In this document: piece after piece, positions 1-64,000 of the stretch
Numbering within the stretch: the stretch's first letter is position 1
Layout of the letters: each line of letters begins with the position of its first letter
NCBI GenBank assembly: GCA_963795085.1
Contig: CAWCFX010000003.1
Location: forward strand, 192,001-256,000
Source: an uncultured Gemmatimonadales bacterium
Lineage (GTDB): Bacteria > Gemmatimonadota > Gemmatimonadetes > Gemmatimonadales > GWC2-71-9
Direction of reading: 5' to 3'
Length of the DNA: 64,000 nt
Position numbers and translations under genes: made by a program
Notes under the pieces: model-generated
Databases searched by the model: none
What the model was told of the DNA's origin: nothing
Seen by the model: the letters and a program-made list of their open reading frames with translations, nothing else

Positions 1-1187
1 TTCCGCTCGAACCGGTTGAGCAGACGCCGGATGCCCCCTGAACTGACCTGGTTGCCCAGGTGGTTGGCCGCCACGTCCTCCAGGTGGTGGGCCTCGTCCA
101 GGACCAGCCGCTGGTAGGGCGGAAGGACGGCGGCTTCAGCCCAGTTGTCCTGGGCCATGCGCACCGAGAGATCGGCGGCGAGCAGGTGATGGTTCACCAC
201 CACGATGTCCGCCTCGGCGGCCTTGCGCCGGGCGCTGAAAAGAAAGCACCGGTTGAAGTGGCTGCACTTGACCCGGGTACAGAGGTCGGCCTCGGCGCTC
301 ACTTCGTCCCAGACCTCCGGCGAGGGCTGCACCGGCAGGTCGCTCAGGGTGCCGTCGGCGGTATGCCTGGACCAGCCGGCCAGCCCGTCCAGCTCGTCGT
401 AGTGCTTCGGCTCCAGCAACGAGCGTTGGCCCAGGAGCGCCTGTTCCATCCGGGAGAGGCAGAGATAGTTGCGCCACCCCTTGAGCAGCGCGAAGGTCGG
501 CGTATGGTCCTCGGTCGCCAGGGCGTCCCGCAGCATGGGCAGGTCCTTGGCGAAAAGCTGTTCCTGCAGGTTGATGGTGTTGGTGCTGACGACGGTGCGC
601 TCGCCGTTGGCGCGGGCCCAGGCCAGCGCCGGCACCAGATAGGCGAACGACTTTCCCACGCCCGTGCCCGCCTCCAGCAGCACCACCCCACCGTCATTGT
701 AGGCATCGCTGATGTAGGCCGCCATGTCCCGCTGGCTGGGCCGGTCTTCGTAGGCGCCCAGGATGCGGGCCACCGGGCCGTGCTCGCCCAGCGTGGCGAC
801 CACGTCCAGCGGGTCCAGCGGAACGACCCGGCGACTCCGCGGTATCTCAACCACGACATAGAGCGATGTCGCGTCGTTGTTGATGATGCCGAACCCGATA
901 CCACCATCGTGCACGGTCGCCGCCACGTGGAGGTCGGCGGTGGAAGGGTCCAGCCGGCCGCTGGGATGGTTGTGCAGCAGCATCTCGCCCCGCTGGGCCA
1001 CGCCTGGCAGGGCGAGGACCATGTCCACGGTGCCGCGGGCCACCGTGCGAGCCCCGGTGATACAGCCCGCGTCGTCCACCTGGGCCACAAAGGACACTTC
1101 ACGGCCGCCGGCCGCCGCAATCTCCCCCGCCAGGTGCAACTGTACGGAAGGAGTGATCCGGTGGAGCTGAACGGCGGGATCGGTCAC
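1..1187 (-). CDS. JAB/MPN (RadC-like) domain fused to DinG/YoaA-family Fe-S helicase; runs off the window start
   Basis: Not in the ORF track; translated by hand from GTG at 1187. Shows GGREV...HNHPSG...PSTAD (JAB), Q motif EDRPSQ, Walker A EAGTGVGKS, YLC plus CTRVKCSHFNRC (Fe-S ligands), VVVNHHLL and DEAH. Confidence 0.9.
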   Translation of the reverse strand, partial: MTDPAVQLHRITPSVQLHLAGEIAAAGGREVSFVAQVDDAGCITGARTVARGTVDMVLALPGVAQRGEMLLHNHPSGRLDPSTADLHVAATVHDGGIGFGIINNDATSLYVVVEIPRSRRVVPLDPLDVVATLGEHGPVARILGAYEDRPSQRDMAAYISDAYNDGGVVLLEAGTGVGKSFAYLVPALAWARANGERTVVSTNTINLQEQLFAKDLPMLRDALATEDHTPTFALLKGWRNYLCLSRMEQALLGQRSLLEPKHYDELDGLAGWSRHTADGTLSDLPVQPSPEVWDEVSAEADLCTRVKCSHFNRCFLFSARRKAAEADIVVVNHHLLAADLSVRMAQDNWAEAAVLPPYQRLVLDEAHHLEDVAANHLGNQVSSGGIRRLLNRFER

Positions 1188-1210
1188 GAGGTAACCAGCA
1201 GGAATTCCAT
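1184..1210 (-). CDS. Putative leaderless 8-aa uORF (MEFLLVTS) whose stop overlaps the helicase start (GTGA)
   Basis: TAGATT -10-like hexamer (1217-1222), 6 nt, then ATG at 1210; TGA at 1184-1186 overlaps GTG at 1185-1187. Confidence 0.35.
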   Translation of the reverse strand: MEFLLVTS

Positions 1211-1243
1211 GGGGGAAATCTAATCGAACGGCGCCGGATGCCC

Positions 1244-2542
1244 CTAGGTCTTGAGCTCGCGTTTTTTTGCCGCCGGGAAGAGCACGTTGTTCAGGATCAG
1301 CCGGTAGCCCGGCGAATGCGGGTGCAGGGAGAGATCGGTCGGCGGATCGCCGATCTGGTGCTGCGGGTCCTCAGGATCGTGCCCGCCAAAGAAGGTCCAG
1401 GTCCCCTGCCCCCGGTCGCCATGGATGTACTTCACCCACTCGGACCCCGGCTCATCCGCCAGCACCGTGACGCCGGGCTTGAGGGTCCGCCGGGTAAACG
1501 AGGTGGTCAGCCCGAAGAAATCGGGGATCACCTCGCGGTGGCTCTGCACCAGCATGGTGGGAACCGGGTCGATCTTGGCGCTGAAGTTGAACAGCTTGAA
1601 ACTGCCCAGCGGCTGCCGCCGGTCGGGCGAGTTGACCTGGTGCCCGTCAATGTCGGAGAACTGGGAGATGGACGCACTCTGATAGAGGTTCGCGCCCTGG
1701 AAGGCAAAGGCGCGGTCCCAGTTCATCTTGCTGTTGGCGTTGGGATCCATCGGCGAGTTGTCCGCGTACTGGGCCGCGATGTCCACGCCTTCGCTGGCCA
1801 GGGCCAGGTCGAGGGTCTCGGTCGCCGTGCACATGGCGAAGAGGAACCCGCCCCGCTCCACGTAGGCCGCAATGGCCTGGGCGACCGCCCGCTTCTCCGC
1901 GGGCACGTGGGGATAGCCCAGGGACTGCGCCATCCGGCTGTTGCGGTCCACCATTTCCACCAGCCAGGGCGTCCCGGCGTAATTGATGAAAAACTTGGAA
2001 TACTGTCCGGTAAAATCCTCGTGGTGCAGGTGCAGCCAGTCGTACTGGCGAAGCCCGTCGCCCAGGACGTCCGGGTCCCAGATCTTCTCAAAATTGATCC
2101 CGGCATACTGCAACGCCATCGTCACCGCGTCATCCCAGGGGGCCGCGTTGGGTGGCGAGTAGATGGCCACTTTGGGCGCCTTCTCCAGCGGCACCGCGTC
2201 CATGTTGCCGTCCTGGATCTCGGCCTTGATCGCTGCCACGGTGCCGTCATCCACCGGCTGGGCGGTGACACCGGCCAGGGCCGCGTCGCGGGCGGTGCCG
2301 CTGTCTCCCGGGACCAGGAAAGAGCCGCCCCGGTAGTTGAGAAACCACTCCGCCTTGCCGCCCCGCTCCAGCAGCCGGAACGTCACCCCGTAGGCCTTCA
2401 GGTGATCGCCCTGCGACTCGTCCATGGGGATAAGCAGCCATGGCGCGGCGGAACCCCGACGGGCGGCGGACGCCCAGGGCCCGGCGGCGGATGCCGCCAC
2501 CAGGCTCGATCCGGTGTACCGGAGAAAATCGCGGCGCTTCAT
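1244..2542 (-). CDS. Tat-exported class I glutamine-amidotransferase-like fold protein (family often labelled 'asparagine synthetase B')
   Basis: N-terminal KRRDFLR twin-arginine signal; WLHLHHEDFTGQ, GGFLFAMCTA, GGHDPED and YRLILNN motifs. Confidence 0.75.
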   Translation of the reverse strand: MKRRDFLRYTGSSLVAASAAGPWASAARRGSAAPWLLIPMDESQGDHLKAYGVTFRLLERGGKAEWFLNYRGGSFLVPGDSGTARDAALAGVTAQPVDDGTVAAIKAEIQDGNMDAVPLEKAPKVAIYSPPNAAPWDDAVTMALQYAGINFEKIWDPDVLGDGLRQYDWLHLHHEDFTGQYSKFFINYAGTPWLVEMVDRNSRMAQSLGYPHVPAEKRAVAQAIAAYVERGGFLFAMCTATETLDLALASEGVDIAAQYADNSPMDPNANSKMNWDRAFAFQGANLYQSASISQFSDIDGHQVNSPDRRQPLGSFKLFNFSAKIDPVPTMLVQSHREVIPDFFGLTTSFTRRTLKPGVTVLADEPGSEWVKYIHGDRGQGTWTFFGGHDPEDPQHQIGDPPTDLSLHPHSPGYRLILNNVLFPAAKKRELKT

Positions 2543-4284
2543 GTGCGGGGCACCGCTCCCCGGATCTCGTCGAGGAGCCGCCGTGCCTGCGGCGTCACGG
2601 CGCTCTCCGGGTATTCGAGGATGACCTGCTCCAGCAGGGTGACGCTTTGTTCATTCTTGCCGGAGTCGGCCAGCAGCCGGGCCAGGTCGAGCAGGGCGGC
2701 GGGTGTCGTGGGGCGGGCGCCACCGGCGATCGCGGCGCGGAAGGAACGCTCCGCTTCCACCGTCTGTCCCCGGGCCCGCTGCAGCCGCCCCACCAGCAGC
2801 TTCAGCTCCGCTCCACCGGCCTCCGGCGCCAGCCGGTCCGCCAGCTGGTCGAGCCCGCTGATCGCTTTCGCGCTGTCCCTCCGCTCCAGGTCGAGCAGCG
2901 CCGCGCCCAGCGACGGCAGGCTGTCCGCCTCGATGGGTTGCAGCAGTGCCAGGAGCGCGGTCCGGCTGGTCGATTCATCCCGGCCGCCGGCGAAGGGTCC
3001 CGCCGAGCGCAGCAGCGTGTTGGCGGCGACGAGGTCGCCGCGAAAGAGCTTGAGCCGGCCGGCGATATCGAGTCCCTCCACTGTGCTGTCGGCGGCGATG
3101 ACCTGGTCCGCGCGATCCAGGTCCCCGGCCCGCGCCCAGCCCACCGCCAGTTTTCGCACCAGCGCCTGGTATTGCTCGGCCGGCATCGCGTCCCGGTGCT
3201 GGGCCAGCTCGCGGGAGGCCTGCTCGACCTTGCCCTCCTCCAGCAGGACCGTCACCAGCGTGCCGCCCGCATCGGCAGCCACCCCGCGGGGGGCGTCGGG
3301 ATCCGCGGCCAGCGCGCTCAGCATGCGGTGGGCAGAGGTACCATCCCCGGCCTCCGCATAGACGCGGGCCGCGTCCAGCCGAAATCTCGATGCCTGCTGC
3401 CCGCCCGTGCGGGTGGCCATGGCCTCGTAAGCCAGACCCTGGGCTTGCCGGGCCTCGCGGGTGGCCAACGGCTGTATCACGTCCAGGAAATGCCGGAGGA
3501 TATCGATCGCCTGCGGGTTGGACGCCGGGAGCGCGGCGGACAGGGTGCGAAACCCGGCGACCGGCTGGCCCCACCGCGCTTCCAGCGAGCCCTGCAGCTG
3601 GCGGGCTTCGCTGCTGCCTTCCTTGGCGAGCTCCCGGAGGATTGAGGGTCGGTTGCGTTCCCCGGCGGCGCTCATCACGTTGACCGCATTCGACCGGTAC
3701 CCGGGAGACCGGCGAACCGCGGCGGACCATTCGCGGGCCGCGGAAGCAAAGTCTTCCTCCAGCATCGCCACCTGCGCCACCTCGGCGGCGAGCGCCTCCG
3801 GCTGCCCCAGCCGGTCCCGGGCCAACTGATAGGTACGGCGGGCCTCCTGCCGGTCCCGCCGGGAGAGCGCGAGGTTCGCCCATTCCCGATAGGGTGCTTC
3901 GTCGTTGGGCTGAATGACAACCCAGAGGTCCAGCGCTTTCCGGGCGCTGTCGGGCCGGTTCTGGGCGGCCCACGCGCGAAGCGCCACGCTATAGACCGCG
4001 CCCGACGTGGGCCGGGCATCGAGCGCCGCCTGGACCTGCGGAATGATCTCGCCGGCCCGGTTGAGCGCGGTGAGGGCGCGCTCCAGTCCCAGCAGCGCGC
4101 CCGGGTCGGCCGGCCGCTCGGCCAGCACAGCGCGGTAAGCATCCGCGGCACCGGCGTAATTGCCCCGGCGCTCCATGTCGAAGGCACGGGTAATCTGGTC
4201 CTGCTGGGCCGCCAGGGGCGCTGCCAAGACCAGGGCCAGCAGGGCCAGCAGCGGAGCGCGTGACCCCTTCCGTCGCATCACCAT
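2539..4284 (-). CDS. Secreted tetratricopeptide repeat protein
   Basis: Start placed at MVMRRKG (4284), 1 nt after the upstream stop; signal peptide ending PLAA-QQ; TPR-like helices; C-terminal LEQVILEYPES TPR. Confidence 0.8.
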   Translation of the reverse strand: MVMRRKGSRAPLLALLALVLAAPLAAQQDQITRAFDMERRGNYAGAADAYRAVLAERPADPGALLGLERALTALNRAGEIIPQVQAALDARPTSGAVYSVALRAWAAQNRPDSARKALDLWVVIQPNDEAPYREWANLALSRRDRQEARRTYQLARDRLGQPEALAAEVAQVAMLEEDFASAAREWSAAVRRSPGYRSNAVNVMSAAGERNRPSILRELAKEGSSEARQLQGSLEARWGQPVAGFRTLSAALPASNPQAIDILRHFLDVIQPLATREARQAQGLAYEAMATRTGGQQASRFRLDAARVYAEAGDGTSAHRMLSALAADPDAPRGVAADAGGTLVTVLLEEGKVEQASRELAQHRDAMPAEQYQALVRKLAVGWARAGDLDRADQVIAADSTVEGLDIAGRLKLFRGDLVAANTLLRSAGPFAGGRDESTSRTALLALLQPIEADSLPSLGAALLDLERRDSAKAISGLDQLADRLAPEAGGAELKLLVGRLQRARGQTVEAERSFRAAIAGGARPTTPAALLDLARLLADSGKNEQSVTLLEQVILEYPESAVTPQARRLLDEIRGAVPRT

Positions 4285-4285
4285 G

Positions 4286-7200
4286 TCAGTCCTGGCCCTG
4301 GGATAGTCGCTTGAAATACTCGACCACCAGCCGCCGTTCCTCGGGCGAGAGCTGCTGGAGGGTTTCCCAGTCGGGCATCCGCACCCGGCTGTCGTCGCCC
4401 AGCAGCCGGGTGCGGAGCGCCGGCGGAAGGTGGATGCTGTCCGCGGTGGGCGAGCTGCTCTGGCGCTCCTTGTTTTCGTCCTGCTCCTGGCCCTGCAGGG
4501 TCCGGCCGGCATCGAGCATCCGCCGGAAGAGCCGCTCCTGCCGCTCGACCGTTTCGCGGTCGAGCCGCCCCGATTCGAGCCGGCGGGCCAGGTCCCGCGC
4601 TTCCTGCGCCAGCGCCTCAGCGCCGGGGCTGTTGCCGGCGGCGCGCATCCGCTCCAGTTGCTCCGCCATGGCACGCTGCTGGGACGCCAACTGGCGGATC
4701 TGCTGCTGCATCCCGCTGTTGCCCGCCATCGGCAGCATGCCGGCGGACTGCTGGCTCATCTGGCCCTGCTGGCCGGCCATCTGCTGCATCTGCTCCATCG
4801 CCTCCTGCAGGCCCGACCCGGACCCCGCACCGGACACCTGCGCCCGGCTCCGCACCAGCTGATATGCGGCCGCGTTGAGCGCATCCACCGCCTGCCCCGC
4901 GGCATCGGCGGCGTCCCGCGTGTTGGGCGATCCGCTCGCCACCGATTGCCGGGCCCGCTGCATCTGCCGCGCGGCCACCGACAGGCTTACCGCGATCTGG
5001 GGGGAAACCAGCGCGTTCTTTCCGGAGGCTCCCTGCATCTGCTCCAGCAGCTTCTGCACGCCTTCCTCGAGCGCGCCCTGCTCGCTGCGGGCCGACGCGG
5101 ACGCATCGCCCCGCCGGAAATTCTCGGCCAGCCTCAACTGGCGCTCGGTGAGCCGGGTCGTTTCGGTCATGGCGCGGTCCATCGCCGCCGTCACCTCCTG
5201 CCGCCACTCTTCCTGCATCTCCTGGCGCTGCTGCTGCAACTGTTCGCCAAGCGGGCTCAGGGTCTCCGCCGCCTGCTGGCCCTGCTGCTTGGCCTGCCGG
5301 CGCTGGCCCTGCTTCGCCGACTGGCCGGCCTGCTGCATCTGCTGCGCCGCCTGCCGGGCACGGTCGGCGGCGGCTTCCATGGCATCCCGCCGGTCAGGAT
5401 CCACCTCTCCGGCCAGCCGGTCCAGTTCGGCCGCAAGCGAGTCCGTGCGTGCAGCCAGTTCCTGTTCCGCCGCCGCTGACTTCGCCGGATCCGATTGCTC
5501 GGCTTCCCGGGCCCATTGCTCCTGCTCTTTCGCAATCTCGTCCGATTCGGCGGCCAGGTTGGCCATGTCACCCTCGATCGCCGCCCGCTGGAAGAGGTCC
5601 CGGGCGCGTTCCAGCGCCTCCCGAAGCTGCTGCTGCGCCTCGGCCAGTTGCTGCAAGGCCTCCTTGGCGCGCTCCGGATCCAGCGCGGTAAGGGCCCGCT
5701 GCAGCTCGGCCAAACGTTCTTTCAATTCCGGGGAGAGCGCCCGCTCGAGTTGCTCCTGGATTTCCTTGAGCCGTTCCTGCCAGGCCGGATCGTTGAGACC
5801 GGCCGCCTCGGCGCTCCGCCGCAAATCCTCCAGCGCCTGCTTGAGCGCTTCCGCGCGGTTGAGCATCTCGCTCTGCGCTTCCGCCACCGCCTCGGCGCGC
5901 TTGGCGGATTCGTAGGACATCATCTCGTCGGACTGGCTCCGGTTCTGCCCGCTCGCCGGCCGCTCCCGCTCCCGGGAAAGATCCTCGGTAGCCCGTTCCA
6001 GCCGGCGGCTGTCCGCGGCAAGCGAATCCAGCCGTCCTCCCACGTCGTCGGACGCTTCCCGTGCCGCTGCCCGGACCTCGGCTAAAGTGGCCAGGCGCAG
6101 GACGTATTCCCGGGAGCGGCCCGACTGTCCCACCGGGGAGTTATCCCGCACGCGAACGAAGTAGCGCAGGGTATCGCCGGGAAGCAGGCCCCGCTGGTTA
6201 AAGTCGAAATCGAAGCCGAGAATGGCCCGGTCGGGGCGGGTAGCGGGCAACGACACCGCTTCACGGCGGGGTGGATCAGCCACGCCGAGGCGGCTGACCC
6301 GGCGGCTTTCCAGCTCGACCTCCACCAGCCCGTAATCATCCTGCGCTTCGATGACCAGGGGCAGTCTCAGGCTGAGCGGCGCGATGGTGTCCACGCCGGG
6401 AACAGGAATGGAAACGGTAGGGGCGCTGTCCGGAACAATACGGATCGGCAGAAACACCGTGTCGCCGGCCAGCGGCGCACCGGTCTGGGTAACCAGTTCC
6501 AGCCGGTACTGGCCGGAGGCAACCGGCGTGAACCGGCCCCCAAACCCGGGCCCGTCCACCTCCAGTTGAGCCCGGCCGCCGCTCCAGGTCCACCCGCCGG
6601 ATGCCAGGTCGGCGGTGGCCGCGCCGTCGGTCTGGAGCCGGGTTCCCGCGGGCAGCAGGAGCGTATCGCCGCTGACCGGCACCGGCTCATCCTCGAGTCC
6701 GAGATAGCGCGGATACTGGGCCGTCACGGTCAGGCTGCCCAGGAAAGCCGGAATCCGGACCCGGACCTGGATCGTGTCCGAGGCGCGGCCACCGCTGGTG
6801 AGCCGGGCAAACAGGTCGGTGCGGAGCGGGCCGATGGATTCGGTCGCCCGTCCGGTCGAATCGAGCCGGACCAGTTGATTGCGCCACGGCTCGCCGGGCC
6901 CGCGCAGCCAGAGGGTGGCCTCGTTTCGGCCGACGGCCTTGAGGTGCAGTGCGACGTTCTCGCCCCGGTCCACCGCCGCGCGCTCCGCGCTGAGGGTGAC
7001 CGGAGCCCGCGTCGCTTCCCACGCGGCCCCCGGGTGCCAGAGCGCCGACGCGGGTCCCCGGACCGGACCAGCCGTCAGGAAGACGACCAGGCCGAATGCG
7101 GTGACCACGCCTCCCTGGAGCGCCCGGCCCTTGAGCCGCCGCGTCACCGGGTCGAGCGCCGAAGCGCCGCTGGCCCGGATGTCATCGGCGCGGGCGAAAT

Positions 7201-7558
7201 CGGCGGCCGCGAAGAGGGTGGCGCTGGTGCCGGCCGCCGCCTGGTCCAGCAACGAGGTGATCGAGCCTCGTCTCCAGCGGCCGCCTTCTTCCAGCCGGTC
7301 TGCCGCCCATCCCGGCGTCAGGGAAGCGGCGGCCCGGCGGCCCACCCCCGCCAGCAGGAACGCCGCCGCGAGCGCGGCGCCCCAGGCAACCAGCACCCAC
7401 GACGGCGCATCAAACCAACCCAGCCGCGCCGACCAGGCGAGCAGGCCGAGGACGAGCGCAAAGGCGCCGACGCCGAGTCCGGTCCACGCGAGCAGGTTGA
7501 GCCCGCGCAGCGGGCGTACCAGTGCCCGCACGGCCTGGTCCGTGGGACGCGGATTCAT
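4286..7558 (-). CDS. DUF4175-like membrane protein (N-terminal TMs, beta-rich domains, Q/E/A-rich coiled coil)
   Basis: AQDDYGL and LLPGDTLRYFVRVRDN motifs; long Gln-rich helical region; C-terminal VVEYFKRL. Confidence 0.75.
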   Translation of the reverse strand: MNPRPTDQAVRALVRPLRGLNLLAWTGLGVGAFALVLGLLAWSARLGWFDAPSWVLVAWGAALAAAFLLAGVGRRAAASLTPGWAADRLEEGGRWRRGSITSLLDQAAAGTSATLFAAADFARADDIRASGASALDPVTRRLKGRALQGGVVTAFGLVVFLTAGPVRGPASALWHPGAAWEATRAPVTLSAERAAVDRGENVALHLKAVGRNEATLWLRGPGEPWRNQLVRLDSTGRATESIGPLRTDLFARLTSGGRASDTIQVRVRIPAFLGSLTVTAQYPRYLGLEDEPVPVSGDTLLLPAGTRLQTDGAATADLASGGWTWSGGRAQLEVDGPGFGGRFTPVASGQYRLELVTQTGAPLAGDTVFLPIRIVPDSAPTVSIPVPGVDTIAPLSLRLPLVIEAQDDYGLVEVELESRRVSRLGVADPPRREAVSLPATRPDRAILGFDFDFNQRGLLPGDTLRYFVRVRDNSPVGQSGRSREYVLRLATLAEVRAAAREASDDVGGRLDSLAADSRRLERATEDLSRERERPASGQNRSQSDEMMSYESAKRAEAVAEAQSEMLNRAEALKQALEDLRRSAEAAGLNDPAWQERLKEIQEQLERALSPELKERLAELQRALTALDPERAKEALQQLAEAQQQLREALERARDLFQRAAIEGDMANLAAESDEIAKEQEQWAREAEQSDPAKSAAAEQELAARTDSLAAELDRLAGEVDPDRRDAMEAAADRARQAAQQMQQAGQSAKQGQRRQAKQQGQQAAETLSPLGEQLQQQRQEMQEEWRQEVTAAMDRAMTETTRLTERQLRLAENFRRGDASASARSEQGALEEGVQKLLEQMQGASGKNALVSPQIAVSLSVAARQMQRARQSVASGSPNTRDAADAAGQAVDALNAAAYQLVRSRAQVSGAGSGSGLQEAMEQMQQMAGQQGQMSQQSAGMLPMAGNSGMQQQIRQLASQQRAMAEQLERMRAAGNSPGAEALAQEARDLARRLESGRLDRETVERQERLFRRMLDAGRTLQGQEQDENKERQSSSPTADSIHLPPALRTRLLGDDSRVRMPDWETLQQLSPEERRLVVEYFKRLSQGQD

Positions 7559-8280
7559 CCGCCGTACCCGACGGCGTAGGCAAACAGGTTGACCCCCATG
7601 CGGAGCGCCGACTCACGCTTGTCGGGCGGGTCGTTATGAACCTCGGGATCCTCCCAGCCGTCGCCCAGGTCGGTTTCGAAGCTGTAGAACACCGCCAGCC
7701 GGCCTTCCAGGAAAATTCCCATGCCCCGGGCCGGCTTGCCATCGTGCTCGTGGACCTTGGGAATACCCTGGGGGAACGAGTACACCAGGCGATACACCGG
7801 GTGATCGCGCGGCACGTCGACCAGGGGCTGGTTGGGATAGAGCCGGGCCATCTCCCGTCGAAAGGACTCGTCCATGCCGAAGTTGTCATCGGCATGGAGG
7901 AACCCGCCCTGTTCCAGCCAGCGCCGCAGGGTAACCAGCTCGCGGTCGCTGAAGCGCACGTTGCCGTGGCCGGTCATGTACAGGTACGGGGTACTCCAGA
8001 GGTCCTCGGAGCCGAGGGTCACGACCCGTTCGGCGGCAGTCACCCGGAGCGATGTTCTGGCGTTGATTTCCTTCAGCAGGTTGGGGAGGCTGGATGGGTT
8101 GGCATACCAGTCGCCCCCCCCTTCGTAGTGGAGGCGGCCGATCGTCAGCGTAGGTGCGACCACCGACGGCGCGGCGACCGGAGCCAGGAGTGAGAGCGCG
8201 ATTGTGAAGAGGCCCCCACGGAGCATGGTTCCCCGCTGGAACACTCGGACCAGGGACTGGATGGGGCGACGGTTGCTCAT
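7555..8280 (-). CDS. DUF4159 domain protein
   Basis: GGGDWY, PYLYMTGHG, GGFLHADD, DLGDGWE and MGVNLFAYA motifs; start at 8280 (TATATT 6 nt upstream) or 8226. Confidence 0.85.
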   Translation of the reverse strand: MSNRRPIQSLVRVFQRGTMLRGGLFTIALSLLAPVAAPSVVAPTLTIGRLHYEGGGDWYANPSSLPNLLKEINARTSLRVTAAERVVTLGSEDLWSTPYLYMTGHGNVRFSDRELVTLRRWLEQGGFLHADDNFGMDESFRREMARLYPNQPLVDVPRDHPVYRLVYSFPQGIPKVHEHDGKPARGMGIFLEGRLAVFYSFETDLGDGWEDPEVHNDPPDKRESALRMGVNLFAYAVGYGG

Positions 8281-8346
8281 GTATTCAATATAGAAGGACA
8301 CCGACGGGTACCGCCCCACTACTGGGGGCCGGGGAGGAAGGTTTCT

Positions 8347-9180
8347 TCAGGCGGGGAGGTCCATGACCCTGCGATAAACATCATTGCGGGGGAGGCCTGA
8401 TTCCTTGACGATCTGCTGGATGACACCTTTCCTCGTCAAGCCGCCCGACAGCAGTTCGGTCGCGCGGGATTCGACATCTACCTCCGGCTCATCTTCAGGC
8501 GCGCCGTCGGCACCCGCCAGCACCACCGTGATCTCGCCCCGCGGTGGCTTCTGGGTGAAGTACTCCGCAAGCTCGGCCAGGGTGCCGTCCCGGATCTCCT
8601 CGTGCAGCTTGGTCAGTTCCCGGGCTACCACCGCGTGCCTCCCGGCACCCGCGGCGACAGCCAGGTCCAGCAGCAGGTCCACCAGCCGGCTGGGTGCCTC
8701 ATAAAACACCACGCTCCATTCTTCCCGCGCCGCCCGCGCCAGCGAGTGGGCCCGCGCCTTTCCCTTCCTCGGAATGAACCCGAGGAAGAGGTAACGGTCG
8801 GCTGGCAGGCCGGAAGCCGACAGCGCGGTGGTCACCGCGCTCAGGCCGGGGATCGGAACCACCGGGAATCCGAGCCGGCGCAACTCGCGGACCAGGCTGG
8901 CGCCCGGATCGCTGATCCCTGGTGTCCCGGCATCGGAGACCAGGGCAACATCGTGGCCCCGCTCCAGTTCCGCCACGATCGCGCGGGTCCGGCCTTCGGG
9001 CGAATGGGCGTGGAAGCTGATCAGCCGGGGATGGCCGTCGAGGTGGTTGAGCAGTTGCCGGGTCCGCCGGGTGTCTTCGGCGGCGACGATCGGCACCGTC
9101 CGCAGCAGGTCGGCGCCCCGGATCGTAAGATCGCCCAGGTTGCCGAGAGGCGTGGCGACCACATAGAGAGTACCCCGCAC
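8347..9180 (-). CDS. rsmI: 16S rRNA (cytidine1402-2'-O)-methyltransferase
   Basis: LYVVATPLGNLGD, AAEDTR, VSDAGTPGISDPG, RELTKLHEE. Confidence 0.96.
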   Translation of the reverse strand: MRGTLYVVATPLGNLGDLTIRGADLLRTVPIVAAEDTRRTRQLLNHLDGHPRLISFHAHSPEGRTRAIVAELERGHDVALVSDAGTPGISDPGASLVRELRRLGFPVVPIPGLSAVTTALSASGLPADRYLFLGFIPRKGKARAHSLARAAREEWSVVFYEAPSRLVDLLLDLAVAAGAGRHAVVARELTKLHEEIRDGTLAELAEYFTQKPPRGEITVVLAGADGAPEDEPEVDVESRATELLSGGLTRKGVIQQIVKESGLPRNDVYRRVMDLPA

Positions 9181-9193
9181 TACGGCCGCCCGC

Positions 9194-10210
9194 CTACCAC
9201 CGGATGGCCCAGGGGAGTCTTTCGTAGAACCCAGCCGCCTGGAGCACGAAGCGCTGGTCCCGAGTCGAGTCCCGGATCAGCCGCTCGGCGCTGCCCGGCG
9301 ATACCAGTTCGACCTCCTGCAGCACCCGCGATGTCCAGTCCGCGAAGCTGGCGGTCAGCTCATCCGATCGGACCGGAGTTATCGGCTCCTCCTGAGAGGT
9401 GATGCTGGTCAGGATTGCAAACACCGGGTGCGCGGCCTGCACGGCCAGGCTGGCCCGTTCGCCCTTGCGGCGCCCTTCGGTGGGGAGCTCCGATTCCACC
9501 GCCAGGGAGATCCGGTTGAACAATTCGCGGTACACCCGGACCTGGGTGCCGGGTGCCTGGGGGGCGATCATCGCCGTCTCGGGGATCAGGCTGCCGGCGA
9601 TCGCCGGAGGAGACCCGTCGCTGCGGGCCGCGAAAAGCAATTCCATGTACTTCACCACCGAGCCGCCCGCCGGCCGGTCGCAGAGGTAGCCGCGCACGAA
9701 CCGGCCGCCCTCGAACTTGAGATAATTGACCCGTCCCTGGGAGATCAGCTCCAGGACGCCGGAATAGTTCTCCTCGGCCAGGACCGGGAAAATTTCTTCC
9801 GGCCGCCGGCTGTCCACGAAGCGCAACTCACCGGGAGCCGCACAGCCGGCATGCATCCAGTTGAGCTGTTCCTCCGACGCGGTCGCATAGCTGCACTCGC
9901 TGCGATCCGGATCGGACTTGAGCCGCCGAATGGCCTCGCCGACGGCGATCACGGAACGCCCGTGCGGACCGATCGTGGTGGCGCTGATCAACTCGCCTCC
10001 CCGGAAGTAGAGCAGGACGACCTCCTCGGGAAGGTACCCCGCGAAATAGCCATCCACGCGTCCGTCCCGGTCACGCTTGGCGAAGGAGAGAAGGTTATCG
10101 AGGTGGACGAAAATGGCCCGGGTACGGCTTACCAGAATGCCCGAAGCGGGGAAAGTAAGATCGGAGATTCGAACCGAGGTACGCAGGAGTCGGGCGCTGG
10201 TGGGGCGCAT
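9194..10210 (-). CDS. Hypothetical protein with two DUF4388/PATAN-like repeats
   Basis: Start set at MRPTSAR because the ORF-track extension crosses intergenic repeats and trxA; repeats LLYFRGGELISA and YLKFEGGRFVRG. Confidence 0.65.
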   Translation of the reverse strand: MRPTSARLLRTSVRISDLTFPASGILVSRTRAIFVHLDNLLSFAKRDRDGRVDGYFAGYLPEEVVLLYFRGGELISATTIGPHGRSVIAVGEAIRRLKSDPDRSECSYATASEEQLNWMHAGCAAPGELRFVDSRRPEEIFPVLAEENYSGVLELISQGRVNYLKFEGGRFVRGYLCDRPAGGSVVKYMELLFAARSDGSPPAIAGSLIPETAMIAPQAPGTQVRVYRELFNRISLAVESELPTEGRRKGERASLAVQAAHPVFAILTSITSQEEPITPVRSDELTASFADWTSRVLQEVELVSPGSAERLIRDSTRDQRFVLQAAGFYERLPWAIRW

Positions 10211-10240
10211 CGGTACCCCGGGTGGGAGACGGGCGGGCGA

Positions 10241-10274
10241 ACAGTGGGACAGTGGGACAGTGGGACAGTGGGAC
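10241..10274 (+). repeat. 8-bp tandem repeat (ACAGTGGG)x4.25
   Basis: Read directly: acagtggg acagtggg acagtggg acagtggg ac. Confidence 0.95.
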
Positions 10275-10311
10275 TCGTGTTGCCCACTGCCCCGCTTGCC
10301 CCGTGCCCCCT

Positions 10312-10647
10312 TTAGATGTGCTGCTGAACCTTGCTCTCCAGCGCGCTCTTGGGCACCGCACCAATCACCGTGTCCACGTGCTTGCCGCCCTTGAAGAAGA
10401 GCACCGCCGGAATCGAGCGGATATTGAACTTCATGGATGTCGCCTGGTTGGAATCCACGTCCAACTTGGCGACCTTGATCTTGCCGGCGTACTCCGACGC
10501 CAGTTGTTCCAGGACCGGCGCGATGATCTGGCAGGGCCCGCACCAGGTCGCCCAGAAATCAACCAGCACCAGGCCATTGGCCTGTTCCACGTCTGCCGTG
10601 AAGGTGGCGTCCGTCACCTGGACCGTCAGCGAATCTGTTGCACTCAT
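10312..10647 (-). CDS. trxA: Thioredoxin
   Basis: VDFWATWCGPC active site; 111 aa; RBS GGAG. Confidence 0.97.
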   Translation of the reverse strand: MSATDSLTVQVTDATFTADVEQANGLVLVDFWATWCGPCQIIAPVLEQLASEYAGKIKVAKLDVDSNQATSMKFNIRSIPAVLFFKGGKHVDTVIGAVPKSALESKVQQHI

Positions 10648-10753
10648 GGTGTTATGATCTCCAGTCCGGCACCCTGCCCTGGGGCTGGTTCGCCGATTAC
10701 TTTAGCCGCACGCCGCCGGTGGCGGCGCTGGTTTTGGTTTCGTGCCCGGAGGA

Positions 10754-11152
10754 ATGGTGCCCCAGACACCCCGAATTGCCCACATTGGCGTGGCGGTGGC
10801 AGACCTCGACACCGCCCTCGCGTTCTATCGTGACGTCCTCGGGCTGGTGCCTCACCCGCCGGAGACCGCCGATGGCGCCACGATTGTGTCCCTGCCCTTC
10901 GGTGAAGCCGAGGTCGAGCTGCTGACCCCGCACGACCCCGAAAGCCCTATCGCCCGCTTCCTGAACAAGCGCGGGCCCGGCATTCATCATATATGCTACC
11001 GGGTACCCGATCTCGATGCCGCGCTCGATCGTTGCCGGACCGCCGGCTACCAGCTGGTGGACCAGGTCCCCCGGCAGGGGGCGGGCGGACGGCGCATTGC
11101 GTTCATCCACCCCAAGTCGACCTCCGGCATCCTGCTCGAACTGACGGAATAA
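10754..11152 (+). CDS. mce: Methylmalonyl-CoA epimerase (VOC family)
   Basis: HIGVAV, VELL, GPGIHHICY, AFIHPKSTSGILLEL; RBS GGAGGA before ATG 10754. Confidence 0.92.
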   Translation: MVPQTPRIAHIGVAVADLDTALAFYRDVLGLVPHPPETADGATIVSLPFGEAEVELLTPHDPESPIARFLNKRGPGIHHICYRVPDLDAALDRCRTAGYQLVDQVPRQGAGGRRIAFIHPKSTSGILLELTE

Positions 11153-11182
11153 GAACCCGGGGGCCGCCCGCAGAGTTCCCCG

Positions 11183-11638
11183 CTACTGGTTCGGCCGGGC
11201 CGGCGCCGGGTTGCAGCCCCGGGCGGGCGAGCCGATTTTCTCGAGATCGAACTGGTAGACCACCCACTCCCCGCTCCCGGTCCGGGCCATGGTAAACGGC
11301 ACCACGTTGACGCAATTGCTCCGGCTCAATTCCACCTGGAGTACCCGCTGGTTCGCTGCCGGCCCGGCATCGCTGGCGAGGATCCGGTACCGGATCCCCC
11401 GCAGGTAGGCCTCGATGATGACCATCCGCCGCTGATAGTCGGGCGGATTGCCGGTCCGGGCCGCGGAGCCGCGCGGGCTGCCCCAGTGACTCGACATCGC
11501 CACGAAGTTGCTGTCGGCGACCGCCTGCATGAAACTCCGGAAGGCATCGTCCGGTTCCGGCATGGGTCCCGCCGGCCCGGGGGATCCGCCGCATGCGGTG
11601 AGCAACACGGCCAGCACTGCCACGCTTCGAGTGGTCAC
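11183..11638 (-). CDS. Hypothetical lipoprotein
   Basis: GTG start, hydrophobic stretch and lipobox LTAC. Confidence 0.65.
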   Translation of the reverse strand: MTTRSVAVLAVLLTACGGSPGPAGPMPEPDDAFRSFMQAVADSNFVAMSSHWGSPRGSAARTGNPPDYQRRMVIIEAYLRGIRYRILASDAGPAANQRVLQVELSRSNCVNVVPFTMARTGSGEWVVYQFDLEKIGSPARGCNPAPARPNQ

Positions 11639-11697
11639 GGCGGTTTCGTCCCGATAAGTTGTCCTGCGAAGTTTAACGGCCACCGGAGTCATGAGCA

Positions 11698-12420
11698 ATG
11701 ACCGCGACGACCCGTCTCTACATCAACATTGACCATGTGGCCACGGTCCGCGAAGCGCGCAAGACGGACGAGCCCGATCCGGTCGAAGCGGCCCGCCAGA
11801 GCGAGGCCGCGGGGGCCGATGGCATTACCGCTCACCTCCGGGAAGACCGCCGCCACATCCAGGACCGCGATGTCGAGGCCCTTGCCACCGCCATTACGAC
11901 GGTGTTCAACCTCGAACTGGCCGCCACCCGGAAAGTGGTGGACATCGCCTGCCGGCTGCGGCCCTTCCAGGCCACGCTGGTCCCCGAGCGGCGGGAGGAG
12001 ATCACCACCGAAGGCGGCCTCAACCTGGAAGTCCATGCGCCCCGCCTGCGGGAGGCCATCCAGCGTCTGGCCGATGCCGGATGCCGGGTCAGCCTCTTCA
12101 TCGACCCCGATCCGCTCGCCCTCGCCCGGGCCCGGGACCTCGGGGTACCGGCGGTCGAACTCCACACCGGCCACTATGCCCACACCTGGCAATCCGACGC
12201 CCGCGCCCTGGACCAGCTCGCCGAGGCCGCCCGGCTGGGCCGCGAGTTGGGGCTCGCCGTGCACGCCGGTCACGGCCTGACCTATCAGAACGTCCAGCCC
12301 GTCGCGCGCATCGCGGAGATCGAAGAGCTGAACATCGGCCACAGCGTGATCAGCCGGGCCATCTTCGACGGCATCGGCCCCGCCGTCCGCTCCATGGCCG
12401 GCCTGGTGAAGGGAACCTGA
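11698..12420 (+). CDS. pdxJ: Pyridoxine 5'-phosphate synthase
   Basis: NIDHVATVREAR, HLREDRRHIQ, TTEGGL, VELHTG, HAGHGL, ELNIGH. Confidence 0.97.
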   Translation: MTATTRLYINIDHVATVREARKTDEPDPVEAARQSEAAGADGITAHLREDRRHIQDRDVEALATAITTVFNLELAATRKVVDIACRLRPFQATLVPERREEITTEGGLNLEVHAPRLREAIQRLADAGCRVSLFIDPDPLALARARDLGVPAVELHTGHYAHTWQSDARALDQLAEAARLGRELGLAVHAGHGLTYQNVQPVARIAEIEELNIGHSVISRAIFDGIGPAVRSMAGLVKGT

Positions 12421-12532
12421 GCCTCCACCCGCTCACCTCAGCCTGTCGCTGTCACTTGTCCCCCGTCCCTCAAGTTCGTATCCTAGAGTCAGCACCCGGC
12501 ACCACCTCCCCAACACAACCCCTCGAGGCTGG

Positions 12533-14227
12533 ATGAGTTCTCCCATCGGCATGGCCGAGTACTTCGCGATGGAAGCGGGAGAGTACCTCGAACGGCTCGC
12601 AGCGCTCATCAGCCAGGACGGTGCTCCGCCTCCGGAAGAACTGGTGAGGTTTTCCCGGGCGCTCCGCGGCAGCGCCCTCATGGCCAACCAGCCGATCGTT
12701 GCCCGGGCCGCCGCCGGAATGGAAGCCGTGGCCAAGGCCTACCGGGAATCCCGCCGCCCCTGGGAGCCCCAGCTCCAGGAGCGGTGCCGCCGCGCCGTGG
12801 CCGATCTCAAGGGGCTGGTAAAGGCCGCTGGCAACTGGTCCGATGAAGACACCACCCGGGCCGATCGGCTCGCGCAGGAGCTGGAGTCATTGGGCGGAGT
12901 CGCCTCGCCCGCGGGGCCCCGCCCCACGCCGCCCCCCTCGGCCCCGCCGGGCACCGATGCCGGGGTCCGTGCCTTCGTGGCCCGGGAAGGTGCCCTGACC
13001 GCCAGCGCCCTGGACCGGGCGGCCCGCGCCCTCCGCACCACACCCGAGGCCCACGATCCCCTCTATGCCGTATTGCGGCGGCTGCAAAGCCTGCGTGGCC
13101 TGGCCGCCCTGACCGACCTGGCACCTCTTCCCGACATGCTGGAGAGCGTCGAGCGCGCCGTGGGCGAGCTCACCCGGATGTTCGCGCCCCCGCCCCAGGT
13201 GGCCGACGTGTTCGAGGCAGCGGCCCAGGCCCTGGCACGCGCTGCCCGCGATGTGGCCCAATCGGGACGGGCCGCACCGGACGCCGACGAAGCGCGGCGG
13301 TTTGCCCAGCTCCTGCTTCGGGCCTTCGCCACCGAGAACGATGTGGTCCCCATCGAATCCCTCTTCGCCGCGGGCGACCCGGGCGTTGTCCAGCGCGGGT
13401 CCTCGATCAAGGCCAGCCCGCTCACGGCCGTGGAATTGGTCAGCCACGGCGAGCGACTCTGCGAAGTAGCCGACCAGCTGGAACGCGCGGAAACGCCGAC
13501 CCTCCGCGATCTCCGCCTCTACGCCACCGTCGCCGCCCTCCGGCCGCTCGAGGTCGCCGTGGGCGAGCCGGTCCCGGCCTCCCTGGGCGCCTTTGCGGGC
13601 GCGGCGCGGGAACTGATCGCCCAGGGCGGGGTGGCCAGCAACCCGGAGGAATTCGCCGACTGCGTTCGCCAGGCGGGCGGCATTCTCCGGGGCATCACCG
13701 CGCCCTCGGCCCAGTCCCAGGCCGCGGACCTCATCGAGCAACTTTCGCAGCGCCTGCACAAGATGGGTGCACCGGTCTTCCGGCCGGTGTACCCCACCCC
13801 GGTGCCGCCGCTGGAACAGCCGCAGGCACCGGAACTCGAGCTGCCGGTAGTCCCCATCGAATCCCTGCTCGCCGACGAGCCGCCGGCAGCCCGGACGCCA
13901 CGGCCGGCGGAGCCACGGGACGAGCCCGGGCTGGCCGGAAGCTTCGCGACGCTGGCCCGGCTCCTCGCCGAACGCGGCATGGGTGCCCCATCGCTGCACG
14001 CGCTGCTGGCGGGACCGCCGCCACAGCCGTCCGCCGAAGACACCTGGGAGATGCCGGTGGTGGACATCGCTGAGCTGTGTTACCGCGGACAGCGGGCCCG
14101 GGACCGCGCCATGGAGGTGCGCCAGCAGGCCGAGGCCGTGATCAAGTCCCATGGCGAAATAGCCCGCATCCTTCCCCTGCTGGATGAACTGACCGATCTC
14201 GTGGCTCTCGCAGCCGAACCCGCCTGA
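12533..14227 (+). CDS. Protein with two degenerate Hpt-like helical bundles and a Pro-rich linker
   Basis: FAMEAGEYL...FSRALRGSALMA and LRRLQSLRGLAAL resemble the Hpt 'HxLKGS' motif but lack the His. Confidence 0.7.
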   Translation: MSSPIGMAEYFAMEAGEYLERLAALISQDGAPPPEELVRFSRALRGSALMANQPIVARAAAGMEAVAKAYRESRRPWEPQLQERCRRAVADLKGLVKAAGNWSDEDTTRADRLAQELESLGGVASPAGPRPTPPPSAPPGTDAGVRAFVAREGALTASALDRAARALRTTPEAHDPLYAVLRRLQSLRGLAALTDLAPLPDMLESVERAVGELTRMFAPPPQVADVFEAAAQALARAARDVAQSGRAAPDADEARRFAQLLLRAFATENDVVPIESLFAAGDPGVVQRGSSIKASPLTAVELVSHGERLCEVADQLERAETPTLRDLRLYATVAALRPLEVAVGEPVPASLGAFAGAARELIAQGGVASNPEEFADCVRQAGGILRGITAPSAQSQAADLIEQLSQRLHKMGAPVFRPVYPTPVPPLEQPQAPELELPVVPIESLLADEPPAARTPRPAEPRDEPGLAGSFATLARLLAERGMGAPSLHALLAGPPPQPSAEDTWEMPVVDIAELCYRGQRARDRAMEVRQQAEAVIKSHGEIARILPLLDELTDLVALAAEPA

Positions 14228-14241
14228 CCACCGCTCCACCA

Positions 14242-15261
14242 GTGTCGTCTCCCCCCACCCCCAGCCGCCGCTGGTGGCAGACCGCGCTCGCCGTCCTGAT
14301 CTCCGCCGGATTTCTCTACTGGGCGCTCAAGGGCATCCATTTCAGTGATGTGGTGGCTGAACTGAAGAAGGTCGCGGTGCTTCCCCTGGTTGCCTGCGTG
14401 ATGATCGCAACCAGCACCTTCGTCCTCCGGATTTTCCGCTGGCGGATCCTGCTCCGGGCCGACGATGGCCAGCCCCTTCCCGTGGCCCCGCTCTGGCACG
14501 CCATCGCCATCGGCTTCATGGCCAACAACGTGCTCCCGTTCCGGGCCGGCGAGGTGCTCCGCAGCATCGCCATCACCCGGCTCACCCGGACCCGACTGAC
14601 TTCGGCGCTCTCGTCCATCGCCGCGGAGCGGCTCTTCGACGGCGTGGCGCTGGTCCTGGTCCTGGTGTGCGGCCTGCTCTTATCCGGCCTGCCCAGCTCG
14701 ACGGAAATCGGCAACGTACGGGTCACCCACATCGCGGTCGTCGCGGGGATCACCTTCCTGGCCGGGCTGATCGTGGCCGGACTGGTGGTGGCCTTTCCGG
14801 CCCCCGCCGAACGGCTGGTCCTGAAGCTGGTGCCATTCCCGAAGGTGGCCAGCAAGCTGGTCGCCATGATCGAAGGCGTCGTCCACGGGCTCTCCGTAGT
14901 CCGCTCGCCCGGCCGCATCACGGCGGTCATGGCCTGGTCGCTGCTGATCTGGCTGGTCAATGTGAGTTCGTTCTACGTGGCGTTCAAGGCCTTCGATATC
15001 CCGGTCAACTTTGCCGGCGCCATGCTCATGCAAGGCATCCTGGCCTTCGCGATCTCGGCGCCTTCCGCTCCGGGCTTCGTGGGCGTTTTCGAGTCGGCCA
15101 TCAAGGCCACGCTGCTCCTGTACGGCATCGGCGAACAGGTGGCGGTCACCTACGCCCTGGTCTACCACGCGACGACCTTCGTGCCCATCACCCTGCTCGG
15201 GGCGTGGTCGCTGGTGAGTACCGGGTTGGGACTGAAAAACCTCAAGGCAGCGAACGCGTAA
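14242..15261 (+). CDS. Lysylphosphatidylglycerol synthase TM / flippase-like membrane protein (UPF0104)
   Basis: RWRILL, GFMANNVLPFRAGEVLR, ERLFD, PSAPGFVGVFE; multiple TM segments. Confidence 0.9.
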   Translation: MSSPPTPSRRWWQTALAVLISAGFLYWALKGIHFSDVVAELKKVAVLPLVACVMIATSTFVLRIFRWRILLRADDGQPLPVAPLWHAIAIGFMANNVLPFRAGEVLRSIAITRLTRTRLTSALSSIAAERLFDGVALVLVLVCGLLLSGLPSSTEIGNVRVTHIAVVAGITFLAGLIVAGLVVAFPAPAERLVLKLVPFPKVASKLVAMIEGVVHGLSVVRSPGRITAVMAWSLLIWLVNVSSFYVAFKAFDIPVNFAGAMLMQGILAFAISAPSAPGFVGVFESAIKATLLLYGIGEQVAVTYALVYHATTFVPITLLGAWSLVSTGLGLKNLKAANA

Positions 15262-15320
15262 CCAACTGCCCTTCGTCATTGAACAATGGCCAGGGCCCAT
15301 TTGTTACTGATCAAACGAGA

Positions 15321-16235
15321 ATGACTGATCCTCCTGCCCTGTCCTCCGGGCCAGCGCTCCACGTCGGCTCCCACGCCAAGGTCAACCTCTTTCTTCGCGT
15401 GCTGGCAAAGGAAGACAACGGCTTTCACGGGCTGGAGACCCTCTTCTGCCTGCTGGACCTGGCGGACGACATCACGGTGGAGCGACGCGACGGCCCTGAG
15501 GTCACCCTGGATTCCGGGGATGCCGACCTGGGCCCGGAGCAGGACAACCTGGCGGTCCGCGCCGCCCGGGCGATCCTTGACGCCACCGGCCGGCCCTTCG
15601 GCGTCCACCTCACCCTGAGCAAGCGGATCCCCGCCCAATCCGGGCTGGGTGGTGGCTCCAGCAATGCGGCCGCGGTCCTTACCGCGGTCAACCAGCTGGC
15701 CAACAACGCGGTCCCCCGCCATGAGCTGCTGCAGATGGCCGCCCGCATGGGCAGCGACATCCCATTCTTCCTGGGCGGAGGTGTCTGTGCGCTCGGCTGG
15801 GGCCATGGCGAGCGGCTGATGCGGCTTCCGCCGCTACCGGCGGCACCCGCACTGGTCCTGGTCCCGCCGGTCGGCGTCTCCACCGCCGACGCCTATCGCT
15901 GGGTGGACCAAGCCCGGGCCGCCGGCAGCCACCGGGGCGCCGTGGCTCTGGATCTCGAATCGCTCTCCAGTTGGGGGAGTATCGGCAGGATGGCGGGCAA
16001 CGAGTTCGAATCGGTGGTCTTCGGTAAGCATCCGCCGATCCGGGCGGCGTTCGAGGCACTGGCGGGCACCCACCCCCTGCTCTGCCGGATGAGCGGTTCC
16101 GGCTCTGCCGTTTTTGCGGTATACCGGAACCCCCGGGAGCGGGACGACGCGAAGATGATGTTGAGCCCCCGGCTCGGAACGGCGATTCCGACCGAGACCC
16201 TGGCCCGGGAGCCGGCGGGGCCCCGGGAGCCCTGA
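15321..16235 (+). CDS. ispE: 4-diphosphocytidyl-2-C-methyl-D-erythritol kinase
   Basis: AKVNLFL, KRIPAQSGLGGGSSNAA, GSDIPFF, MSGSGS; followed by tRNA-Gln as in the conserved arrangement. Confidence 0.95.
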   Translation: MTDPPALSSGPALHVGSHAKVNLFLRVLAKEDNGFHGLETLFCLLDLADDITVERRDGPEVTLDSGDADLGPEQDNLAVRAARAILDATGRPFGVHLTLSKRIPAQSGLGGGSSNAAAVLTAVNQLANNAVPRHELLQMAARMGSDIPFFLGGGVCALGWGHGERLMRLPPLPAAPALVLVPPVGVSTADAYRWVDQARAAGSHRGAVALDLESLSSWGSIGRMAGNEFESVVFGKHPPIRAAFEALAGTHPLLCRMSGSGSAVFAVYRNPRERDDAKMMLSPRLGTAIPTETLAREPAGPREP

Positions 16236-16286
16236 GCCGCCGGGATTCCTGCCTCCCAGCCTTCCCGCTAGTTTATCGGGCAGCGC

Positions 16287-16357
16287 TGGCCCTTCGTCCA
16301 ATGGCAGGACAGCAGACTTTGGATCTGCGAATGGTGGTTCGAATCCACCAGGGCCAA
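16287..16357 (+). tRNA. tRNA-Gln (anticodon TTG); CCA not encoded
   Basis: Acceptor stem TGGCCCT/AGGGCCA; anticodon arm GCAGA-CTTTGGA-TCTGC; T arm GGTGG-TTCGAAT-CCACC. Confidence 0.97.
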
Positions 16358-16492
16358 TGGAATGAATTGCGACAGGAGCTTCTGCGTTGCCCAGCCGGGG
16401 CCGGCCCGCGCTCCGCCCGGTCCGTCCCCGGAAAAACGTCGGAACCCTTTGACCAATCCGCAATGATCGATCGTCAATTCGTGCTCCCCATC

Positions 16493-16520
16493 TTGACGCC
16501 GCGCCGGGAAACTGTAAGGT
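16493..16520 (+). promoter_or_regulatory. Putative sigma70 promoter of the TonB-dependent receptor gene
   Basis: TTGACG-N16-TAAGGT in AT-richer intergenic DNA. Confidence 0.55.
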
Positions 16521-16588
16521 ATGGCGTCGCTCTGATCCTTCCCGTACCCAGCAGCAGGTCGTCCGCCCTCCAGCCCAGGAGCAGGATC

Positions 16589-19500
16589 GTGGCCACCCGT
16601 TCCCCGTCCGTCGCCGTTCGCCTGATACTCACCATTGCCGCCCTGGCCATCCTGGCCCTCCCCCAAACCCTCTCGGCGCAGGGCGTCACCACCTCGGCCA
16701 TGAGCGGGTTCGTGTTCGACCAGGACGGCAACCCGGTGGCCGACGCCAACGTCACCGCCACCCATCTCCCCACCGGAACCTCCTACCGGGCTGCCGTCCG
16801 CGCCGGGGGTGCCTACAACCTGCCCAACATGCGGGTGGGCGGTCCCTACCGGGTGGTGGCGTCATTTGTGGGGTTTCAACCGAAGACCGAGAGCGACGTA
16901 TTCCTGAACCTGGGGCAGAACCGGCGGCTCGATTTCCGGCTGGAGCGCCAGGTGGTCGAGCTGCAGGAACTGACCGTGGCAGGCCAGCGTGACCAGGTGC
17001 TCAACGCCGATCGGACCGGGGCCGCCACGTTCATCACACCCGAGCAGGTCGAGGCGCTCCCGTCCATCAAGCGGAGCACCCGGGATCTTACCAGGCTGGA
17101 CCCCCGGAGCGACGGAAATTTCAGCTTTGGCGGCCGCAACTGGCTCTATAACAACGTCTCCCTGGACGGGTCCTACTTCAACAACTCGTTCGGTCTCGAC
17201 GACCCGGCTCCCGGCGGCCAGGCCAACGCGGAGCCGGTGCCCTACGATGCCGTGGAACAGGTGCAAGTCTCCATCGCGCCGTTTGACATCCGGCAGGGCG
17301 GCTTCACCGGCGCCAACGTGAACACCGTGACCCGGAGCGGCTCCAATGCTTTCCGGATGTCGGTGTATGGCTTCGGGCGGAATGAGAAGCTGCTGGGCAA
17401 CAAGGTGAGCGGGCAGGAAGTGGTCGCCAATCCGGACCTCGGCTTCGTGCAGGCCGGTGCCAGTTTCAGCGGCGCCCTGATCCAGGACAAGCTGTTCTTC
17501 TACGTCAACGGCGAGATCGAACGCACCGACGACCCGGGCACCAACTTCGCGGCCTCGACGGGCAGCGCGGGCTTCGGCATCAGCCGGGTCCAGCGGGTCA
17601 TCATGGACTCTATCCGCAACCGGATGATCCAGGAATACAACTACGACCCGGGCGAGTACGAGGGGTATATCAACGAGACCGACAACAACAAGCTGCTGGT
17701 CAAGCTGGACTGGAACGTCAACGCGAACAACAACGCCACCCTCCGGTGGAACTACCTGGACGCCAGGCGGGAACAGGGCCCCCATCCGTTCGTGCTGAGC
17801 TTCAATAACACCGGGCGGGGTCCCAACGAAAGCAGCCTGCCGTTCCAGAAGTCGGGGTACACGATCAACAACAACCTCCATTCCTTCGCCTTCGAGTTGA
17901 ACAGCCGGGGGTCCCGGTTCGCCAACCGGTTCTTTGCCAGTTATAACCGGTTCCGCGACTTCCGGGAGCCCTTCAGCGAGGATTTCCCCACCGTCCAGAT
18001 CGGCGAAGGCGGCCTCACCTACACCACCCTGGGCTCGGAGCCGTTCTCAATTCACAACATCCTGGATCAGAACGTCCTCCAGCTGACCAATAACGTGAGC
18101 CTATACCGGGGCAACCACGCCTTCACGGTCGGCGCCAACTTCGAGAAGTTCTCCTTCTTCAATTCCTTCAACATCTTCCGGCACGGGGTGTTCTTCCTGC
18201 CGGCCGGCCTGTTCCCGGGGACCTCGACCTTTGCCACGCTGGACGATTTCTTCAACGCCACCGACCCGAGCAATCCCAACCAGATTGACTTTCGCAGCTT
18301 CATCGGGTCCGGCCTCTACAAGGGCGAAGACATCAGCGTCGGACAAGTCGGCTTCTATGCCCAGGACGAAATCGCTCTGACCCCGCGGTTCAACCTGACC
18401 GCCGGCGTCCGGGTGGATTTCCCCAAGTATTTCACCGAGCCGGTGGCCAACCCCTTCTCCACCGGCCTGGTGGCGCTGGATGAGAACCGGAACCCGGAAA
18501 CCGTGGACCAGGCCCGGCTGCCCGGCTCCGACCCGCTCTGGTCGCCCCGGCTGGGCTTCAACTGGAACGCGGTCGGCGAGCGCCGCACCCAGCTCCGCGG
18601 CGGCACCGGCATCTTCACCGGCCGGGTCCCCTTCGTCTGGGTTGGCAACGTGATCTCCAACCCCGGCGCCAATCCGAACCTGTTCCCCGCCGCAGCGCCG
18701 ATCCTGACCCAGGACAGCTCCACTCTCGCCCAGTCCTTCGACCTGAACGCCATGGACCCCGACTTCAAGTGGCCCCAGGTCTGGACCACGAACGTGGCGG
18801 TGGACCAGCAACTGCCCTGGAACATGCTGGGGACCCTCGAGTTCATCTACAGCAAGGACATCAACGCGGTCTTCATGCGGAACGCCGACCTGGTGGCACC
18901 GGTTGGGACCATCCCCGGGCCGGATGGACGTCCCTTCTACGGCGGCGCCGGCAACAACGAGCTCAATCCGGACGGCGGCGCCGGCATCTATGTCATCGAC
19001 AACAAGGACGAGGGCTACTCCGCCAACCTGACCGGCCAGTTGCGGAAACAGTTCGGCGCCAACCTGGACGTCATGCTGGCCTACTCTTACACCCAGGCCA
19101 GGAACAACCTCAAGTCCACCGAAATCGCCAGCGTCCTGTGGCAGAATCAGCCGGTTCAGGGCGATCCCAACAACCCGGAGCTGAGCTATTCCGAGTTCGG
19201 GCAGCGCCACCGCATTGTGGGCGGCGCCACCTGGGCGAAGAACTGGTCGGAGCACACCCGGACCTCGATCGGCATGTTCCTGGAAATCGGGGAGGGCAAC
19301 CGGTTCGCCGGCGCCGGCGGCAACCGCTACTCCTTCATCTATAGCGGCGACGTCAACGGCGATGGGGCCGGCGGCAATGACCTGATCTACATCCCGGCCA
19401 ACCAGGGCGAGATCCTGTTCGATCCCTACTCGCCGCCGGGCGGCGGCTCGGTGACGCCCCAGGAGCAGTGGGACCAGCTCGACGCCTTCATCGGCCAGGA

Positions 19501-19855
19501 CAAGTACCTGAGTTCGCATCGGGGCCAGATCGCGGAGCGGTTCGGAGCCGTCAACCCATGGTACCAGAACGTGGATGTCCGGATCCTCCAGGACTTCGGG
19601 TTCCGCACCGGCGCCCGCAGCCAGCGCTTTCAGCTGAGTCTGGACGTCCAGAACTTCCTGAACCTGGTCAACTCCGGCTGGGGCGTGCGGAAAGTCGCCA
19701 GCGCCCAGGCCACCAGCCCCCTCACCCTCGTCCGGTTCGATGTCAACGGCGCCCCCGTGTTCAACTATACCGGGCCGGAACAGACCTACATTGACGACCC
19801 CAGCCTCTTCTCCCGCTGGCGGGCGCAACTGGGGCTCCGGTGGTTCTTTGAGTAA
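16589..19855 (+). CDS. TonB-dependent receptor, Oar-like, with N-terminal carboxypeptidase-regulatory-like domain
   Basis: GTG at 16589 after AGGAG; signal peptide; GGPYRV, GGFTGANVNTVTRSGSN, YAQDE, WSPRLGFNW; C-terminal barrel signal QLGLRWFFE. Confidence 0.92.
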   Translation: MATRSPSVAVRLILTIAALAILALPQTLSAQGVTTSAMSGFVFDQDGNPVADANVTATHLPTGTSYRAAVRAGGAYNLPNMRVGGPYRVVASFVGFQPKTESDVFLNLGQNRRLDFRLERQVVELQELTVAGQRDQVLNADRTGAATFITPEQVEALPSIKRSTRDLTRLDPRSDGNFSFGGRNWLYNNVSLDGSYFNNSFGLDDPAPGGQANAEPVPYDAVEQVQVSIAPFDIRQGGFTGANVNTVTRSGSNAFRMSVYGFGRNEKLLGNKVSGQEVVANPDLGFVQAGASFSGALIQDKLFFYVNGEIERTDDPGTNFAASTGSAGFGISRVQRVIMDSIRNRMIQEYNYDPGEYEGYINETDNNKLLVKLDWNVNANNNATLRWNYLDARREQGPHPFVLSFNNTGRGPNESSLPFQKSGYTINNNLHSFAFELNSRGSRFANRFFASYNRFRDFREPFSEDFPTVQIGEGGLTYTTLGSEPFSIHNILDQNVLQLTNNVSLYRGNHAFTVGANFEKFSFFNSFNIFRHGVFFLPAGLFPGTSTFATLDDFFNATDPSNPNQIDFRSFIGSGLYKGEDISVGQVGFYAQDEIALTPRFNLTAGVRVDFPKYFTEPVANPFSTGLVALDENRNPETVDQARLPGSDPLWSPRLGFNWNAVGERRTQLRGGTGIFTGRVPFVWVGNVISNPGANPNLFPAAAPILTQDSSTLAQSFDLNAMDPDFKWPQVWTTNVAVDQQLPWNMLGTLEFIYSKDINAVFMRNADLVAPVGTIPGPDGRPFYGGAGNNELNPDGGAGIYVIDNKDEGYSANLTGQLRKQFGANLDVMLAYSYTQARNNLKSTEIASVLWQNQPVQGDPNNPELSYSEFGQRHRIVGGATWAKNWSEHTRTSIGMFLEIGEGNRFAGAGGNRYSFIYSGDVNGDGAGGNDLIYIPANQGEILFDPYSPPGGGSVTPQEQWDQLDAFIGQDKYLSSHRGQIAERFGAVNPWYQNVDVRILQDFGFRTGARSQRFQLSLDVQNFLNLVNSGWGVRKVASAQATSPLTLVRFDVNGAPVFNYTGPEQTYIDDPSLFSRWRAQLGLRWFFE

Positions 19856-19899
19856 GGGGGTCAGGGCATAGGGCCCAGCGGGCCAACGACGCTACAATT

Positions 19900-19942
19900 G
19901 ACCAAGGGTCCGGGAGAATCCCGGGCCCTTGGTCTGTTTCAT
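19900..19942 (+). terminator. Intrinsic terminator-like hairpin after the TonB receptor
   Basis: 16-bp stem GACCAAGGGTCCGGGA-gaa-TCCCGGGCCCTTGGTC, then TGTTTCAT. Confidence 0.75.
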
Positions 19943-20050
19943 ATCCATCCGAGGCCAACTGCCTCCTCATCCTCTATCACCACTTGCCCCACGGCCCCCT
20001 GCCACCCTTACGCCCTGCCCATTACCGTATGCCCCCTGCTTCTGGCACGC

Positions 20051-20113
20051 TTACCTTCTGGCCCCTTCTCCTCTGGCCCCCTTTACCTCTGGCCCCCTTA
20101 CCCACTGGCCTCC
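20051..20113 (+). repeat. Four degenerate 15-16 bp tandem units (core CTGGCCCC) in a pyrimidine-rich intergenic tract
   Basis: ttaccttctggcccc / ttctcctctggccccc / tttacctctggccccc / ttacccactggcctcc. Confidence 0.8.
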
Positions 20114-20123
20114 TTTTCATCCG

Positions 20124-20153
20124 TTGACTCGTGCCCACTACCTAAGCTATTTT
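20124..20153 (+). promoter_or_regulatory. Putative sigma70 promoter of the prs-rplY-pth-ychF operon
   Basis: TTGACT-N18-TATTTT ending 13 nt before the prs ATG. Confidence 0.55.
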
Positions 20154-20166
20154 CCCCGGCTGACTT

Positions 20167-21120
20167 ATGGCCGATATCTCACTGTCACGCAGCCAGATGC
20201 TCCTGCTCAGCGGGACGGCCAATCGAGCATTGGCCGAAGAACTCGCACAGCATGTGGGGCAGCCGCTCTGCCGGGTCACGATCAAGCGGTTCGCCGACGG
20301 CGAGCTGTTCGTAAAAATCGACGAGAACGTGCGGGGGCGGGACGTCTATATCGTCCAGTCCACCAACCCGCCGGCGGAAAATCTCATGGAGCTGCTGCTC
20401 CTGATCGATGCCGCCAAGCGGGCCAGCGCGGCGCGGGTGACGGCGGTGTTGCCTTATTTCGGGTATGCCCGGCAGGATCGCAAGGACCAGCCCCGGGTCG
20501 CCATCAGCGCCAAGCTGATCGCCAACATGATCTCGGTGGCCGGCGCGGACCGGGTCCTGGGCCTGGATTTCCACCAGCACCAGATGCAGGGATTTTTTGA
20601 TATCCCGGTGGACCACCTGTACGCGGCCCCGGTAATGGTCAACCACTTCCGTCAGATCTCGCTTCACGATCCGGTCGTGGTGGCGCCGGATGTCGGATCG
20701 GCCAAGATGGCCCGGGGTTTCGCCAAGCGGCTGAATGCCTCGCTGGCCATCATCGACAAGCGGCGGCCCTCGGCCAACATCGCCGAGGTGGTCAACGTGG
20801 TCGGCGAGGTTGAAGGGAAGGACTGTGTCATTCCGGACGACATGATCGACACCGGGGGCACCATGACCGAAGCCGTGCACGCCCTGAAACGGCTGGGCGC
20901 CCGGGACGTGTACTGCTGCGCCACCCATGCCCTGCTCTCCGGCCCCGCCGTCGAGCGGTTCGTGAACAGCCCGGTCAAGGAAGTCGTGGTCACCAACACG
21001 ATCGCACTGCCGCCGGAGCGAAAGTTCGACCGGCTCAAGATTCTCTCGGTTGGAGGGCTGCTCTCCAAGGCGATCGGGTACACCCACAGCGACCAGTCGG
21101 TCAGTTCGCTGTTCGAATAG
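20167..21120 (+). CDS. prs: Ribose-phosphate pyrophosphokinase
   Basis: FADGE, PYFGYARQDRK, VVAPDVG, DDMIDTGGT. Confidence 0.97.
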   Translation: MADISLSRSQMLLLSGTANRALAEELAQHVGQPLCRVTIKRFADGELFVKIDENVRGRDVYIVQSTNPPAENLMELLLLIDAAKRASAARVTAVLPYFGYARQDRKDQPRVAISAKLIANMISVAGADRVLGLDFHQHQMQGFFDIPVDHLYAAPVMVNHFRQISLHDPVVVAPDVGSAKMARGFAKRLNASLAIIDKRRPSANIAEVVNVVGEVEGKDCVIPDDMIDTGGTMTEAVHALKRLGARDVYCCATHALLSGPAVERFVNSPVKEVVVTNTIALPPERKFDRLKILSVGGLLSKAIGYTHSDQSVSSLFE

Positions 21121-21173
21121 TGCATCACTCAGTACTCAGTACTGAGACAGAACTTCAATCTCAGGAAGCGGTT

Positions 21174-21842
21174 ATGGCAAACCAGGTGAGTTTGGAAGCG
21201 ACGAGCCGGTCCGAGTCCGGCAAGGGCGTAGCACGTAAACTTCGCAGCGCGGGCAAGATTCCCGCCGTTATCTACGGCCACGGTCGGGATCCGGAAGCCC
21301 TGGTGGTCGAGACCAGCGCCTTCTCCAAGGCCCTCGCCTCGGTGAGCGGGGCGACCATCATTGACGTAACGGTGGACGGCCGGGCGCCGGTAAAGGCGCT
21401 GATCCGGGACATCCAGCGGAACCCCATTCGCCCCGGCGACGTGCTCCACGTCGACCTCTACGAGGTCAAGGCGGATGAGAAAATCACAGTGGAGGTACCG
21501 GTGCACCTTGTCGGCACTCCCGACGGCGTCCGGAACTCCGGCGGCGTGCTGGACCAGTCCCTCCGCGAGCTCGAAATCGAGGTCTATCCGGCCGACATCC
21601 CGGCCCACATCGACATCGACGTCTCCGCCCTCATCATCGGCCATTCCATCTATGTCCGCGACGTCAAGGTCGACAAGGTCAAGATCCTCAATGACCCCGA
21701 CATCCCGGTCTGCACGGTGGTAGCCCCGCGGGCCGAGGAAGCGGCGACGCCAGTGGTAGGCGAGACCGCAGCGGCATCGACCGAACCGGAGCTGATCCGC
21801 AAGGCGAAGCCGGAGGACGAGGACGCCGAAGAAGAGAAGTAA
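21174..21842 (+). CDS. rplY: 50S ribosomal protein L25/Ctc (long form)
   Basis: GKGVARKLR, IPAVIYG, HVDLY, GGVLDQ; acidic tail; prs-rplY-pth order. Confidence 0.96.
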   Translation: MANQVSLEATSRSESGKGVARKLRSAGKIPAVIYGHGRDPEALVVETSAFSKALASVSGATIIDVTVDGRAPVKALIRDIQRNPIRPGDVLHVDLYEVKADEKITVEVPVHLVGTPDGVRNSGGVLDQSLRELEIEVYPADIPAHIDIDVSALIIGHSIYVRDVKVDKVKILNDPDIPVCTVVAPRAEEAATPVVGETAAASTEPELIRKAKPEDEDAEEEK

Positions 21843-21845
21843 CCC

Positions 21846-22418
21846 CTGCGCGCCATCATGGGCCTGGGCAACCCGGGCCCGGAATACGAGGGGACTCGGC
21901 ACAACGCCGGATTCGACCTCGCCGATCACCTGGCGGCGCGCTGGGGCATGCTCCCGTTCAAGCGGGGCGACGCAGCCCGGGAGACCCGGGGCCGGGTGGG
22001 TCACGAAGTGGTCCGCCTGCTCAAGCCGGATACCTACATGAACCGAAGCGGGGCCGCGCTGGCCCCGCTTCGGTCGCTTCCGGACTTCGATGCCGCCCGC
22101 GATCTCCTCGTCCTGGTAGACGAGGTGGCCATCCCCGTGGGAACCTTCCGGCTGCGAGGCGCCGGTTCCCCCGGCGGGCACAACGGCCTCAAGAGCATCG
22201 AGGGCGCCCTGCGGCAGCAGGACTACGCCCGGCTCCGGATCGGGGTGGGACCCTTTCCCCCCGGCTGGGACGATCTCGCCGATTTCGTCCTGGGACGCTT
22301 GACCCGCGAGGAACGCGACCTTATCGCGGGCCTCCTCGATCCCATGGCTGAAGCGGTCGAGTGCTGGATCGAATCCGGCATCGAGAAGGCGATGAACGTC
22401 CACAACAGAAAAGAGTGA
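21846..22418 (+). CDS. pth: Peptidyl-tRNA hydrolase (probable CTG start at 21846; first ATG is 21858)
   Basis: GLGNPG..Y..TRHNAGF, KPDTYMNRSG, GGHNGLKSI, RLRIGVG. Confidence 0.95.
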   Translation: MRAIMGLGNPGPEYEGTRHNAGFDLADHLAARWGMLPFKRGDAARETRGRVGHEVVRLLKPDTYMNRSGAALAPLRSLPDFDAARDLLVLVDEVAIPVGTFRLRGAGSPGGHNGLKSIEGALRQQDYARLRIGVGPFPPGWDDLADFVLGRLTREERDLIAGLLDPMAEAVECWIESGIEKAMNVHNRKE

Positions 22419-22427
22419 CAGGGTTCG

Positions 22428-23525
22428 ATGCTCAGGCTCGGTATTGTCGGTCTCCCCAATGTCGGAAAATCCACCCTCTTCAACGCCCTTACCTCCGCCG
22501 GGGCCCTGGTGGCGAACTATCCGTTCGCGACGATCGAGCCCAATACCGGCGTGGTCCAGGTACCCGATCCGCGGCTGGACCGGTTGGCGGACATCGTGAA
22601 GCCGGAGCGCACCGTGCCGGCCACCGTCGAGTTCCTGGACATTGCCGGCCTCGTCAAAGGCGCCAGCCAGGGTGAAGGCCTCGGCAACCAGTTCCTCGCC
22701 AACATTCGCGAGGTGGATGCCATCGTGAACGTAGTTCGCTGCTTCGAGGACCCCGACATCCAGCACGTGATGGGCAGCGTGGATCCGGTCCGGGATCGCG
22801 AGATCATCAACATCGAGCTGGGTCTCTCCGACCTCGCCAGCGTCGAAAAGCGGCTCGACAAAAGCGCCCGGGCCGCCAAGTCGGGCGATGCCCAGGCCAG
22901 GATCGAAGCGCGGCTGCTGGAACAGCTCCAGCGCGTCCTGGCCGACGGCAAGCCGGCCCGGGCCGTAGTTCCGACCGACGAAGAGACGCCGACCTACCGA
23001 TCCTTCAACCTGCTGACCTCCAAGCCCGAACTGTACGCCGCCAACGTCGCCGAAGACCAGGTCGTCACCGGGAACCAGTACGTGGAGGCGCTGCAGGCCT
23101 CCATCGACCGGGATCACGAACCTGCTGAGGTCGTCACCTTCTCCGCCAAGGTGGAGATGGAACTGGCCGAGCTGGCCCCCGGTGACCGGGGAGACTTCCT
23201 CGCCTCGCTGGGGCTCCAGGAGTCCGGGCTCGACCGGCTGGCCCACGCGGCCTATCACCTGATGGGACTCCAGAGCTACTTCACCGCCGGCGAGAAGGAG
23301 GTCCGGGCCTGGACCATCCGGAAGGGCGACAAGGCGCCCGCGGCGGCCGGGGTAATCCACAGCGATTTCGAGAAAGGCTTCATTCGGGCCGAGACCGTCG
23401 CATACGATGACTTCGTGCGGGTCGGCGGCTGGAAGCCGGCCAGGGAACAGGGCCTGGCCCGGGCGGAAGGAAAGGAATACGTGGTGCAGGACGGCGACGT
23501 ACTGCTGTTCCGGTTCAACCCCTAG
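22428..23525 (+). CDS. ychF: Redox-regulated ATPase YchF
   Basis: [49 protein letters not shown] domain. Confidence 0.97.
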
Positions 23526-23599
23526 CCGGCCCGTGGACAGGGGTACCGCCACCCGGTCCCCCCGTTTATCTTGCTGCCGCACAAAAGCTTACTCCTCCT

Positions 23600-23645
23600 C
23601 GGCACCACACCAGAGCCGGGGCGCCCACGTCCAAAGGAAGGTGTC
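23600..23645 (+). promoter_or_regulatory. Candidate S6:S18 ribosomal protein leader
   Basis: Outer pairing GGCACC/GGTGTC encloses a CCG and the hairpin GGGCG-ccca-CGTCC, with the SD (AAGGAAGG) opposite; lies directly before rpsF. Confidence 0.4.
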
Positions 23646-23996
23646 ATGATCCGTCAGTATGAGGTGGTCTATATCTTCGACAGTGCGCTCGAAGAGGCCG
23701 CCGTCACCGAGAAGCTCGCCCGCTTCCACGCCCTCATTCAGCAGCCCGGCGAAGCCGTTCAGCCCGAGTTGAATCACTGGGGCAAGCGCAGCCTGGCCTA
23801 TCCCATCCGGAAACACGAAACCGGCTACTACGTCATCGCCAAGTTCGAGACTTCGGGCGAGAAGCTGCCGGAATTCGAGCGCGCCATCAAGCTGGACGAG
23901 AGCGTGCTGCGCTTCCTGGTCGTCCTCGCCGAAAATGCCCAGCCCGCCCCGGTTGCCGTGGCCAAGGCCGAGACCGATGAGGAGGACGACGAATGA
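23646..23996 (+). CDS. rpsF: 30S ribosomal protein S6
   Basis: [28 protein letters not shown]. Confidence 0.97.
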
Positions 23997-24214
23997 AACG
24001 GATGCAGAAAGTCTGCCCCATCTGCGAGTTGAGCCTCCGCGTCATCGACTACAAGGATGAGCGGCTCCTCTCCCGGTTTCTCACCGAGCGGGGCAAGATC
24101 CTGCCCCGCCGGCTGTCGGGCTGCTGCGCGCGGCACCAGCGGCAGATGAGCACGGCGATCAAGCGGGCCCGGGAGCTGGCCCTGATCCCGTACATCAAGG
24201 GTCATGTAGGCTGA
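23993..24214 (+). CDS. rpsR: 30S ribosomal protein S18 (Zn-ligand-retaining form)
   Basis: CPIC, IDYKD, GKILPRR, CARHQR, AIKRAR. Confidence 0.97.
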
Positions 24215-25206
24215 ACCACCCGGACCCCGAAGTCCCGGAGCAACCGACTTCTCCCGCGGGGGCGATCTTTGCCCTCGCGGCGCTGTTTCTGATCGCCCCG
24301 TCTCCCCTGATGTTCCTGGTACCGATGGCGGGGTTGCTGCTGGTGACCCGCCCTGCCAATGGCCGGGAATGGCGGTGGCTCGCCGTCACCGGCGGCCTGA
24401 GCCTGGTCTGGCTCGCCGGGACTGGCGGTATCGCGGACCAGGCGGTCAACGCCATGGCGGTGCTCATGACCGGGGCGTTCATCGCCCTGAGCGCCGCGGA
24501 CGGGCGTCCCGCGTTTACCCGGGCGGCCTGGGCGGTCCTGCTCGCCACCGCCGGCATCGTGGTGTGGAGCCTGGTACTGGGCATCCGCTGGACCGACGTC
24601 GAACTGGCCCTGACCCGGCAGTGGTGGGAGTTCAGCCGGACCCTCCGCACCGTGGCGATCTTCGCCGAAGTGTCCGCGGAGCGCCAGGAGTTCATCCAGC
24701 GGATGGCCGATGCCGGCCGCCCCATTGCCCGGCTGTTCCCGGCCCGGCTGGTCATCAGCGGCATGATGGGGCTGACGGTGGCCGCCACCTGGCACCTGCG
24801 AGTCACCGGGCGGCCCCTCGGCCGGGCGGTGGACCGACTCAGCAGCTTCCGGTTCACGGATCACCTCGTATGGCTGGTGATTCTCTGCCTGGCGCTGCTG
24901 CTGCTGCCCCGGGTCCAGCTGATCGAAGACTGGACGCTGCGCTCGCCCATCGCCGATGTGCTGTTCTACGCGGTCGGCTACTGGTCCCCGGTCGCCACCA
25001 ATGTGCTGGTGGTTTGCGGCGCCCTGTACGTAGCGCGAGGAGGCGCGGTGGTAGGGCGCATGCTCCGCCCCGGACCGGCGATCATCCTGGCCGTGATCGC
25101 CACCCTGTTTCTGTTACCTTTCGCGCTGGCCGGTTTGGCCAGCCTGGGGCTGGCGGACACCTGGATCGACTTCCGGCGCAGGCTCGACGCCAGGGCGCGC
25201 GGATAG
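24211..25206 (+). CDS. DUF2232/YybS-like membrane protein (start uncertain: CTG 24211 or ATG 24310)
   Basis: Multiple TMs; C-terminal [12 protein letters not shown]; typical position between rpsR and rplI. Confidence 0.75.
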
Positions 25207-25255
25207 GAAAATCGAGACCGTGGATCCGTAGGATGCAGTGGGCCGCTGGAACAAT

Positions 25256-25297
25256 CAGTACTTCGCACTCTGTACTTTGCACTCTGCACTCTGCACT
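25256..25297 (+). repeat. Six degenerate heptamer units (consensus CTGCACT) before rplI
   Basis: cagtact tcgcact ctgtact ttgcact ctgcact ctgcact. Confidence 0.9.
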
Positions 25298-25314
25298 CAA
25301 CCTTGAGGCACACA

Positions 25315-25761
25315 ATGTTGGAAGTCATTCTGCGGGAAGACATCAAGACCCTGGGTAAGGCCGGCGAGATGGTGCGGGTCAAGCCGGGTTACGCCCGGAA
25401 CTACCTGCTTCCCCAGGGGCTGGCCTACGAGGCCACCGAAGGCAATAAGAAGCGCATCGCGGCCGAATCGAAAGCGCGGGGCGTCAAGCAGGAGGCCGAG
25501 AAGACCGCAGCCACCAAGGTCGCCAACTCGCTGGGCGCGCTCACCGTGACCATCACCGGCAAAGCGGGCGAGGGCGACCGGCTGTTCGGGTCGATCACCG
25601 CCAATGATATCGCGGACGCGCTGGCGGCCCAGGGCCACCAGATCGACAAGCGCAAGATCGACCTCGATCACCCCATCAAGAGCCTGGGCGAGCACACCGT
25701 GATGCTGCGGCTGCATCCGGAAGTGCAGGCCGAGATCAAAGTCTCGGTCACGCCCGAGTAA
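25315..25761 (+). CDS. rplI: 50S ribosomal protein L9
   Basis: EVILREDIKTLGKAG, VKPGYARNYLLP, RLFGSIT. Confidence 0.97.
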   Translation: MLEVILREDIKTLGKAGEMVRVKPGYARNYLLPQGLAYEATEGNKKRIAAESKARGVKQEAEKTAATKVANSLGALTVTITGKAGEGDRLFGSITANDIADALAAQGHQIDKRKIDLDHPIKSLGEHTVMLRLHPEVQAEIKVSVTPE

Positions 25762-25773
25762 ACCCCGGCCGAT

Positions 25774-27570
25774 ATGGCCATCGCCTATGTGGACGGGCCC
25801 CGCCTGGCGCGGGCGCTCTTTGCCGCCTCCGACTGGGTCGCGGCGGGCCGGGACGAGATCAACCGCATCAATGTCTTCCCCGTCCCCGATGGCGATACCG
25901 GCACCAATTTCAGCCTGACCCTCCGTTCCGTCGCCGATGCGCTCCGCGCCCTCGGCGACGCGCCGCTTTCGGACACCGTTCAGGCCATGGCGCGGGGCGC
26001 CGTCCTCGGCGCCCGGGGCAACTCCGGCATGATGCTGGCCCATTTCCTCCTCGGCTTCGCCGATGCGCTCGGGTCGGTCCCCGCCGCCACCACCCCGGAG
26101 ATCGCCCGCGCCATCCGGGCCGGCGCCGACCGGCTCTGCGGTTCCCTCGATGATCCCCGCGAAGGGACTATTCTCACCGTAGCCCGTGACGCCGCCGTGG
26201 CGATGGAACGAAGCGCGCACCCCGGGATGGATCTCGCCGATTTCATGGGGCAGTTCCTGGCCGAGGGCGAACGGGCGCTGGCCCGGACCCCGGAGTTGAT
26301 GGCGGTCCTGCGCGAGGCCGGGGTCGTGGATGCCGGCGGCAAGGCGTTTGTCCGGATGATCGAGGGGGTGGTCCGGCTCATCGAGGGCGACCCCATTCTG
26401 CCTTCCACCGCGGACTTCTCCACCGAGGCCCTCAGCCCGGCCGCCCTGGCGGATGTGGCGGCCGAACGTGACTACCAGTACTGCACCGAGGTCATGGTTC
26501 GGGGGGAAGGCCTCCCCCCGGCGAACGACGTTCGCCAGGCGATGCGGCAGTTCGGCGGCTCCCTGGTCGTCCTGGTGGCGGGGAACCTGCTCAAGGTGCA
26601 TGTGCACACCGATACCCCCGATGCCGTCTTTACCTATGCGGCGCGCTGGGGTTCCCTTGAAGCCACCAAGGCCGACGACATGCGGGCCCAGCACCGGGAA
26701 CTGGCCCACGCCGAACGGCGCCCGGTCGCGATCGTCACCGACTCATCCTGCGACCTGTCCGATGCCATTCTTGACCGGCATCACATCGCCCTGGTTCCGC
26801 TGCAGGTCATGTTTGGAACGGAGACGTTCCAGGACCGGCTGGGGCTCAAGCCGGAAGAGTTCTACCGGCGGCTGCGGAGCGCCCCCGATCTTCCGACCAC
26901 CTCACAACCGGCGCCCGCGGACTTCGTGCGGGTGTTCCGCGATGCCCGGGCGGAGGCCGAGGAAGTGGTAGCGGTCCTGCTGTCTGCGAGCCTCTCGGGG
27001 ACGTACCAGTCGGCAGTGGCGGCAATCAAGGCCGCCAACCTGACCCGCGTGCACACGGTGGACAGCGGTTCGGCCTCGCTGGGGCTGGGGTTGCTGGCCC
27101 TCCGCGCCGCGGAGCTGGCGGAATCGGGCTGGGCGGCGGAGCGGATCGCCGCCGAGTTGCGGCGGCTTCGAGGCCAGGCCGGCTCTTTTATTACGGTGGA
27201 CCGGTTCGACAACCTGATCCGCTCCGGGCGGGTCACCAGGGGCAAGGCGTGGCTGGCCGGCGTCCTCGACGTCAAGCCGATCCTGTCCCTCGATCCCTCG
27301 GGGCGGGTGGTACCGGTGGACCGGGTGCGCGGGCGGGACAACGTGGTGCCGCGGGTGCTGGCCCTGCTGGACCGGCAACTGACCCCGCGGCCCCGGGCAA
27401 TCCGCTTCGGGGTCGTTCATGCCGAAGCCCCGGAGATCGCCGAACGGGTCCGAACCGCCCTGGTCGCCGCATATCAGCCGCGGGACTGCTTTGTCTCGGT
27501 AGCCACCGGCGTCCTCGGCACGCATGTCGGCCCGGGGGCATGGGGGCTATTTTACGTCGTAGAGGATTGA
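25774..27570 (+). CDS. DAK2 (FakA-like) - DegV (FakB-like) fusion protein
   Basis: INVFPVPDGDTGTN, GARGNSG, EGTILTVA, VVDAGG, KVHVHT, then IVTDSSCDL, TTSQP, LSGTYQSA, THVGPG. Confidence 0.92.
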   Translation: MAIAYVDGPRLARALFAASDWVAAGRDEINRINVFPVPDGDTGTNFSLTLRSVADALRALGDAPLSDTVQAMARGAVLGARGNSGMMLAHFLLGFADALGSVPAATTPEIARAIRAGADRLCGSLDDPREGTILTVARDAAVAMERSAHPGMDLADFMGQFLAEGERALARTPELMAVLREAGVVDAGGKAFVRMIEGVVRLIEGDPILPSTADFSTEALSPAALADVAAERDYQYCTEVMVRGEGLPPANDVRQAMRQFGGSLVVLVAGNLLKVHVHTDTPDAVFTYAARWGSLEATKADDMRAQHRELAHAERRPVAIVTDSSCDLSDAILDRHHIALVPLQVMFGTETFQDRLGLKPEEFYRRLRSAPDLPTTSQPAPADFVRVFRDARAEAEEVVAVLLSASLSGTYQSAVAAIKAANLTRVHTVDSGSASLGLGLLALRAAELAESGWAAERIAAELRRLRGQAGSFITVDRFDNLIRSGRVTRGKAWLAGVLDVKPILSLDPSGRVVPVDRVRGRDNVVPRVLALLDRQLTPRPRAIRFGVVHAEAPEIAERVRTALVAAYQPRDCFVSVATGVLGTHVGPGAWGLFYVVED

Positions 27571-27678
27571 CGGCCCCTGGCGGCCGCCCCCGTCCCTTTC
27601 TGGGTCCACCCGGAAGGACACAGTGTCCACTCCCGCGCGAGGATACAACCAATCGACACGCCCGTTCGTACCAGGAAG

Positions 27679-28026
27679 ATGGACCTGCCGGATCAGCTGC
27701 AGGCGGCGTTGAACGCGATGGACGACCTCAAGGCCCGCCAGGTGGTCGTGCTCGACCTCCGGGGTCTGAACGATGCCACGGATTTCTTCGTGATCGCGTC
27801 CGGCACGTCCGATGCACATGTCCGCGGCATCGCCGATTCCGTCATGGAGAAAATGGGTCGCCATGGGGTGAAGACCCACCACGTCGAAGGCCTTCCCGGC
27901 GGCCGCTGGGTGCTCCTGGACTACGTCGATTTCGTGATTCACCTGTTTCACCCGGAAACCCGGTCCTTCTATCAGCTGGAGCGGCTCTGGAACGATGCTC
28001 CAGAATTCCTCGCCAGCTCGTCATGA
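27679..28026 (+). CDS. rsfS: Ribosome silencing factor
   Basis: KA..VVVLDL, DFFVIASG, WVLLDY, RSFYQLERLW. Confidence 0.96.
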   Translation: MDLPDQLQAALNAMDDLKARQVVVLDLRGLNDATDFFVIASGTSDAHVRGIADSVMEKMGRHGVKTHHVEGLPGGRWVLLDYVDFVIHLFHPETRSFYQLERLWNDAPEFLASSS

Positions 28027-28039
28027 GCAGGGGTATGGC

Positions 28040-31000
28040 ATGAAACGCACACTGGTATTGCTCGGACTGCTGACGGCTGCGCCAGCGGTTCTGCCGGCCC
28101 AGTACTTCGGCCAGAACAAGGTGCAGTACCGCACCTTCGATTTCCAGGTCATCCAGACCGAGCACTTCGACGTCTATTTCTACGAGCGGGAACGGAGCGC
28201 GGCGATGGACGCCGCCCGGATGGCCGAACGCTCGTATGCCCGTCTCTCCCGGGCCCTGAACCACAAGTTCCGGGAGCGAAAACCGATCATCCTGTACGCC
28301 AGTCATTCCGATTTCCAGCAGACCAACGCCACCGGTGGCGAGGTCGGCGAGGGCACTGGGGGGTTCACCGATTTCCTCAAGCACCGGAACGTGCTGCCGT
28401 TCACCGGCAGCTACGCCGACTTTGAGCACGTCCTGCAGCACGAGATGGTGCACCAGTTCCAGTACGATGTCTGGAGCCGGGGCCGTGCAGGGGCCAATAT
28501 CCAGGCGCTGATTCAATTGAACCCTCCACTCTGGTTCGTGGAGGGCATGGCCGAGTATTTCAGCAAGGGCCGGGTGGACGCGAACACCGCCATGTGGCTC
28601 CGGGACGCGGCCCTCGAGGGCAACCTCCCGACCATTGACCAGATGACGAACGACCCCCGGATATTTCCCTACCGGTTCGGCGAGGCATTGATCGCCTACA
28701 TCGGGGGGCGGTGGGGGGACGAGGCCGTCGCCGCCATCCTGCACAGCAGCCTGAGCGGGAGTCTCGAGGGCTCCTTCCGGCGGGTCCTGGGCCTGGGCTT
28801 CGAGGAGTTGTCCAACCAGTGGCGGGACTATGTCCATAAGAAGTACCTGCCCCAGATCGGGAACCGGGTCCGGGCCAGCGCCTTTGCCCAGCCGGTGTTG
28901 ACGGAGGAAAAGTCAGACGGAACGCTTCACCTGGCGCCGGCCCTCTCCCCCGATGGGCGCCAGATCGCCTATTTCAGCGAGAAGGATTTCTATTTCGTTG
29001 ACCTGTACCTGGCCGATGCGGTCACCGGCAAAGTTGACCGGCGGCTGCTCAAGGCTTCGTTCAGCGCCAACTACGAGACCTTCAGGTTTATCAGCTCCGG
29101 GGTCAGTTGGTCGCCGGACGGCCGGTACATCGCCATGGCCGCCAAGAAGGGCCCCAAGGACGATCTGGTCATTCTCGATGTGGAGCGGAACCGGGAAGTG
29201 CGCCGCATCGAGGTGGATCTGAACGGCATCCTCACCCCGGCATGGAGCCCCGACGGCACCCAGATCGTGTTTACCGGCCTGGACGGGGGCCTGTCGAACC
29301 TGTACGTGGTCAATGCCGACGGCAGCGGTTTTCGCGCCCTCACCCAGGACAAGCAGGCCGACATGCACCCGGTGTGGTCGCCCGACGGGTCCACCATCGC
29401 CTTCGCGACCGACCGGGGTCCGGCGACCAGCTTCGATTCACTGACCTTCAGCAACCTCCGGATCGCGCTTTACCACCTGGGGACCGGGCGGATTGAAGTC
29501 CTGGACCACATGGGGGAAGGGCTCAACGCCAATCCGCAGTACTCCCCGGATGGCCGGCAGATCGCGTTCACGTCGGACCGGAATGGCGTCACCAACATCT
29601 ACCTGTACGGCCTGGATGACGGCAAACTCTACCAGCTGACCGACCTGTTCACCGGCGTCCAGGGTATCACGCCCCTCTCCCCCGCCCTCTCCTGGTCCCG
29701 GAACGCCGACCGGCTCGCGTTCGTCTATTACGAAGACAGCAAGCACGACGTCTACACGCTGGACAACCCTCGCTCGCTCACCAGGCCCTATCTGCCGGCG
29801 CCGGTGGAACAGCCCGGCGCTGTTGCCGTGGCGCCGCCTCCCGCCGCGGCGCCTGCCGATACCCAGGCGGCCCAGAGCGGTGCCGTGCAGCAAAGCGAGT
29901 CCATTTACCGGGGCCAGGCCGGGTTCCGCGAGTCGGGGCAGGCCCGGACCGACAGCCTCGCGCCGCCCCCGGTCTCCATCTCGTCCCTGCTCGACTCGGC
30001 GCGCATCAACCTCCCGGATACGTCGGAATTCACCATCCGGAAATCCCGCACCAAGTTCACCGCGGACTACGTGGCGCGCCCCAGCGTGGGCTACAGCCGG
30101 GACACCTTCGGCCGCGGCTTCTTCGGCGGAACCGCCGTCGCCCTGAGCGACATGCTGGGCGATCACACCCTGATCTTCTCAGGCTACGTCAACGGGTCCC
30201 TCGCGGAATCCCAGATCCTGGCCGCATACATCAATCAGCGCCGGCGCCTCAACTGGGCCGTGGGAGCCGGGCAGGAGCCCTACTTCTACCGCGAGGCGCA
30301 GGTCATCCGGCGGGATCCCAATCCCAGCCAGGGCCTCTCCAATGACACCCTTATCACCAACGTCCGGCGGCTGGTGCTCCGGACGGTGTTCACCGAGGCC
30401 TACTATCCCCTCAACCGTTTCCGTCGCATCGAGACCGGCCTGCGCTTCGCCAACGTCAGCGACGATCGTCTGAGCCTGGTGGAGCCGTTCAACGGGCGGA
30501 CCGGTGTCCCGACTGACAACCCGTTCATCCGTACTACCGACCTGGGCAGTTCCAACTACGTACAGCCCTCCGTCGCCATGGTCTTCGACAACTCCCTCTT
30601 CGGGTACGTGGGGCCCTTTTACGGGAGGCGCTACCGGCTATCGCTGGCCCACAGCGTCGGGACCTGGAACTTCACGACTGCCACGGTGGACTACCGCCGG
30701 TACGACCAGCTCCCCGGACCCTTCGTGCTGGCCACCCGGGGTCTCTACTTCGGCCGGATTGGCCAGGACGCCGATGAGTTCCAGATTTTCCTGGGCAGCA
30801 GCGACCTGCTGCGCGGGCACACTTCCGGCTCCTATTTCCGGAACGAATGCAACGCCACCAACGACAGCGGCAGCCTCAGTGGATGCCGCCAGCTGGACCG
30901 GCTGATCGGGACCCAGATTGCCGTGGCCAACGCCGAGCTGCGTTTCCCGGTGGCGAATTCGCAGATGTTCCAGTGGCTGCCGCTCGGGTTCCCGCCGCTG

Positions 31001-31237
31001 GACGGGGCCATCTTCTACGACATCGGCCTGGCCTGGAACGAGCAGAGCGTGGTCCGCCTGAACGGCGACAACAACGGCAACCCGCTCAAGTTCCGCACCC
31101 CGCTGCACAGCTATGGCGCCTCGCTCCGAACCAACCTGTTCAACTTCGTCATCCTCCGCCTGGACTACTCGGTCCCCATCGGGCGTGAGGGCTTCCGTGG
31201 CGGCCTCTGGACCGTAAGCCTGGGCCCCACGTTCTAG
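28040..31237 (+). CDS. Omp85/BamA-TamA superfamily protein with N-terminal zincin-like domain and PD40 beta-propeller
   Basis: Signal peptide plus QYFGQNKVQY; HEMVH...WFVEGMAEY; six or more SPDG repeats; barrel with LRGH, NAELRFP, FYDIG; terminal F. Confidence 0.85.
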   Translation: MKRTLVLLGLLTAAPAVLPAQYFGQNKVQYRTFDFQVIQTEHFDVYFYERERSAAMDAARMAERSYARLSRALNHKFRERKPIILYASHSDFQQTNATGGEVGEGTGGFTDFLKHRNVLPFTGSYADFEHVLQHEMVHQFQYDVWSRGRAGANIQALIQLNPPLWFVEGMAEYFSKGRVDANTAMWLRDAALEGNLPTIDQMTNDPRIFPYRFGEALIAYIGGRWGDEAVAAILHSSLSGSLEGSFRRVLGLGFEELSNQWRDYVHKKYLPQIGNRVRASAFAQPVLTEEKSDGTLHLAPALSPDGRQIAYFSEKDFYFVDLYLADAVTGKVDRRLLKASFSANYETFRFISSGVSWSPDGRYIAMAAKKGPKDDLVILDVERNREVRRIEVDLNGILTPAWSPDGTQIVFTGLDGGLSNLYVVNADGSGFRALTQDKQADMHPVWSPDGSTIAFATDRGPATSFDSLTFSNLRIALYHLGTGRIEVLDHMGEGLNANPQYSPDGRQIAFTSDRNGVTNIYLYGLDDGKLYQLTDLFTGVQGITPLSPALSWSRNADRLAFVYYEDSKHDVYTLDNPRSLTRPYLPAPVEQPGAVAVAPPPAAAPADTQAAQSGAVQQSESIYRGQAGFRESGQARTDSLAPPPVSISSLLDSARINLPDTSEFTIRKSRTKFTADYVARPSVGYSRDTFGRGFFGGTAVALSDMLGDHTLIFSGYVNGSLAESQILAAYINQRRRLNWAVGAGQEPYFYREAQVIRRDPNPSQGLSNDTLITNVRRLVLRTVFTEAYYPLNRFRRIETGLRFANVSDDRLSLVEPFNGRTGVPTDNPFIRTTDLGSSNYVQPSVAMVFDNSLFGYVGPFYGRRYRLSLAHSVGTWNFTTATVDYRRYDQLPGPFVLATRGLYFGRIGQDADEFQIFLGSSDLLRGHTSGSYFRNECNATNDSGSLSGCRQLDRLIGTQIAVANAELRFPVANSQMFQWLPLGFPPLDGAIFYDIGLAWNEQSVVRLNGDNNGNPLKFRTPLHSYGASLRTNLFNFVILRLDYSVPIGREGFRGGLWTVSLGPTF

Positions 31238-31263
31238 GGGAGAGTCACCGGGCAGCGCCAGGG

Positions 31264-31293
31264 AGGGGCGGGGTCATTCCCGCCCCTATTTGT
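31264..31293 (+). terminator. Intrinsic terminator-like hairpin
   Basis: AGGGGCGGG...CCCGCCCCT followed by ATTTGT. Confidence 0.6.
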
Positions 31294-31320
31294 GTCCGCT
31301 GGTATTGGCTATCTTTGAGG

Positions 31321-32697
31321 GTGCCGCAACATTCCCGTCTCTTCCTCGGTGCCCTCCTGGCACTGGGACTTGCGTCGTGCAAGGATACGCCCCGCCCCGG
31401 CGGCCAACCCCTGTCGCCATCGGTTCCTCCCGCCAGTCTGCTTCGGCTGCCCCGGGCCGGCGGCGCCCCGACGGTCTATCGGCTTCCCCGCCTGGCCGAT
31501 GCCGACTGGGTGCGCACCGGCGAATTCCCTCCGCTCCGGTCCGTGATCGGGGCCGATCTCGACCAGCGGGTCGTCTTCGCCGCTGATTCGTCCGACCGAA
31601 TCGTCGCCCTGGACCTCGAAAATGGAAAAGTCCGCGCCTACCTGAGCGGCGCGCGCACGTCCATCATGGGGCCGGACGGCACCCTCTACACCGTGGATGA
31701 CAGCAACCAGGTCACCCAGATCGCCCGGCGGTCACCGGCGCGGTTCCGCGGCCGCCTGCCGGGGCGGCCCCGCGACCTCTTCGGCACCCTCAACGACGAA
31801 GTTCTCGCCCTGGTGCCCGGGCCGACCTCCCAGCTGGTGGCCTTGAGCCACGATCAACCGGCCCGCAAGGCCAGCCTGCCGGCCGGCGAGGCGGCCGCGT
31901 CCATGTGGGGCGACCTGGTCGCGGTGGCCGCTGACACCGCGGTGATTCTCTACGATCCCAGCGGGGACCCCGGAATCCGGTCCATCCCGGTGGACGGCGG
32001 CGCCCGTGCGGTGGCCTTTTCCGCCTCCGGCCACCGGATCTTCGTCGCACTGAACCAAGGTGGCCTGCTCGAAATTGACCGGTTCTCTGACCGGGTGCTG
32101 CGGACCATCAAGTTACCTGGGACTGCCGTGGCCATCCGTCCCGCGGGGTATGGCCAGTGGCTGCTGATCCGCCCAGCCGATGCCGATTCCCTCTGGATCG
32201 TTGACGTCAGCACCGGACAGTATCTTTCCGACTGGGCCACCCGCTGGAGCGCCGACCTTCCTACCGTGGCGGGACTGTCCATCCTGGTCCTCCGCCAGGG
32301 AAAGGACATAGTCGCCCACGACCTGGCCGCGACCGGGTGGCCGGAAACTGGCCGCGTCCCCGGGGGCGGGGCGGACCTCTGGCTCCCCATCGCCTGGACC
32401 CCGGAAGGCGGCACCGCCCCGACCCGGATCGACAGCGCGCCCCCCGCCACGACGCCGGAGTCCACACCATCGGCCCGGGTGTTCCTCCAGGTCAGCAGTT
32501 CGCAGAACCCGAGCTGGGCCGAAGACCTGGCCCGGCAGCTTCGTGATGTCGGGCTCTCGGCCTCGGTGCTCAAACCCGCCCGCCCGGGTGACGGATACCG
32601 GGTAGTCCTGGGTCCCTATGACTCCCGTGAAACCGCCGAAGCCGAAGGCCGCAAGCTGGGCCGGCCGTTTTTCATCTATCAGCCGGACCCCCAGTGA
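31321..32697 (+). CDS. Lipoprotein with beta-propeller-like region and C-terminal SPOR domain
   Basis: Lipobox LASC; C-terminal FLQVSS...YRVVLGPYDSRETAE. Confidence 0.8.
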   Translation: MPQHSRLFLGALLALGLASCKDTPRPGGQPLSPSVPPASLLRLPRAGGAPTVYRLPRLADADWVRTGEFPPLRSVIGADLDQRVVFAADSSDRIVALDLENGKVRAYLSGARTSIMGPDGTLYTVDDSNQVTQIARRSPARFRGRLPGRPRDLFGTLNDEVLALVPGPTSQLVALSHDQPARKASLPAGEAAASMWGDLVAVAADTAVILYDPSGDPGIRSIPVDGGARAVAFSASGHRIFVALNQGGLLEIDRFSDRVLRTIKLPGTAVAIRPAGYGQWLLIRPADADSLWIVDVSTGQYLSDWATRWSADLPTVAGLSILVLRQGKDIVAHDLAATGWPETGRVPGGGADLWLPIAWTPEGGTAPTRIDSAPPATTPESTPSARVFLQVSSSQNPSWAEDLARQLRDVGLSASVLKPARPGDGYRVVLGPYDSRETAEAEGRKLGRPFFIYQPDPQ

Positions 32698-32815
32698 TGA
32701 CGCCTGGCGGATGGCCCACGGCCCGGCGACCCCGCCCGATGGGCCACCGGCGATTCGCCCTTTACCACTCGCGCTGCACCATCAGCCATCCGCTTTCCAC
32801 GGAGCGTTCCTCGCC

Positions 32816-35800
32816 ATGAAGCTCACCAAGCTCGAGCTGTCCGGGTTCAAGTCGTTCGCCGATCCAGTCACCCTGCATTTCGAAGACGGCGTGACGGCGA
32901 TCGTGGGACCCAACGGGTGCGGCAAGTCCAATGTCTCCGACGCGGTGCGCTGGGTGCTGGGCGAGCAGTCGGCCCGGCTGCTGCGCGGCGGCAAGATGGA
33001 AGATGTCATTTTCCAGGGCGCGGCGACCCGCCGGCCGGTTAACGTGAGCGAGGTGTCCCTGTACCTCGACAACAGCGATGGGGACCTCCCCATCGCCTAC
33101 CGGGAAGTGGTGATCACCCGCCGGCTCTCCCGCTCCGGGCAGAGCGATTACCTCCTGAACCGCGCCCCCGCCCGGCTCCGCGACATCCAGGACCTGCTGC
33201 GCGGCACCGGGCTGGGCAGCGAGGCCGGCGTGGTCATCGAATCGAAGATGATCGACCTGCTGCTCTCCGACCGGGCCGAGGAGCGGCGGTCCCTCTTCGA
33301 GGAAGCGGCCGGGATCGGCCTCTACCGCGACCGGAAGGAAAGCACCGAGCGCCGGCTGGAAGAGACCGGCCAGGACCTCCAGCGGGTGGAGGACTTGATC
33401 GCCGAGGTGCAGTCCCAGTTGCGCAGCCTGGCCCGCCAGCGCGGCAAGGCCGAGCGCTATTACAAGCTGACCGAGGAAAAGTTTGCGGTCCAGCTGACCC
33501 TGGCGCGCCGGCTGCTGCAGGAGATCGACGAGCAGATGGTCTCCATCCGGACTCGGCGCGAGACGCTGGCGGAAGAGCTGCCCCGGATGCGGGAGACCCT
33601 GCACCAGTCGGAACAGCAGCGGGAGGATTCGGCCCGGGAACGGGCCAGCCTGGAATCCCAGCGCACCGATATTGCCCGCCGGCTGGGGGCGGTGCGGGTG
33701 GAGATGGGCAAGTTGGACGGCGACCTGGCGCTCGCCGCCGAGCGGCTGGCCAATGCGTCAGCCCGGAAAGCGCGCGCCACCGACGAGCGGGACCTCATGG
33801 AAACCCGGGCCCTCCAGGCGGTGCGGGAAAAAGAACACGCCGAAGCGGAGCGGGGCGCGGCCCGGGCCGAGCACGCGCGGATCCAGAGCGAACTGGCCGG
33901 CCGCTCCACCGCGGAAGACTACGTTCGCCAGCGTCTCGCGGAACAGCGCAACGCGCTGCGGTCCCTCGAGGAGGACATTCAGCGACACCTCCATACCCTT
34001 CGCAGCCTCGAGGGCGAACGCACGGCGCTGGAGAGCGACCTGGCGTCGCTACGGGAACGGGAAGCCCAGCTGGCCGCCCGGCGCGCGGCCCTGGAGCAGG
34101 AGCTGGAATCGGCGGAGCACCGGCGGGAGGACACCGCCACCCAGGCGGAGAAGCGAATCATGGAGTCACGCCGCGCCGGGTCAGACGCGGACCGGGCTCG
34201 CCACCAGGTGGGGGAGCTTCGCCGCCAGGAGGCGCTGGACCGCTCGACCCTGCGCGATGCGGAGGAACTGGTCGCCCAGCTGGCCGCGCGGCGGCAGGCC
34301 CTGGAAGACCTCGAGCGCGACCGGGTGGGCCTGGCGCCAGGCGCGGCGGCCCTGCTCGCGGTACGGGAGCGATTCAACGGCGCCGTCTTGGGCCCCCTGT
34401 CCGATTTCATCGAGACCGGCCGGGGCGATGCCGAACTGGCCGAGCGGCTGCTAGGCGAGTGGGTCCATGCCGTGCTGGTCCAGGACCGGGACGTCATTCC
34501 CGAGATCCAGCGCTGGCACGCGGAGAACCCGATCGGAGCCCTGGTCCTTCTCCCGGTATCTCCCGGTCCCTCGGCGGCCGTGGGGAGCGATCCTCTCGAG
34601 GACCGGCTTCGAGCGGGCCACCCGGCCCAGGACTGGGTCCGCGCGCTGCTCGGTGGGTCCGAGATCCTGGAATCCAGTGGCCGCGTGCTGCGCCGTGCCA
34701 ACGGCGCCATCCTGCTGACCGGAGCCGTTGCTCCGACCGGGCCACTGCGGCGCCGCGCCGAACTGCAGGAACTGGGCGAAGAGCTGAACCGCTCCCGGGC
34801 CCAGTTGGCGGAAACCGAGACGACGCTGCGGGTCACCATGGAGCGGCTGTCCCACGCAGAAAGTGAACTGGAGCGGGCCACCGCCGGCGCCGACCAGGCC
34901 CGGGAGGCCGAACGGCAGGCCGTGGCCGCGCGGGAGGATGCCAGCCGGGTCGCCGGAAACCTCCGCCGGGATCACGAGGAGGCCGCCGCCCAGCACACCG
35001 CGCTGAGCGAACGGATCCTCAAGTCCGAGCAGCGCCTATCGGAGATCGATGCCGCCATAACCGAAGGAGACCTGGGACGGGCCCAGCTGGAAGAACACCT
35101 GGGAGCCGCCCGCGCCCACCTCGCGGAGTTCGAGGTGGAGCAGGAGAGCGCCCGGGAAAGCCGGGTCCATTGGCAAGTCCAGGAAGCCCACGTCGCGGCC
35201 CGCGTCCAGGCCGCCTCCGAACGGCTGGAACGGGCTGTCCAGATGGGAACCGATGCGGAGCAGCAGTCGGAAACCCTGGCGGGGGAATTGTCGCGATTGG
35301 AGGCGGATACCGGGTTTCTCATGGCCCAGCAGGCCCAGTGGCACGACATGCGTGCCGAGCGGCGGATCGCACTCCTTGAGCTGGAGGCCGCCGCGGGCGA
35401 TGCCGAGCTCGAACTCGCTACCGCCGAGGACGCCCTGGCGACCGCCGAGGCCGACCTGGCAAGTTACCGGCACCGGCTGGAATCCATGAGCGAGGAGTAC
35501 CATGGGCTGGAGCTGCGGGTCACCGAAGAAGGCGCCCGCAAGCGGTCGATCATCGAGCGGGTCGAAGCCGAGTGGAAGAAACCGATCGACGCCCTGCTGG
35601 CGGATGCCCCCGAACTGGACCTCGATCGCGAGTCGTTGGAGGGCGAGTCAGCGCGTATTGCCAGCAACCTGGAACAGATTGGCCCCATCAATCCCCTGGC
35701 GGTCGAGGAACATGCCGAGGAAAGCAAGCGGCTCGATTTCCTCACGACTCAGCGGGATGACCTGGTCGCGGGCCGGCAGTCCCTGCAGCAGGCGATCCGG

Positions 35801-36286
35801 GAAATCGACGGCACCGCCCGCAACATGTTCCTGGAGACCTTCACCGCGGTACAGGCCAACTTCAACAAGGTCTTCCAGACGCTGTTCGGCGGCGGCGAAT
35901 GCGAACTCCGGCTCGCCAACCCCGATGAGCCGCTGGACAGCGAGATCGACATCCACGCCGCCCCCCGCGGGAAGCGGACCCAGCGCATCCACCTGCTCTC
36001 CTCCGGCGAACGGACCCTGGTCGCCGCCTCGCTCCTGTTCAGCATCTACCTGACCAAGCCGAGTCCCTTCTGCCTCATGGACGAAGTCGATGCGCCGCTC
36101 GACGATTCCAACGTGGGACGGTTTACCCGCCTGCTCGACGAGTTCAAGCACACCACCCAATTCATCGTGATCACCCACAATCCACGGACCATGCAGGCCG
36201 CAGACGCGGTCTACGGGGTGACCATGCAGGAGCCCGGCTGTTCCACCATCGTCGGGGTGCGGCTGGGCGAAAAAGAGACGGTATAG
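32816..36286 (+). CDS. smc: Chromosome segregation protein SMC
   Basis: MKLTKLELSGFKSFA, GPNGCGKSN, FEEAAGI, coiled coils and hinge, LSSGE, DEVDAPLD, ITH. Confidence 0.96.
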   Translation: MKLTKLELSGFKSFADPVTLHFEDGVTAIVGPNGCGKSNVSDAVRWVLGEQSARLLRGGKMEDVIFQGAATRRPVNVSEVSLYLDNSDGDLPIAYREVVITRRLSRSGQSDYLLNRAPARLRDIQDLLRGTGLGSEAGVVIESKMIDLLLSDRAEERRSLFEEAAGIGLYRDRKESTERRLEETGQDLQRVEDLIAEVQSQLRSLARQRGKAERYYKLTEEKFAVQLTLARRLLQEIDEQMVSIRTRRETLAEELPRMRETLHQSEQQREDSARERASLESQRTDIARRLGAVRVEMGKLDGDLALAAERLANASARKARATDERDLMETRALQAVREKEHAEAERGAARAEHARIQSELAGRSTAEDYVRQRLAEQRNALRSLEEDIQRHLHTLRSLEGERTALESDLASLREREAQLAARRAALEQELESAEHRREDTATQAEKRIMESRRAGSDADRARHQVGELRRQEALDRSTLRDAEELVAQLAARRQALEDLERDRVGLAPGAAALLAVRERFNGAVLGPLSDFIETGRGDAELAERLLGEWVHAVLVQDRDVIPEIQRWHAENPIGALVLLPVSPGPSAAVGSDPLEDRLRAGHPAQDWVRALLGGSEILESSGRVLRRANGAILLTGAVAPTGPLRRRAELQELGEELNRSRAQLAETETTLRVTMERLSHAESELERATAGADQAREAERQAVAAREDASRVAGNLRRDHEEAAAQHTALSERILKSEQRLSEIDAAITEGDLGRAQLEEHLGAARAHLAEFEVEQESARESRVHWQVQEAHVAARVQAASERLERAVQMGTDAEQQSETLAGELSRLEADTGFLMAQQAQWHDMRAERRIALLELEAAAGDAELELATAEDALATAEADLASYRHRLESMSEEYHGLELRVTEEGARKRSIIERVEAEWKKPIDALLADAPELDLDRESLEGESARIASNLEQIGPINPLAVEEHAEESKRLDFLTTQRDDLVAGRQSLQQAIREIDGTARNMFLETFTAVQANFNKVFQTLFGGGECELRLANPDEPLDSEIDIHAAPRGKRTQRIHLLSSGERTLVAASLLFSIYLTKPSPFCLMDEVDAPLDDSNVGRFTRLLDEFKHTTQFIVITHNPRTMQAADAVYGVTMQEPGCSTIVGVRLGEKETV

Positions 36287-36310
36287 GCAGCCCGGCGGGG
36301 CCACCCCCGG

Positions 36311-36339
36311 TTGGCGAACCGGTAAGGGTAGCTTAGGCT
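36311..36339 (+). promoter_or_regulatory. Putative sigma70 promoter of aroF-lolA
   Basis: TTGGCG-N17-TAGGCT. Confidence 0.45.
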
Positions 36340-36442
36340 TTACCCTGGGCGGGAGCTTTCCGGACCACCGGACGGCCCGCCCGTTGTCTCGGGAGGGAGC
36401 CCCAGGCGGCTCCCGGTTTCTCCAACCAAGGAAGCGCGTCGG

Positions 36443-37489
36443 ATGCTGGTGGTAATGCGGCAGGGCGCCACTGAAGATGAAATCCGGGCGGTGACCCGGG
36501 CCATCGAGGATCTGGGATTCGAGGCCCGGGTCATGGCCGGAAAACAACGGACCACCGTCGGCGTGCTCGGCAACGAGAACCGGGTGGACCCGTCCCGCGT
36601 TTCCGCCCTCCCGGGCGTCCTCGAAGTGATCCATGTCACTCCGCCGTACAAGCAGGTCTCCCGGGAATGGAAAGCGGAATCGTCCATTGTCCGGCTGCCG
36701 GGCGGGTTGACCCTTGGCGGGGACGATATCGTAGTCATGGCGGGGCCCTGTTCGGTCGAATCCGAGGCCCAGATCATGGCTGCGGCCGCCGCGGTCCGCG
36801 AGGCGGGGGCCACGATCCTCCGAGCCGGAGCCTACAAGCCCCGGACCAGCCCCTATTCGTTCCAGGGGCTGGGAAAGCCCGGGCTGGCGCTCCTGGCCCG
36901 GGCCAGGGAAGAGACCGGCCTCCTGATCGTGACCGAGGCCATGGATGCGGAATCGGTGGACCTGGTGGCCTCGGTCGCCGACATCATCCAGGTTGGCGCA
37001 CGGAACATGCAGAACTACTCGCTGCTCAAGCGAGTGGGGCGGTCCGGAAAGCCGGTGCTGCTCAAGCGGGGGATGTCGGCGACGGTCCAGGAGCTGTTGC
37101 TCTCGGCGGAATATGTTCTCGCCGAAGGCAACCCCGATGTCATTCTCTGTGAGCGAGGAGTGCGGGGGTTCGACGCCTCGACCCGGAACCTGCTCGACCT
37201 GTCCGCCATTCCGGTCGTGCACGCGCTGTCGCACCTGCCGATCGTGGCGGACCCGAGCCATGGCACCGGCCACCGGGACATGGTAATCCCGATGGCCCGT
37301 GCTGCAGTAGCGGCGGGAGCAGATGGAATCATGGTCGAGGTGCACCCGGCCCCCGAGCGGGCGATGTCGGATGGCGCCCAGAGCCTGTACCCTGAACAAT
37401 TTGACCGGATGATGCGGGAAACCCGGCTGATCGCCGAGGCCATTGGCCGGCGGATCGCGGAACCCGCGGAATCAGGAGCCGATAGATGA
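36443..37489 (+). CDS. aroF: DAHP synthase type I-beta with N-terminal ACT/ferredoxin-like domain
   Basis: [38 protein letters not shown]. Confidence 0.95.
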
Positions 37490-38151
37490 AAATCTCTTCA
37501 CTGCTGACCGTACCGGGCCCGCTGGCGCTGGCCCTCTTTCTTGCGTTTCCCGCCGTCCTGCCGGCGCAGTCGCCGGCCGAGGCGCTGGATCGCGCCGCCC
37601 GGACGTACCAGGACCTGCGCTCGTTCAGCGCCGACTTCTGGCAGGTGATCGACGACCCGATGCTGGGCAACTACCGGAGCCGGGGACGGCTGGTGCAGGC
37701 GGCCGATGGCCGGCTGTCGCTTCGCTTCACCGATCCCGCCGGCGAGGTCATCGTGCTGGACGGAGAGCACGTCTGGATGTACCTGCCCAGTACCGAGCCG
37801 GGCCAGGTCCGCAAGATCCCGGTCACCAGTCTCCCGGACTATTTCAATCCGCGCAGCCTGCTGACCCAGCCGGGGCGCCGTTTTGAGGCAACCGGCCTGC
37901 GGCGAGACCAGTTGAACGGCCGTCCTGCCGACGTCATCTCCCTGGCGCCCAAAGGCACTGACGTCCCGTTTTCGCAGGTGACGCTGTGGATAGACCGGGG
38001 AGACGGCCTGCCCCGGCGCCTTCAGTTCAAGGAGCGCTCCGGTGCTCTGCGGACCTTCACGTTCGCCGACGTCCGGACCAACCAGGCAGTGCCCGACCGG
38101 ACCTTCAGGTTCGAGGTTCCGGCCGGGGTCCGGGTGGTGACGTCGAGGTAG
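37486..38151 (+). CDS. lolA: Outer-membrane lipoprotein carrier LolA-family protein
   Basis: Signal peptide; [33 protein letters not shown]. Confidence 0.8.
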
Positions 38152-38998
38152 TCGGACCGGCCTCGAGCGCGGCCTGCACCTGCTGGGCCCGCTCTTCGGC
38201 GAGGCCGGCCGTCCGGGCCAGGTTGAGCACCGCCAGACCCACCGTGCGATACAACATCTGGTCCCGGGCACTGAGGGCCGCGAGGTGCAACCGGACCGTC
38301 GCCAGGTCCCCCCGGCGAATAGGCCCGGTGAGCGAGACGGCCGGCCCCAGGGCCGCAAGGTTGGCCACTGCCCCCTCCAGCAGCGGCAGGTAAATCCGCG
38401 CCGCGACCTCGGGATCAATCCCTGCCTCTACCGCAAGCCGCTCTGCGGCCCCGAACAATCCCACCGTGAAATTGCCCGCCAAGACCGCCCCCGCGTGGTA
38501 CTTTGCCTTGCCTCCCGCAGGAATGACAATCGGGCTCATCTGGAGAAGCCTGGCCAGCCGTTTCCCCATATCGATGGCCCGCTCGTCCCCTTCCAGGCCC
38601 GCGTACGCCCCCATCAGGCGTTCACTGGCGCTGGCCGGGTCAGCGACGGTCTGCAGCGGGTGAAAGGAGCCCAGGCCGGCGCCGCTGGATGACAATGCCG
38701 CTAGGGCGTTTCGGTCCAGGGGTCCGGCGAGGTGCAGCACGACATGGTGGGCTCCAATGACCCCGAGCCCGGCCACCTCGGAGGCGACCGGCTCCACCGC
38801 CGAGTCCGGGGTGGCGATGAGAACGACCTGGGCCGAACGGAGAGCCGGCGCCCAGGCATCCCCCAGCGAAAACGGCGGGCCCACGTCCTGGGCGCGGCGC
38901 CCCAGGAGCGTGACGTGCTGGCCCCCAGCCGCAAGCGCATTGCCCAGCCCCTGCCCCATCCTCCCCGCCCCGATGATCGCGATTCTCAGATTCGGCAT
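38105..38998 (-). CDS. Rossmann-like + DUF2520 oxidoreductase (PanG-like)
   Basis: IIGAGRMG, IATPD, SFHPLQT, YHAGAV..GNF, LTGPIRRGD. Confidence 0.88.
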   Translation of the reverse strand: MPNLRIAIIGAGRMGQGLGNALAAGGQHVTLLGRRAQDVGPPFSLGDAWAPALRSAQVVLIATPDSAVEPVASEVAGLGVIGAHHVVLHLAGPLDRNALAALSSSGAGLGSFHPLQTVADPASASERLMGAYAGLEGDERAIDMGKRLARLLQMSPIVIPAGGKAKYHAGAVLAGNFTVGLFGAAERLAVEAGIDPEVAARIYLPLLEGAVANLAALGPAVSLTGPIRRGDLATVRLHLAALSARDQMLYRTVGLAVLNLARTAGLAEERAQQVQAALEAGPTTSTSPPGPRPEPRT

Positions 38999-39091
38999 GA
39001 CACCCGTATGTGAAAGTGGACAGCCTTGGTCATAGATCACGCCCTTCAGGGAGTGTGGCCCCTAGAATGGCAAGGCGCAAGCGGCGGCGGG

Positions 39092-39108
39092 TTGGCACCC
39101 GTCGTGCC
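39092..39108 (+). promoter_or_regulatory. Putative sigma54 (-24/-12) promoter
   Basis: TTGGCACCCGTCGTGCC has GG-N10-GC with the TGGCAC core, about 80 nt before the ATG at 39187. Confidence 0.5.
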
Positions 39109-39186
39109 TTTCAGCAGTGCCTGGATGGCGACGTCTCCACCAACCGCGCGCATCCATGGGGAATAGCCTGATCACTGGAGAATATT

Positions 39187-39972
39187 ATGCTGCGATTCAG
39201 CCGTAACCTCGCCTCTGCGGTCTTCCTGGGAACGGCCATTGCCGCCACCCCCCTCTATGCCAGCGCGGACTGGGAACTGCTTGGCACCCGGAAGGTCAGT
39301 TTTAACAAGGAGACAGACGTCATTGAAGTGAGCAGGCGAGAAGGCCGCTTTACTGCCCTGCGAATCGAAGTCGATCATGGACCGCTCGAGATGCACGATA
39401 TCCGGGTGGTCTTCGCCAATGGCGAGAGTTTCTCTCCCTCTACCCGATTTGCCTTCGGCGACGGCGGCGAGAGCCGGACCCTGGATCTGCCTGGCGACGC
39501 CCGCAGCATTACCCGCATCGTCTTTCGCTACAAAAGCCGGATGCGGCTGGGGTCCGCCGAAGTAAAGGTGTATGGCCGCCAGGGTGGCGCGGACGATGAC
39601 CACGGCAACGGCCATCATGACGGGCAATATGGCCGGCCATCGGGAGACGAGTGGACTCATCTCGGCGCCCGGGAGGTGGATTTCCGCCGCGACCACGACG
39701 CCATGCAGGTGGAGGGAACCCGGCGCTTTACCCGTATTCTGCTGGCGGTCGAGGGGGCAGACATCGAGATTTACAACGTCAGCATCAACTTCGCCAATGG
39801 GGAACACTACGATCCTGACGTCCGTCTCCGGTTCGAGGCGAATTCGCGCAGCCGCTTCATTGATCTGCCCGGGACCGACCGGGACATCAGGAACATTGAG
39901 TTCAGTTATCGCACCCTGCAGCGCGGCAATGCCGGGAAAGCCGTCGTGCACGTGTACGGGAAGACCAGGTAG
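39187..39972 (+). CDS. Secreted protein with two tandem DUF2541-like beta domains
   Basis: Signal peptide; duplicated W..LG.R.V.F..D....F.NGE...SR..DLPG..R.I..I.F.Y unit; His/Asp/Gly-rich linker. Confidence 0.75.
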   Translation: MLRFSRNLASAVFLGTAIAATPLYASADWELLGTRKVSFNKETDVIEVSRREGRFTALRIEVDHGPLEMHDIRVVFANGESFSPSTRFAFGDGGESRTLDLPGDARSITRIVFRYKSRMRLGSAEVKVYGRQGGADDDHGNGHHDGQYGRPSGDEWTHLGAREVDFRRDHDAMQVEGTRRFTRILLAVEGADIEIYNVSINFANGEHYDPDVRLRFEANSRSRFIDLPGTDRDIRNIEFSYRTLQRGNAGKAVVHVYGKTR

Positions 39973-39991
39973 GTTCCCGGACGGCGGAGAG

Positions 39992-40020
39992 AGCGGGCGG
40001 CTTTGGCCGCCCGCTTTGTT
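39992..40020. terminator. Terminator hairpin between convergent genes
   Basis: AGCGGGCGGC-tttg-GCCGCCCGCT then TTGTT. Confidence 0.75.
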
Positions 40021-40025
40021 CTGTC

Positions 40026-40841
40026 CTAGAGCCAGGTCTGGGCGATAAACCGGATACCCAGCACCAGCAGGAGGGCCGAAAAGACCCAGTACAGGGTGGC
40101 CGGTTTCGAGGCCCGGTTGAGATGCACGCCAAAGGGCACCGTGAGCACCGCGCCGGCCGCGATCGGGAGCGCCATCCGGAAGTCCACCCACCCCGCCATG
40201 AGGGGAGAAATGGCGGGCGCCCCCGATGCGGTCAGGTAGCCCAGCGTCCCCGACAGGGTGGCGAAGCCCACCGAGGCCAGTGAGGTCGGGGCCACCGTAC
40301 GGATCGGGAGGCGCGCAACGTAGAGCAGCGCGGGCACCGCGATCAGCCCGCCGCCGATCCCCAGTGTACTGGTCATGGCGCCGCCAAACAGGCCGATCAG
40401 CACCAGGAGGGCGGGCGAGGAGCCGTGCGCTTCGCGCGGCTCACCCAACTCCGAATGAGTGGCCGCCCGGCGCGCCATATCCGCCGCCGAGAGGAGGAGA
40501 AAGAGTCCAAAGACGCCGCGTACCCACTCGGCCTCCTCGGCATGGGCCACGATCCGGGCCACAAGAAATGAGGATAGCACCCCGGGGAGGCCGTACAGCA
40601 GCGCGATGCGCCAGGCGATGGCGCCGGTGCGGGCGTAGCGGCGGATGCCGAGCAGCGCGGCCACCAGCGCCACGCTCAGGCTGGTGGCATGGGCGACCAC
40701 GGTCTGCTCGGTCAGGGAGTAGGGAGACCCGCTGTAAACGAGGTACAGAAAGGGGACCATGAGGACGCCGCCGCCAATGCCGGCCAGCGCCGAGACGACG
40801 CCGACCAGCAGACCGACGGCGAAGGCCCCGATGAGCTCGAT
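40026..40841 (-). CDS. Sulfite exporter TauE/SafE family membrane protein (start uncertain, apparently non-canonical)
   Basis: Two GIGGG..VP repeats and ATSL/PTSL motifs; the first conserved TM lies upstream of the first ATG (40760). Confidence 0.85.
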   Translation of the reverse strand: MELIGAFAVGLLVGVVSALAGIGGGVLMVPFLYLVYSGSPYSLTEQTVVAHATSLSVALVAALLGIRRYARTGAIAWRIALLYGLPGVLSSFLVARIVAHAEEAEWVRGVFGLFLLLSAADMARRAATHSELGEPREAHGSSPALLVLIGLFGGAMTSTLGIGGGLIAVPALLYVARLPIRTVAPTSLASVGFATLSGTLGYLTASGAPAISPLMAGWVDFRMALPIAAGAVLTVPFGVHLNRASKPATLYWVFSALLLVLGIRFIAQTWL

Positions 40842-40856
40842 GACCGGTGCCGCTCC

Positions 40857-42497
40857 CTAGTTGCGGGTCGGAGCCGTCGGCACGGCGCTCGCCGCACTGG
40901 CGAGTTCCAGCAGGGCAGCCGGCGTTGCCGCCCGCGCCAGCAGGCCCAGGGCCGTCTGGACCTGGCGGTCGTCTCGTGACCGGCGGCGGAATTCGGCCGG
41001 CCGGCCAAAGACGTAGCGGGCGATTTCGTACGAAAGGTTCTGGTCCAGGAAGCGGCCGGCCTGGGCGACGGTGCCTGGCTCCAGAGTCACCCCCTTCTGG
41101 CGCAGTCGGCTGACCGCCTCGGCCCGCATTGCGGGGGTGACCGTGAAATCTTCTCCGCTGATGGCCCGGTCCCGCTTGAGATCGAGGGCATAGGCCGTCA
41201 GCACGTCGCGATATTCCTGGACCCGGGAACCCACGGCTTCGATAAATGCCCGCTCCCCTGGGGTAGTGCTGTCCTGCCGCATGACGATGTCCGGCACGAT
41301 CCCGCCGCCACCCACGACGATTCGTCCGGCATCGGTGCGAAAGATGGGGGCGGCGGAATCGGCGCCTGCCGTATCGGGCACCAGCGCCGCCGCGCCGGTA
41401 TCCCCGGCGGCCAGCGCGAACTGCTCTTCCTCATTCCGGGCCACCCGCTGAATAGTGCGGCCGCTGGGGGTGAACCAGCGGGCCGTGGTCAGCTTCAGGG
41501 CCACGTTTTCGCCCAGATTGAACAGGGTCTGCACCAGGCCCTTCCCGAAGGTGGGGGTTCCGACCACTACCGCCCGGTCATGGTCCTGCATCGCGCCGGC
41601 GATGATCTCGGCGGCACTGGCGCTGCCCTCGTTCACCAGCACGACAATCGGCAGATTGGGCCAGACCTGGCGGGCCTCATCCACGAACTGGCGGCTGGAG
41701 CCTTTGGCCCGCCCGCGGGTGGAGACGATCTCCTGCCGCGAATCGAGGAAAAGGTCGGCAACTTTGACACCCTGGTCAAGCAGCCCGCCGGGGTTGCCCC
41801 GCAGGTCGAAGATCATGGACTTCATGCCCTTGCCGATCATCGCCGTAATTTCGGCCTGCAGTTCCGCCGCCGAGGATTCGCTGACCGGGTTGAGCGAGAT
41901 ATACCCCACGCCGCCGGGGAAAAGGGTACCGGCCGGCACCGACTTGAGATGGATACGGGCCCGTACCAGGTCGTAGATCAGGGGCTCCGTGATGCCGGCC
42001 CGCTCGACCTTGATGCGCACCTTGCTGCCCGGCTCGCCCCGGAGGGCATTCACGGCCCGCTCGTTCTTCCAGCCTTCGGTATTCTTGCCGTCCACTTCGA
42101 TAATGCGGTCGCCAGTCTCGATACCGGCCCGTTCCGCCGGGGTTTCCGGGAGGGGAGCGACCACCGTGATCCAGCCATCGCGCACGTCGATCTGGATGCC
42201 GAGGCCGCCGTAGTTCCCGGTGGTCGTCTCGGTCAGTTGTTTGAAGTCGTCCTCGACCAGCAGGACGGAGTAGGGATCATGCAGTTCGGCGAGGAGTCCG
42301 TCGGTCGCCTTCCGGTAGAGCGAGCTTTCGCTCAGCGAGTCCACGTAATACTGGCTCACATGGGACAGGACGTCATCGAACAGGCGTGCCTGCTGGTACA
42401 CGTTGCCGTCGGCCGCCGCTCCCCGCTGGAGGAGCCAGCCTCCGCTGAAGAACGACACCACCGCGACCAACCCGATCACTCCCCAACGCTGCCGCAT
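40857..42497 (-). CDS. S41 carboxy-terminal processing protease (PDZ + peptidase)
   Basis: DPYS, GLGIQI, DLRGNPGGLL, SASAAEI, TFGKGLVQ; start at ATG 42497 (GAGG RBS) or GTG 42515. Confidence 0.95.
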   Translation of the reverse strand: MRQRWGVIGLVAVVSFFSGGWLLQRGAAADGNVYQQARLFDDVLSHVSQYYVDSLSESSLYRKATDGLLAELHDPYSVLLVEDDFKQLTETTTGNYGGLGIQIDVRDGWITVVAPLPETPAERAGIETGDRIIEVDGKNTEGWKNERAVNALRGEPGSKVRIKVERAGITEPLIYDLVRARIHLKSVPAGTLFPGGVGYISLNPVSESSAAELQAEITAMIGKGMKSMIFDLRGNPGGLLDQGVKVADLFLDSRQEIVSTRGRAKGSSRQFVDEARQVWPNLPIVVLVNEGSASAAEIIAGAMQDHDRAVVVGTPTFGKGLVQTLFNLGENVALKLTTARWFTPSGRTIQRVARNEEEQFALAAGDTGAAALVPDTAGADSAAPIFRTDAGRIVVGGGGIVPDIVMRQDSTTPGERAFIEAVGSRVQEYRDVLTAYALDLKRDRAISGEDFTVTPAMRAEAVSRLRQKGVTLEPGTVAQAGRFLDQNLSYEIARYVFGRPAEFRRRSRDDRQVQTALGLLARAATPAALLELASAASAVPTAPTRN

Positions 42498-42511
42498 AAG
42501 ACCTCGCTCAA

Positions 42512-43168
42512 TCACCGGATTCCCTCAGAACGGGTCCCGGATCTGAAAATTTCAGGCCACGCCTCCCCGATCACGTCCCACGCCTCGCGGAGCACCTCAT
42601 CGGGGCCCCGGGTACCGTCTAAATGTCGCACCGCCGGGCCGTCCGCCGCCAGATAGGCCGCCACCACCCGGTCCTGAAATGCCGCATCCTCGAGATCCAG
42701 CCGGTCCTGGGCCTTGGCGGAGGTCCGCTGCCGCTCCATCCCCACCCAGGCCGGCACGTCGATGACAATCGTCAAGTCCGGCTGGAGACCGCCGGTGGCC
42801 GCCTGGTTAAACAATTCGGCGGTACCCCGGTCCACCCCCCGCCCGGCCACCTGGTAGGCAAAGGTGGAAAGGTCGAACCGATCGGATAGTACCGTCCGAC
42901 CCTGCCCCAGTGCGGGCTCGATGACATGATGCACATGATCGGCCCGGGCGGCGGTGATGTACAGCAGTTCGGCGAGGGGACGGAAAGAGCGGGACCGGTC
43001 CAGCAGTTCGTGCCGGAGCGCCTCGGCCACCCGGGTGCCCCCCGGCTCCCGGACCACAACCGGATCGTCGCCCGCCGCTCTCATCCGCTCCGCCAGGCCC
43101 CGGACCAGCACCGACTTGCCCGCACCGTCGGGTCCTTCCACGACGATGAAGCGGCCTGGCGGAATCAT
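42512..43168 (-). CDS. tmk: Thymidylate kinase
   Basis: FIVVEGPDGAGKS, REPGGT, SDRF..ST.AYQ, PDLT. Confidence 0.96.
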   Translation of the reverse strand: MIPPGRFIVVEGPDGAGKSVLVRGLAERMRAAGDDPVVVREPGGTRVAEALRHELLDRSRSFRPLAELLYITAARADHVHHVIEPALGQGRTVLSDRFDLSTFAYQVAGRGVDRGTAELFNQAATGGLQPDLTIVIDVPAWVGMERQRTSAKAQDRLDLEDAAFQDRVVAAYLAADGPAVRHLDGTRGPDEVLREAWDVIGEAWPEIFRSGTRSEGIR

Positions 43169-43515
43169 CCGAGCGTAATGATACTGCTCTGCGAGCCCTT
43201 CTCCATGCCTTCGCTGATCTGCTGGTTCACCTTGCTCATCACCTTCTCGAAGTTGGCGCGGGCGACCACGTAGGCCTGGCCGGCCGTACTCATTTCGAGA
43301 TCGCGGACCGCCTGCTCGTATCCCTGGGCAGTGGTCTCGTCGGGTTCCTGGCCGCTGGCCAGCTGAGTTTCCATCTGCTTGGCGTACAGCTGGATATTCT
43401 CGAGCAGCTTCATGCTTTCCTGGTCCTCCCGGAGACTGGCCTCCGCCCGACGCAGGCCCTTGTACTCCGGCGTCTGCCCGATCAGCCTGCCCAGCTCCTG
43501 TGCTTTATCCCACAT
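43165..43515 (-). CDS. YlbF/YmcA-like (Com_YlbF) helical protein
   Basis: [19 protein letters not shown]...FEKVMSKVNQQI matches the family pattern. Confidence 0.75.
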   Translation of the reverse strand: MWDKAQELGRLIGQTPEYKGLRRAEASLREDQESMKLLENIQLYAKQMETQLASGQEPDETTAQGYEQAVRDLEMSTAGQAYVVARANFEKVMSKVNQQISEGMEKGSQSSIITLG

Positions 43516-44368
43516 CGCGATCCTCGCTTCTCCGGGCCACCACATACCGGGCCCGGCCAAAAAGGTCATCCTTCACCAGAACATCGCTCCAGCCCAGTCC
43601 GCTCGCCAGGGAGGCCACCGATGCCGCCCGCGCGCAGTCCACTTCCAGCACGATCCAGCCACCCGGCCGGACCACCTTCCACCCCTCGGCAAGGAGTTGC
43701 CGTGTCGCGTCGAGGCCATCGTCTCCGCTGACCAGCGCCATCGCCGGTTCCCAGCTTTTCACCGAGCCGTCGAGGGCCTGGTACTCCGCCGTGGTCAGGT
43801 AGGGCGGGTTCGACACGATCACATCGAACTGTCCGGTACCCAGGCACTGGCACAAGTCCCCTGCCACCAGCGCAACCGGGCCATTGGCCTCCCCAATATT
43901 GGCCCGGGCCAGCGCCAAAGCCTCGCTGGACCGCTCGACTCCCACGACCAGCTGGAAAGATCCCTCCCGCGCAAGGCTGAGCGCGACGCATCCGGTGCCG
44001 GTCCCGATATCGGCCACCCGTCCGGTAGGCTGGCAGGCCAGGACCAGGTCCACCAGACCTTCGGTTTCCGGCCTCGGAATGAGTGCGCGGCGGTCGGACC
44101 CGATGGCGAGGTGCCGGAAACCGGCCTCGCCCAGTACGTGCGCCAGCGGCTCGCCCTGCGCCCGACGGGCAACCGCGGCCGCGAACCTGTCCCGGATGGC
44201 GTCGGGTACGGGCGCCATCGGCCGGACAATAACGCTGGCCCGGGACTGCCCGCTGATCCGCTCCCATATCCACCAGGCTTCCCGGCCCGCGGGTTCGATG
44301 GCCGCCGCGCCCAGCCGGCGGACGGCGTCCGCGACCAGGTCGGCGGCCATCACCGGGGCCTCAGTCAC
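43505..44368 (-). CDS. prmC: Release factor glutamine methyltransferase
   Basis: [29 protein letters not shown]; follows prfA. Confidence 0.95.
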
Positions 44369-45419
44369 TCAGCATCTCCTGCCGGCTGGCCATTCGGAGC
44401 GCGGTCACCAGTTCGTCGATCCGGCCGTTGATCACCTCATCCAGATTATACACCGAGAGGTTGATACGGTGATCGGTGACCCGGCTCTGGGGGAAGTTAT
44501 AGGTCCGGATCTTGGCCGAGCGGTCGCCGGTGCCCACCATGGCTCGCCGGCTCCGGGCCCGCTTGGCTTCCTGTTCGGCGATCATCCGGTCCAGCAGCCG
44601 GGCCCGCAATACCTCCATCGCCTTGAGCTTGTTCTGCAACTGGGATTTCTGGTCCTGCTGGCTCACCACCAGCCCGCTCGGCAGGTGGGTGATCCGCACC
44701 GCGCTGTCGGTGGTGTTTACGCTTTGGCCGCCGGGCCCGGAGGACCGGAAGACATCGATCTTCAGCTCCTGGGGTTCGATCTTAAGGTCCACTTCTTCCG
44801 CCTCCGGCAGCACCGCGACGGTGGCCGCCGAGGTGTGGATGCGGCCCTGGGTCTCGGTGTCGGGCACCCGCTGGACCCGGTGGACGCCCGATTCCCGCCG
44901 CAGCAGGCCGTAGGCTTCTTCCCCGCGCACCGCGATGATGGCTTCCCGGATGCCGCCCATGTTGCCGTCGCTGAGCGAGATGGTCTCGACATTGAGCCCC
45001 TGCCGCTCGGCGAAGCGGGTGTACATCCGGAGCAGGTCGGCGGCAAAAAGGGAGGCCTCGTCGCCGCCGGTACCGGCCCGGATTTCCATGATCGCGTCGC
45101 GGTCGTCGTGGGGGTCGCGGGGGAGCAGCAATTCGTGCAGGTCGGCCCGGAGCGCCTCGATTTCGCCGGGGAGACGGGCGAGGTCGTCGCGCACCAGCGC
45201 GGCCATCTCCGGATCGTTTTCTTCCTCGAGCTGCCGGGCCTGAGCCAGGTCGTCTTCGAGACGGGCCAGCCGTTCGGCGAGGCGCGTGATAGGAGTCAGC
45301 CTGGCGTGCTCCCGTCCCAACGCCTTCAACCTGGAAGGATCCCGGGCGGTCTGGGGGGCGGCCAACTCCCCGGCAACCAGCTCCGCGCGGGCCAGGGCCT
45401 GGCGGAGTCGCGCCTCCAT
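44361..45419 (-). CDS. prfA: Peptide chain release factor 1
   Basis: [21 protein letters not shown] (PxT), SSGPGGQ, RTYNFPQ. Confidence 0.97.
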
Positions 45420-45421
45420 GC

Positions 45422-45643
45422 TCAGGACGTGGGAGTCTTGGCCGGCTCGCTCTGATACTTGCGCCGGAACCGGTCCACCCGGCCCGCCGTGTCCACCAGC
45501 CGCTGCCGCCCGGTGAAGTAGGGATGGCACTTGGCGCAGACTTCCACGTGAATCGAAGGATTGGTGGAGCGGGTCTCGAACTCGTTCCCGCAGGCGCACT
45601 TCACCGTTACCTTCATGTACTTGGGATGCAGGTCCGGCTTCAC
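45422..45643 (-). CDS. rpmE: 50S ribosomal protein L31 (Zn-binding form)
   Basis: [31 protein letters not shown] start after GAGGAG. Confidence 0.97.
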
Positions 45644-45820
45644 GTTCGACTCCTCTTTCTTCGGAAACCCGTTAAACTGGCACAACGTGGGAAAAGCTGC
45701 CAGCCCAACAATTTAGCTCGTAGCCCCGAGGCAGGGCAAGCCTCGGTAGGCCAGCCCGGGAGAGTCCTCCGGACCGACCGGTGGTCGGGCCGGTGGCGGG
45801 GGCGCCCCCGAAGCGGCGAA

Positions 45821-45849
45821 TTGACACTGCAACATCTCGCAAGTAACGT
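45821..45849 (+). promoter_or_regulatory. sigma70 promoter of the Crp/Fnr gene
   Basis: TTGACA-N17-TAACGT. Confidence 0.75.
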
Positions 45850-45881
45850 ATTCACACAAACTTCCGACTGTGAGGGGCTCC

Positions 45882-46559
45882 GTGGCTCTTTCTCCACTAG
45901 ATGTGCTGAATCGGGTACCACTGTTCGAGAGTCTCCCCGAGAACGAGCTGGCGCATTTCGCCGAACTGACCCGGGAGAAGACCTACCCCAAGGGCAGCGT
46001 GATTCTCTTCGAAAATGACCGCGGGGATTCACTTTTCCTGGTTGCTTCCGGCCAGGTGAAGGTGGTCCTGATCGGCGAGGACGGCCGGGAGGTCATCCTG
46101 TCGGTACTCGGACCGGGGACCTTCTTTGGCGAGATGGCGCTGATCGACGATTCCCCCCGCTCCGCCCATGTCATCGCGATGGAGGATGCGACGCTCCTGG
46201 TGCTGAGGCGGGAGGATTTTCAGCAGCGGCTGCGCACCTCCCCCGAGGTGGCGATTGGGCTGTTGAGAGAGCTGTCGCGGCGGCTTCGCCGTGCCGACGA
46301 GAAGATCGGGAGCCTGGTGTTGCTGGACGTCAACGGCCGGGTGGCCGATCTGTTGCTCCGGGCTGCGGCGGAAGAGGGGGGCGAGCTGATTCGCCGCAAA
46401 CTGACGCATCACACCATCGCCCAGATGATCGGCTCCAGCCGGGAGACCGTTTCCCGGACCATGCGGGATTTCGTGGAGCGTGGGCTCATCACGGTGACCC
46501 GCAAGGACATAACCATCACGGACCGGCCCGCCCTCTTGGCCGCCGCCGGGCGTTCGTGA
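45882..46559 (+). CDS. Crp/Fnr-family transcriptional regulator (cNMP-binding)
   Basis: FFGEMAL...PRSA phosphate-binding cassette; HTH IAQMIGSSRETVSR; no FNR-type cysteines. Confidence 0.95.
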   Translation: MALSPLDVLNRVPLFESLPENELAHFAELTREKTYPKGSVILFENDRGDSLFLVASGQVKVVLIGEDGREVILSVLGPGTFFGEMALIDDSPRSAHVIAMEDATLLVLRREDFQQRLRTSPEVAIGLLRELSRRLRRADEKIGSLVLLDVNGRVADLLLRAAAEEGGELIRRKLTHHTIAQMIGSSRETVSRTMRDFVERGLITVTRKDITITDRPALLAAAGRS

Positions 46560-46593
46560 GGACACTCACCACCCGCAAGTGACCCTGCTCACA
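46555..46593. promoter_or_regulatory. Two tandem CRP-type boxes upstream of the MBL hydrolase operon
   Basis: CGTGA-ggacac-TCACC (46555-46570) and AGTGA-ccctgc-TCACA (46578-46593). Confidence 0.65.
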
Positions 46594-46644
46594 CGATTTC
46601 CGCCCTCCCGGGGCGGCACAGATCTCGCTAGCTGAGGTAGGCAA

Positions 46645-47517
46645 GTGACCTACACAATTACCTTCTGGGGCACCCGGGGTTCGATCCCGACGCCGGGACC
46701 GCACACGGCCCGTTACGGAGGTAATACGTCCTGTGTCGCAGTGGCCGGCGGCAAGGATGAGTTGGTCATCCTGGATGCCGGCAGCGGCATCCGCCCCCTC
46801 GGGCGAGAGCTGCACCGGATCGGGAATGGCAGCGGCGGCATGAGCGCGGATATCCTGGTTTCCCATACTCACTGGGATCACATTCAGGGATTGCCGTTCT
46901 TCCAGCCGCTCAACGTGAAAGGCAACTCGGTCCGGATCTACGGCTCCGCCCAGGAGGGCGTCGGCCTGGAAAGCATCCTCGACCGGCAGATGGACCCGAT
47001 GGTGTTTCCGATCCCGCTGCGCGCGCTGGCCGCGGAGCTCACGGTCACCGAAATCGCGGGCGGGGCGTTCGAAATCGACGGGTTCACGGTGGAAGCGTTT
47101 CGCCTGCGGCACCCGGGCACCACCCTCGGCTACAAGCTGGTGCCGGTGCGCGGCGGTCAGACCATGGCGTACCTGACGGACAACGAACTGGGTCCCGGCG
47201 GGAATTACGACGTCCCCGCAGACTGGCGGCAGCAACTGGTAAGATTTCTCGACGGCGTGCATACCCTGATTCACGACGGGATGTACTCCGAGGAACTGAT
47301 GGAACAACGGGCTGGCTGGGGCCATTCGACCCCGCAGCAGGCGGTGGACCTGGCGCATGAATGCGGTGCGGAACGGCTGATCATTTTCCACCACGAGCCG
47401 GAGCACGACGACGATACGATCGACCGCCTGGTCGCCGAGACCCGGCGCGATGCGAAGCACCTGGCGCCCCGCCTCGTGGTGGAGGCCGCCAGCGAAGGGA
47501 TGCACCTCAACCTCTAG
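46645..47517 (+). CDS. MBL-fold metallo-hydrolase (RNase Z/PhnP-like, possible phosphodiesterase)
   Basis: GTRGSIP, YGGNTSC, LDAGSG, SHTHWDH, HPG, TDNE, GWGHS, FHHEP. Confidence 0.92.
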   Translation: MTYTITFWGTRGSIPTPGPHTARYGGNTSCVAVAGGKDELVILDAGSGIRPLGRELHRIGNGSGGMSADILVSHTHWDHIQGLPFFQPLNVKGNSVRIYGSAQEGVGLESILDRQMDPMVFPIPLRALAAELTVTEIAGGAFEIDGFTVEAFRLRHPGTTLGYKLVPVRGGQTMAYLTDNELGPGGNYDVPADWRQQLVRFLDGVHTLIHDGMYSEELMEQRAGWGHSTPQQAVDLAHECGAERLIIFHHEPEHDDDTIDRLVAETRRDAKHLAPRLVVEAASEGMHLNL

Positions 47518-47529
47518 CGAGGAGTGGAT

Positions 47530-48219
47530 ATGCGCGGGACCATGCTGTTGGCGTTGGCTCTGACTGCCACGATGCCGGCGCTGGCCGAGGCCCAGGACAC
47601 CCGGCCCGGCATCGCGGTGATGCCGTTCCAGAACGGTGGGTCCTACGGGCGGGACAAGGAAGATTTCGACGCGCTCCAGGTCGGGATCCCGGCCATGGTC
47701 ATGAGCGAACTCGCCCAAAACCCGGGCGCCCGGGTGGTGGACCGGAGCGACATCAACCGGATTCTGGACGAGCAGAACCTGGCCACGGATGGCCGTGTGG
47801 ATGCCTCGACCGCCGCCCGGGTGGGCCGGCTGGTGGGCGCCCGCTACATGATCATGGGCACCTTCATCGACCACTACGGCAAGATGCGGATCGACGCCCG
47901 CATTGTGGACGTGGAGACCAGTGAGATCCTCAAGGTGGTGCAGTCGGGCCCCCGCGAGCGGGACAAGCTGTTCGACATGATCAGCGAACTGTCCACCTCC
48001 ATCATGGCCAACACCAAACTGCCACCGCTTCCGGTCCAGCAGGCCCAGGCCGAGCCGCGGCGGATTCCGACGGAGGCGCTGACCTTCTACAGCCGGGCCC
48101 TGCTCTATGAGGATCGGGGGGATGCGGCCAAGGCCGAGGAGTATTACAACCGGGCCCTGGAAGTCTTCCCGACCTACGCGGAAGCCCGCGAAGGGCTGCG
48201 AAAGATCCGGCCCTCCTGA
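47530..48219 (+). CDS. Secreted CsgG/HfaB/TolB-N-like domain protein with a C-terminal TPR
   Basis: Signal peptide ALAEA-Q; IAVMPFQN, VVDRSDI..ILDEQ, AARVGRLVGA, DARIVDVET; TPR AEEYYNRALEVFPTYAEA. Confidence 0.82.
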   Translation: MRGTMLLALALTATMPALAEAQDTRPGIAVMPFQNGGSYGRDKEDFDALQVGIPAMVMSELAQNPGARVVDRSDINRILDEQNLATDGRVDASTAARVGRLVGARYMIMGTFIDHYGKMRIDARIVDVETSEILKVVQSGPRERDKLFDMISELSTSIMANTKLPPLPVQQAQAEPRRIPTEALTFYSRALLYEDRGDAAKAEEYYNRALEVFPTYAEAREGLRKIRPS

Positions 48220-48223
48220 CCTC

Positions 48224-49003
48224 GTGAGCGCCCCGATTGCCGGGATCGGGCGCTCAACGGCGCGCTGGCTCGCCCGGATGGGCGCGCTGGCGCGTTTCGC
48301 GTTTGAGGCAGTGCGGGCCATCCCCACCCTGCCCGGCGCGGGCCGCCGGGTCGCGGGCCGCATCCTGCTCGACCAGGTCCGCTTTACCGCACTCGAGGCG
48401 GTCGGCCTGGTCGTCCTGTTGAGCGGCATCTTCAGTTTCCTGGTCATCAAGATGGCGGTGCGCGAGCTGGGTAACATCGGGGCCTACGACCTGATCGGCC
48501 GCCTGATCGTAGTGATCATCGTGCGGGAACTCGGCCCTATCCTCACTGCGCTGGCGGTGCTGGGCCGGAGCGGCACCGCGATCACCGCTGAGCTGGCCAC
48601 CAATACCGTGCTCCGCGAAGTGCGGGCCCTGGAAGGCATGGGCATCGACCCCTTTCACTACCTGGTACTGCCCCGGCTGGCCGGGTGCATCATCTCGGTC
48701 ACCGTGCTCATCGTGCTCTTCGACACCGTCTCGCTGACCAGCGGCTTTCTCGCCGCCGGCGCCGAGGGCATGAGCGGCGACCGCTACTGGGGGGTGGTCC
48801 TGGCGTCGCTCACGGCCCGCGACGTCGGGGTGACCTTCGGGAAGGGAATCCTCTTCGGGTTGGTGATCGGGTTGTGGCCCAGCTATCACGGACTGGCGGT
48901 GCGCCGGGGTCCCACGGAAATCCCCCAGGCCGTCATCCGGTCCACGGTCGGGGCCATCGTGATGATCTTCGTGGTCAGCGCCCTGTTCGTGGTGGTGCAA
49001 TGA
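48224..49003 (+). CDS. MlaE/YrbE-family ABC permease
   Basis: VRELGPILTAL...GRSGTAITAELA, EVRALEGMGIDP..YLVLPR, KGILFG. Confidence 0.93.
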   Translation: MSAPIAGIGRSTARWLARMGALARFAFEAVRAIPTLPGAGRRVAGRILLDQVRFTALEAVGLVVLLSGIFSFLVIKMAVRELGNIGAYDLIGRLIVVIIVRELGPILTALAVLGRSGTAITAELATNTVLREVRALEGMGIDPFHYLVLPRLAGCIISVTVLIVLFDTVSLTSGFLAAGAEGMSGDRYWGVVLASLTARDVGVTFGKGILFGLVIGLWPSYHGLAVRRGPTEIPQAVIRSTVGAIVMIFVVSALFVVVQ

Positions 49004-49692
49004 GCGGCCCCGACCTGTCGACCGCGCCGCTGGTGTTTCAAGGCATCACCACGACCGGCAGCGCCGCCGGGATCTTCGAGCTGGAGGTGCTGCCGCACCA
49101 GACGGTGGTCCTGGTCGGGGACGAGAACAGCGGGGTCGACAGCCTCTGCGAGTTCGCGCTGGGGCTGGAAACACCGGTGGCCGGGCAGGCCCTGGTCTTC
49201 GGCACCGCCATCGGCGCCCTTCCCCGCCGGGAGCAACTCGCCTTCCGCCGGCGTTTGGGATACCTTCCTGCCGGGGATGGACTGCTCAGCAACCTGAGCC
49301 TCCGGGACAACATCCGGCTGCCTCTCCGGTTCGGCAGCAACTTCAAACCAGACGAAATCGAAGGCCGGGTGGACGTCATCCTCGCGATACTGCGGCTGCA
49401 GCGGATCGCGGGGGAGCGCCCCGCCCAGGCCAATGAAGAGCAGCGCCGCCGGGCGGCGCTGGGCCGCGCGCTGGCGTTCGACCCCGACCTGGTCCTGCTG
49501 GAACAGCCCTTCGTAGGGCTCACCGACCGGGTGTCCGCCGAGTTGCTCGAAGTGGCCCGCGGCGGCGAAACCGCCGAGGGCGCCCGCCGCACCGTGTTCA
49601 TCACCGGACAGGGAATACCGATGCTCCTTCGCACCAGAGTGGAACAGGTGGTCCAGATGGCCGACAGCCGCCGGATGCCAAGCCGGGTATGA
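49000..49692 (+). CDS. MlaF-like ABC ATP-binding-fold protein with degenerate catalytic motifs
   Basis: Scaffold retained (RRRLGY, LLSNLSLRDNI.LPL, RALAFDPDLVLL, PFVGL); Walker A reads GDENSGVD, signature ANEEQ, Walker B LLEQP. Confidence 0.85.
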   Translation: MSGPDLSTAPLVFQGITTTGSAAGIFELEVLPHQTVVLVGDENSGVDSLCEFALGLETPVAGQALVFGTAIGALPRREQLAFRRRLGYLPAGDGLLSNLSLRDNIRLPLRFGSNFKPDEIEGRVDVILAILRLQRIAGERPAQANEEQRRRAALGRALAFDPDLVLLEQPFVGLTDRVSAELLEVARGGETAEGARRTVFITGQGIPMLLRTRVEQVVQMADSRRMPSRV

Positions 49693-50636
49693 TCGGCCAG
49701 CGCATGACCGACGTGATGATCGGCGCCCTGGTCGTCGGCGCCGTAGCCGTACTGGTCGGGGCCTTCGTGTTCACCAAGGGGTGGAACAAGCAGCAGTTCG
49801 ACCTCTTCATGCGCACCGAATCGGCCCGCGACCTTACCTCCGACACCAAGGTGTTGTTGCAGTCGCTCCCGGTCGGCGAAGTCAAGGCGATTTCGCCCCA
49901 GGTGGACTCCACCAGCGGCCGGCTCCGGTTCGTCGTGCACCTGCGCATCGACGAACGGTACCAGGACGGAACCGAACTCCATCTGCCGCTGGGCACCCGG
50001 GCCGAGATCGTCCAGTCCAACGTGCTGGGCGGCGTCAGCATTGAGTTGCGCACCCCGGAGCGGGCCATCGGCCGGCTGGCGCCGGGAGACACGGTGGGCT
50101 CGGCCCGGCTCTCTTCCGGGCTCGACGCGATCGCCCAGATTGCCGACTCGCTCCGGCAGCAGATCGCCCTGGTGCTGACCGATACCCGGTCGCTGATCGA
50201 GAACCTGAATTCCACGGTGGTGATGGCCCGGCGGGAACTGCAGCTCACGGCGCCCGAGGCCCGCGCCACGATGGACGAAATCCAGGCCTCCCTGACCCAG
50301 TTGCGACCCACGTTGGCCCGGGCCGATACCCTGATGGCCACCGCGACCGGCCGGATGGACGGGGTCAGCGACTCCATCGCCGCTACCCTGTCCCAGACCC
50401 GGACCATGATCGCCCACCTGGACAGTCTCGCGGTCACCGCCACGAGCATCGCGGGAGAGAACCGGGAGGTCGTCCGCACCACGGCCGAGAACCTCTACAT
50501 CATCTCCGCGAAGCTGGAACACTTCCTCGACCAGGTCAGCCGGCGCCCGCTCCGGATGATCTATGGCGTCCGCCCGCTGGCGGACAGCGCCCGCCGACCC
50601 GCCGAAAGCGGCGGGGAGACCGACACCGCGCCATGA
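49689..50636 (+). CDS. MCE/MlaD-family protein with a long helical C-terminus
   Basis: N-terminal TM; ARDL..DTKV....LPVGEV..I; NVLGGVSIEL; coiled coil; C-terminal RRPLRMIYG. Confidence 0.88.
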   Translation: MIGQRMTDVMIGALVVGAVAVLVGAFVFTKGWNKQQFDLFMRTESARDLTSDTKVLLQSLPVGEVKAISPQVDSTSGRLRFVVHLRIDERYQDGTELHLPLGTRAEIVQSNVLGGVSIELRTPERAIGRLAPGDTVGSARLSSGLDAIAQIADSLRQQIALVLTDTRSLIENLNSTVVMARRELQLTAPEARATMDEIQASLTQLRPTLARADTLMATATGRMDGVSDSIAATLSQTRTMIAHLDSLAVTATSIAGENREVVRTTAENLYIISAKLEHFLDQVSRRPLRMIYGVRPLADSARRPAESGGETDTAP

Positions 50637-52573
50637 AATACCGCCTGTTGCACACTTCCGGCTGGGACCCCGCGGGGGTCGGTGACGCCCTCGCCGCGGA
50701 ACAGGTGGAAACCGCCCTGTTTCCGGCAGCGCTGACCCCGGCGGCCGACGGGCTCCCCACCGTGCTGATCCTGGATCCCGAGGGCCGCCGTCTGCTGCCC
50801 GCCTCGCTGCTTGAATCACTCCGGGAAAACGGCACCCCGATCGTGGCACTGGGCGCCCCCGGCGAAGCGGACGTGCCCGGAGACCTGCCGGTGGACCTGC
50901 TGAGCGGGTTCGTGAAGGCGCCGGTGCCGCCGCGTGAGCTGCTGGTGGCGCTCCGCTCGGCGTACCGCGAGGCGGTGGCCCGGCAGGAGGCTGCCCGTGT
51001 CCGGAAGGAGATCGCCACCCGGACCCGCGAGGTCACCGAACTAGCCGAAATCGGGATCAAGCTCACCACCGAGAAGAACTACAACACCCTGCTGGACCTG
51101 ATCCTGTTTCAGGCCCGCCGGATCACCCAGTCGGACGCGGGCAGCCTGTACCTGGTCGAGATGGATGAGGCCGGCGTCCGCCGGCTCCGATTCAAGCTGA
51201 CCCAGAACGACAGCCGCCCCGATATCCCGTTCGTCGAGTTCACCATGCCGATCAACCATTCCAGCCTCGCGGGGTACGCGGCGGCGGAAGGGGAGCCGCT
51301 GGTGTTCAACGACGTGTACCTCCTGCCCCCGGACGTCGCCTACTCGTTCAACCGCTCGTTCGACGAGCGATACGGCTACCGCACCCGCTCCATGCTGGTG
51401 ATTCCCATGCAGAATCACAGCGGCGAGGTGATCGGCGTGGTGCAGCTGATCAATCGGAAGCAGGACCCGGCGCACAAACTGGAGACCCCCGCCGATACCG
51501 ACCGCTACGTGCAGCCGTACAGCCCCCACCTGGTCAAGCTGGTGCGCTCGCTGGCGGGCCAGGCCGCCGTGGCGCTGGAGAACAGCCAGCTATATGCCGA
51601 GATCGAGCGGCTGTTCGAGGGGTTCGTGCGGGCCGCGGTGACCGCGATCGAGCAACGGGACCCGACGACGTCCGGTCACTCGGAGCGGGTAGCCAACCTG
51701 ACGGTGGGACTGGCCCGGGTCGTGGACCGGGTGGACCAGGGTCCCTACCGGCTGGTCCGGTTCAATACCGAGCAGATCCGGGAGCTGCGCTATGCCGGAC
51801 TGCTGCACGACTTCGGGAAGGTCGGGGTCCGGGAAAAAGTGCTGGTCAAGGAGTACAAGCTCTACCCGGCGGACCTGACCCTGATCCGGCAGCGGCACGC
51901 CTTCCTGCTGCGTACCGCCCAGTGGGAATACGAGAAGGAACGAGTCCGCTACCTGGAAGAGAAGGGAACCAGCGGCTATCCCGGGTTCATGGAAGGGCTC
52001 AAGGCGCGGTTCGCGGAGGAGCAGGCCAACCTGGACCGATTTCTCTCCCTGGTCCACGATTCCAACCGGCCGACGGTGCTGGCCGAAGGGAACTTCGAGG
52101 CGCTCAAGGAGTTTGCCGACCGCAGCTACCAGGCGATCGACGGCACCTCCCTGCCCTTTCTCACCTCCGACGAGGTACGCTACCTGAGCATCCGGCGGGG
52201 AACCCTGGACGAACTGGAGCGGGTCGAGATCGAAAGCCACGTGAATCACACGTTTAATTTCCTGCGGGACATCCCCTGGACCCGGAACCTCAGCCGGGTA
52301 CCCGATATCGCCCACGGGCACCACGAAAAGCTGGACGGCAGCGGGTACCCCCGCAAGGTGGGCGCCACGGAAATCCCGGTGCAGACCCGGATGATGACCA
52401 TCAGCGACATCTTCGACGCGCTGACCGCGAAGGACCGGCCCTACAAGCGGGCAGTGCCGACGGACCGGGCGCTCGACATCATGAGTTCGGAGGTCAAAGG
52501 CGGGATGCTGGACCCGGAACTGTTCACGATGTTCGTGGAGGCGAAAGTGTTCGAGGAACAGGCAGAAGGATGA
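50633..52573 (+). CDS. GAF + HD-GYP cyclic-dinucleotide phosphodiesterase with a degenerate N-terminal REC-like domain
   Basis: GAF (AGSLYL, GYRTRSMLVIPM, IGVVQLINR); TSGHSERV, LLHDFGKVG, HHEKLDGSGYP, DIFDALTAKDRPYK. Confidence 0.93.
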   Translation: MKYRLLHTSGWDPAGVGDALAAEQVETALFPAALTPAADGLPTVLILDPEGRRLLPASLLESLRENGTPIVALGAPGEADVPGDLPVDLLSGFVKAPVPPRELLVALRSAYREAVARQEAARVRKEIATRTREVTELAEIGIKLTTEKNYNTLLDLILFQARRITQSDAGSLYLVEMDEAGVRRLRFKLTQNDSRPDIPFVEFTMPINHSSLAGYAAAEGEPLVFNDVYLLPPDVAYSFNRSFDERYGYRTRSMLVIPMQNHSGEVIGVVQLINRKQDPAHKLETPADTDRYVQPYSPHLVKLVRSLAGQAAVALENSQLYAEIERLFEGFVRAAVTAIEQRDPTTSGHSERVANLTVGLARVVDRVDQGPYRLVRFNTEQIRELRYAGLLHDFGKVGVREKVLVKEYKLYPADLTLIRQRHAFLLRTAQWEYEKERVRYLEEKGTSGYPGFMEGLKARFAEEQANLDRFLSLVHDSNRPTVLAEGNFEALKEFADRSYQAIDGTSLPFLTSDEVRYLSIRRGTLDELERVEIESHVNHTFNFLRDIPWTRNLSRVPDIAHGHHEKLDGSGYPRKVGATEIPVQTRMMTISDIFDALTAKDRPYKRAVPTDRALDIMSSEVKGGMLDPELFTMFVEAKVFEEQAEG

Positions 52574-53804
52574 ACAGTCCGGCGGCGAGTCCCAGGTAAA
52601 CCGGCAGGATCAGGGCGATGATCTCGAGGTTCACCTGGCCGAACCCGGGGAAAATCTTGAGGAGCAGACCCGCGACCGCGACCGCCGCGACCACGACGCT
52701 GGCCCGCAGGGCACTCCGTCCCCAGCCGCCGCCTCGCCGGATCCCCGCCGGGAGCAGAACGACCAGGGGGAGTGCCAGCAGGTTCAGTTGCAGCACGTTC
52801 TCGTTGGCCCGGGCCACCAGGTGGTCAGTAAATCCCCAGAGACCCAGCAGGATCAGGCCCCCCACACCCATCAGCAGGTACCAGAAGACCCCAAAAACGG
52901 TAAACGCGGTGCGGGCACCCCGCCGGCCGATGCCCAGACGGGCCAGCAGCAGGGCCAGCCCACCCAGCAGCGTGCCCGCCAGCAGGTATACGGGAACCCA
53001 GCCGGGCGGCTCGGCCCGGAACGTGTACACGTCGCTTTCGTAGACCGTCCGTTCCTCCCGGACCAGCGGCACCGGACGCCCACCGTTCCCCGGCACGGTC
53101 ACCTCGCGCAGGCGCTCCCGTACCTCCAGGGGCAGGAACATTTCCTCCCACGCGGAGATGGGGCGGTCCACGGGGTGGCCCATGCCGGCCTCGATCCCGG
53201 TGTACATGAAGGGGTTGTTGGTGGTAAGCCGGCGGGTGTGGGACCGGAAGGTGGCACCGTCATAGACGGTATCGGTACGGCCGCGCAGCATGCCGCCCAG
53301 CAGGCGGTCCAGTGCGTCCCGTACCCGGGTGGAACAGTTGTCAAGGTAGTAGTCGTAGCGGTAGAACTTGTTCTCGTCCCGGGCATTCCATTCCAGGAAC
53401 TCCTTCATCTCCCGCCGCTTGAGGGGCAGCAGATTGAGCTCCTGGATGTACACCGACCGGTGGCGCCGGTCCCGGTAGAAGCGGATGGTCGCGTCCGCAT
53501 CGGCCACATCCAGCCAGTAGACCATCCGTCCCTGTAGAAAATTGGTGACGAAGCCGGGCGCCGCGAAGTCGAAGGTGCCGTAGTTGTAGACCAGGTCGGT
53601 GCCCCGGGCCAGGTCCCGCACCCCGATGGCATTGTGGCCGAACCGCTCCCAGATCTCCGAGCCGACGCCCATGGTCATGACGTAGATCTGCAGTTCCGAC
53701 CCCGGCTCTCCCGGCTCGCCAGAGGCATCCTGGGCGTGGCCGGAAAGCGCCGCGACCGCCGCGAGGGTGACGCCCAGCAATCCCGCGCGAACCCCCAGGT
53801 TCAC
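52524..53804 (-). CDS. DUF4105 / Lnb-like (lipoprotein N-acyltransferase-like) membrane protein
   Basis: FGHNAI, YNYGTFDF, YRYDYYLDNCSTR, MFLP; four or five C-terminal TMs. Confidence 0.85.
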   Translation of the reverse strand: MNLGVRAGLLGVTLAAVAALSGHAQDASGEPGEPGSELQIYVMTMGVGSEIWERFGHNAIGVRDLARGTDLVYNYGTFDFAAPGFVTNFLQGRMVYWLDVADADATIRFYRDRRHRSVYIQELNLLPLKRREMKEFLEWNARDENKFYRYDYYLDNCSTRVRDALDRLLGGMLRGRTDTVYDGATFRSHTRRLTTNNPFMYTGIEAGMGHPVDRPISAWEEMFLPLEVRERLREVTVPGNGGRPVPLVREERTVYESDVYTFRAEPPGWVPVYLLAGTLLGGLALLLARLGIGRRGARTAFTVFGVFWYLLMGVGGLILLGLWGFTDHLVARANENVLQLNLLALPLVVLLPAGIRRGGGWGRSALRASVVVAAVAVAGLLLKIFPGFGQVNLEIIALILPVYLGLAAGLFILLPVPRTLSPPRTS

Positions 53805-54811
53805 AGGGTCACGTCCCGGCCATCGCTGGCAGAGCGGTAGATGGCGTCCAGCACCTTGTGCAGGGTGAGATGCTCGTCGAGCTCCGGCGGCCTGGCCTCC
53901 TTGTTGATCGCCGCGATGAAATGGGCCCACTCGGCGCGAAAGGACGCGTAGAAGGCGTTCTCGCGGCCGGCCGCACCGGTCGGAGCCACGTCGGTGGGGA
54001 CGCCGTGCAACTCCTTCCAGACGTGCATCGGGTTCACGCCGGCGGTCCCCTTGCTGCCCCGCAGGCCGACACCGAAGCGCTCCCCGGCTCCCACGTGGTG
54101 CCAGGTGACGTCCACGAAGATCGAGGTACCGTTCTCGCAGACGACAAAAGCGCTCCCGGATTGCTCGACCGCGCGGTCTTTGCCCCGGGTATCGAGGTTG
54201 GCACTGACCCGGACCGGCTTGGGCGTCCCGGCCAGCCAGAGGCCAAGGTCGAGGATCGACAGCCCCAGGTCGAGCATGGCACCGCCGCCGGATTGTTCCC
54301 GCCGCTGCCGCCAGCCCAGCTGGGCCCGGCTGGGCCGGAATACGTGCCAGCTGCCCCGCACGCTTTCGATCTGGCCCAGCTCGCCATTCTGGACGAAGCT
54401 GCGGACGATCTGCACGTCGGTCCGATAGCGGTGGTTCATGCCCACCATCACGATGCGGTTGCGCTTCTCGGCGGCCTTCATGATCCGCTGGACACTGGCC
54501 GTCGAAATGGCGACCGGCTTCTCAACCAGCACATGGAGGTTGGCCGACAGGGCCGCGAGGATGTGGGCTTCGTGGAGGTGGTTGGGGGTGCAGATGACGA
54601 CGGCGTCGAGGTGCTCGAACTGGAGCAGCTCGTCGATGTCGTCGAAGGCATCGGGGATCTGAAACCGGTCGGCCAGCGCCCGAGCCTTGAGCAGGTCGCT
54701 GTCGCAGATGGCCGCGACCTCTACGCCCTTGAGCTTCTTGAGGACCGGCAGATGACCTACCTGGGTGATGGCCCCCGCCCCGACGACTCCGATCTTCAAC
54801 TGTTCGGCCAC
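53801..54811 (-). CDS. Gfo/Idh/MocA-family oxidoreductase
   Basis: GVVGAG, ICTPNHLH, HVLVEKP, GGGAMLDLG. Confidence 0.93.
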   Translation of the reverse strand: MAEQLKIGVVGAGAITQVGHLPVLKKLKGVEVAAICDSDLLKARALADRFQIPDAFDDIDELLQFEHLDAVVICTPNHLHEAHILAALSANLHVLVEKPVAISTASVQRIMKAAEKRNRIVMVGMNHRYRTDVQIVRSFVQNGELGQIESVRGSWHVFRPSRAQLGWRQRREQSGGGAMLDLGLSILDLGLWLAGTPKPVRVSANLDTRGKDRAVEQSGSAFVVCENGTSIFVDVTWHHVGAGERFGVGLRGSKGTAGVNPMHVWKELHGVPTDVAPTGAAGRENAFYASFRAEWAHFIAAINKEARPPELDEHLTLHKVLDAIYRSASDGRDVTL

Positions 54812-54821
54812 GGCTCCCCCC

Positions 54822-55460
54822 TTATCGGCGATAGCCCAGTCCCACGCTGAGGCCCACGGTCTGCAGGTCGCTCCCGAACACCGCGCGTCCTCCGATATTC
54901 AGCACCAGCACCCGTCCCATACGGACATCCATGCCGGCCGTCGCCGAGATCCCCGCGCCCAGCATGTCCAGCGCGTCCTCCACGAAAGTGCCGTTGATCG
55001 CCTGGCCGGACCCGTTCCGGATGTGCATGCCCGCCCCCAGTCCCAGGTAGGGCTGGTACCGGGTGGTCGCCGGGGTCAGCATGTACTGGAGGTCGAGCTC
55101 GATCGCGATGTCCGACCAGCGAATATCGCCGAGGTCAATCGAGAAATCCTGGGTCGGGTCGGTGACGACCTCTTCCAGGGCGGCCTCGAAATCCGCAATC
55201 TCTTTCGACTTGAAATCGCTCCGGAAATAGGAGACGCCGGCGAGCATCCGGAGCCGGGGCGCGAATTGCCCCAAATCGACCCGGGCGCCGTAGGAGACGG
55301 TGCCCTCCAGGCGGTCGGAGGTAAGAATCCCGACCTCGGGCCAGAATCCGTAGAATCCGAGGTTATCGTAGCTGAACCGGTCCAGCGGCCGCTGGGCAAG
55401 CGCCGCCGAGGGGAGCGAGGCGAGCAGCAGCCCCGCGAGCAGGTATCGGAATCTGGGCAT
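54822..55460 (-). CDS. Small outer-membrane beta-barrel protein (8-stranded type)
   Basis: Signal peptide AALA-Q; alternating beta strands; QPYLGLGAG; C-terminal VGLGYRR. Confidence 0.7.
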   Translation of the reverse strand: MPRFRYLLAGLLLASLPSAALAQRPLDRFSYDNLGFYGFWPEVGILTSDRLEGTVSYGARVDLGQFAPRLRMLAGVSYFRSDFKSKEIADFEAALEEVVTDPTQDFSIDLGDIRWSDIAIELDLQYMLTPATTRYQPYLGLGAGMHIRNGSGQAINGTFVEDALDMLGAGISATAGMDVRMGRVLVLNIGGRAVFGSDLQTVGLSVGLGYRR

Positions 55461-56716
55461 CAGTAGAGTCGCTCGAGGTCGGTGTGAGGGTAGTAGGCGG
55501 CCAGGATCGCGGAATAGCGCTGGCCTTCCCGGGCGCGGCCCACGGCGCCCCACTGGCACAGGCCCACCCCGTGGCCAGCGCCATGGCCATCGGCCACCAG
55601 CCGGGTCACGCTGCCCCGGGCCGATAGTTCGCTCAGCGTAAACATGCTGCTTCGCAACAGCTCGCCGCGCGCCGGGCGAAGCACCTGCCGCACCGCGGCT
55701 CCGCTGGCAGTCAGTTCCCGTCCGTCGATGGCCAGGACCAGGCGGGCCACCCGTCCCGACGGCGAGACCTCGCGAACCCGCACCGACTGGACCACGGCGC
55801 GGGCCGCGATGGTCGGGCCCAGCGCGGCGGGAACGCTCTCGCGCAATATGTCCCGAAGGGCCTCTCCCGACCACTCCTGCCGCCAGTTGAATCGGGGCGA
55901 GATCCGGCAATAGGCCTGGCCTGCCGCGTCGGTATCGGCCATGGAGACCAGGTAGGGGCGCTCGGCGCCGCTGAAGACCTCGGTGCCCTTGGCCGTCTGG
56001 CCGCCGCAGGTGGAGAAGAAGAACCCGTCGATCGGCGCGCCGTCGAAGGTCAGGATCTGCCCTGCCGTCCCCAGCACCGCCTGCCACCCCAGAGGCGTCT
56101 CAGCGGCCACCCCGCCATACACCTGGTCGGCCACCGTGGCCTGGAGATCGAACCCCTGGGCTCGCCACCGCCCCCGGTTTCGCATGGCGTAGGTGCGGCT
56201 GATCACCGCCTGGGCCTTTACCGCTTCCACTTCGCTGCTATCGCGGCGTCCCATTTCAGCGGAGACCACCCCGGCGAGGTAACTTTCGAGGCTCACCCGG
56301 TTCACCACGGTGAGGCCTCCGCTCCCCCGAAACAGGAGCAGTGCCCCGCGATACTCCCTGCCGCCCACCCGGACGAAGCCGTCCGGAGCGGCGGCGGAGA
56401 ATGCCAGCGAGTCGCCCGCGGCCGGGCTCCAGCTGAGCGCCCCGGTGAACTGCAGGCCGCCGCCGGCTCCGCTGGCAATCAGCTGGGCGCCGGCCGGGAC
56501 TTCGGCGCGGGGGACCCCGTCCAGGCTGGAAACGATCAAGGCCGCCCCGCCTCCCAGCGTTACCCGGGAGAGGCCGGTCCCCAGCCCCACCAGCATCTCC
56601 GGTTCGGTGCTGCGGGGGCCGATGGTGACGGTGGAAGCGGATTCGGGGGGAGTACAGCTGCCGACCAGACCCACCAGCGCGCACAGCCAGAGGATGGCGA
56701 GCGGCGCCGCTTTCAA
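55460..56716 (-). CDS. SpoIID/LytB-domain lipoprotein (lytic transglycosylase-like)
   Basis: Lipobox LVGSC; VVNRVSLESYLAGVVSAEM, EAVKAQAV..RTYA, DQVYGG, GHGVGLCQWGA. Confidence 0.92.
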   Translation of the reverse strand: MKAAPLAILWLCALVGLVGSCTPPESASTVTIGPRSTEPEMLVGLGTGLSRVTLGGGAALIVSSLDGVPRAEVPAGAQLIASGAGGGLQFTGALSWSPAAGDSLAFSAAAPDGFVRVGGREYRGALLLFRGSGGLTVVNRVSLESYLAGVVSAEMGRRDSSEVEAVKAQAVISRTYAMRNRGRWRAQGFDLQATVADQVYGGVAAETPLGWQAVLGTAGQILTFDGAPIDGFFFSTCGGQTAKGTEVFSGAERPYLVSMADTDAAGQAYCRISPRFNWRQEWSGEALRDILRESVPAALGPTIAARAVVQSVRVREVSPSGRVARLVLAIDGRELTASGAAVRQVLRPARGELLRSSMFTLSELSARGSVTRLVADGHGAGHGVGLCQWGAVGRAREGQRYSAILAAYYPHTDLERLY

Positions 56717-57216
56717 CTGCGGTAGTTCCCGAACTTGAGTTCGAGCCCGAAATCCTGCCCCCGCAGGAAAGCCATGACCTCCTGCAGATCGTCCCTGGAC
56801 GGGCTGGAGACCCGGATTTCCTCCCCCTGGATCGCGGCCTGCACCTTCTTAAAACCCTGGTCCCGGATCGCCTTGACGATCTTCTTGGAGGTTTCCTGGT
56901 CGATCCCCTGCTTCAGGTCGATCGTCTGCCGGACACTGCTGCCCGACGCCTGTTCCACCTCGGCAAACTTGAGGTTCTGCACCGGGACACCGCGCTTGAT
57001 CATCTTGGTCTGCAGGACATCCACCAGGGCCTTCAGCCGGTAGTCGTCATCCGCGGCCAGCTTGATGACGGCCTTCTCCCGGTCGAACTCGATAGTGCAA
57101 TGGGTGCCTTTGAAGTCGTACCGCTGGCCGATCTCCTTGAGCGCCTGGTTGACGGCGTTGTCTACTTCCTGGAGATCGGCACCGGTGGATACATCGAAGG
57201 AGGGATTGGCTGCCAT
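56713..57216 (-). CDS. yajQ: YajQ-family nucleotide/cyclic-di-GMP-binding protein
   Basis: PSFDVS..D.QEVDNAVNQ, RYDFKG, IQGEEIRVS, RDDLQ, FGNYR. Confidence 0.95.
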   Translation of the reverse strand: MAANPSFDVSTGADLQEVDNAVNQALKEIGQRYDFKGTHCTIEFDREKAVIKLAADDDYRLKALVDVLQTKMIKRGVPVQNLKFAEVEQASGSSVRQTIDLKQGIDQETSKKIVKAIRDQGFKKVQAAIQGEEIRVSSPSRDDLQEVMAFLRGQDFGLELKFGNYRS

Positions 57217-57230
57217 GACGGGGGAGCCCT

Positions 57231-58100
57231 TTACGTGAGGAAGCTTTCCAGTGCCTTGGCCCGGCTGACGTGGCGGAGGCGGGTCAACGCCTTTTCCTTG
57301 ATCTGGCGGACTCGCTCGCGGGTGATGCCGAGGCGGCTGCCGATCTCCTCGAGCGTCATCGGTTCGGGGCCGTCGAGTCCGAAATAGAGCCGAAGGATCT
57401 TGGCTTCACGCTCTTTGAGGGTCGACAGCACCTCCTCGATGGACTCGCTGAGGGCATGCTCGAAGGTTTCAAAGTCGGGGCCGGGGTTCTGGTTGTCCGG
57501 CAGGTAGTCGAGGAGCTTGTTATCCTCGCCCGGGGTCAGCGGCGCATCGAGCGAGAGATGGTTCTGGGAAATGGAGAGGGTTTTCTGGACCTCCTCCATC
57601 GAGATGTCCATGCCCTCGGCGATCTCCGAAGGCGTCGGCTCCCGGCCCAGTTCCTGGAGGAGCGCGGACGACCGCTTGCCGATCCGGTGCAGGGTTCCCG
57701 CCCGGTTCAGCGGCACCCGCACGATCCGGCTCTGCTCCGCCAGGGCCTGCAGGATGGCCTGGCGAATCCACCAGACCGCGTAGGAGATGAACTTGATGCC
57801 TTTGGTTTCGTCGAACTTGTGGGCGGCACGGATCAGGCCAAGGTTCCCCTCGTTAATGAGATCGGCGAGGCTGACACCCTGGTTCTGGTACTTCTTGGCC
57901 ACCGACACCACGAAGCGGAGATTGCTGCGGACCAGCTTGTCCAGGGCTTCCGCCTCGCCGGTGCGGATCCGCTGGGCGAGGTCGACTTCGTCGTCCTGGG
58001 AGATCAGGGGGTACTTGCTGATCTCCCGCAGGTACTGGTCGAGGGAGCCTTCGTCCGACGTGGGGCCGCGTCTTCCCGGGCCGATCTGCATTGGACGCAT
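57231..58100 (-). CDS. RpoD/RpoS-family sigma70 factor lacking region 1.1 (289 aa)
   Basis: LDQYLREI, NLRFVVSVAKKY, DLINEGNLGL, KFISYAVWWIRQ, TLEEIG..LGITRERVRQI. Confidence 0.95.
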   Translation of the reverse strand: MRPMQIGPGRRGPTSDEGSLDQYLREISKYPLISQDDEVDLAQRIRTGEAEALDKLVRSNLRFVVSVAKKYQNQGVSLADLINEGNLGLIRAAHKFDETKGIKFISYAVWWIRQAILQALAEQSRIVRVPLNRAGTLHRIGKRSSALLQELGREPTPSEIAEGMDISMEEVQKTLSISQNHLSLDAPLTPGEDNKLLDYLPDNQNPGPDFETFEHALSESIEEVLSTLKEREAKILRLYFGLDGPEPMTLEEIGSRLGITRERVRQIKEKALTRLRHVSRAKALESFLT

Positions 58101-58240
58101 GGTGCAATACCTCAGCGCGGCTGCTGCATGGACGAAACGAAAACGGATGGTTTGAAAAAAGCGGCGACTGACCCAGTCACGCTTCACCAGAACCTTACCC
58201 ACTCCCCGAGAGGAGCGCAACGGGTCTCCGCGACGATGTA

Positions 58241-58256
58241 TGTGAACTGGATCACA
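58241..58256. promoter_or_regulatory. Perfect CRP-type box upstream of the sigma factor gene
   Basis: TGTGA-actgga-TCACA; candidate minus-strand -10 TAAGGT at 58192-58197. Confidence 0.7.
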
Positions 58257-59745
58257 CTTCGTAAGTGTCGATCTGGGCCCGCTGGAGCTGGCCCGAGTAA
58301 TCGGCGTAGCAGACCTTGGTTTCCGAGTAGAAATGGAAGACCTCCCAGCCGCCTTCCCGGTGCCCGTTCCCGGTCTGCTTGACCCCGCCGAACGGCAGGT
58401 GCGCCTCGGCACCGATGGTCGGGGCATTGACGTAGGTAATCCCGTTGTCCAGGTCCCGCATCGCCCGGAAGGCCGCGCTGACATCCGCGGTGTAAATGGC
58501 ACTGGACAGCCCATAGCGAACGCCGTTGTTGACCCGGATCGCCTCGGCCAGGGACCCGACCCGGATGACGCTGAGCAGCGGCCCGAAGATTTCCTCCTGG
58601 GCCAGCCGGGAGCCGGGCTTGACCCCGGCAAACACGGTGGGCTGGTAGAAGAAGCCGTGCCGGGTGGCGGCGCTCCGGGGACGTTTTCCTCCGGTGACCA
58701 GTTCCGCCCCCTCCGCGCGGCCGATCTCGACGTATCGCTCGACCTTCTGGCGGGCCGCTTCATGGATCAGGGGCCCGACGTCGGTGCGGAGCTGGTGCCC
58801 GTCGCCCAGCCGCAACGCCTCGGCGGCCTCCACGACCCGACGGAGGAGGCGATCATGCACGGCGCGATGGACAATGAGCCGGCTGGTGGCGGTGCAGCGC
58901 TGCCCGGTGGTGCCGAAGGCACCCCACAGGACGCCCTCCAGCGCCAGGTCCAGGTCGGCATCGGCCATCACGATCATGGCGTTCTTGCCGCCCATTTCCA
59001 GCGAGAGCCGCTTGTGCATCCGGCCGCAGGTCTCGCCGATCATGGCGCCCGTCGCGGTGCTGCCGGTAAACGAAATCACCGGGACTTCGGGATGCTCGAC
59101 CAGGGCCCGGCCGGCAACCGCTCCCCGCCCGTGGACCAATTGAACCACGTCGGGCGGGAATCCCGCTTCCAGGACCAGTTCCACCAGGCGGTGGGAGGTA
59201 TGCGGGACGTCTTCGGACGGCTTGAGCACCACCGGGTTTCCGCACAGCAAGGCGGGGAACATCTTCCAGGTGGGGATGGCCAGGGGGAAGTTGAACGGCG
59301 TGATCAGCCCCGCCACGCCGATGGGCCGGCGATAGCTCATCGCCCACTTGTCCTGGAGTTCGGAGGGAACAGTATGGCCAAAGAGCCGCCGGCCCTCGGT
59401 GGCCGCATAGTAGGCGGTGTCGATGCCTTCCTGAACGTCGCCGCGGGTCTCGGCGAGCACTTTACCCATCTCCCGGGTCATGGACCGGGCCAGTGTTTCC
59501 TTGTTGGCGAGGAGCAGGTCGCCCAGCCGGCGAAGCAGGTCGCCACGAACCGGGGCCGGCGTGCGCGACCAGGCCGGGAAGGCGGCCTGGGCTGAGCGGA
59601 CCGCGGCGCGGACATCGGCGGGACCCGACTCCGGAAAACGCCCGACCAGGTCCCGGGTGTCCGCCGGATTCCGGTTCTCGAACCACGCCCCGGTGGAGGG
59701 ATCGACCCACTTGCCGCCGATCAGATTCTTGAAGGTCTTCGCCAC
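58252..59745 (-). CDS. Aldehyde dehydrogenase family protein
   Basis: ITPFNFP, FTGST, LEMGGKN, GQRCTA, EEIFGP, PFGGVK; start at GTG 59745 or 59799. Confidence 0.95.
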   Translation of the reverse strand: MAKTFKNLIGGKWVDPSTGAWFENRNPADTRDLVGRFPESGPADVRAAVRSAQAAFPAWSRTPAPVRGDLLRRLGDLLLANKETLARSMTREMGKVLAETRGDVQEGIDTAYYAATEGRRLFGHTVPSELQDKWAMSYRRPIGVAGLITPFNFPLAIPTWKMFPALLCGNPVVLKPSEDVPHTSHRLVELVLEAGFPPDVVQLVHGRGAVAGRALVEHPEVPVISFTGSTATGAMIGETCGRMHKRLSLEMGGKNAMIVMADADLDLALEGVLWGAFGTTGQRCTATSRLIVHRAVHDRLLRRVVEAAEALRLGDGHQLRTDVGPLIHEAARQKVERYVEIGRAEGAELVTGGKRPRSAATRHGFFYQPTVFAGVKPGSRLAQEEIFGPLLSVIRVGSLAEAIRVNNGVRYGLSSAIYTADVSAAFRAMRDLDNGITYVNAPTIGAEAHLPFGGVKQTGNGHREGGWEVFHFYSETKVCYADYSGQLQRAQIDTYEV

Positions 59746-59802
59746 GCTGCCCTTTCTCCCGCTCGCGTCTCGCACGTTCCGCACCCCCGTGTCCGTCACT
59801 CC

Positions 59803-60233
59803 TCAGGGGCACAGCCAACTCGCCGACTGCCGGGCATAACCGGTCCGCGGCAGCACCTCGCGGGCCACCAGGACCAGGCCCGCAAGCACGACCAGCATCG
59901 CCATGGTGTGGGCCAGCCCCATGCGGCGGCGCCAACTGGACAGCGCGCCCCAGAGCCCGGCGATCACGACCACGCCGGCCGCGCCCAGGTACAGGAAGAG
60001 CCAAAGGCCGCAGCCGTGGCTGTAGGGCCACTGGGTCATGCCCGCGGCCAGCAATCCGCCGAGGAGGACCTGGAACCAGGTGCCCAGGGCGGCCTTGCGC
60101 CCGCCCGGCGCCGGAAGGGTCCGGCCGGACGATGGAGCGGCGGGCACCGGGGCCGCCGCACCGGTCGGAGCCGGGCCCCGGGCGATGACCTTGTCGATCT
60201 CGGCCATTTCCTTGTCCCAGTCGCGGCCGGCGC

Positions 60234-60237
<4 letters not shown>
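59803..60237 (-). CDS. Hypothetical membrane protein (about 3 TMs)
   Basis: Overlaps the upstream stop (GTGA); RDWDKEMAEIDK N-terminus; hydrophobic segments. Confidence 0.75.
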
Positions 60238-61600
<1,363 letters not shown>

Positions 61601-61604
<4 letters not shown>

Positions 61605-62245
61605 GATTCGGTCGTCGATCCAAAGAGAGACACACCGCCGGGCCGGATCCGGACGGCTCGCAGGCCGCGGGGAACGACCAGGGGAACTTCCGACGAGTGC
61701 GACCCGAGCGCCTGCTCCAGGAGCCGGGGGATCATTTCACGGGGGAAAGGAAACCCGCCCAAGGCGAGACGGTCCACGATCCACACCGCCCGGCCTGGTT
61801 CAACCAGCTCCACCGTTCCCTCCGCGCTCAGGTGCTCCCGTTCGTCGACCATGGATTCGAGGGGGCCCAGCGCGTTCCGGGGAATCCGGTCGGTGAGCAG
61901 CGACGCCTCGATGCCGATCCGTCCCTCTTTCAGCACCACGGAGATGGAATCGACCTGGTGCCGAAAGGCCGGATCCAGCCCGGCGTGAACCAGCGACGCC
62001 ATCTCGGCGGCGGTCAGAACCACGGAGTCTGCCCGCCAGGCATTCAGCGAGTCAATCTTGTCGAGCGCACGCCGGGCCCCGCCATCGCTGGGATGGCCCA
62101 CCGCGTCCGCGGCAGCCGGGCCCCGGCCGGGGAATCGCTCGACGTAATCAAAGATCCGGTCCCGGTAGAGGTAGCCGGCGGCGACGACCAGGACCAGGCC
62201 CAGGCAGCCGAGCAGCCTGAAGGGAAGCGTCAGGCAGCCGCGCAT
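61601..62245 (-). CDS. Hypothetical protein with N-terminal membrane anchor
   Basis: ATGA overlap with the downstream regulator; single TM. Confidence 0.7.
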
Positions 62246-62799
62246 GGGGTCAGGGCGAAAGTGTGGAGAGCGCTGTACACGGATCCGCGGGAGCCCGGCC
62301 GGCTCTGGAACAGGACGATTTGGTCGGCGAGGAAGGGAATATCCGCCGGCTGGCTCACGCCTGCCATGGCCTCACGAGTGAGCCGGCTGCCCTCCTTCAC
62401 CCGGCCCAGCGTAATGTGGGGGCGGAAGGGCCGGCCCTCCACCGGGAATCCCAACGGCACACAGGCTCGCTCAATCGCATCCTGCAGCAATTCCAGGGAG
62501 CCGGGCGCTTCCAGCCCGATCCAGATGACCTTGGCCCGCTGCCCCAGGGGAAAGGTGGCCAGTCCGGTGGCGTTGAGCGCCATGGGGCCGATACCCTCCG
62601 TCGCCGACCGCAGCACGCCAGCCAGCGCTTCGGCCTGGTTCGGCTCGACGGAACCGAAGAACTTGAGGGTAAGGTGCAGCCCCTCCGGCCGAACCCAGCG
62701 CACCGGCCAGTCGCGGGAGGCAAGGTCTTCCAGGATGGCCGCCAGGAGAGAACGGGCCGGCTCCGGCACCGGCAATGCCGCGAAGAGCCGGATGCTCAC
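62230..62799 (-). CDS. thpR: RNA 2',3'-cyclic phosphodiesterase (2H family)
   Basis: RLFAAL, HLTLKF and FRPHITLGR (two HxT motifs); GTG start overlaps the larE stop. Confidence 0.93.
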   Translation of the reverse strand: MSIRLFAALPVPEPARSLLAAILEDLASRDWPVRWVRPEGLHLTLKFFGSVEPNQAEALAGVLRSATEGIGPMALNATGLATFPLGQRAKVIWIGLEAPGSLELLQDAIERACVPLGFPVEGRPFRPHITLGRVKEGSRLTREAMAGVSQPADIPFLADQIVLFQSRPGSRGSVYSALHTFALTPCAAA

Positions 62800-63599
62800 G
62801 GGGCGCCGAGCACGGTCAGCAGCGATCCCCGCCGGTACCCTCGCGGGTCCAACTCGACACCGGCGAGGCCCAGGCCGGTAAAGAACCGCTGGATGCGGTC
62901 CCAATCGGCTCGCATCGCCTGCTGCCCGGCAGCGCTCGCCTCGATGCGAACCCGGTCGCCATGATGGCGGACCCGGAGATCGCCCTCGATACCCAGGTCC
63001 CGGAGAAACGTCTCGCCCGCTTCGACCTGCTGGAGCCGTGCGGGCGTGACCGGGAGACCGTACTGGATCCGGCTCGATAGACAAGGGGAAGCAGGGGCGT
63101 CCCAGCATGGCAGATCGAGTTCGCGGGCTGCGGCGCGAACATCGTCCTTGGACCACCCCAGCTCCGCCAGCGGAGAGCGGACCGCGGTCTCCGCGGCAGC
63201 CTTGAGCCCGGGGCGGTGCTCGCCCAGATCATCCAGGTTGGTGCCATCGATAATGGTGTCGAAGCCGATCTCCCCAGCCACCCGGGCAAGCACCGACCAG
63301 AGTTCGCTCTTGCAGAAGTAGCAGCGGTTGACCGGGTTGGCGAGGTAGCGGGGATCTTCCATTTCGCGGGTTGCCGCTTCCCGCACCGGAACGCCGAACC
63401 GTTTCGCGATGGCGAGCGCCGTGGCGTACTGCGCCTCCGGGTAGGATGGACTCCGGCCGATGACCGCGAGGAAATGTTGCGGGCCGAGCGCCCGGGTCCC
63501 CGCCACGGCCAGCACCGCGGAGTCCACGCCGCCGGAGTAACCGAGCAGGATGCGGCCCAGGGTGGCCAGGTGAGATTGCAGGTCCGCGAGCGCGCGCAT
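62796..63599 (-). CDS. larE: ATP-dependent sulfur transferase, LarE family
   Basis: PP-loop SGGVDS, NRCYFCK, DGTNLDD..HRPG, SPCLSSRI. Confidence 0.9.
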   Translation of the reverse strand: MRALADLQSHLATLGRILLGYSGGVDSAVLAVAGTRALGPQHFLAVIGRSPSYPEAQYATALAIAKRFGVPVREAATREMEDPRYLANPVNRCYFCKSELWSVLARVAGEIGFDTIIDGTNLDDLGEHRPGLKAAAETAVRSPLAELGWSKDDVRAAARELDLPCWDAPASPCLSSRIQYGLPVTPARLQQVEAGETFLRDLGIEGDLRVRHHGDRVRIEASAAGQQAMRADWDRIQRFFTGLGLAGVELDPRGYRRGSLLTVLGAP

Positions 63600-63674
63600 G
63601 GCTGAAACGTAATCCTCCACCCCCGGTACGGAAGCGCCGTGCGACACCTCCGGTTCCCCGTTACGTTTCCGGTC

Positions 63675-64000
63675 GTGATCATTACTCCGGATCTCTCGGT
63701 CAGCGACGATGAACTCGTCTACCGGGCCACCCGTTCCGGCGGGCCTGGCGGCCAGCATGTCAACACCTCCTCGACCCGGATCGAGCTCCGGTGGGACCTC
63801 GACGGCAGCCCCAGCCTCGGCGAGGAGCAGCGGGCCTGGCTGCGCCAGCGGCTGGCTTCCCGGCTCGACTCTGCCGGACAGCTCCGCCTGGTGTCCACCG
63901 GAAGCCGGAGCCAGCTGCAGAACCGGAAAGACGTTACCGAGCGGTTTCGCGACCTCCTGGCCCGGGCAATGGTGGTGCCCCGTGCCCGCAAGAAGACCCG
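63675..64000 (+). CDS. arfB: Alternative ribosome-rescue peptidyl-tRNA hydrolase ArfB; runs off the window end
   Basis: Not in the ORF track; hand translation from GTG 63675 gives ...ATRSGGPGGQHVNTSSTRIELRWD...SRSQLQNR...PRARKKT. Confidence 0.93.
   Translation, partial: MIITPDLSVSDDELVYRATRSGGPGGQHVNTSSTRIELRWDLDGSPSLGEEQRAWLRQRLASRLDSAGQLRLVSTGSRSQLQNRKDVTERFRDLLARAMVVPRARKKT

Follow-up and report, generated by a model that had tools for sequence, protein, structure and literature searches.

What does a gene set of the lipid-transporter type do inside a Crp-associated operon for cyclic-nucleotide turnover, particularly when its ATPase subunit appears to be degenerate? MCE systems are regarded as lipid movers, with either an ABC ATPase or proteins of the PqiA/LetA type as the driver. 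The locus that raises this question lies within a 64,000-nucleotide stretch of DNA (hereafter, the window) from an uncultured Gemmatimonadales bacterium, and comprises the following features.

45821..45849, + strand: candidate promoter-like site 5' of crp (TTGACA, 17 nt, weak -10 hexamer), noted on inspection of the letters and missed by a consensus scan with a threshold of >=4/6 per hexamer
45870..46559, + strand: crp, Crp/Fnr-family regulator (PF00027, cNMP_binding, 100 bits; PF13545, HTH_Crp_2, 75 bits); the precise position of its start codon is uncertain
46555..46570, no strand assigned: CRP-type box A, two mismatches; overlaps the stop codon of crp
46578..46593, no strand assigned: CRP-type box B, one mismatch to the consensus
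46645..47517, + strand: mbl, RNase Z/PhnP-like metallo-beta-lactamase-fold (MBL) hydrolase (PF12706, Lactamase_B_2, 70 bits)
47530..48219, + strand: csgG-like gene, exported protein with a TolB-N/LpoB/CsgG-fold domain and one TPR pair (PF03783, 58 bits)
48224..49003, + strand: mlaE-like permease of a divergent subfamily (PF02405, 175 bits; cut-off, 22.5)
49000..49692, + strand: mlaF*, ABC nucleotide-binding-domain (NBD) fold (ABC_tran, 39 bits)
49689..50636, + strand: mlaD-like gene (PF02470, 33 bits; cut-off, 25)
50633..52573, + strand: hdgyp, GAF (PF01590) and HD_5 (PF13487) domains

The seven plus-strand genes, their spacings, and the domain calls of the first-pass annotation were all borne out by the ORFs, the Pfam matches, and the measured gaps. 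The intergenic distances from crp to hdgyp were 85, 12, 4, -4, -4, and -4 nt; that is, the last six genes are tightly coupled, as had been proposed, by two short gaps followed by three 4-nt overlaps. The gene order, which had been expected to be conserved, was the same in all 62 related loci that spanned the operon. The overlap between mlaD and hdgyp was kept in 65 of 66 loci, whereas the other junctions varied.

The suspected degeneracy of the ATPase subunit was confirmed at every catalytic motif. Across 71 homologues of MlaF*, the Walker A Lys, the Q-loop Gln, and the H-loop His were never found (0/71 each), the LSGG signature was likewise absent (0/71), with Glu replacing its last Gly in 71/71, and the Walker B Asp persisted in only three of the 71. 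Pairwise alignment to a canonical MlaF of the same genome confirmed the register and showed degeneration at each of these motifs. The predicted structure (pLDDT 92) had a TM-score of 0.83 to E. coli MlaF (6XBD, chain I) and LolD, and BceABS and FtsEX structures were also among its matches in the structure comparison. The gene evolves with a dN/dS of 0.17, like its neighbours, and 58 columns are near-invariant among the homologues. Judged from its sequence, MlaF* is a conserved pseudo-ATPase under purifying selection. Unlike E. coli MlaF, which needs a C-terminal handshake extension according to PMC7367683, MlaF* has no MlaF-type C-terminal extension. The genome carries two further, canonical mlaEFD sets with intact ATPases elsewhere, which can cover lipid trafficking. 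A profile search of 1.84 billion representatives gave 27 matches at E <=1e-30, the best of which were fragments of this family itself, so that the close family is narrow. A plasmid search for relatives of the dead MlaF returned only generic ABC matches, viral contigs gave no match, and the ESM Atlas yielded only ABC_tran clusters, mainly from Gemmatimonadota.

The two partner subunits retain recognizable MCE-transporter features. The permease matched solved MlaE/YrbE chains (E = 1e-30 to 1e-17) and scored below the cut-off of NCBIfam TIGR00056 (123 vs 212). The MlaD-like protein has an N-terminal membrane anchor (a single hydrophobic segment at residues 9-27), one MCE domain with a pore-lining loop that varies among homologues, and a helical tail of ~170 residues that ends in a conserved RRPxRxxxG motif, the Pro and Gly of which were present in 74/74 homologues. 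One genome (G140) carries frameshifts in the permease and MlaF* genes, which may be sequencing errors.

The enzymes at the two ends of the coupled genes have intact-looking active sites, which supports the first-pass reading. In the MBL protein, the dimetal motifs (HxHxDH and the downstream His/Asp ligands) were present in 66/66 homologues; all its NCBIfam matches were sub-threshold, with RNase Z the best and NF041851, considered with regard to cNMPs as the substrate, scoring lower (28 bits vs a cut-off of 400). In other orders, its orthologues are found beside CHASE2 cyclases. It is probably a phosphodiesterase. The metal ligands (H, HD, H, HH, D) and the GYP motif of the HD-GYP protein occurred in 67-68 of 68 homologues, and the RxY[K/R] motif (RxYK), which signifies guanine binding in bioRxiv 10.1101/2021.11.05.467447, in 67/68. 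The closest solved relative, PmGH (PDB 4MCW), shares the GAF and HD-GYP domains, the metal ligands, and the RxYK guanine motif. Unlike PmGH, this protein has no equivalent of E185 (the position is Thr in 60/68 homologues and never Glu or Asp in the 68), and it carries an additional N-terminal region and an insertion of ~105 residues in the HD-GYP domain. We predict that it is a binuclear c-di-GMP phosphodiesterase, a class expected to stop at pGpG according to the same preprint. Residues 1-145 gave no Pfam match and no family, and look receiver-like by eye. No membrane segment was predicted in the protein, which is soluble. A complex prediction of MlaF* (residues 8-225) with HD-GYP residues 1-325 scored below the mark and was weighed neither for nor against a contact.

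Regulation by Crp is indicated for only part of the operon. The phosphate-binding cassette (Gly-Glu and Arg-Ser) and the RE..R recognition-helix motif were present in 41/41 Crp homologues. In cAMP-type Crp proteins, a Thr-Ser/Asn pair in the C-helix reads the adenine; here, the C-helix lacks this pair and has Ala/Val followed by an invariant Asp143 (41/41 homologues), so that the ligand is uncertain. The closest full-length solved relatives are actinobacterial CRPs of the 3D0S/3I54 type. A GTGA-N6-TCAC core was found at or just past the crp stop codon in 106/126 related loci, against 0.08 in shuffles. In 76 of these loci, the core of box A was at the same position, and a further 15 had it displaced by 2-3 nt; in a column profile of the 126 loci, the left half-site of box B recurred ~21 nt past the crp stop. 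Within the window as a whole, CRP-type boxes were not above chance (7 found vs 11 expected). Boxes 5' of crp were considered and rejected, as the DNA upstream of crp showed no excess (2/121 loci at <=2 mismatches vs ~5 expected). The claim that CRP-type boxes precede the operon is therefore correct for the six-gene part and incorrect for crp, since the boxes sit between crp and mbl. Because the conserved box governs the genes 3' of crp, the proposed feedback on Crp is not indicated at the level of crp transcription. Genome-wide, perfect boxes numbered 8 vs 0.17 expected; however, several of them, 5' of genes that we take to be rex, nuoA, and atpA, presumably fit a Rex operator, so that this excess is not proof of a Crp regulon.

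Contrary to what had been supposed, the distribution of the genes showed that they do not form one indivisible system. The operon consists of two layers, an older core of crp, mbl, csgG, and hdgyp and a cassette of mlaE, mlaF*, and mlaD. Of the 34 informative genomes of the family that lack the cassette, 33 have the core without MCE genes, as do 10 of 11 fetched sister-family loci. The dependence runs one way: MlaF* occurs in 58/401 genomes of the phylum, and all 58 carry the HD-GYP orthologue. Among 165 family genomes, retention is nested (mbl, 145; hdgyp, 87; MlaF*, 52), and in 19 loci that kept crp and mbl but lost HD-GYP, none of the three cassette genes remained (0/19). Within the family, HD-GYP was lost at least five separate times and the cassette by itself up to 16 times. 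After cassette loss, the GAF domain evolved faster in 10/12 lineages than in cassette-keeping kin, a weak signal given that eight domains were tested; site by site, any given residue of the HD-GYP, CsgG-like, MBL, or Crp proteins was relaxed in at most two of the 14 loss lineages.

Since the core exists without MCE genes, the CsgG-like protein, too, cannot be regarded as a subunit dedicated to the MCE complex. Its model (pLDDT 90) best matched an FlgT-ring chain (8z5n) and TolB (both Z 12.4), followed by CsgG (Z 11.3), PelC (Z 10.7), LpoB (Z 10.5), and PqiC (Z 8.6); it aligned over 128 residues with TolB (rmsd 2.7) vs 118 with PqiC (rmsd 3.4), and is thus closer to TolB-N than to PqiC. It is not a lipoprotein, with a Cys within the first 35 residues in just 2/69 homologues, and it showed no speed-up after cassette loss (5/12 pairs). 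The idea that it is the cassette's own PqiC is weakened by its persistence without the cassette, its lack of a lipoprotein Cys, and the absence of this speed-up. In one genome (G326), a csgG gene with many single-base indels, possibly sequencing errors, adjoins an intact cassette.

Sequence relationships place the cassette in a wider clade of MCE systems with dead ATPases that extends beyond Gemmatimonadota. Outside this phylum, among the matches listed in one metagenome scan (not a genome-by-genome survey), 3 of ~10 informative loci in the same MlaE clade adjoined cyclic-nucleotide/GAF genes. All three (L209, L214, and L220) were Geobacter-like, the neighbouring gene encoding a CHASE2 cyclase, class II cNMP phosphodiesterase, or GAF protein; ~7 of the 10, among the same listed matches, had no cyclic-nucleotide neighbour. 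Homologues were also found in cultured Geobacterales (Geomonas, Geotalea, and Trichlorobacter). Within Gemmatimonadota, a sister dead-ATPase cassette stands alone at 7/7 fetched loci, next to metB and an M48 peptidase, a glycerol-3-phosphate acyltransferase, PP2C, MsbA and a lipid A acyltransferase, or rpsL, and a cyclic-nucleotide enzyme was absent among the scanned neighbours of these seven loci.

Known MCE systems resemble the cassette in part. To our knowledge, the ABC transporters used as sensors, i.e., BceAB-BceS, PstSCAB-PhoU-PhoR, and FtsEX-EnvC, include no MCE system, and none has an HD-GYP enzyme as its target. They keep active ATPases, and they resemble the present locus in that control of a signalling or hydrolytic partner is proposed for the transporter. 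MlaFEDB of E. coli (PDB 6XBD and 6XGY) and MlaEFD of Veillonella parvula (PMC10665443) share the mlaE-mlaF-mlaD order, the MlaE and MCE domains, and the NBD fold, and further similarities are the elongated MlaD, which is long in the three-gene V. parvula core, and the absence of MlaB and MlaC from the operon. The present cassette differs in that it has lost all its ATPase motifs, is set within a Crp/HD-GYP operon, and shows no beta-barrel at the end of MlaD. Also similar, as needle-type MCE systems with a conserved C-terminal peptide and a PqiC/CsgG/PelC-like alpha/beta neighbour, are PA3211-PA3214 of P. aeruginosa and PqiABC of E. coli (PMC13631591), although the CsgG-like protein here differs in carrying a TPR pair and in predating the cassette. 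Like mycobacterial Mce1 and Mce4, which share MceG and have the inhibitor Mce1N (PMC13492129), the locus is an MCE operon without a working ATPase of its own; unlike them, it has an ATPase-fold gene that is coupled and conserved but dead, together with a single MlaE and a single MlaD. The literature search gave no description of a characterised system of this composition, in line with the first-pass annotation, although the genome tables of PMC10665443 may list such loci without comment.

Our best reading, to which we assign a probability of roughly 0.45, is that the cassette does not pump and instead feeds a trans-envelope signal to the HD-GYP enzyme. The loss of the ATP-using residues and the setting within a signalling operon suggest that, in this uncultured Gemmatimonadales group, the chassis of a transporter may have come to serve as a sensor of the envelope. 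The three-gene cassette would have joined the older Crp-controlled mbl-csgG-hdgyp operon, and MlaE2-MlaF*2-MlaD6 would still assemble, with the long MlaD tail spanning the periplasm. MlaF* would neither bind nor split ATP and would offer a docking surface on the cytoplasmic side. The complex would change shape with its lipid occupancy or on contact with the outer membrane, and this would tune the co-translated GAF-HD-GYP enzyme and so lower or raise c-di-GMP. Crp-cAMP would turn on the six genes through a promoter in the crp-mbl gap, and removal of the inducer may fall to the MBL hydrolase. It is the nesting of the genes that suggests a link, physical or functional, of the MCE module with the enzymes. 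The loss of motifs with fold and constraint kept, the spare canonical mlaEFD sets, the strict co-occurrence with HD-GYP, the mlaD-hdgyp overlap, the variable MlaD pore loop, the GAF acceleration after cassette loss, and the cyclase and phosphodiesterase neighbours in Geobacter-like bacteria all argue for the sensor. The core that works without the cassette, the lack of consistent relaxation, and the sister and most distant cassettes without cyclic-nucleotide neighbours argue against it, as does the lack of a CHASE2 cyclase in this genome, the sole class III cyclase of which is a soluble FHA-GAF type encoded elsewhere. The co-loss of cassette and hdgyp also counts against it, needing just one deletion because the genes are adjacent. 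More tentatively, the cross-phylum MCE ABC clade may have abandoned ATP hydrolysis early and become a general trans-envelope signalling adaptor, in which the MlaD needle would read the lipid or outer-membrane state and the pseudo-ATPase would relay it to the second-messenger enzyme of each lineage. On this view, the partner would be HD-GYP in Gemmatimonadales and, in Geobacter-like bacteria, either a CHASE2 cyclase or a phosphodiesterase of class II.

The solitary dead-ATPase cassettes, two of which adjoin lipid genes (L251 and L259), would fit a passive, ATP-independent conduit for lipids or hydrophobic ligands, with MlaF* as a structural clamp on the MlaE dimer and Crp merely co-switching the cassette and the c-di-GMP enzyme during a lifestyle change. 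The long MlaD tail with its conserved end resembles the C-terminal peptides by which MCE proteins dock on PqiC-like rings (PMC13631591), and passive phospholipid movement by PqiABC is described in bioRxiv 10.64898/2026.09.15.751761. We consider a conduit unlikely, however: it leaves unexplained why this sub-lineage was never found without hdgyp and why the Geobacter-like members have cyclases and phosphodiesterases as neighbours, the pore-lining loop varies, and the operon has no PqiC-type lipoprotein. Two explanations are more doubtful still. In one, a real ABC transporter borrows its motor, MlaF* being a brake or placeholder exchanged for a live MlaF from one of the two other loci, and the two intact paralogues and the shared ATPase and competing inhibitor of Mce1/Mce4 (PMC13492129) offer a source and a precedent; however, judging by the ABC mechanism, neither site would be complete in a dimer of MlaF with MlaF*, because MlaF* has neither Walker and H-loop residues of its own nor a signature to lend, and the permease is merely 26-30% identical to the two other MlaE proteins of the genome, while the parallel MlaE and MlaF* trees across phyla fit a fixed pair. 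Equally improbable is a transcriptional passenger, inserted once with its own job and tied to Crp output and HD-GYP by shared expression alone. Very stable synteny is general here (prfA is the flank in 58/80 loci), the cassette is easily lost, and its neighbours show no consistent relaxation afterwards, but a passenger accounts poorly for the preserved mlaD-hdgyp overlap amid variable junctions and for the strictly nested retention.

Given a conserved, widespread branch with wholly dead ATPases, some systems annotated as Mla transporters cannot work as pumps driven by ATP. If the cassette is a sensor, it would offer a direct route from the envelope lipid state to c-di-GMP or cAMP, and if it is a passive conduit, it would be a natural test of the purpose of ATP in MlaFEDB. 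If the whole clade consists of adaptors, it would represent a new class of envelope receptor in bacteria, with a transporter as its chassis.

The operon and the gene downstream of it lie as follows:

45870-52573, plus strand: crp, mbl, csgG-like, mlaE, mlaF*, mlaD and hdgyp, where MlaF* is an MlaF-like subunit that has lost its ATP-handling motifs, mlaE-mlaF*-mlaD is the cassette, and crp-mbl-csgG-hdgyp is the core
52524-53930, minus strand: Lnb-like lipoprotein N-acyltransferase gene, converging on hdgyp

All seven ORFs were present, with Pfam matches, in order, to Crp, an MBL hydrolase, CsgG plus TPR, MlaE, a weak ABC_tran, MlaD, and GAF plus HD_5. The gaps were 85, 12, 4, -4, -4, and -4 nt, and the GC content was level throughout the region, so the genes, spacings, and domains of the first-pass annotation were borne out. 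Relatives were all titled Gemmatimonadota, for the most part Gemmatimonadales. When the MlaF-like protein was used as the scan query, the gene order was unchanged as far as the contigs reached in the best 80 of 103 confirmed loci. The order, whose conservation had been named as a check, held with all seven genes in 62/62 of those loci with both crp and hdgyp, a count that is uninformative on MlaF*-free genomes because the loci were chosen by MlaF*. The 4-nt mlaD-hdgyp overlap recurred in 65/66 loci, the other junctions being less constant (start codons were picked automatically). Among the same best 80 of 103 loci, prfA flanked the operon in 58, indicating that strong synteny is general in the region; downstream, an oxidoreductase gene occurred in only 36/80 and lnb in only 25/80, which places the Lnb-like gene outside the unit.

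The ATPase subunit had been called degenerate, and all of its catalytic motifs were indeed altered across the 71 homologues with a full ORF (from the best 80 of 103 loci). The Walker A Lys position was Val, Leu, or Ile in 70/71 and a gap in one, the Q-loop Gln was Ala and the last signature Gly was Glu in 71/71, the Walker B Asp was retained in 3/71, and the H-loop His in 0/71. The motif register was verified against a canonical MlaF from the same genome, which carries two additional mlaEFD sets with complete motifs. The fold was intact (model pLDDT 92; TM 0.83 vs E. coli MlaF), 58 columns were at least 95% invariant among the 71 homologues, and the median dN/dS was 0.17 (25 close pairs; a simple NG86 estimate on GC-rich DNA), similar to those of MlaE, MlaD, and HD-GYP (0.17-0.19). 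MlaF* has 230 residues, too few for the C-terminal handshake that, according to the available portion of PMC7367683, E. coli MlaF requires. Judged from its sequence, MlaF* is probably a dead ATPase, yet one retained under purifying selection.

The HD-GYP metal ligands and RxYK were kept in 67-68 of 68 homologues, and no E185 equivalent was found among these 68. The part available of bioRxiv 10.1101/2021.11.05.467447 takes the lack of this residue to mark a binuclear c-di-GMP enzyme, and by its class criteria HD-GYP is therefore predicted to be binuclear. The 13 GGDEF matches in the genome could supply the substrate. HD-GYP residues 1-145, which had no Pfam match, read by eye as a putative degenerate receiver domain. 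The MBL metal motifs were complete in 66/66 homologues, and the relatives of this protein in the PDB were RNase Z only. The CsgG-like protein, a member of the core, has a TolB-N/LpoB/PelC-type fold plus TPR, with no lipoprotein Cys found in it.

In a sample of 401 phylum genomes, MlaF* occurred in 58 (family f1, 52/165; family f3, 5/5; and the study genome) and was absent from ten other families. The HD-GYP orthologue was present in 150/401 genomes (87 of them f1) and the MBL orthologue in 244/401 (145 f1), each tally including one genome of family f2 (G155) that is flagged unpublished and on which no other claim depends. All 35 f1 genomes with HD-GYP and without an MlaF* match were fetched, one contig being too short; 33 of the 34 informative genomes had crp-mbl-csgG-hdgyp but no intact cassette, whereas mbl-hdgyp alone was found in the remaining genome. 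Cassette scraps persisted in three of the fetched genomes, and one genome counted as cassette-positive had frameshifts, possibly read errors.

Cassette decay intermediates
L087, L131, L144, and L150: among them truncated mlaD, a short mlaD tail, scraps of mlaE and mlaF, and mlaE/mlaF with frameshifts

In the sister family f2, 10/11 fetched loci had crp-mbl(-csgG)-hdgyp and none of the 11 had the cassette. The proposal of one seven-gene system thus stood for order and coupling, but the core stands without the cassette in f1 and f2 genomes. In one sister-family genome, crp is preceded by inserted genes for another CsgG-domain protein and an exported protein (L101:4269-6523). In other orders, mbl and hdgyp were mutually adjacent or lay either side of a CHASE2 adenylate cyclase, an arrangement consistent with the core having a cyclic-nucleotide role. 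At four such loci (L105, L106, L108, and L122), the two orthologues flanked or adjoined a caspase-DUF4384 gene plus the CHASE2 cyclase, and a divergent cNMP-binding PP2C phosphatase replaced crp.

On a neighbouring-gene tree of 100 tips, a single gain in the f1+f3 ancestor needed 16 losses among 82 tips, of which about six fell within one genus at weak nodes, so that ten is a safer floor; the position of f3 differed between trees. HD-GYP accompanied MlaF* in 58/58 positive genomes. hdgyp was lost separately at least five times in f1, and mlaE, mlaF*, or mlaD remained in 0/19 fetched loci retaining crp-mbl after that loss (17 of 58 such f1 genomes and 2 from f2). The dependence of the cassette on hdgyp is one-way, and a single deletion of adjacent genes would equally yield this co-loss pattern. 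Where the cassette had been lost, the GAF branch was the longer one in 10/12 pairs; the count was 8/12 each for the receiver-like region and for Crp, and 4-7 for the other domains. Because eight domains were tested, the apparently faster GAF is a hint only. In a site-by-site search, relaxation at any one site was confined to at most 2 of the 14 loss lineages.

Several sites concern Crp:

46555-46570: CRP-type box A
46578-46593: CRP-type box B
46293-46298: Crp residues 142-143
58241-58256: TGTGA-N6-TCACA, a perfect palindrome upstream of a sigma-70 factor gene that lies on the minus strand (57270 onward)

Both boxes sit between crp and mbl. In 106/126 loci (vs 0.08 in shuffles), the box core was no more than 110 nt from the crp stop, and the crp TGA stop contributed three box bases in 76/126. 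In 15/126 the box was offset by 2-3 nt, and several of these loci end crp with TAG; selection therefore acts on the box itself. Related loci had no excess of such boxes upstream of crp; the boxes claimed ahead of the unit are therefore conserved before mbl, but not before crp. Of three cNMP-domain matches in the genome, Crp was the sole one with a DNA-binding helix noticed. Crp residues 142-143 are Ala/Val followed by an invariant Asp (41/41), where actinobacterial CRP has Thr-Asn; this change could shift the ligand preference, e.g., towards cGMP, by analogy to CNG channels, although the motifs of the one class III cyclase in the genome suggest specificity for ATP. The palindrome at 58241-58256 is a possible Crp or Rex target. 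CRP-like palindromes elsewhere in the genome (G000:C1:1138456, C2:206371, and C6:352218) precede genes that look by eye like rex, nuoA, and atpA, and are probably Rex operators.

Scanning metagenome data with an MlaE alignment, from which 80 of 588 loci were kept, revealed distant MlaEs whose genes are followed by those of degenerate MlaFs. The MlaEs with degenerate partners formed one clade, separate from the MlaEs whose partners are canonical: FastTree support was 1.0, and IQ-TREE, with 43 sequences per protein, gave UFBoot values of 85 (MlaE) and 99 (MlaF). The branches are long, so fast-sequence attraction is possible. About 19 loci in this clade lay outside Gemmatimonadota, about nine of them <3 kb. 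Among the approximately 10 informative ones, four had a TPR gene after mlaD and three, all Geobacter-like, had cyclic-nucleotide gene neighbours, the Pfam scan of neighbours having covered 42 of 128 listed ORFs.

Geobacter-like loci
L209:4480-10090: GAF-mlaE-mlaF*-mlaD-TPR lipoprotein-CHASE2 cyclase
L214: class II cNMP phosphodiesterase-mlaE-mlaF*-mlaD
L220:400-6747: FecR-CHASE2 cyclase-PilZ-phosphodiesterase-mlaE alone

Gemmatimonadota also carry a second, stand-alone dead-ATPase mlaE-F-D cassette (L248-L252, L259, L260, L200, and L202), sister to that of the operon (UFBoot 96 MlaE, 74 MlaF). Its sites vary, msbA/lipid A acyltransferase and glycerol-3-phosphate acyltransferase among them. At 7 fetched loci it stood alone, with lipid genes adjacent at two and no cyclic-nucleotide enzyme among the checked neighbours, the chief argument against a dedicated role in signalling. 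Separately, in family f10 (L253-L258), GAF-PP2C, anti-sigma-type kinase, and STAS genes lay directly 5' of a canonical mlaEFD in 6/6 fetched loci.

In its architecture, the operon cassette resembles the three-gene MlaEFD core with a long MlaD in PMC10665443, the available main text of which mentions neither Gemmatimonadota nor degenerate ATPases, and the MCE tail of the cassette is like tails that dock on PqiC-type rings in the accessible part of PMC13631591. Because it fails the defining ATPase test, the cassette, on its motifs, should not be classed as a working Mla ABC transporter. No published description of the operon was found in the literature searched, outside subscription journals and supplements, in keeping with the earlier impression that no system of this composition had been characterised.

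The cassette may instead be a passive lipid conduit, as the available part of bioRxiv 10.64898/2026.09.15.751761 reports passive transport by PqiABC; we consider this unlikely, and the next two readings less likely still. A transporter that borrows its motor, with MlaF* acting as a brake, has a comparable case in MceG and Mce1N (PMC13492129, as far as available), but a mixed MlaF*/live MlaF dimer should have no complete site, because MlaF* has neither catalytic residues of its own nor a signature to lend. That the cassette is a passenger seems just as improbable. We tentatively favour, at a probability of approximately 0.45, a signalling arrangement for which we infer the MlaE-F*-D assembly, partner binding, signal, and substrates: a complex that would span the periplasm without pumping and would tune the HD-GYP enzyme through the pseudo-ATPase, in a unit that Crp would control from an internal promoter.

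What the first reader, a model, noticed from the sequence alone, without database searches (positions are those of the whole stretch)
49000..49692. ABC pseudo-ATPase: every catalytic motif altered in an intact, coupled ORF
Seen: Walker A GxxGxGKS/T reads GDENSGVD (no Lys), the Q-loop reads GYLPA (no Gln), the LSGGQ signature reads ANEEQ, Walker B hhhhDEP reads LVLLEQP, and the H-switch reads FITGQ (no His). Scaffold segments and 4-nt overlaps with both neighbours are preserved, with no stops or frameshifts. Established: each change alone usually abolishes ABC ATP hydrolysis. Inference: it is kept as a non-catalytic subunit (adaptor, sensor, or heterodimer partner of an active MlaF encoded elsewhere) and is not a decaying pseudogene.
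Basis: partly seen in the sequence, partly recalled or inferred. Interest (0 to 1): 0.78.

Follow-up and report, generated by a model that had tools for sequence, protein, structure and literature searches.

The report
Conserved ATP-site-less MlaF-like transporter subunit
A soil bacterium of the order Gemmatimonadales keeps, inside an envelope lipid-transporter operon, a well-folded copy of the transporter's ATP motor that has lost every ATP-handling residue, so this machine probably works without burning ATP itself.

Summary
Window 49000..49692 (+) encodes a 230-aa ABC nucleotide-binding-domain homologue. Walker A, Q-loop, signature, Walker B and H-switch are all replaced, and it overlaps MlaE and MlaD by 4 nt each.

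It is not a pseudogene:
- 94 distinct orthologues keep the replacement residues. None has the Walker A Lys, and Glu147 is in 94 of 94.
- dN/dS is 0.06-0.23, like the neighbouring MlaE.
- The former motif positions are more conserved than the rest of the protein.

The family was found only in two Gemmatimonadales families (58 of 401 phylum genomes sampled). MlaE, the dead NBD and MlaD form a trio that is present or absent as a unit. It sits inside a conserved cluster: Crp-like regulator, Crp-type palindrome, MBL-fold protein, CsgG/TPR protein, [trio], REC-like-GAF-HD-GYP phosphodiesterase. The genome also has two canonical MlaE-MlaF-MlaD operons.

Best reading: a selected, non-catalytic cytoplasmic cap of an ATP-independent MCE envelope module. 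What the cap does is not settled.

I found no paper describing it. This scan had already noted the same family on other genomes.

The parts
45870..46559 (+). Crp/Fnr-type regulator (cNMP-binding domain plus HTH_Crp_2), first gene of the conserved cluster
   Evidence: Pfam hits. It is syntenic in 68 of 80 related loci; I did not check whether the 12 without it are cut by contig ends.
46556..46569 (.). GTGA-N6-TCAC palindrome 1, a Crp-type half-site pair that overlaps the crp stop codon
   Evidence: Read from the sequence. The pattern occurs in 52 of 67 distinct Crp-MBL intergenic regions, against 66 occurrences in all 606,290 bases of those loci.
46579..46592 (.). GTGA-N6-TCAC palindrome 2 (aGTGAccctgcTCACa)
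46645..47517 (+). MBL-fold protein (Lactamase_B_2), function unknown
   Evidence: Pfam. PDB gives only weak RNase Z/ElaC matches. Syntenic in 70 of 80 loci.
47524..48219 (+). Secreted CsgG/LpoB-like plus TPR protein
   Evidence: Pfam. Syntenic in 72 of 80 loci. It is kept in the clusters that lack the trio.
48224..49003 (+). MlaE-type permease. The likely start is GTG 48224, 4 nt after the upstream stop. The longest ORF starts at 48107.
   Evidence: Pfam MlaE 2.8e-51. Start reasoning.
49000..49692 (+). The finding: a 230-aa ABC NBD homologue without ATP-site motifs (pseudo-NBD, protein P0001)
49117..49140 (+). Former Walker A, GDENSGVD
   Evidence: Among 94 sequences the Lys column reads V75 I10 L8 and one gap, with no Lys.
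49258..49272 (+). Former Q-loop, GYLPA, at the start of the most conserved block of the protein (residues 80-113)
49429..49443 (+). Former signature, ANEEQ
   Evidence: Glu147 is present in 94 of 94 sequences.
49489..49509 (+). Former Walker B, LVLLEQP
   Evidence: The catalytic-Glu column reads Q56 E14 D14.
49597..49611 (+). Former H-switch, FITGQ
   Evidence: The His column reads Q70, with His in 2 of 94.
49689..50636 (+). MCE protein: N-terminal TM helix, one MlaD/MCE domain and a long C-terminal helical part
   Evidence: Pfam MlaD. NCBIfam 'MCE family protein' matches residues 12-286, below its cut-off.
50633..52573 (+). REC-like, GAF and HD-GYP phosphodiesterase. Its start overlaps the MlaD stop by 4 nt.
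   Evidence: Pfam GAF, HD and HD_5. Best PDB match 4mcw; HDFGK and HHEKLDGSGYP are present. The N-terminal 124 aa fold like a receiver domain.

Best explanation
P0001 is the NBD-position subunit of a third Mla/MCE-type module (MlaE, pseudo-NBD, MlaD) in this Gemmatimonadales genome. It keeps the ABC fold and the surface that docks onto the permease, but its nucleotide pocket has been remodelled so that it can neither bind nor hydrolyse ATP.

Shown here:
- The gene is real and intact.
- It is under purifying selection, and its altered motifs are conserved.
- It is gained or lost only together with MlaE and MlaD.
- The trio sits in an operon-like cluster, preceded by a Crp-type site, that ends in a REC-like-GAF-HD-GYP gene.

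Inferred:
- Two copies sit on the MlaE dimer as a fixed cytoplasmic cap in place of an ATP-driven clamp.
- The MlaE2-MlaD6 assembly therefore works without an ATP cycle of its own, as a passive or gated conduit for hydrophobic envelope molecules. The MCE systems LetAB and PqiABC do this with non-ABC membrane parts.
- The conserved acidic pocket (Asp41/Glu42, Glu146/Glu147) now serves as a subunit interface or a new binding site, not as an ATP site.
For: Fold and homology:
- Pfam ABC_tran 39.2 bits, PDB hits to 1.2e-16.
- AF2 mean pLDDT 89.6, and Foldseek TM about 0.8 to LolD and MlaF.

Motif loss:
- Shown, and in 94 distinct orthologues. The Lys column has no Lys, Glu147 is in 94 of 94, and the His column has His in 2 of 94.
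- MlaF K47R alone gives no ATPase activity and no complementation (PMC5016091, passages).

Selection:
- dN/dS of the NBD is 0.059, 0.232 and 0.133 in three pairs with dS below 0.6. MlaE gives 0.091, 0.010 and 0.138, and MlaD gives 0.122, 0.241 and 0.178.
- The 29 former motif positions have a mean top-residue fraction of 0.79, against 0.69 for the other 182 core positions. Only 175 of 10,000 random position sets reach this value.
- The most conserved block is residues 80-113. This is the Q-loop and the start of the helical subdomain, the region that meets the coupling helix in ABC transporters (general knowledge; the MlaE coupling helix is stated in PMC7790496).

Unit behaviour:
- Gene order is MlaE, NBD, MlaD in all 19 other loci and in the 80 loci (MlaE 78, MlaD 77; the missing ones lie at contig ends).
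- In 7 of 8 loci fetched from relatives without the NBD, the CsgG/TPR gene is followed directly by the HD-GYP gene, and all three trio genes are missing.

Active paralogues exist: two canonical MlaE-MlaF-MlaD operons.
Against: - No biochemical test was done. ATP binding by an unusual mode cannot be excluded from sequence.
- 14 of 94 orthologues have Glu at the catalytic-base column and 2 of 94 have His at the H-switch, though none has the Walker A Lys.
- I did not model the dimer or the MlaE contact, so 'fixed cap' is inference.
- The trio has been lost repeatedly. At least 5 changes are forced on the HD-GYP tree, and both MlaE and the NBD are frameshifted in one genome. Its function is therefore dispensable in many lineages.
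- A passive conduit does not explain why the former pocket residues are so strictly conserved.
Confidence: 0.5

Rival explanations
1. Signal transducer. The MCE/MlaE part senses an envelope lipid or envelope stress, and the pseudo-NBD passes the conformational change to the co-encoded REC-like-GAF-HD-GYP enzyme, for instance by docking its receiver-like domain. The trio would then be an input device for c-di-GMP turnover, not a transporter.
For: - The HD-GYP gene overlaps the MlaD stop by 4 nt.
- It follows the trio in 72 of 80 loci, and the 8 loci without it all stop at a contig end.
- Its HD and GYP motifs are intact.
- Its N-terminal 124 aa form a receiver-like fold with no Pfam match and without the usual acidic pair after strand 1. 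Such a domain could be a docking module.
- The cluster also holds a cNMP-binding regulator and a conserved Crp-type site.
Against: - Orthologues of the HD-GYP protein, the REC-like part included, occur with Crp, MBL and CsgG/TPR but without the trio in 5 family-f1 loci. The enzyme therefore does not need the trio.
- Gene adjacency inside one operon also fits simple co-expression.
Confidence: 0.2
2. New ligand site. The remodelled pocket binds something other than ATP, such as a divalent cation, a cyclic nucleotide or another small molecule, and that ligand closes or opens the NBD dimer. Transport would then be gated by the ligand, not driven by ATP.
For: - The former motif positions are more conserved than the rest of the protein.
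- The new residues are specific and nearly invariant: Glu42 in 89 of 94, Ser44 in 87 of 94, Gly45 in 92 of 94, Glu147 in 94 of 94.
- The cluster is rich in cyclic-nucleotide parts.
Against: - No known binding motif was tested or found.
- An acidic pocket argues against nucleotide phosphates unless a metal bridges them.
- The same conservation would be expected for a protein-protein interface.
Confidence: 0.15
3. Borrowed motor. The pseudo-NBD pairs on MlaE with one of the two canonical MlaF proteins encoded elsewhere, or is exchanged for it, so that ATP still drives the complex.
For: - Two canonical MlaF genes are present in the genome.
- In mycobacteria one ATPase, MceG, serves several Mce permease sets (abstract of PMC9947336, seen in the listing).
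Against: - MlaE is one gene, so the dimer offers two identical docking sites with nothing to impose a 1:1 mix.
- In a head-to-tail dimer each ATP site uses Walker A of one subunit and the signature of the other. A mixed dimer would therefore have no complete site (general ABC knowledge).
- The Mce operons that borrow MceG carry no NBD gene of their own, whereas this one keeps its own under selection.
Confidence: 0.1
4. Decaying pseudogene or annotation artefact in a G+C-rich genome.
For: - Many spurious long ORFs exist in this region on both strands.
- In one relative, G163, both MlaE and the NBD are split by frame changes.
Against: - The frame is intact in 57 of the 58 phylum matches. The match in G163 covers only residues 8-157 and proved to be split by a frame change.
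- dN/dS is 0.06-0.23.
- 94 distinct orthologues share the replacement motifs.
- The fold prediction is confident.
Confidence: 0.02

Closest known systems
MlaFEDB phospholipid ABC transporter of E. coli, A. baumannii and P. aeruginosa (PDB 6xbd, 7d06, 7ch8)
   Same: It has an MlaE-type permease, an NBD-fold subunit and an MCE protein encoded together. The model superposes on MlaF with TM about 0.8.
   Different: - MlaF is an active ATPase and K47R kills it (PMC5016091). Here every motif is replaced.
- There is no STAS (MlaB) gene in the cluster.
- The protein is shorter at the C-terminus than the canonical paralogues.
- The NCBIfam MlaF equivalog scores 52.3 bits against a cut-off of 441.
Long-MCE ABC systems: P. 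aeruginosa PA3211-PA3214, mycobacterial Mce1/Mce4 with MceG, Veillonella MlaEFD
   Same: The MCE protein has one MCE domain followed by a long helical part. NCBIfam 'MCE family protein' matches residues 12-286. This is the architecture described for PA3213 and Mce1 (PMC13631591, abstract and passages).
   Different: - Those systems are drawn with a working ATPase (PA3212, MceG).
- No PqiC-like lipoprotein gene was seen here.
- The neighbouring periplasmic protein is CsgG/LpoB-like with TPR repeats.
LetAB and PqiABC, MCE systems without an ABC ATPase
   Same: They are the precedent for MCE-based envelope transport with no ATPase of its own. PMC13631591 states that the inner-membrane part may be an ABC transporter or a LetA-like protein.
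   Different: Their membrane parts are LetA/PqiA proteins. Here the permease is MlaE (Pfam) and an NBD-fold subunit is retained.
Degenerate-site NBDs of heterodimeric ABC transporters (CFTR NBD1, Pdr5 NBD1, PatAB; listings and abstracts, otherwise recalled)
   Same: Natural ABC domains with non-consensus catalytic motifs that are kept by selection.
   Different: - Those keep the Walker A Lys and bind ATP at one degenerate site, and they pair with a consensus site (recalled).
- Here the Lys is absent in 94 of 94 sequences, and no second NBD gene lies in the cluster.
GAF-HD-GYP c-di-GMP phosphodiesterase PmGH (PDB 4mcw) and REC-HD-GYP enzymes such as RpfG
   Same: The last gene of the cluster matches 4mcw at 3.7e-30 and has HD and GYP motifs. 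It has a receiver-like N-terminal fold.
   Different: - About 130 extra residues (421-549) lie between the two matched parts of the HD-GYP domain.
- The receiver-like part has no Pfam match.
- I know of no reported link to an MCE module. My search for MCE, MlaE and HD-GYP listed no paper holding all three (12 of 93 listed).

Membership tests
ABC transporter nucleotide-binding domain (Pfam PF00005 ABC_tran) | Sequence match above the curated cut-off | tested here: met
   39.2 bits against a cut-off of 25, residues 28-171.
ABC transporter nucleotide-binding domain (Pfam PF00005 ABC_tran) | RecA-like core plus helical subdomain fold | tested here: met
   AF2 mean pLDDT 89.6. Foldseek top hits are LolD, MlaF, FtsE and MacB, with E about 1e-19 to 1e-17 and TM 0.75-0.83.
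ABC transporter nucleotide-binding domain (Pfam PF00005 ABC_tran) | Walker A GxxGxGK[ST] | tested here: not met
   Reads GDENSGVD. No Lys in any of 94 orthologues.
ABC transporter nucleotide-binding domain (Pfam PF00005 ABC_tran) | Q-loop Gln | tested here: not met
   Ala91. The column reads A84 V3 Q3 L2 S1 I1.
ABC transporter nucleotide-binding domain (Pfam PF00005 ABC_tran) | Signature LSGGQ | tested here: not met
   Reads ANEEQ. The Ser column reads N69 T15 S8 D2, the first Gly column reads E62 A18 D11 Q2 P1, and the second Gly column is Glu in 94 of 94.
ABC transporter nucleotide-binding domain (Pfam PF00005 ABC_tran) | Walker B hhhhD followed by the catalytic Glu | tested here: not met
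   Reads LVLL-E-Q. The Asp column is Glu in 83 of 94. The Glu column reads Q56 E14 D14.
ABC transporter nucleotide-binding domain (Pfam PF00005 ABC_tran) | H-switch His | tested here: not met
   Gln204. His occurs in 2 of 94.
ABC transporter nucleotide-binding domain (Pfam PF00005 ABC_tran) | ATP binding and hydrolysis | not testable with these tools
   Needs a purified protein or complex.
MlaF (ATPase subunit of Mla systems) | Encoded next to MlaE and MlaD | tested here: met
   4-nt overlaps with both. The same order is found in all related loci with room for the neighbours.
MlaF (ATPase subunit of Mla systems) | Match to the NCBIfam MlaF equivalog above its cut-off | tested here: not met
   NF008809 scores 52.3 bits against a cut-off of 441. 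All 25 listed NCBIfam hits, of 83 matched, are below their cut-offs.
MlaF (ATPase subunit of Mla systems) | Nearest intact relatives are MlaF-type | tested here: inconclusive
   - Profile search: the tandem-NBD hits read (P0123, P0128) carry LSGGMRKR and EPTTGLDP, like the genome's own MlaF.
- In the rough tree the two canonical MlaF sit far from the family, and the deep nodes are unsupported.
MlaF (ATPase subunit of Mla systems) | STAS partner (MlaB) and a C-terminal extension that binds it | tested here: not met
   No STAS domain in the neighbouring genes. The protein ends 25-60 residues before the canonical paralogues.
Degenerate-site NBD of a heterodimeric ABC transporter | Walker A Lys kept (ATP still bound) and a second, consensus NBD encoded with it | tested here: not met
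   No Lys in 94 of 94. Only one NBD gene lies in the cluster.
ATPase-free MCE systems (LetAB, PqiABC) | LetA/PqiA-type membrane partner | tested here: not met
   The permease is MlaE, PF02405 at 2.8e-51.

The most novel reading that the evidence does not exclude
The pseudo-NBD pair is a clamp worked by a ligand or a partner protein instead of ATP. This would turn an Mla/MCE ABC transporter into an ATP-independent envelope conduit or sensor, switched by cyclic-nucleotide signalling through Crp control of the operon and cross-talk with the co-encoded REC-like-GAF-HD-GYP enzyme. It would be an ABC transporter rebuilt as a second-messenger-linked device.
Probability: 0.2. Interest if true: 0.85.

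Novelty: new variant of a known kind. Interest (0 to 1): 0.68.

Why it matters
ABC transporters are defined by ATP-driven closing of two NBDs. This is a homodimer-type ABC module in which both NBDs have lost all five catalytic motifs, and probably the A-loop too, yet they stay under selection. That poses a clear question: what does an ABC permease do when its clamp cannot use ATP?

It bears on the open debate about how MCE systems move lipids, whether actively, passively, and in which direction. It offers a natural 'dead-motor' complex for structural work. It also links an envelope lipid module to cyclic-nucleotide and c-di-GMP genes.

The representative search shows many other MlaF-like proteins with partly or fully degenerate motifs, so the phenomenon may be broad.

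Tried and rejected
- **Complex prediction** of the pseudo-NBD (A1) with the REC-like domain (A2): no verdict, score 0.00 in two runs. It says nothing either way.
- **The look-up of sequencing runs**, kind rna: no RNA holder listed.
Their taxa remain unknown to me.
- **Pfam on the first 146 aa of the HD-GYP protein** at E up to 10: no family.
- **Promoter and terminator scan of 45500-53000**: no promoter-like site and two terminator-like sites, fewer than in shuffles. This is uninformative.
- **Pseudogene reading**: rejected.
- **Motif resemblance to c-di-GMP binders**: from memory, the conserved RLGYLPAGDGLL stretch resembles c-di-GMP-binding motifs. The same stretch derives from the ordinary ABC Q-loop region, and I ran no test, so I make no claim.
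- **Literature**: six full-text searches found no paper on a motif-less MlaF-like subunit. Only open-access PMC papers and bioRxiv were searched, and no supplements were read.
- **Veillonella Mla phylogenomics paper** (PMC10665443, term search only): no occurrence of 'Gemmatimon' or 'degenerat'.
Full report
**1. The observation**

Window 49000..49692 (+) is an intact 230-codon frame. Its ATG shares the string ATGA with the stop of the upstream MlaE gene (49000-49003). Its TGA shares ATGA with the start of the downstream MlaD gene (49689-49692).

| Motif | Canonical | Here |
|---|---|---|
| Walker A | GxxGxGK[ST] | GDENSGVD |
| Q-loop | Gln | Ala91 (GYLPA) |
| Signature | LSGGQ | ANEEQ |
| Walker B | hhhhDE | LVLLEQ |
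| H-switch | His | Gln204 (FITGQ) |

In one search the A-loop aromatic column is also a gap or Thr, and the D-loop SGLD reads VGLT.

The protein is nevertheless a real ABC domain. Pfam ABC_tran scores 39.2 bits against a cut-off of 25. In the PDB, 254 distinct sequences match at E up to 0.01, and the best is 1.2e-16. The AlphaFold2 model has mean pLDDT 89.6, and Foldseek puts LolD and MlaF on top with TM about 0.8.

**2. Genomic setting**

The window is contig C3:192001-256000 of a 3.89-Mb genome. Names on close homologues and titles of related records place it in the Gemmatimonadales.

The genome has three MlaE loci. The two on C6 and C4 carry canonical MlaF genes with GxSGTGKS, LSGGMRKR, LYDEPT and VTHD. 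So an active mlaF paralogue exists twice, and the finding belongs to a third module.

**3. Not a pseudogene**

Distribution:
- Orthologues with E of 2.9e-48 or better occur in 20 of 41 related genomes. The counts are own genus 5 of 5, other genera of family f1 7 of 20, family f3 8 of 8, and family f2 0 of 8. The next-best hits are at 4e-21 or worse. That tally includes the unpublished genome G018, which has no orthologue.
- In an even sample of the phylum, 58 of 401 genomes have a match at E of 1e-25 or better: f1 52 of 165 plus G000, f3 5 of 5, and none in the ten other families, including f2 at 0 of 94.
- A pattern scan of one genome per GTDB species found 173 relatives among 193 pattern matches. 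The best 80 all carry Gemmatimonadota, Gemmatimonadales, Gemmatimonadaceae or Gemmatimonadetes titles. The other 93 were not shown to me.

Motif columns in 94 distinct orthologue sequences, drawn from 100 loci:
- Walker A Lys column: V75 I10 L8 and one gap.
- Glu42 in 89 of 94, Ser44 in 87, Gly45 in 92.
- Second signature Gly column: Glu in 94 of 94.
- Catalytic-Glu column: Q56 E14 D14.
- His column: Q70, with His in 2.

The 29 former motif positions are more conserved than the other 182 core positions (mean top-residue fraction 0.79 against 0.69). Only 175 of 10,000 random sets of the same size reach that value. The motifs were therefore replaced, not eroded.

Nei-Gojobori dN/dS from my own script:

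| Pair (dS below 0.6) | NBD | MlaE | MlaD |
|---|---|---|---|
| 1 | 0.059 | 0.091 | 0.122 |
| 2 | 0.232 | 0.010 | 0.241 |
| 3 | 0.133 | 0.138 | 0.178 |

Pairs that include the window's own gene give 0.11-0.18 for the NBD (one search agrees).

**4. The trio is a unit inside a signalling cluster**

All 19 other loci show CsgG/TPR, MlaE, NBD, MlaD and the start of a GAF-HD gene in that order, where the flanks allow.

In the 80 loci with 4-kb flanks the hit counts are NBD 80, MlaE 78, MlaD 77, CsgG/TPR 72, REC-GAF-HD 72, MBL-fold 70 and Crp-like 68. The loci without MlaE, MlaD or the HD-GYP gene all end at a contig edge.

A GTGA-N6-TCAC palindrome lies in 52 of 67 distinct Crp-MBL intergenic regions. 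There are only 66 occurrences in all 606,290 bases of these loci. The window has two, at 46556-46569 (this one contains the crp stop codon) and at 46579-46592.

The last gene encodes GAF plus HD-GYP. Its best PDB match is 4mcw at 3.7e-30, and HDFGK and HHEKLDGSGYP are present. Its first 124 residues have no Pfam match. They fold confidently (pLDDT 89.7) into a receiver-like domain; Foldseek lists StyR, MtrA and CpxR at E about 1e-5 to 1e-4. Asp48 at the end of strand 3 is nearly invariant, but the position after strand 1 is a conserved His instead of the usual acidic pair. The residue correspondence is my inference.

**5. Presence and absence of the trio**

Orthologues of the HD-GYP protein occur in 29 of 41 relatives. 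That is all 20 genomes with the pseudo-NBD plus 9 without it, G018 included.

I fetched 8 of those 9 loci. In 7 of them the order is Crp, MBL, CsgG/TPR, HD-GYP, with no MlaE, NBD or MlaD. Only 53-252 bases lie between the CsgG/TPR and HD-GYP matches in the five family-f1 loci. The eighth locus is cut by a contig end.

I then built a tree of the HD-GYP protein with 87 rows, 8 of them trio-less. The trio-bearing rows were chosen through the NBD, so the proportions are not representative. On it:
- The five f1 trio-less rows sit singly inside trio-bearing clades.
- The three f2 rows form their own clade.
- Parsimony needs 6 changes, and well-supported branches force at least 5.

The simplest reading is an old trio lost repeatedly as a block. 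The tree is unrooted, so gains are not excluded.

One single-contig genome (G163) has the full cluster, but frame changes interrupt both MlaE and the NBD. This is either decay in progress or assembly error.

**6. Mechanism**

Shown: a selected, motif-less NBD-fold protein that travels with MlaE and MlaD.

Inferred:
- It cannot use ATP. The Lys and the Ser/Thr of the P-loop are gone and acidic residues line the pocket. In E. coli MlaF the milder K47R change gives no ATPase activity and no complementation (PMC5016091, passages read).
- It still docks on MlaE. Its most conserved block (residues 80-113) is the Q-loop and helical-subdomain region, which in ABC transporters meets the coupling helix. 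MlaE has such a helix between TM2 and TM3 (PMC7790496, passage).

I therefore favour a fixed cytoplasmic cap on an ATP-independent MCE module (confidence 0.5). The rivals are:
- Signal transfer to the HD-GYP enzyme (0.2). The trio-less clusters weaken this.
- A new ligand in the remodelled pocket (0.15).
- Pairing with a canonical MlaF (0.1). The single MlaE gene and the head-to-tail site geometry argue against this.
- A pseudogene (0.02).

A complex prediction of the NBD with the receiver-like domain gave no verdict (see Tried and rejected).

**7. Comparison with what is known**

The module works like, and is built like, an Mla/MCE ABC system with a long MCE protein. NCBIfam 'MCE family protein' matches residues 12-286, below its cut-off, as described for PA3213 and Mce1 (PMC13631591, abstract and passages).

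Membership differs by family:
- It belongs to the ABC NBD fold family.
- It fails all five catalytic-motif tests.
- It falls far below the NCBIfam MlaF cut-off (52.3 against 441).
- It lacks the STAS partner.
- It differs from the degenerate-site NBDs of heterodimeric transporters, which (recalled) keep the Walker A Lys and bind ATP.
- It differs from LetAB and PqiABC, which have no NBD at all.

**8. Wider picture**

A profile search of 1.84 billion representatives gave 44 hits at E of 1e-30 or better.

I scored the 65 single-domain, full-length representatives among 149 of the top hits for five intact motifs:

| Intact motifs | Representatives |
|---|---|
| 0 | 10 (3 belong to this family) |
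| 1 | 19 |
| 2 | 18 |
| 3 | 7 |
| 4 | 6 |
| 5 | 5 |

The profile favours such sequences, and the H-switch column is aligned least surely.

In a quick tree the Gemmatimonadales family is one clade (SH-aLRT 99) on a long stem, and the other motif-less groups lie elsewhere. The deep nodes are unsupported. Their taxa could not be looked up.

**9. Novelty and earlier notes**

Six full-text searches found no paper on a motif-less MlaF-like subunit. Only open-access papers and preprints were searched, and no supplements were read.

This scan had already noted the same family on at least eight other genomes, and similar dead MlaF-like subunits in other phyla. I re-tested those claims here on this window. 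The findings I did not see in the summaries shown to me are the block-wise presence or absence of the trio inside the conserved cluster, the higher conservation of the former motif positions, and the frameshifted copy.

**Verdict.** A new variant of a known kind, interest 0.68.

Noticed in passing
window 46556-46569 and 46579-46592: Two GTGA-N6-TCAC palindromes lie between the crp-like gene and the MBL-fold gene. The first contains the crp stop codon. The pattern is present in 52 of 67 distinct orthologous intergenic regions. This suggests the whole cluster is under the neighbouring cNMP-binding regulator.
   Followed up: partly
L114, L115, L116, L117, L119, L120, L121: Relatives without the pseudo-NBD keep Crp, MBL, CsgG/TPR and HD-GYP in the same order, but MlaE, NBD and MlaD are cleanly absent. 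On the HD-GYP tree the absence is scattered, with at least 5 changes.
   Followed up: yes
L135 3846-5253 (G163): In one single-contig genome both MlaE and the pseudo-NBD are split by a frame change, while the five neighbouring genes are intact. This is either real decay of the trio or assembly error.
   Followed up: partly
window 50633-51004: The first 124 residues of the HD-GYP protein fold like a receiver domain but match no Pfam family. They have a conserved His where receivers carry the acidic pair. In the f2 trio-less loci the match to this protein starts only at residue 70-73.
   Followed up: partly
window 51893-52279: About 130 residues (421-549) lie between the two parts of the HD-GYP domain that match PDB 4mcw. 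This is an insertion of unknown role.
   Followed up: no
proteins P0146, P0174, P0209, P0213, P0231, P0268, P0269: These are other MlaF-like representatives from public metagenomes with none of the five motifs intact. They lie outside the Gemmatimonadales clade in a rough tree.
   Followed up: partly
window 52524-53930 (-): A 468-aa membrane-protein ORF lies convergent to the cluster. It is conserved next to the cluster in only 28 of 80 loci. I did not annotate it.
   Followed up: no
window 16287-16357 (+): A tRNA gene, the only Rfam match in the window at gathering threshold.
   Followed up: no
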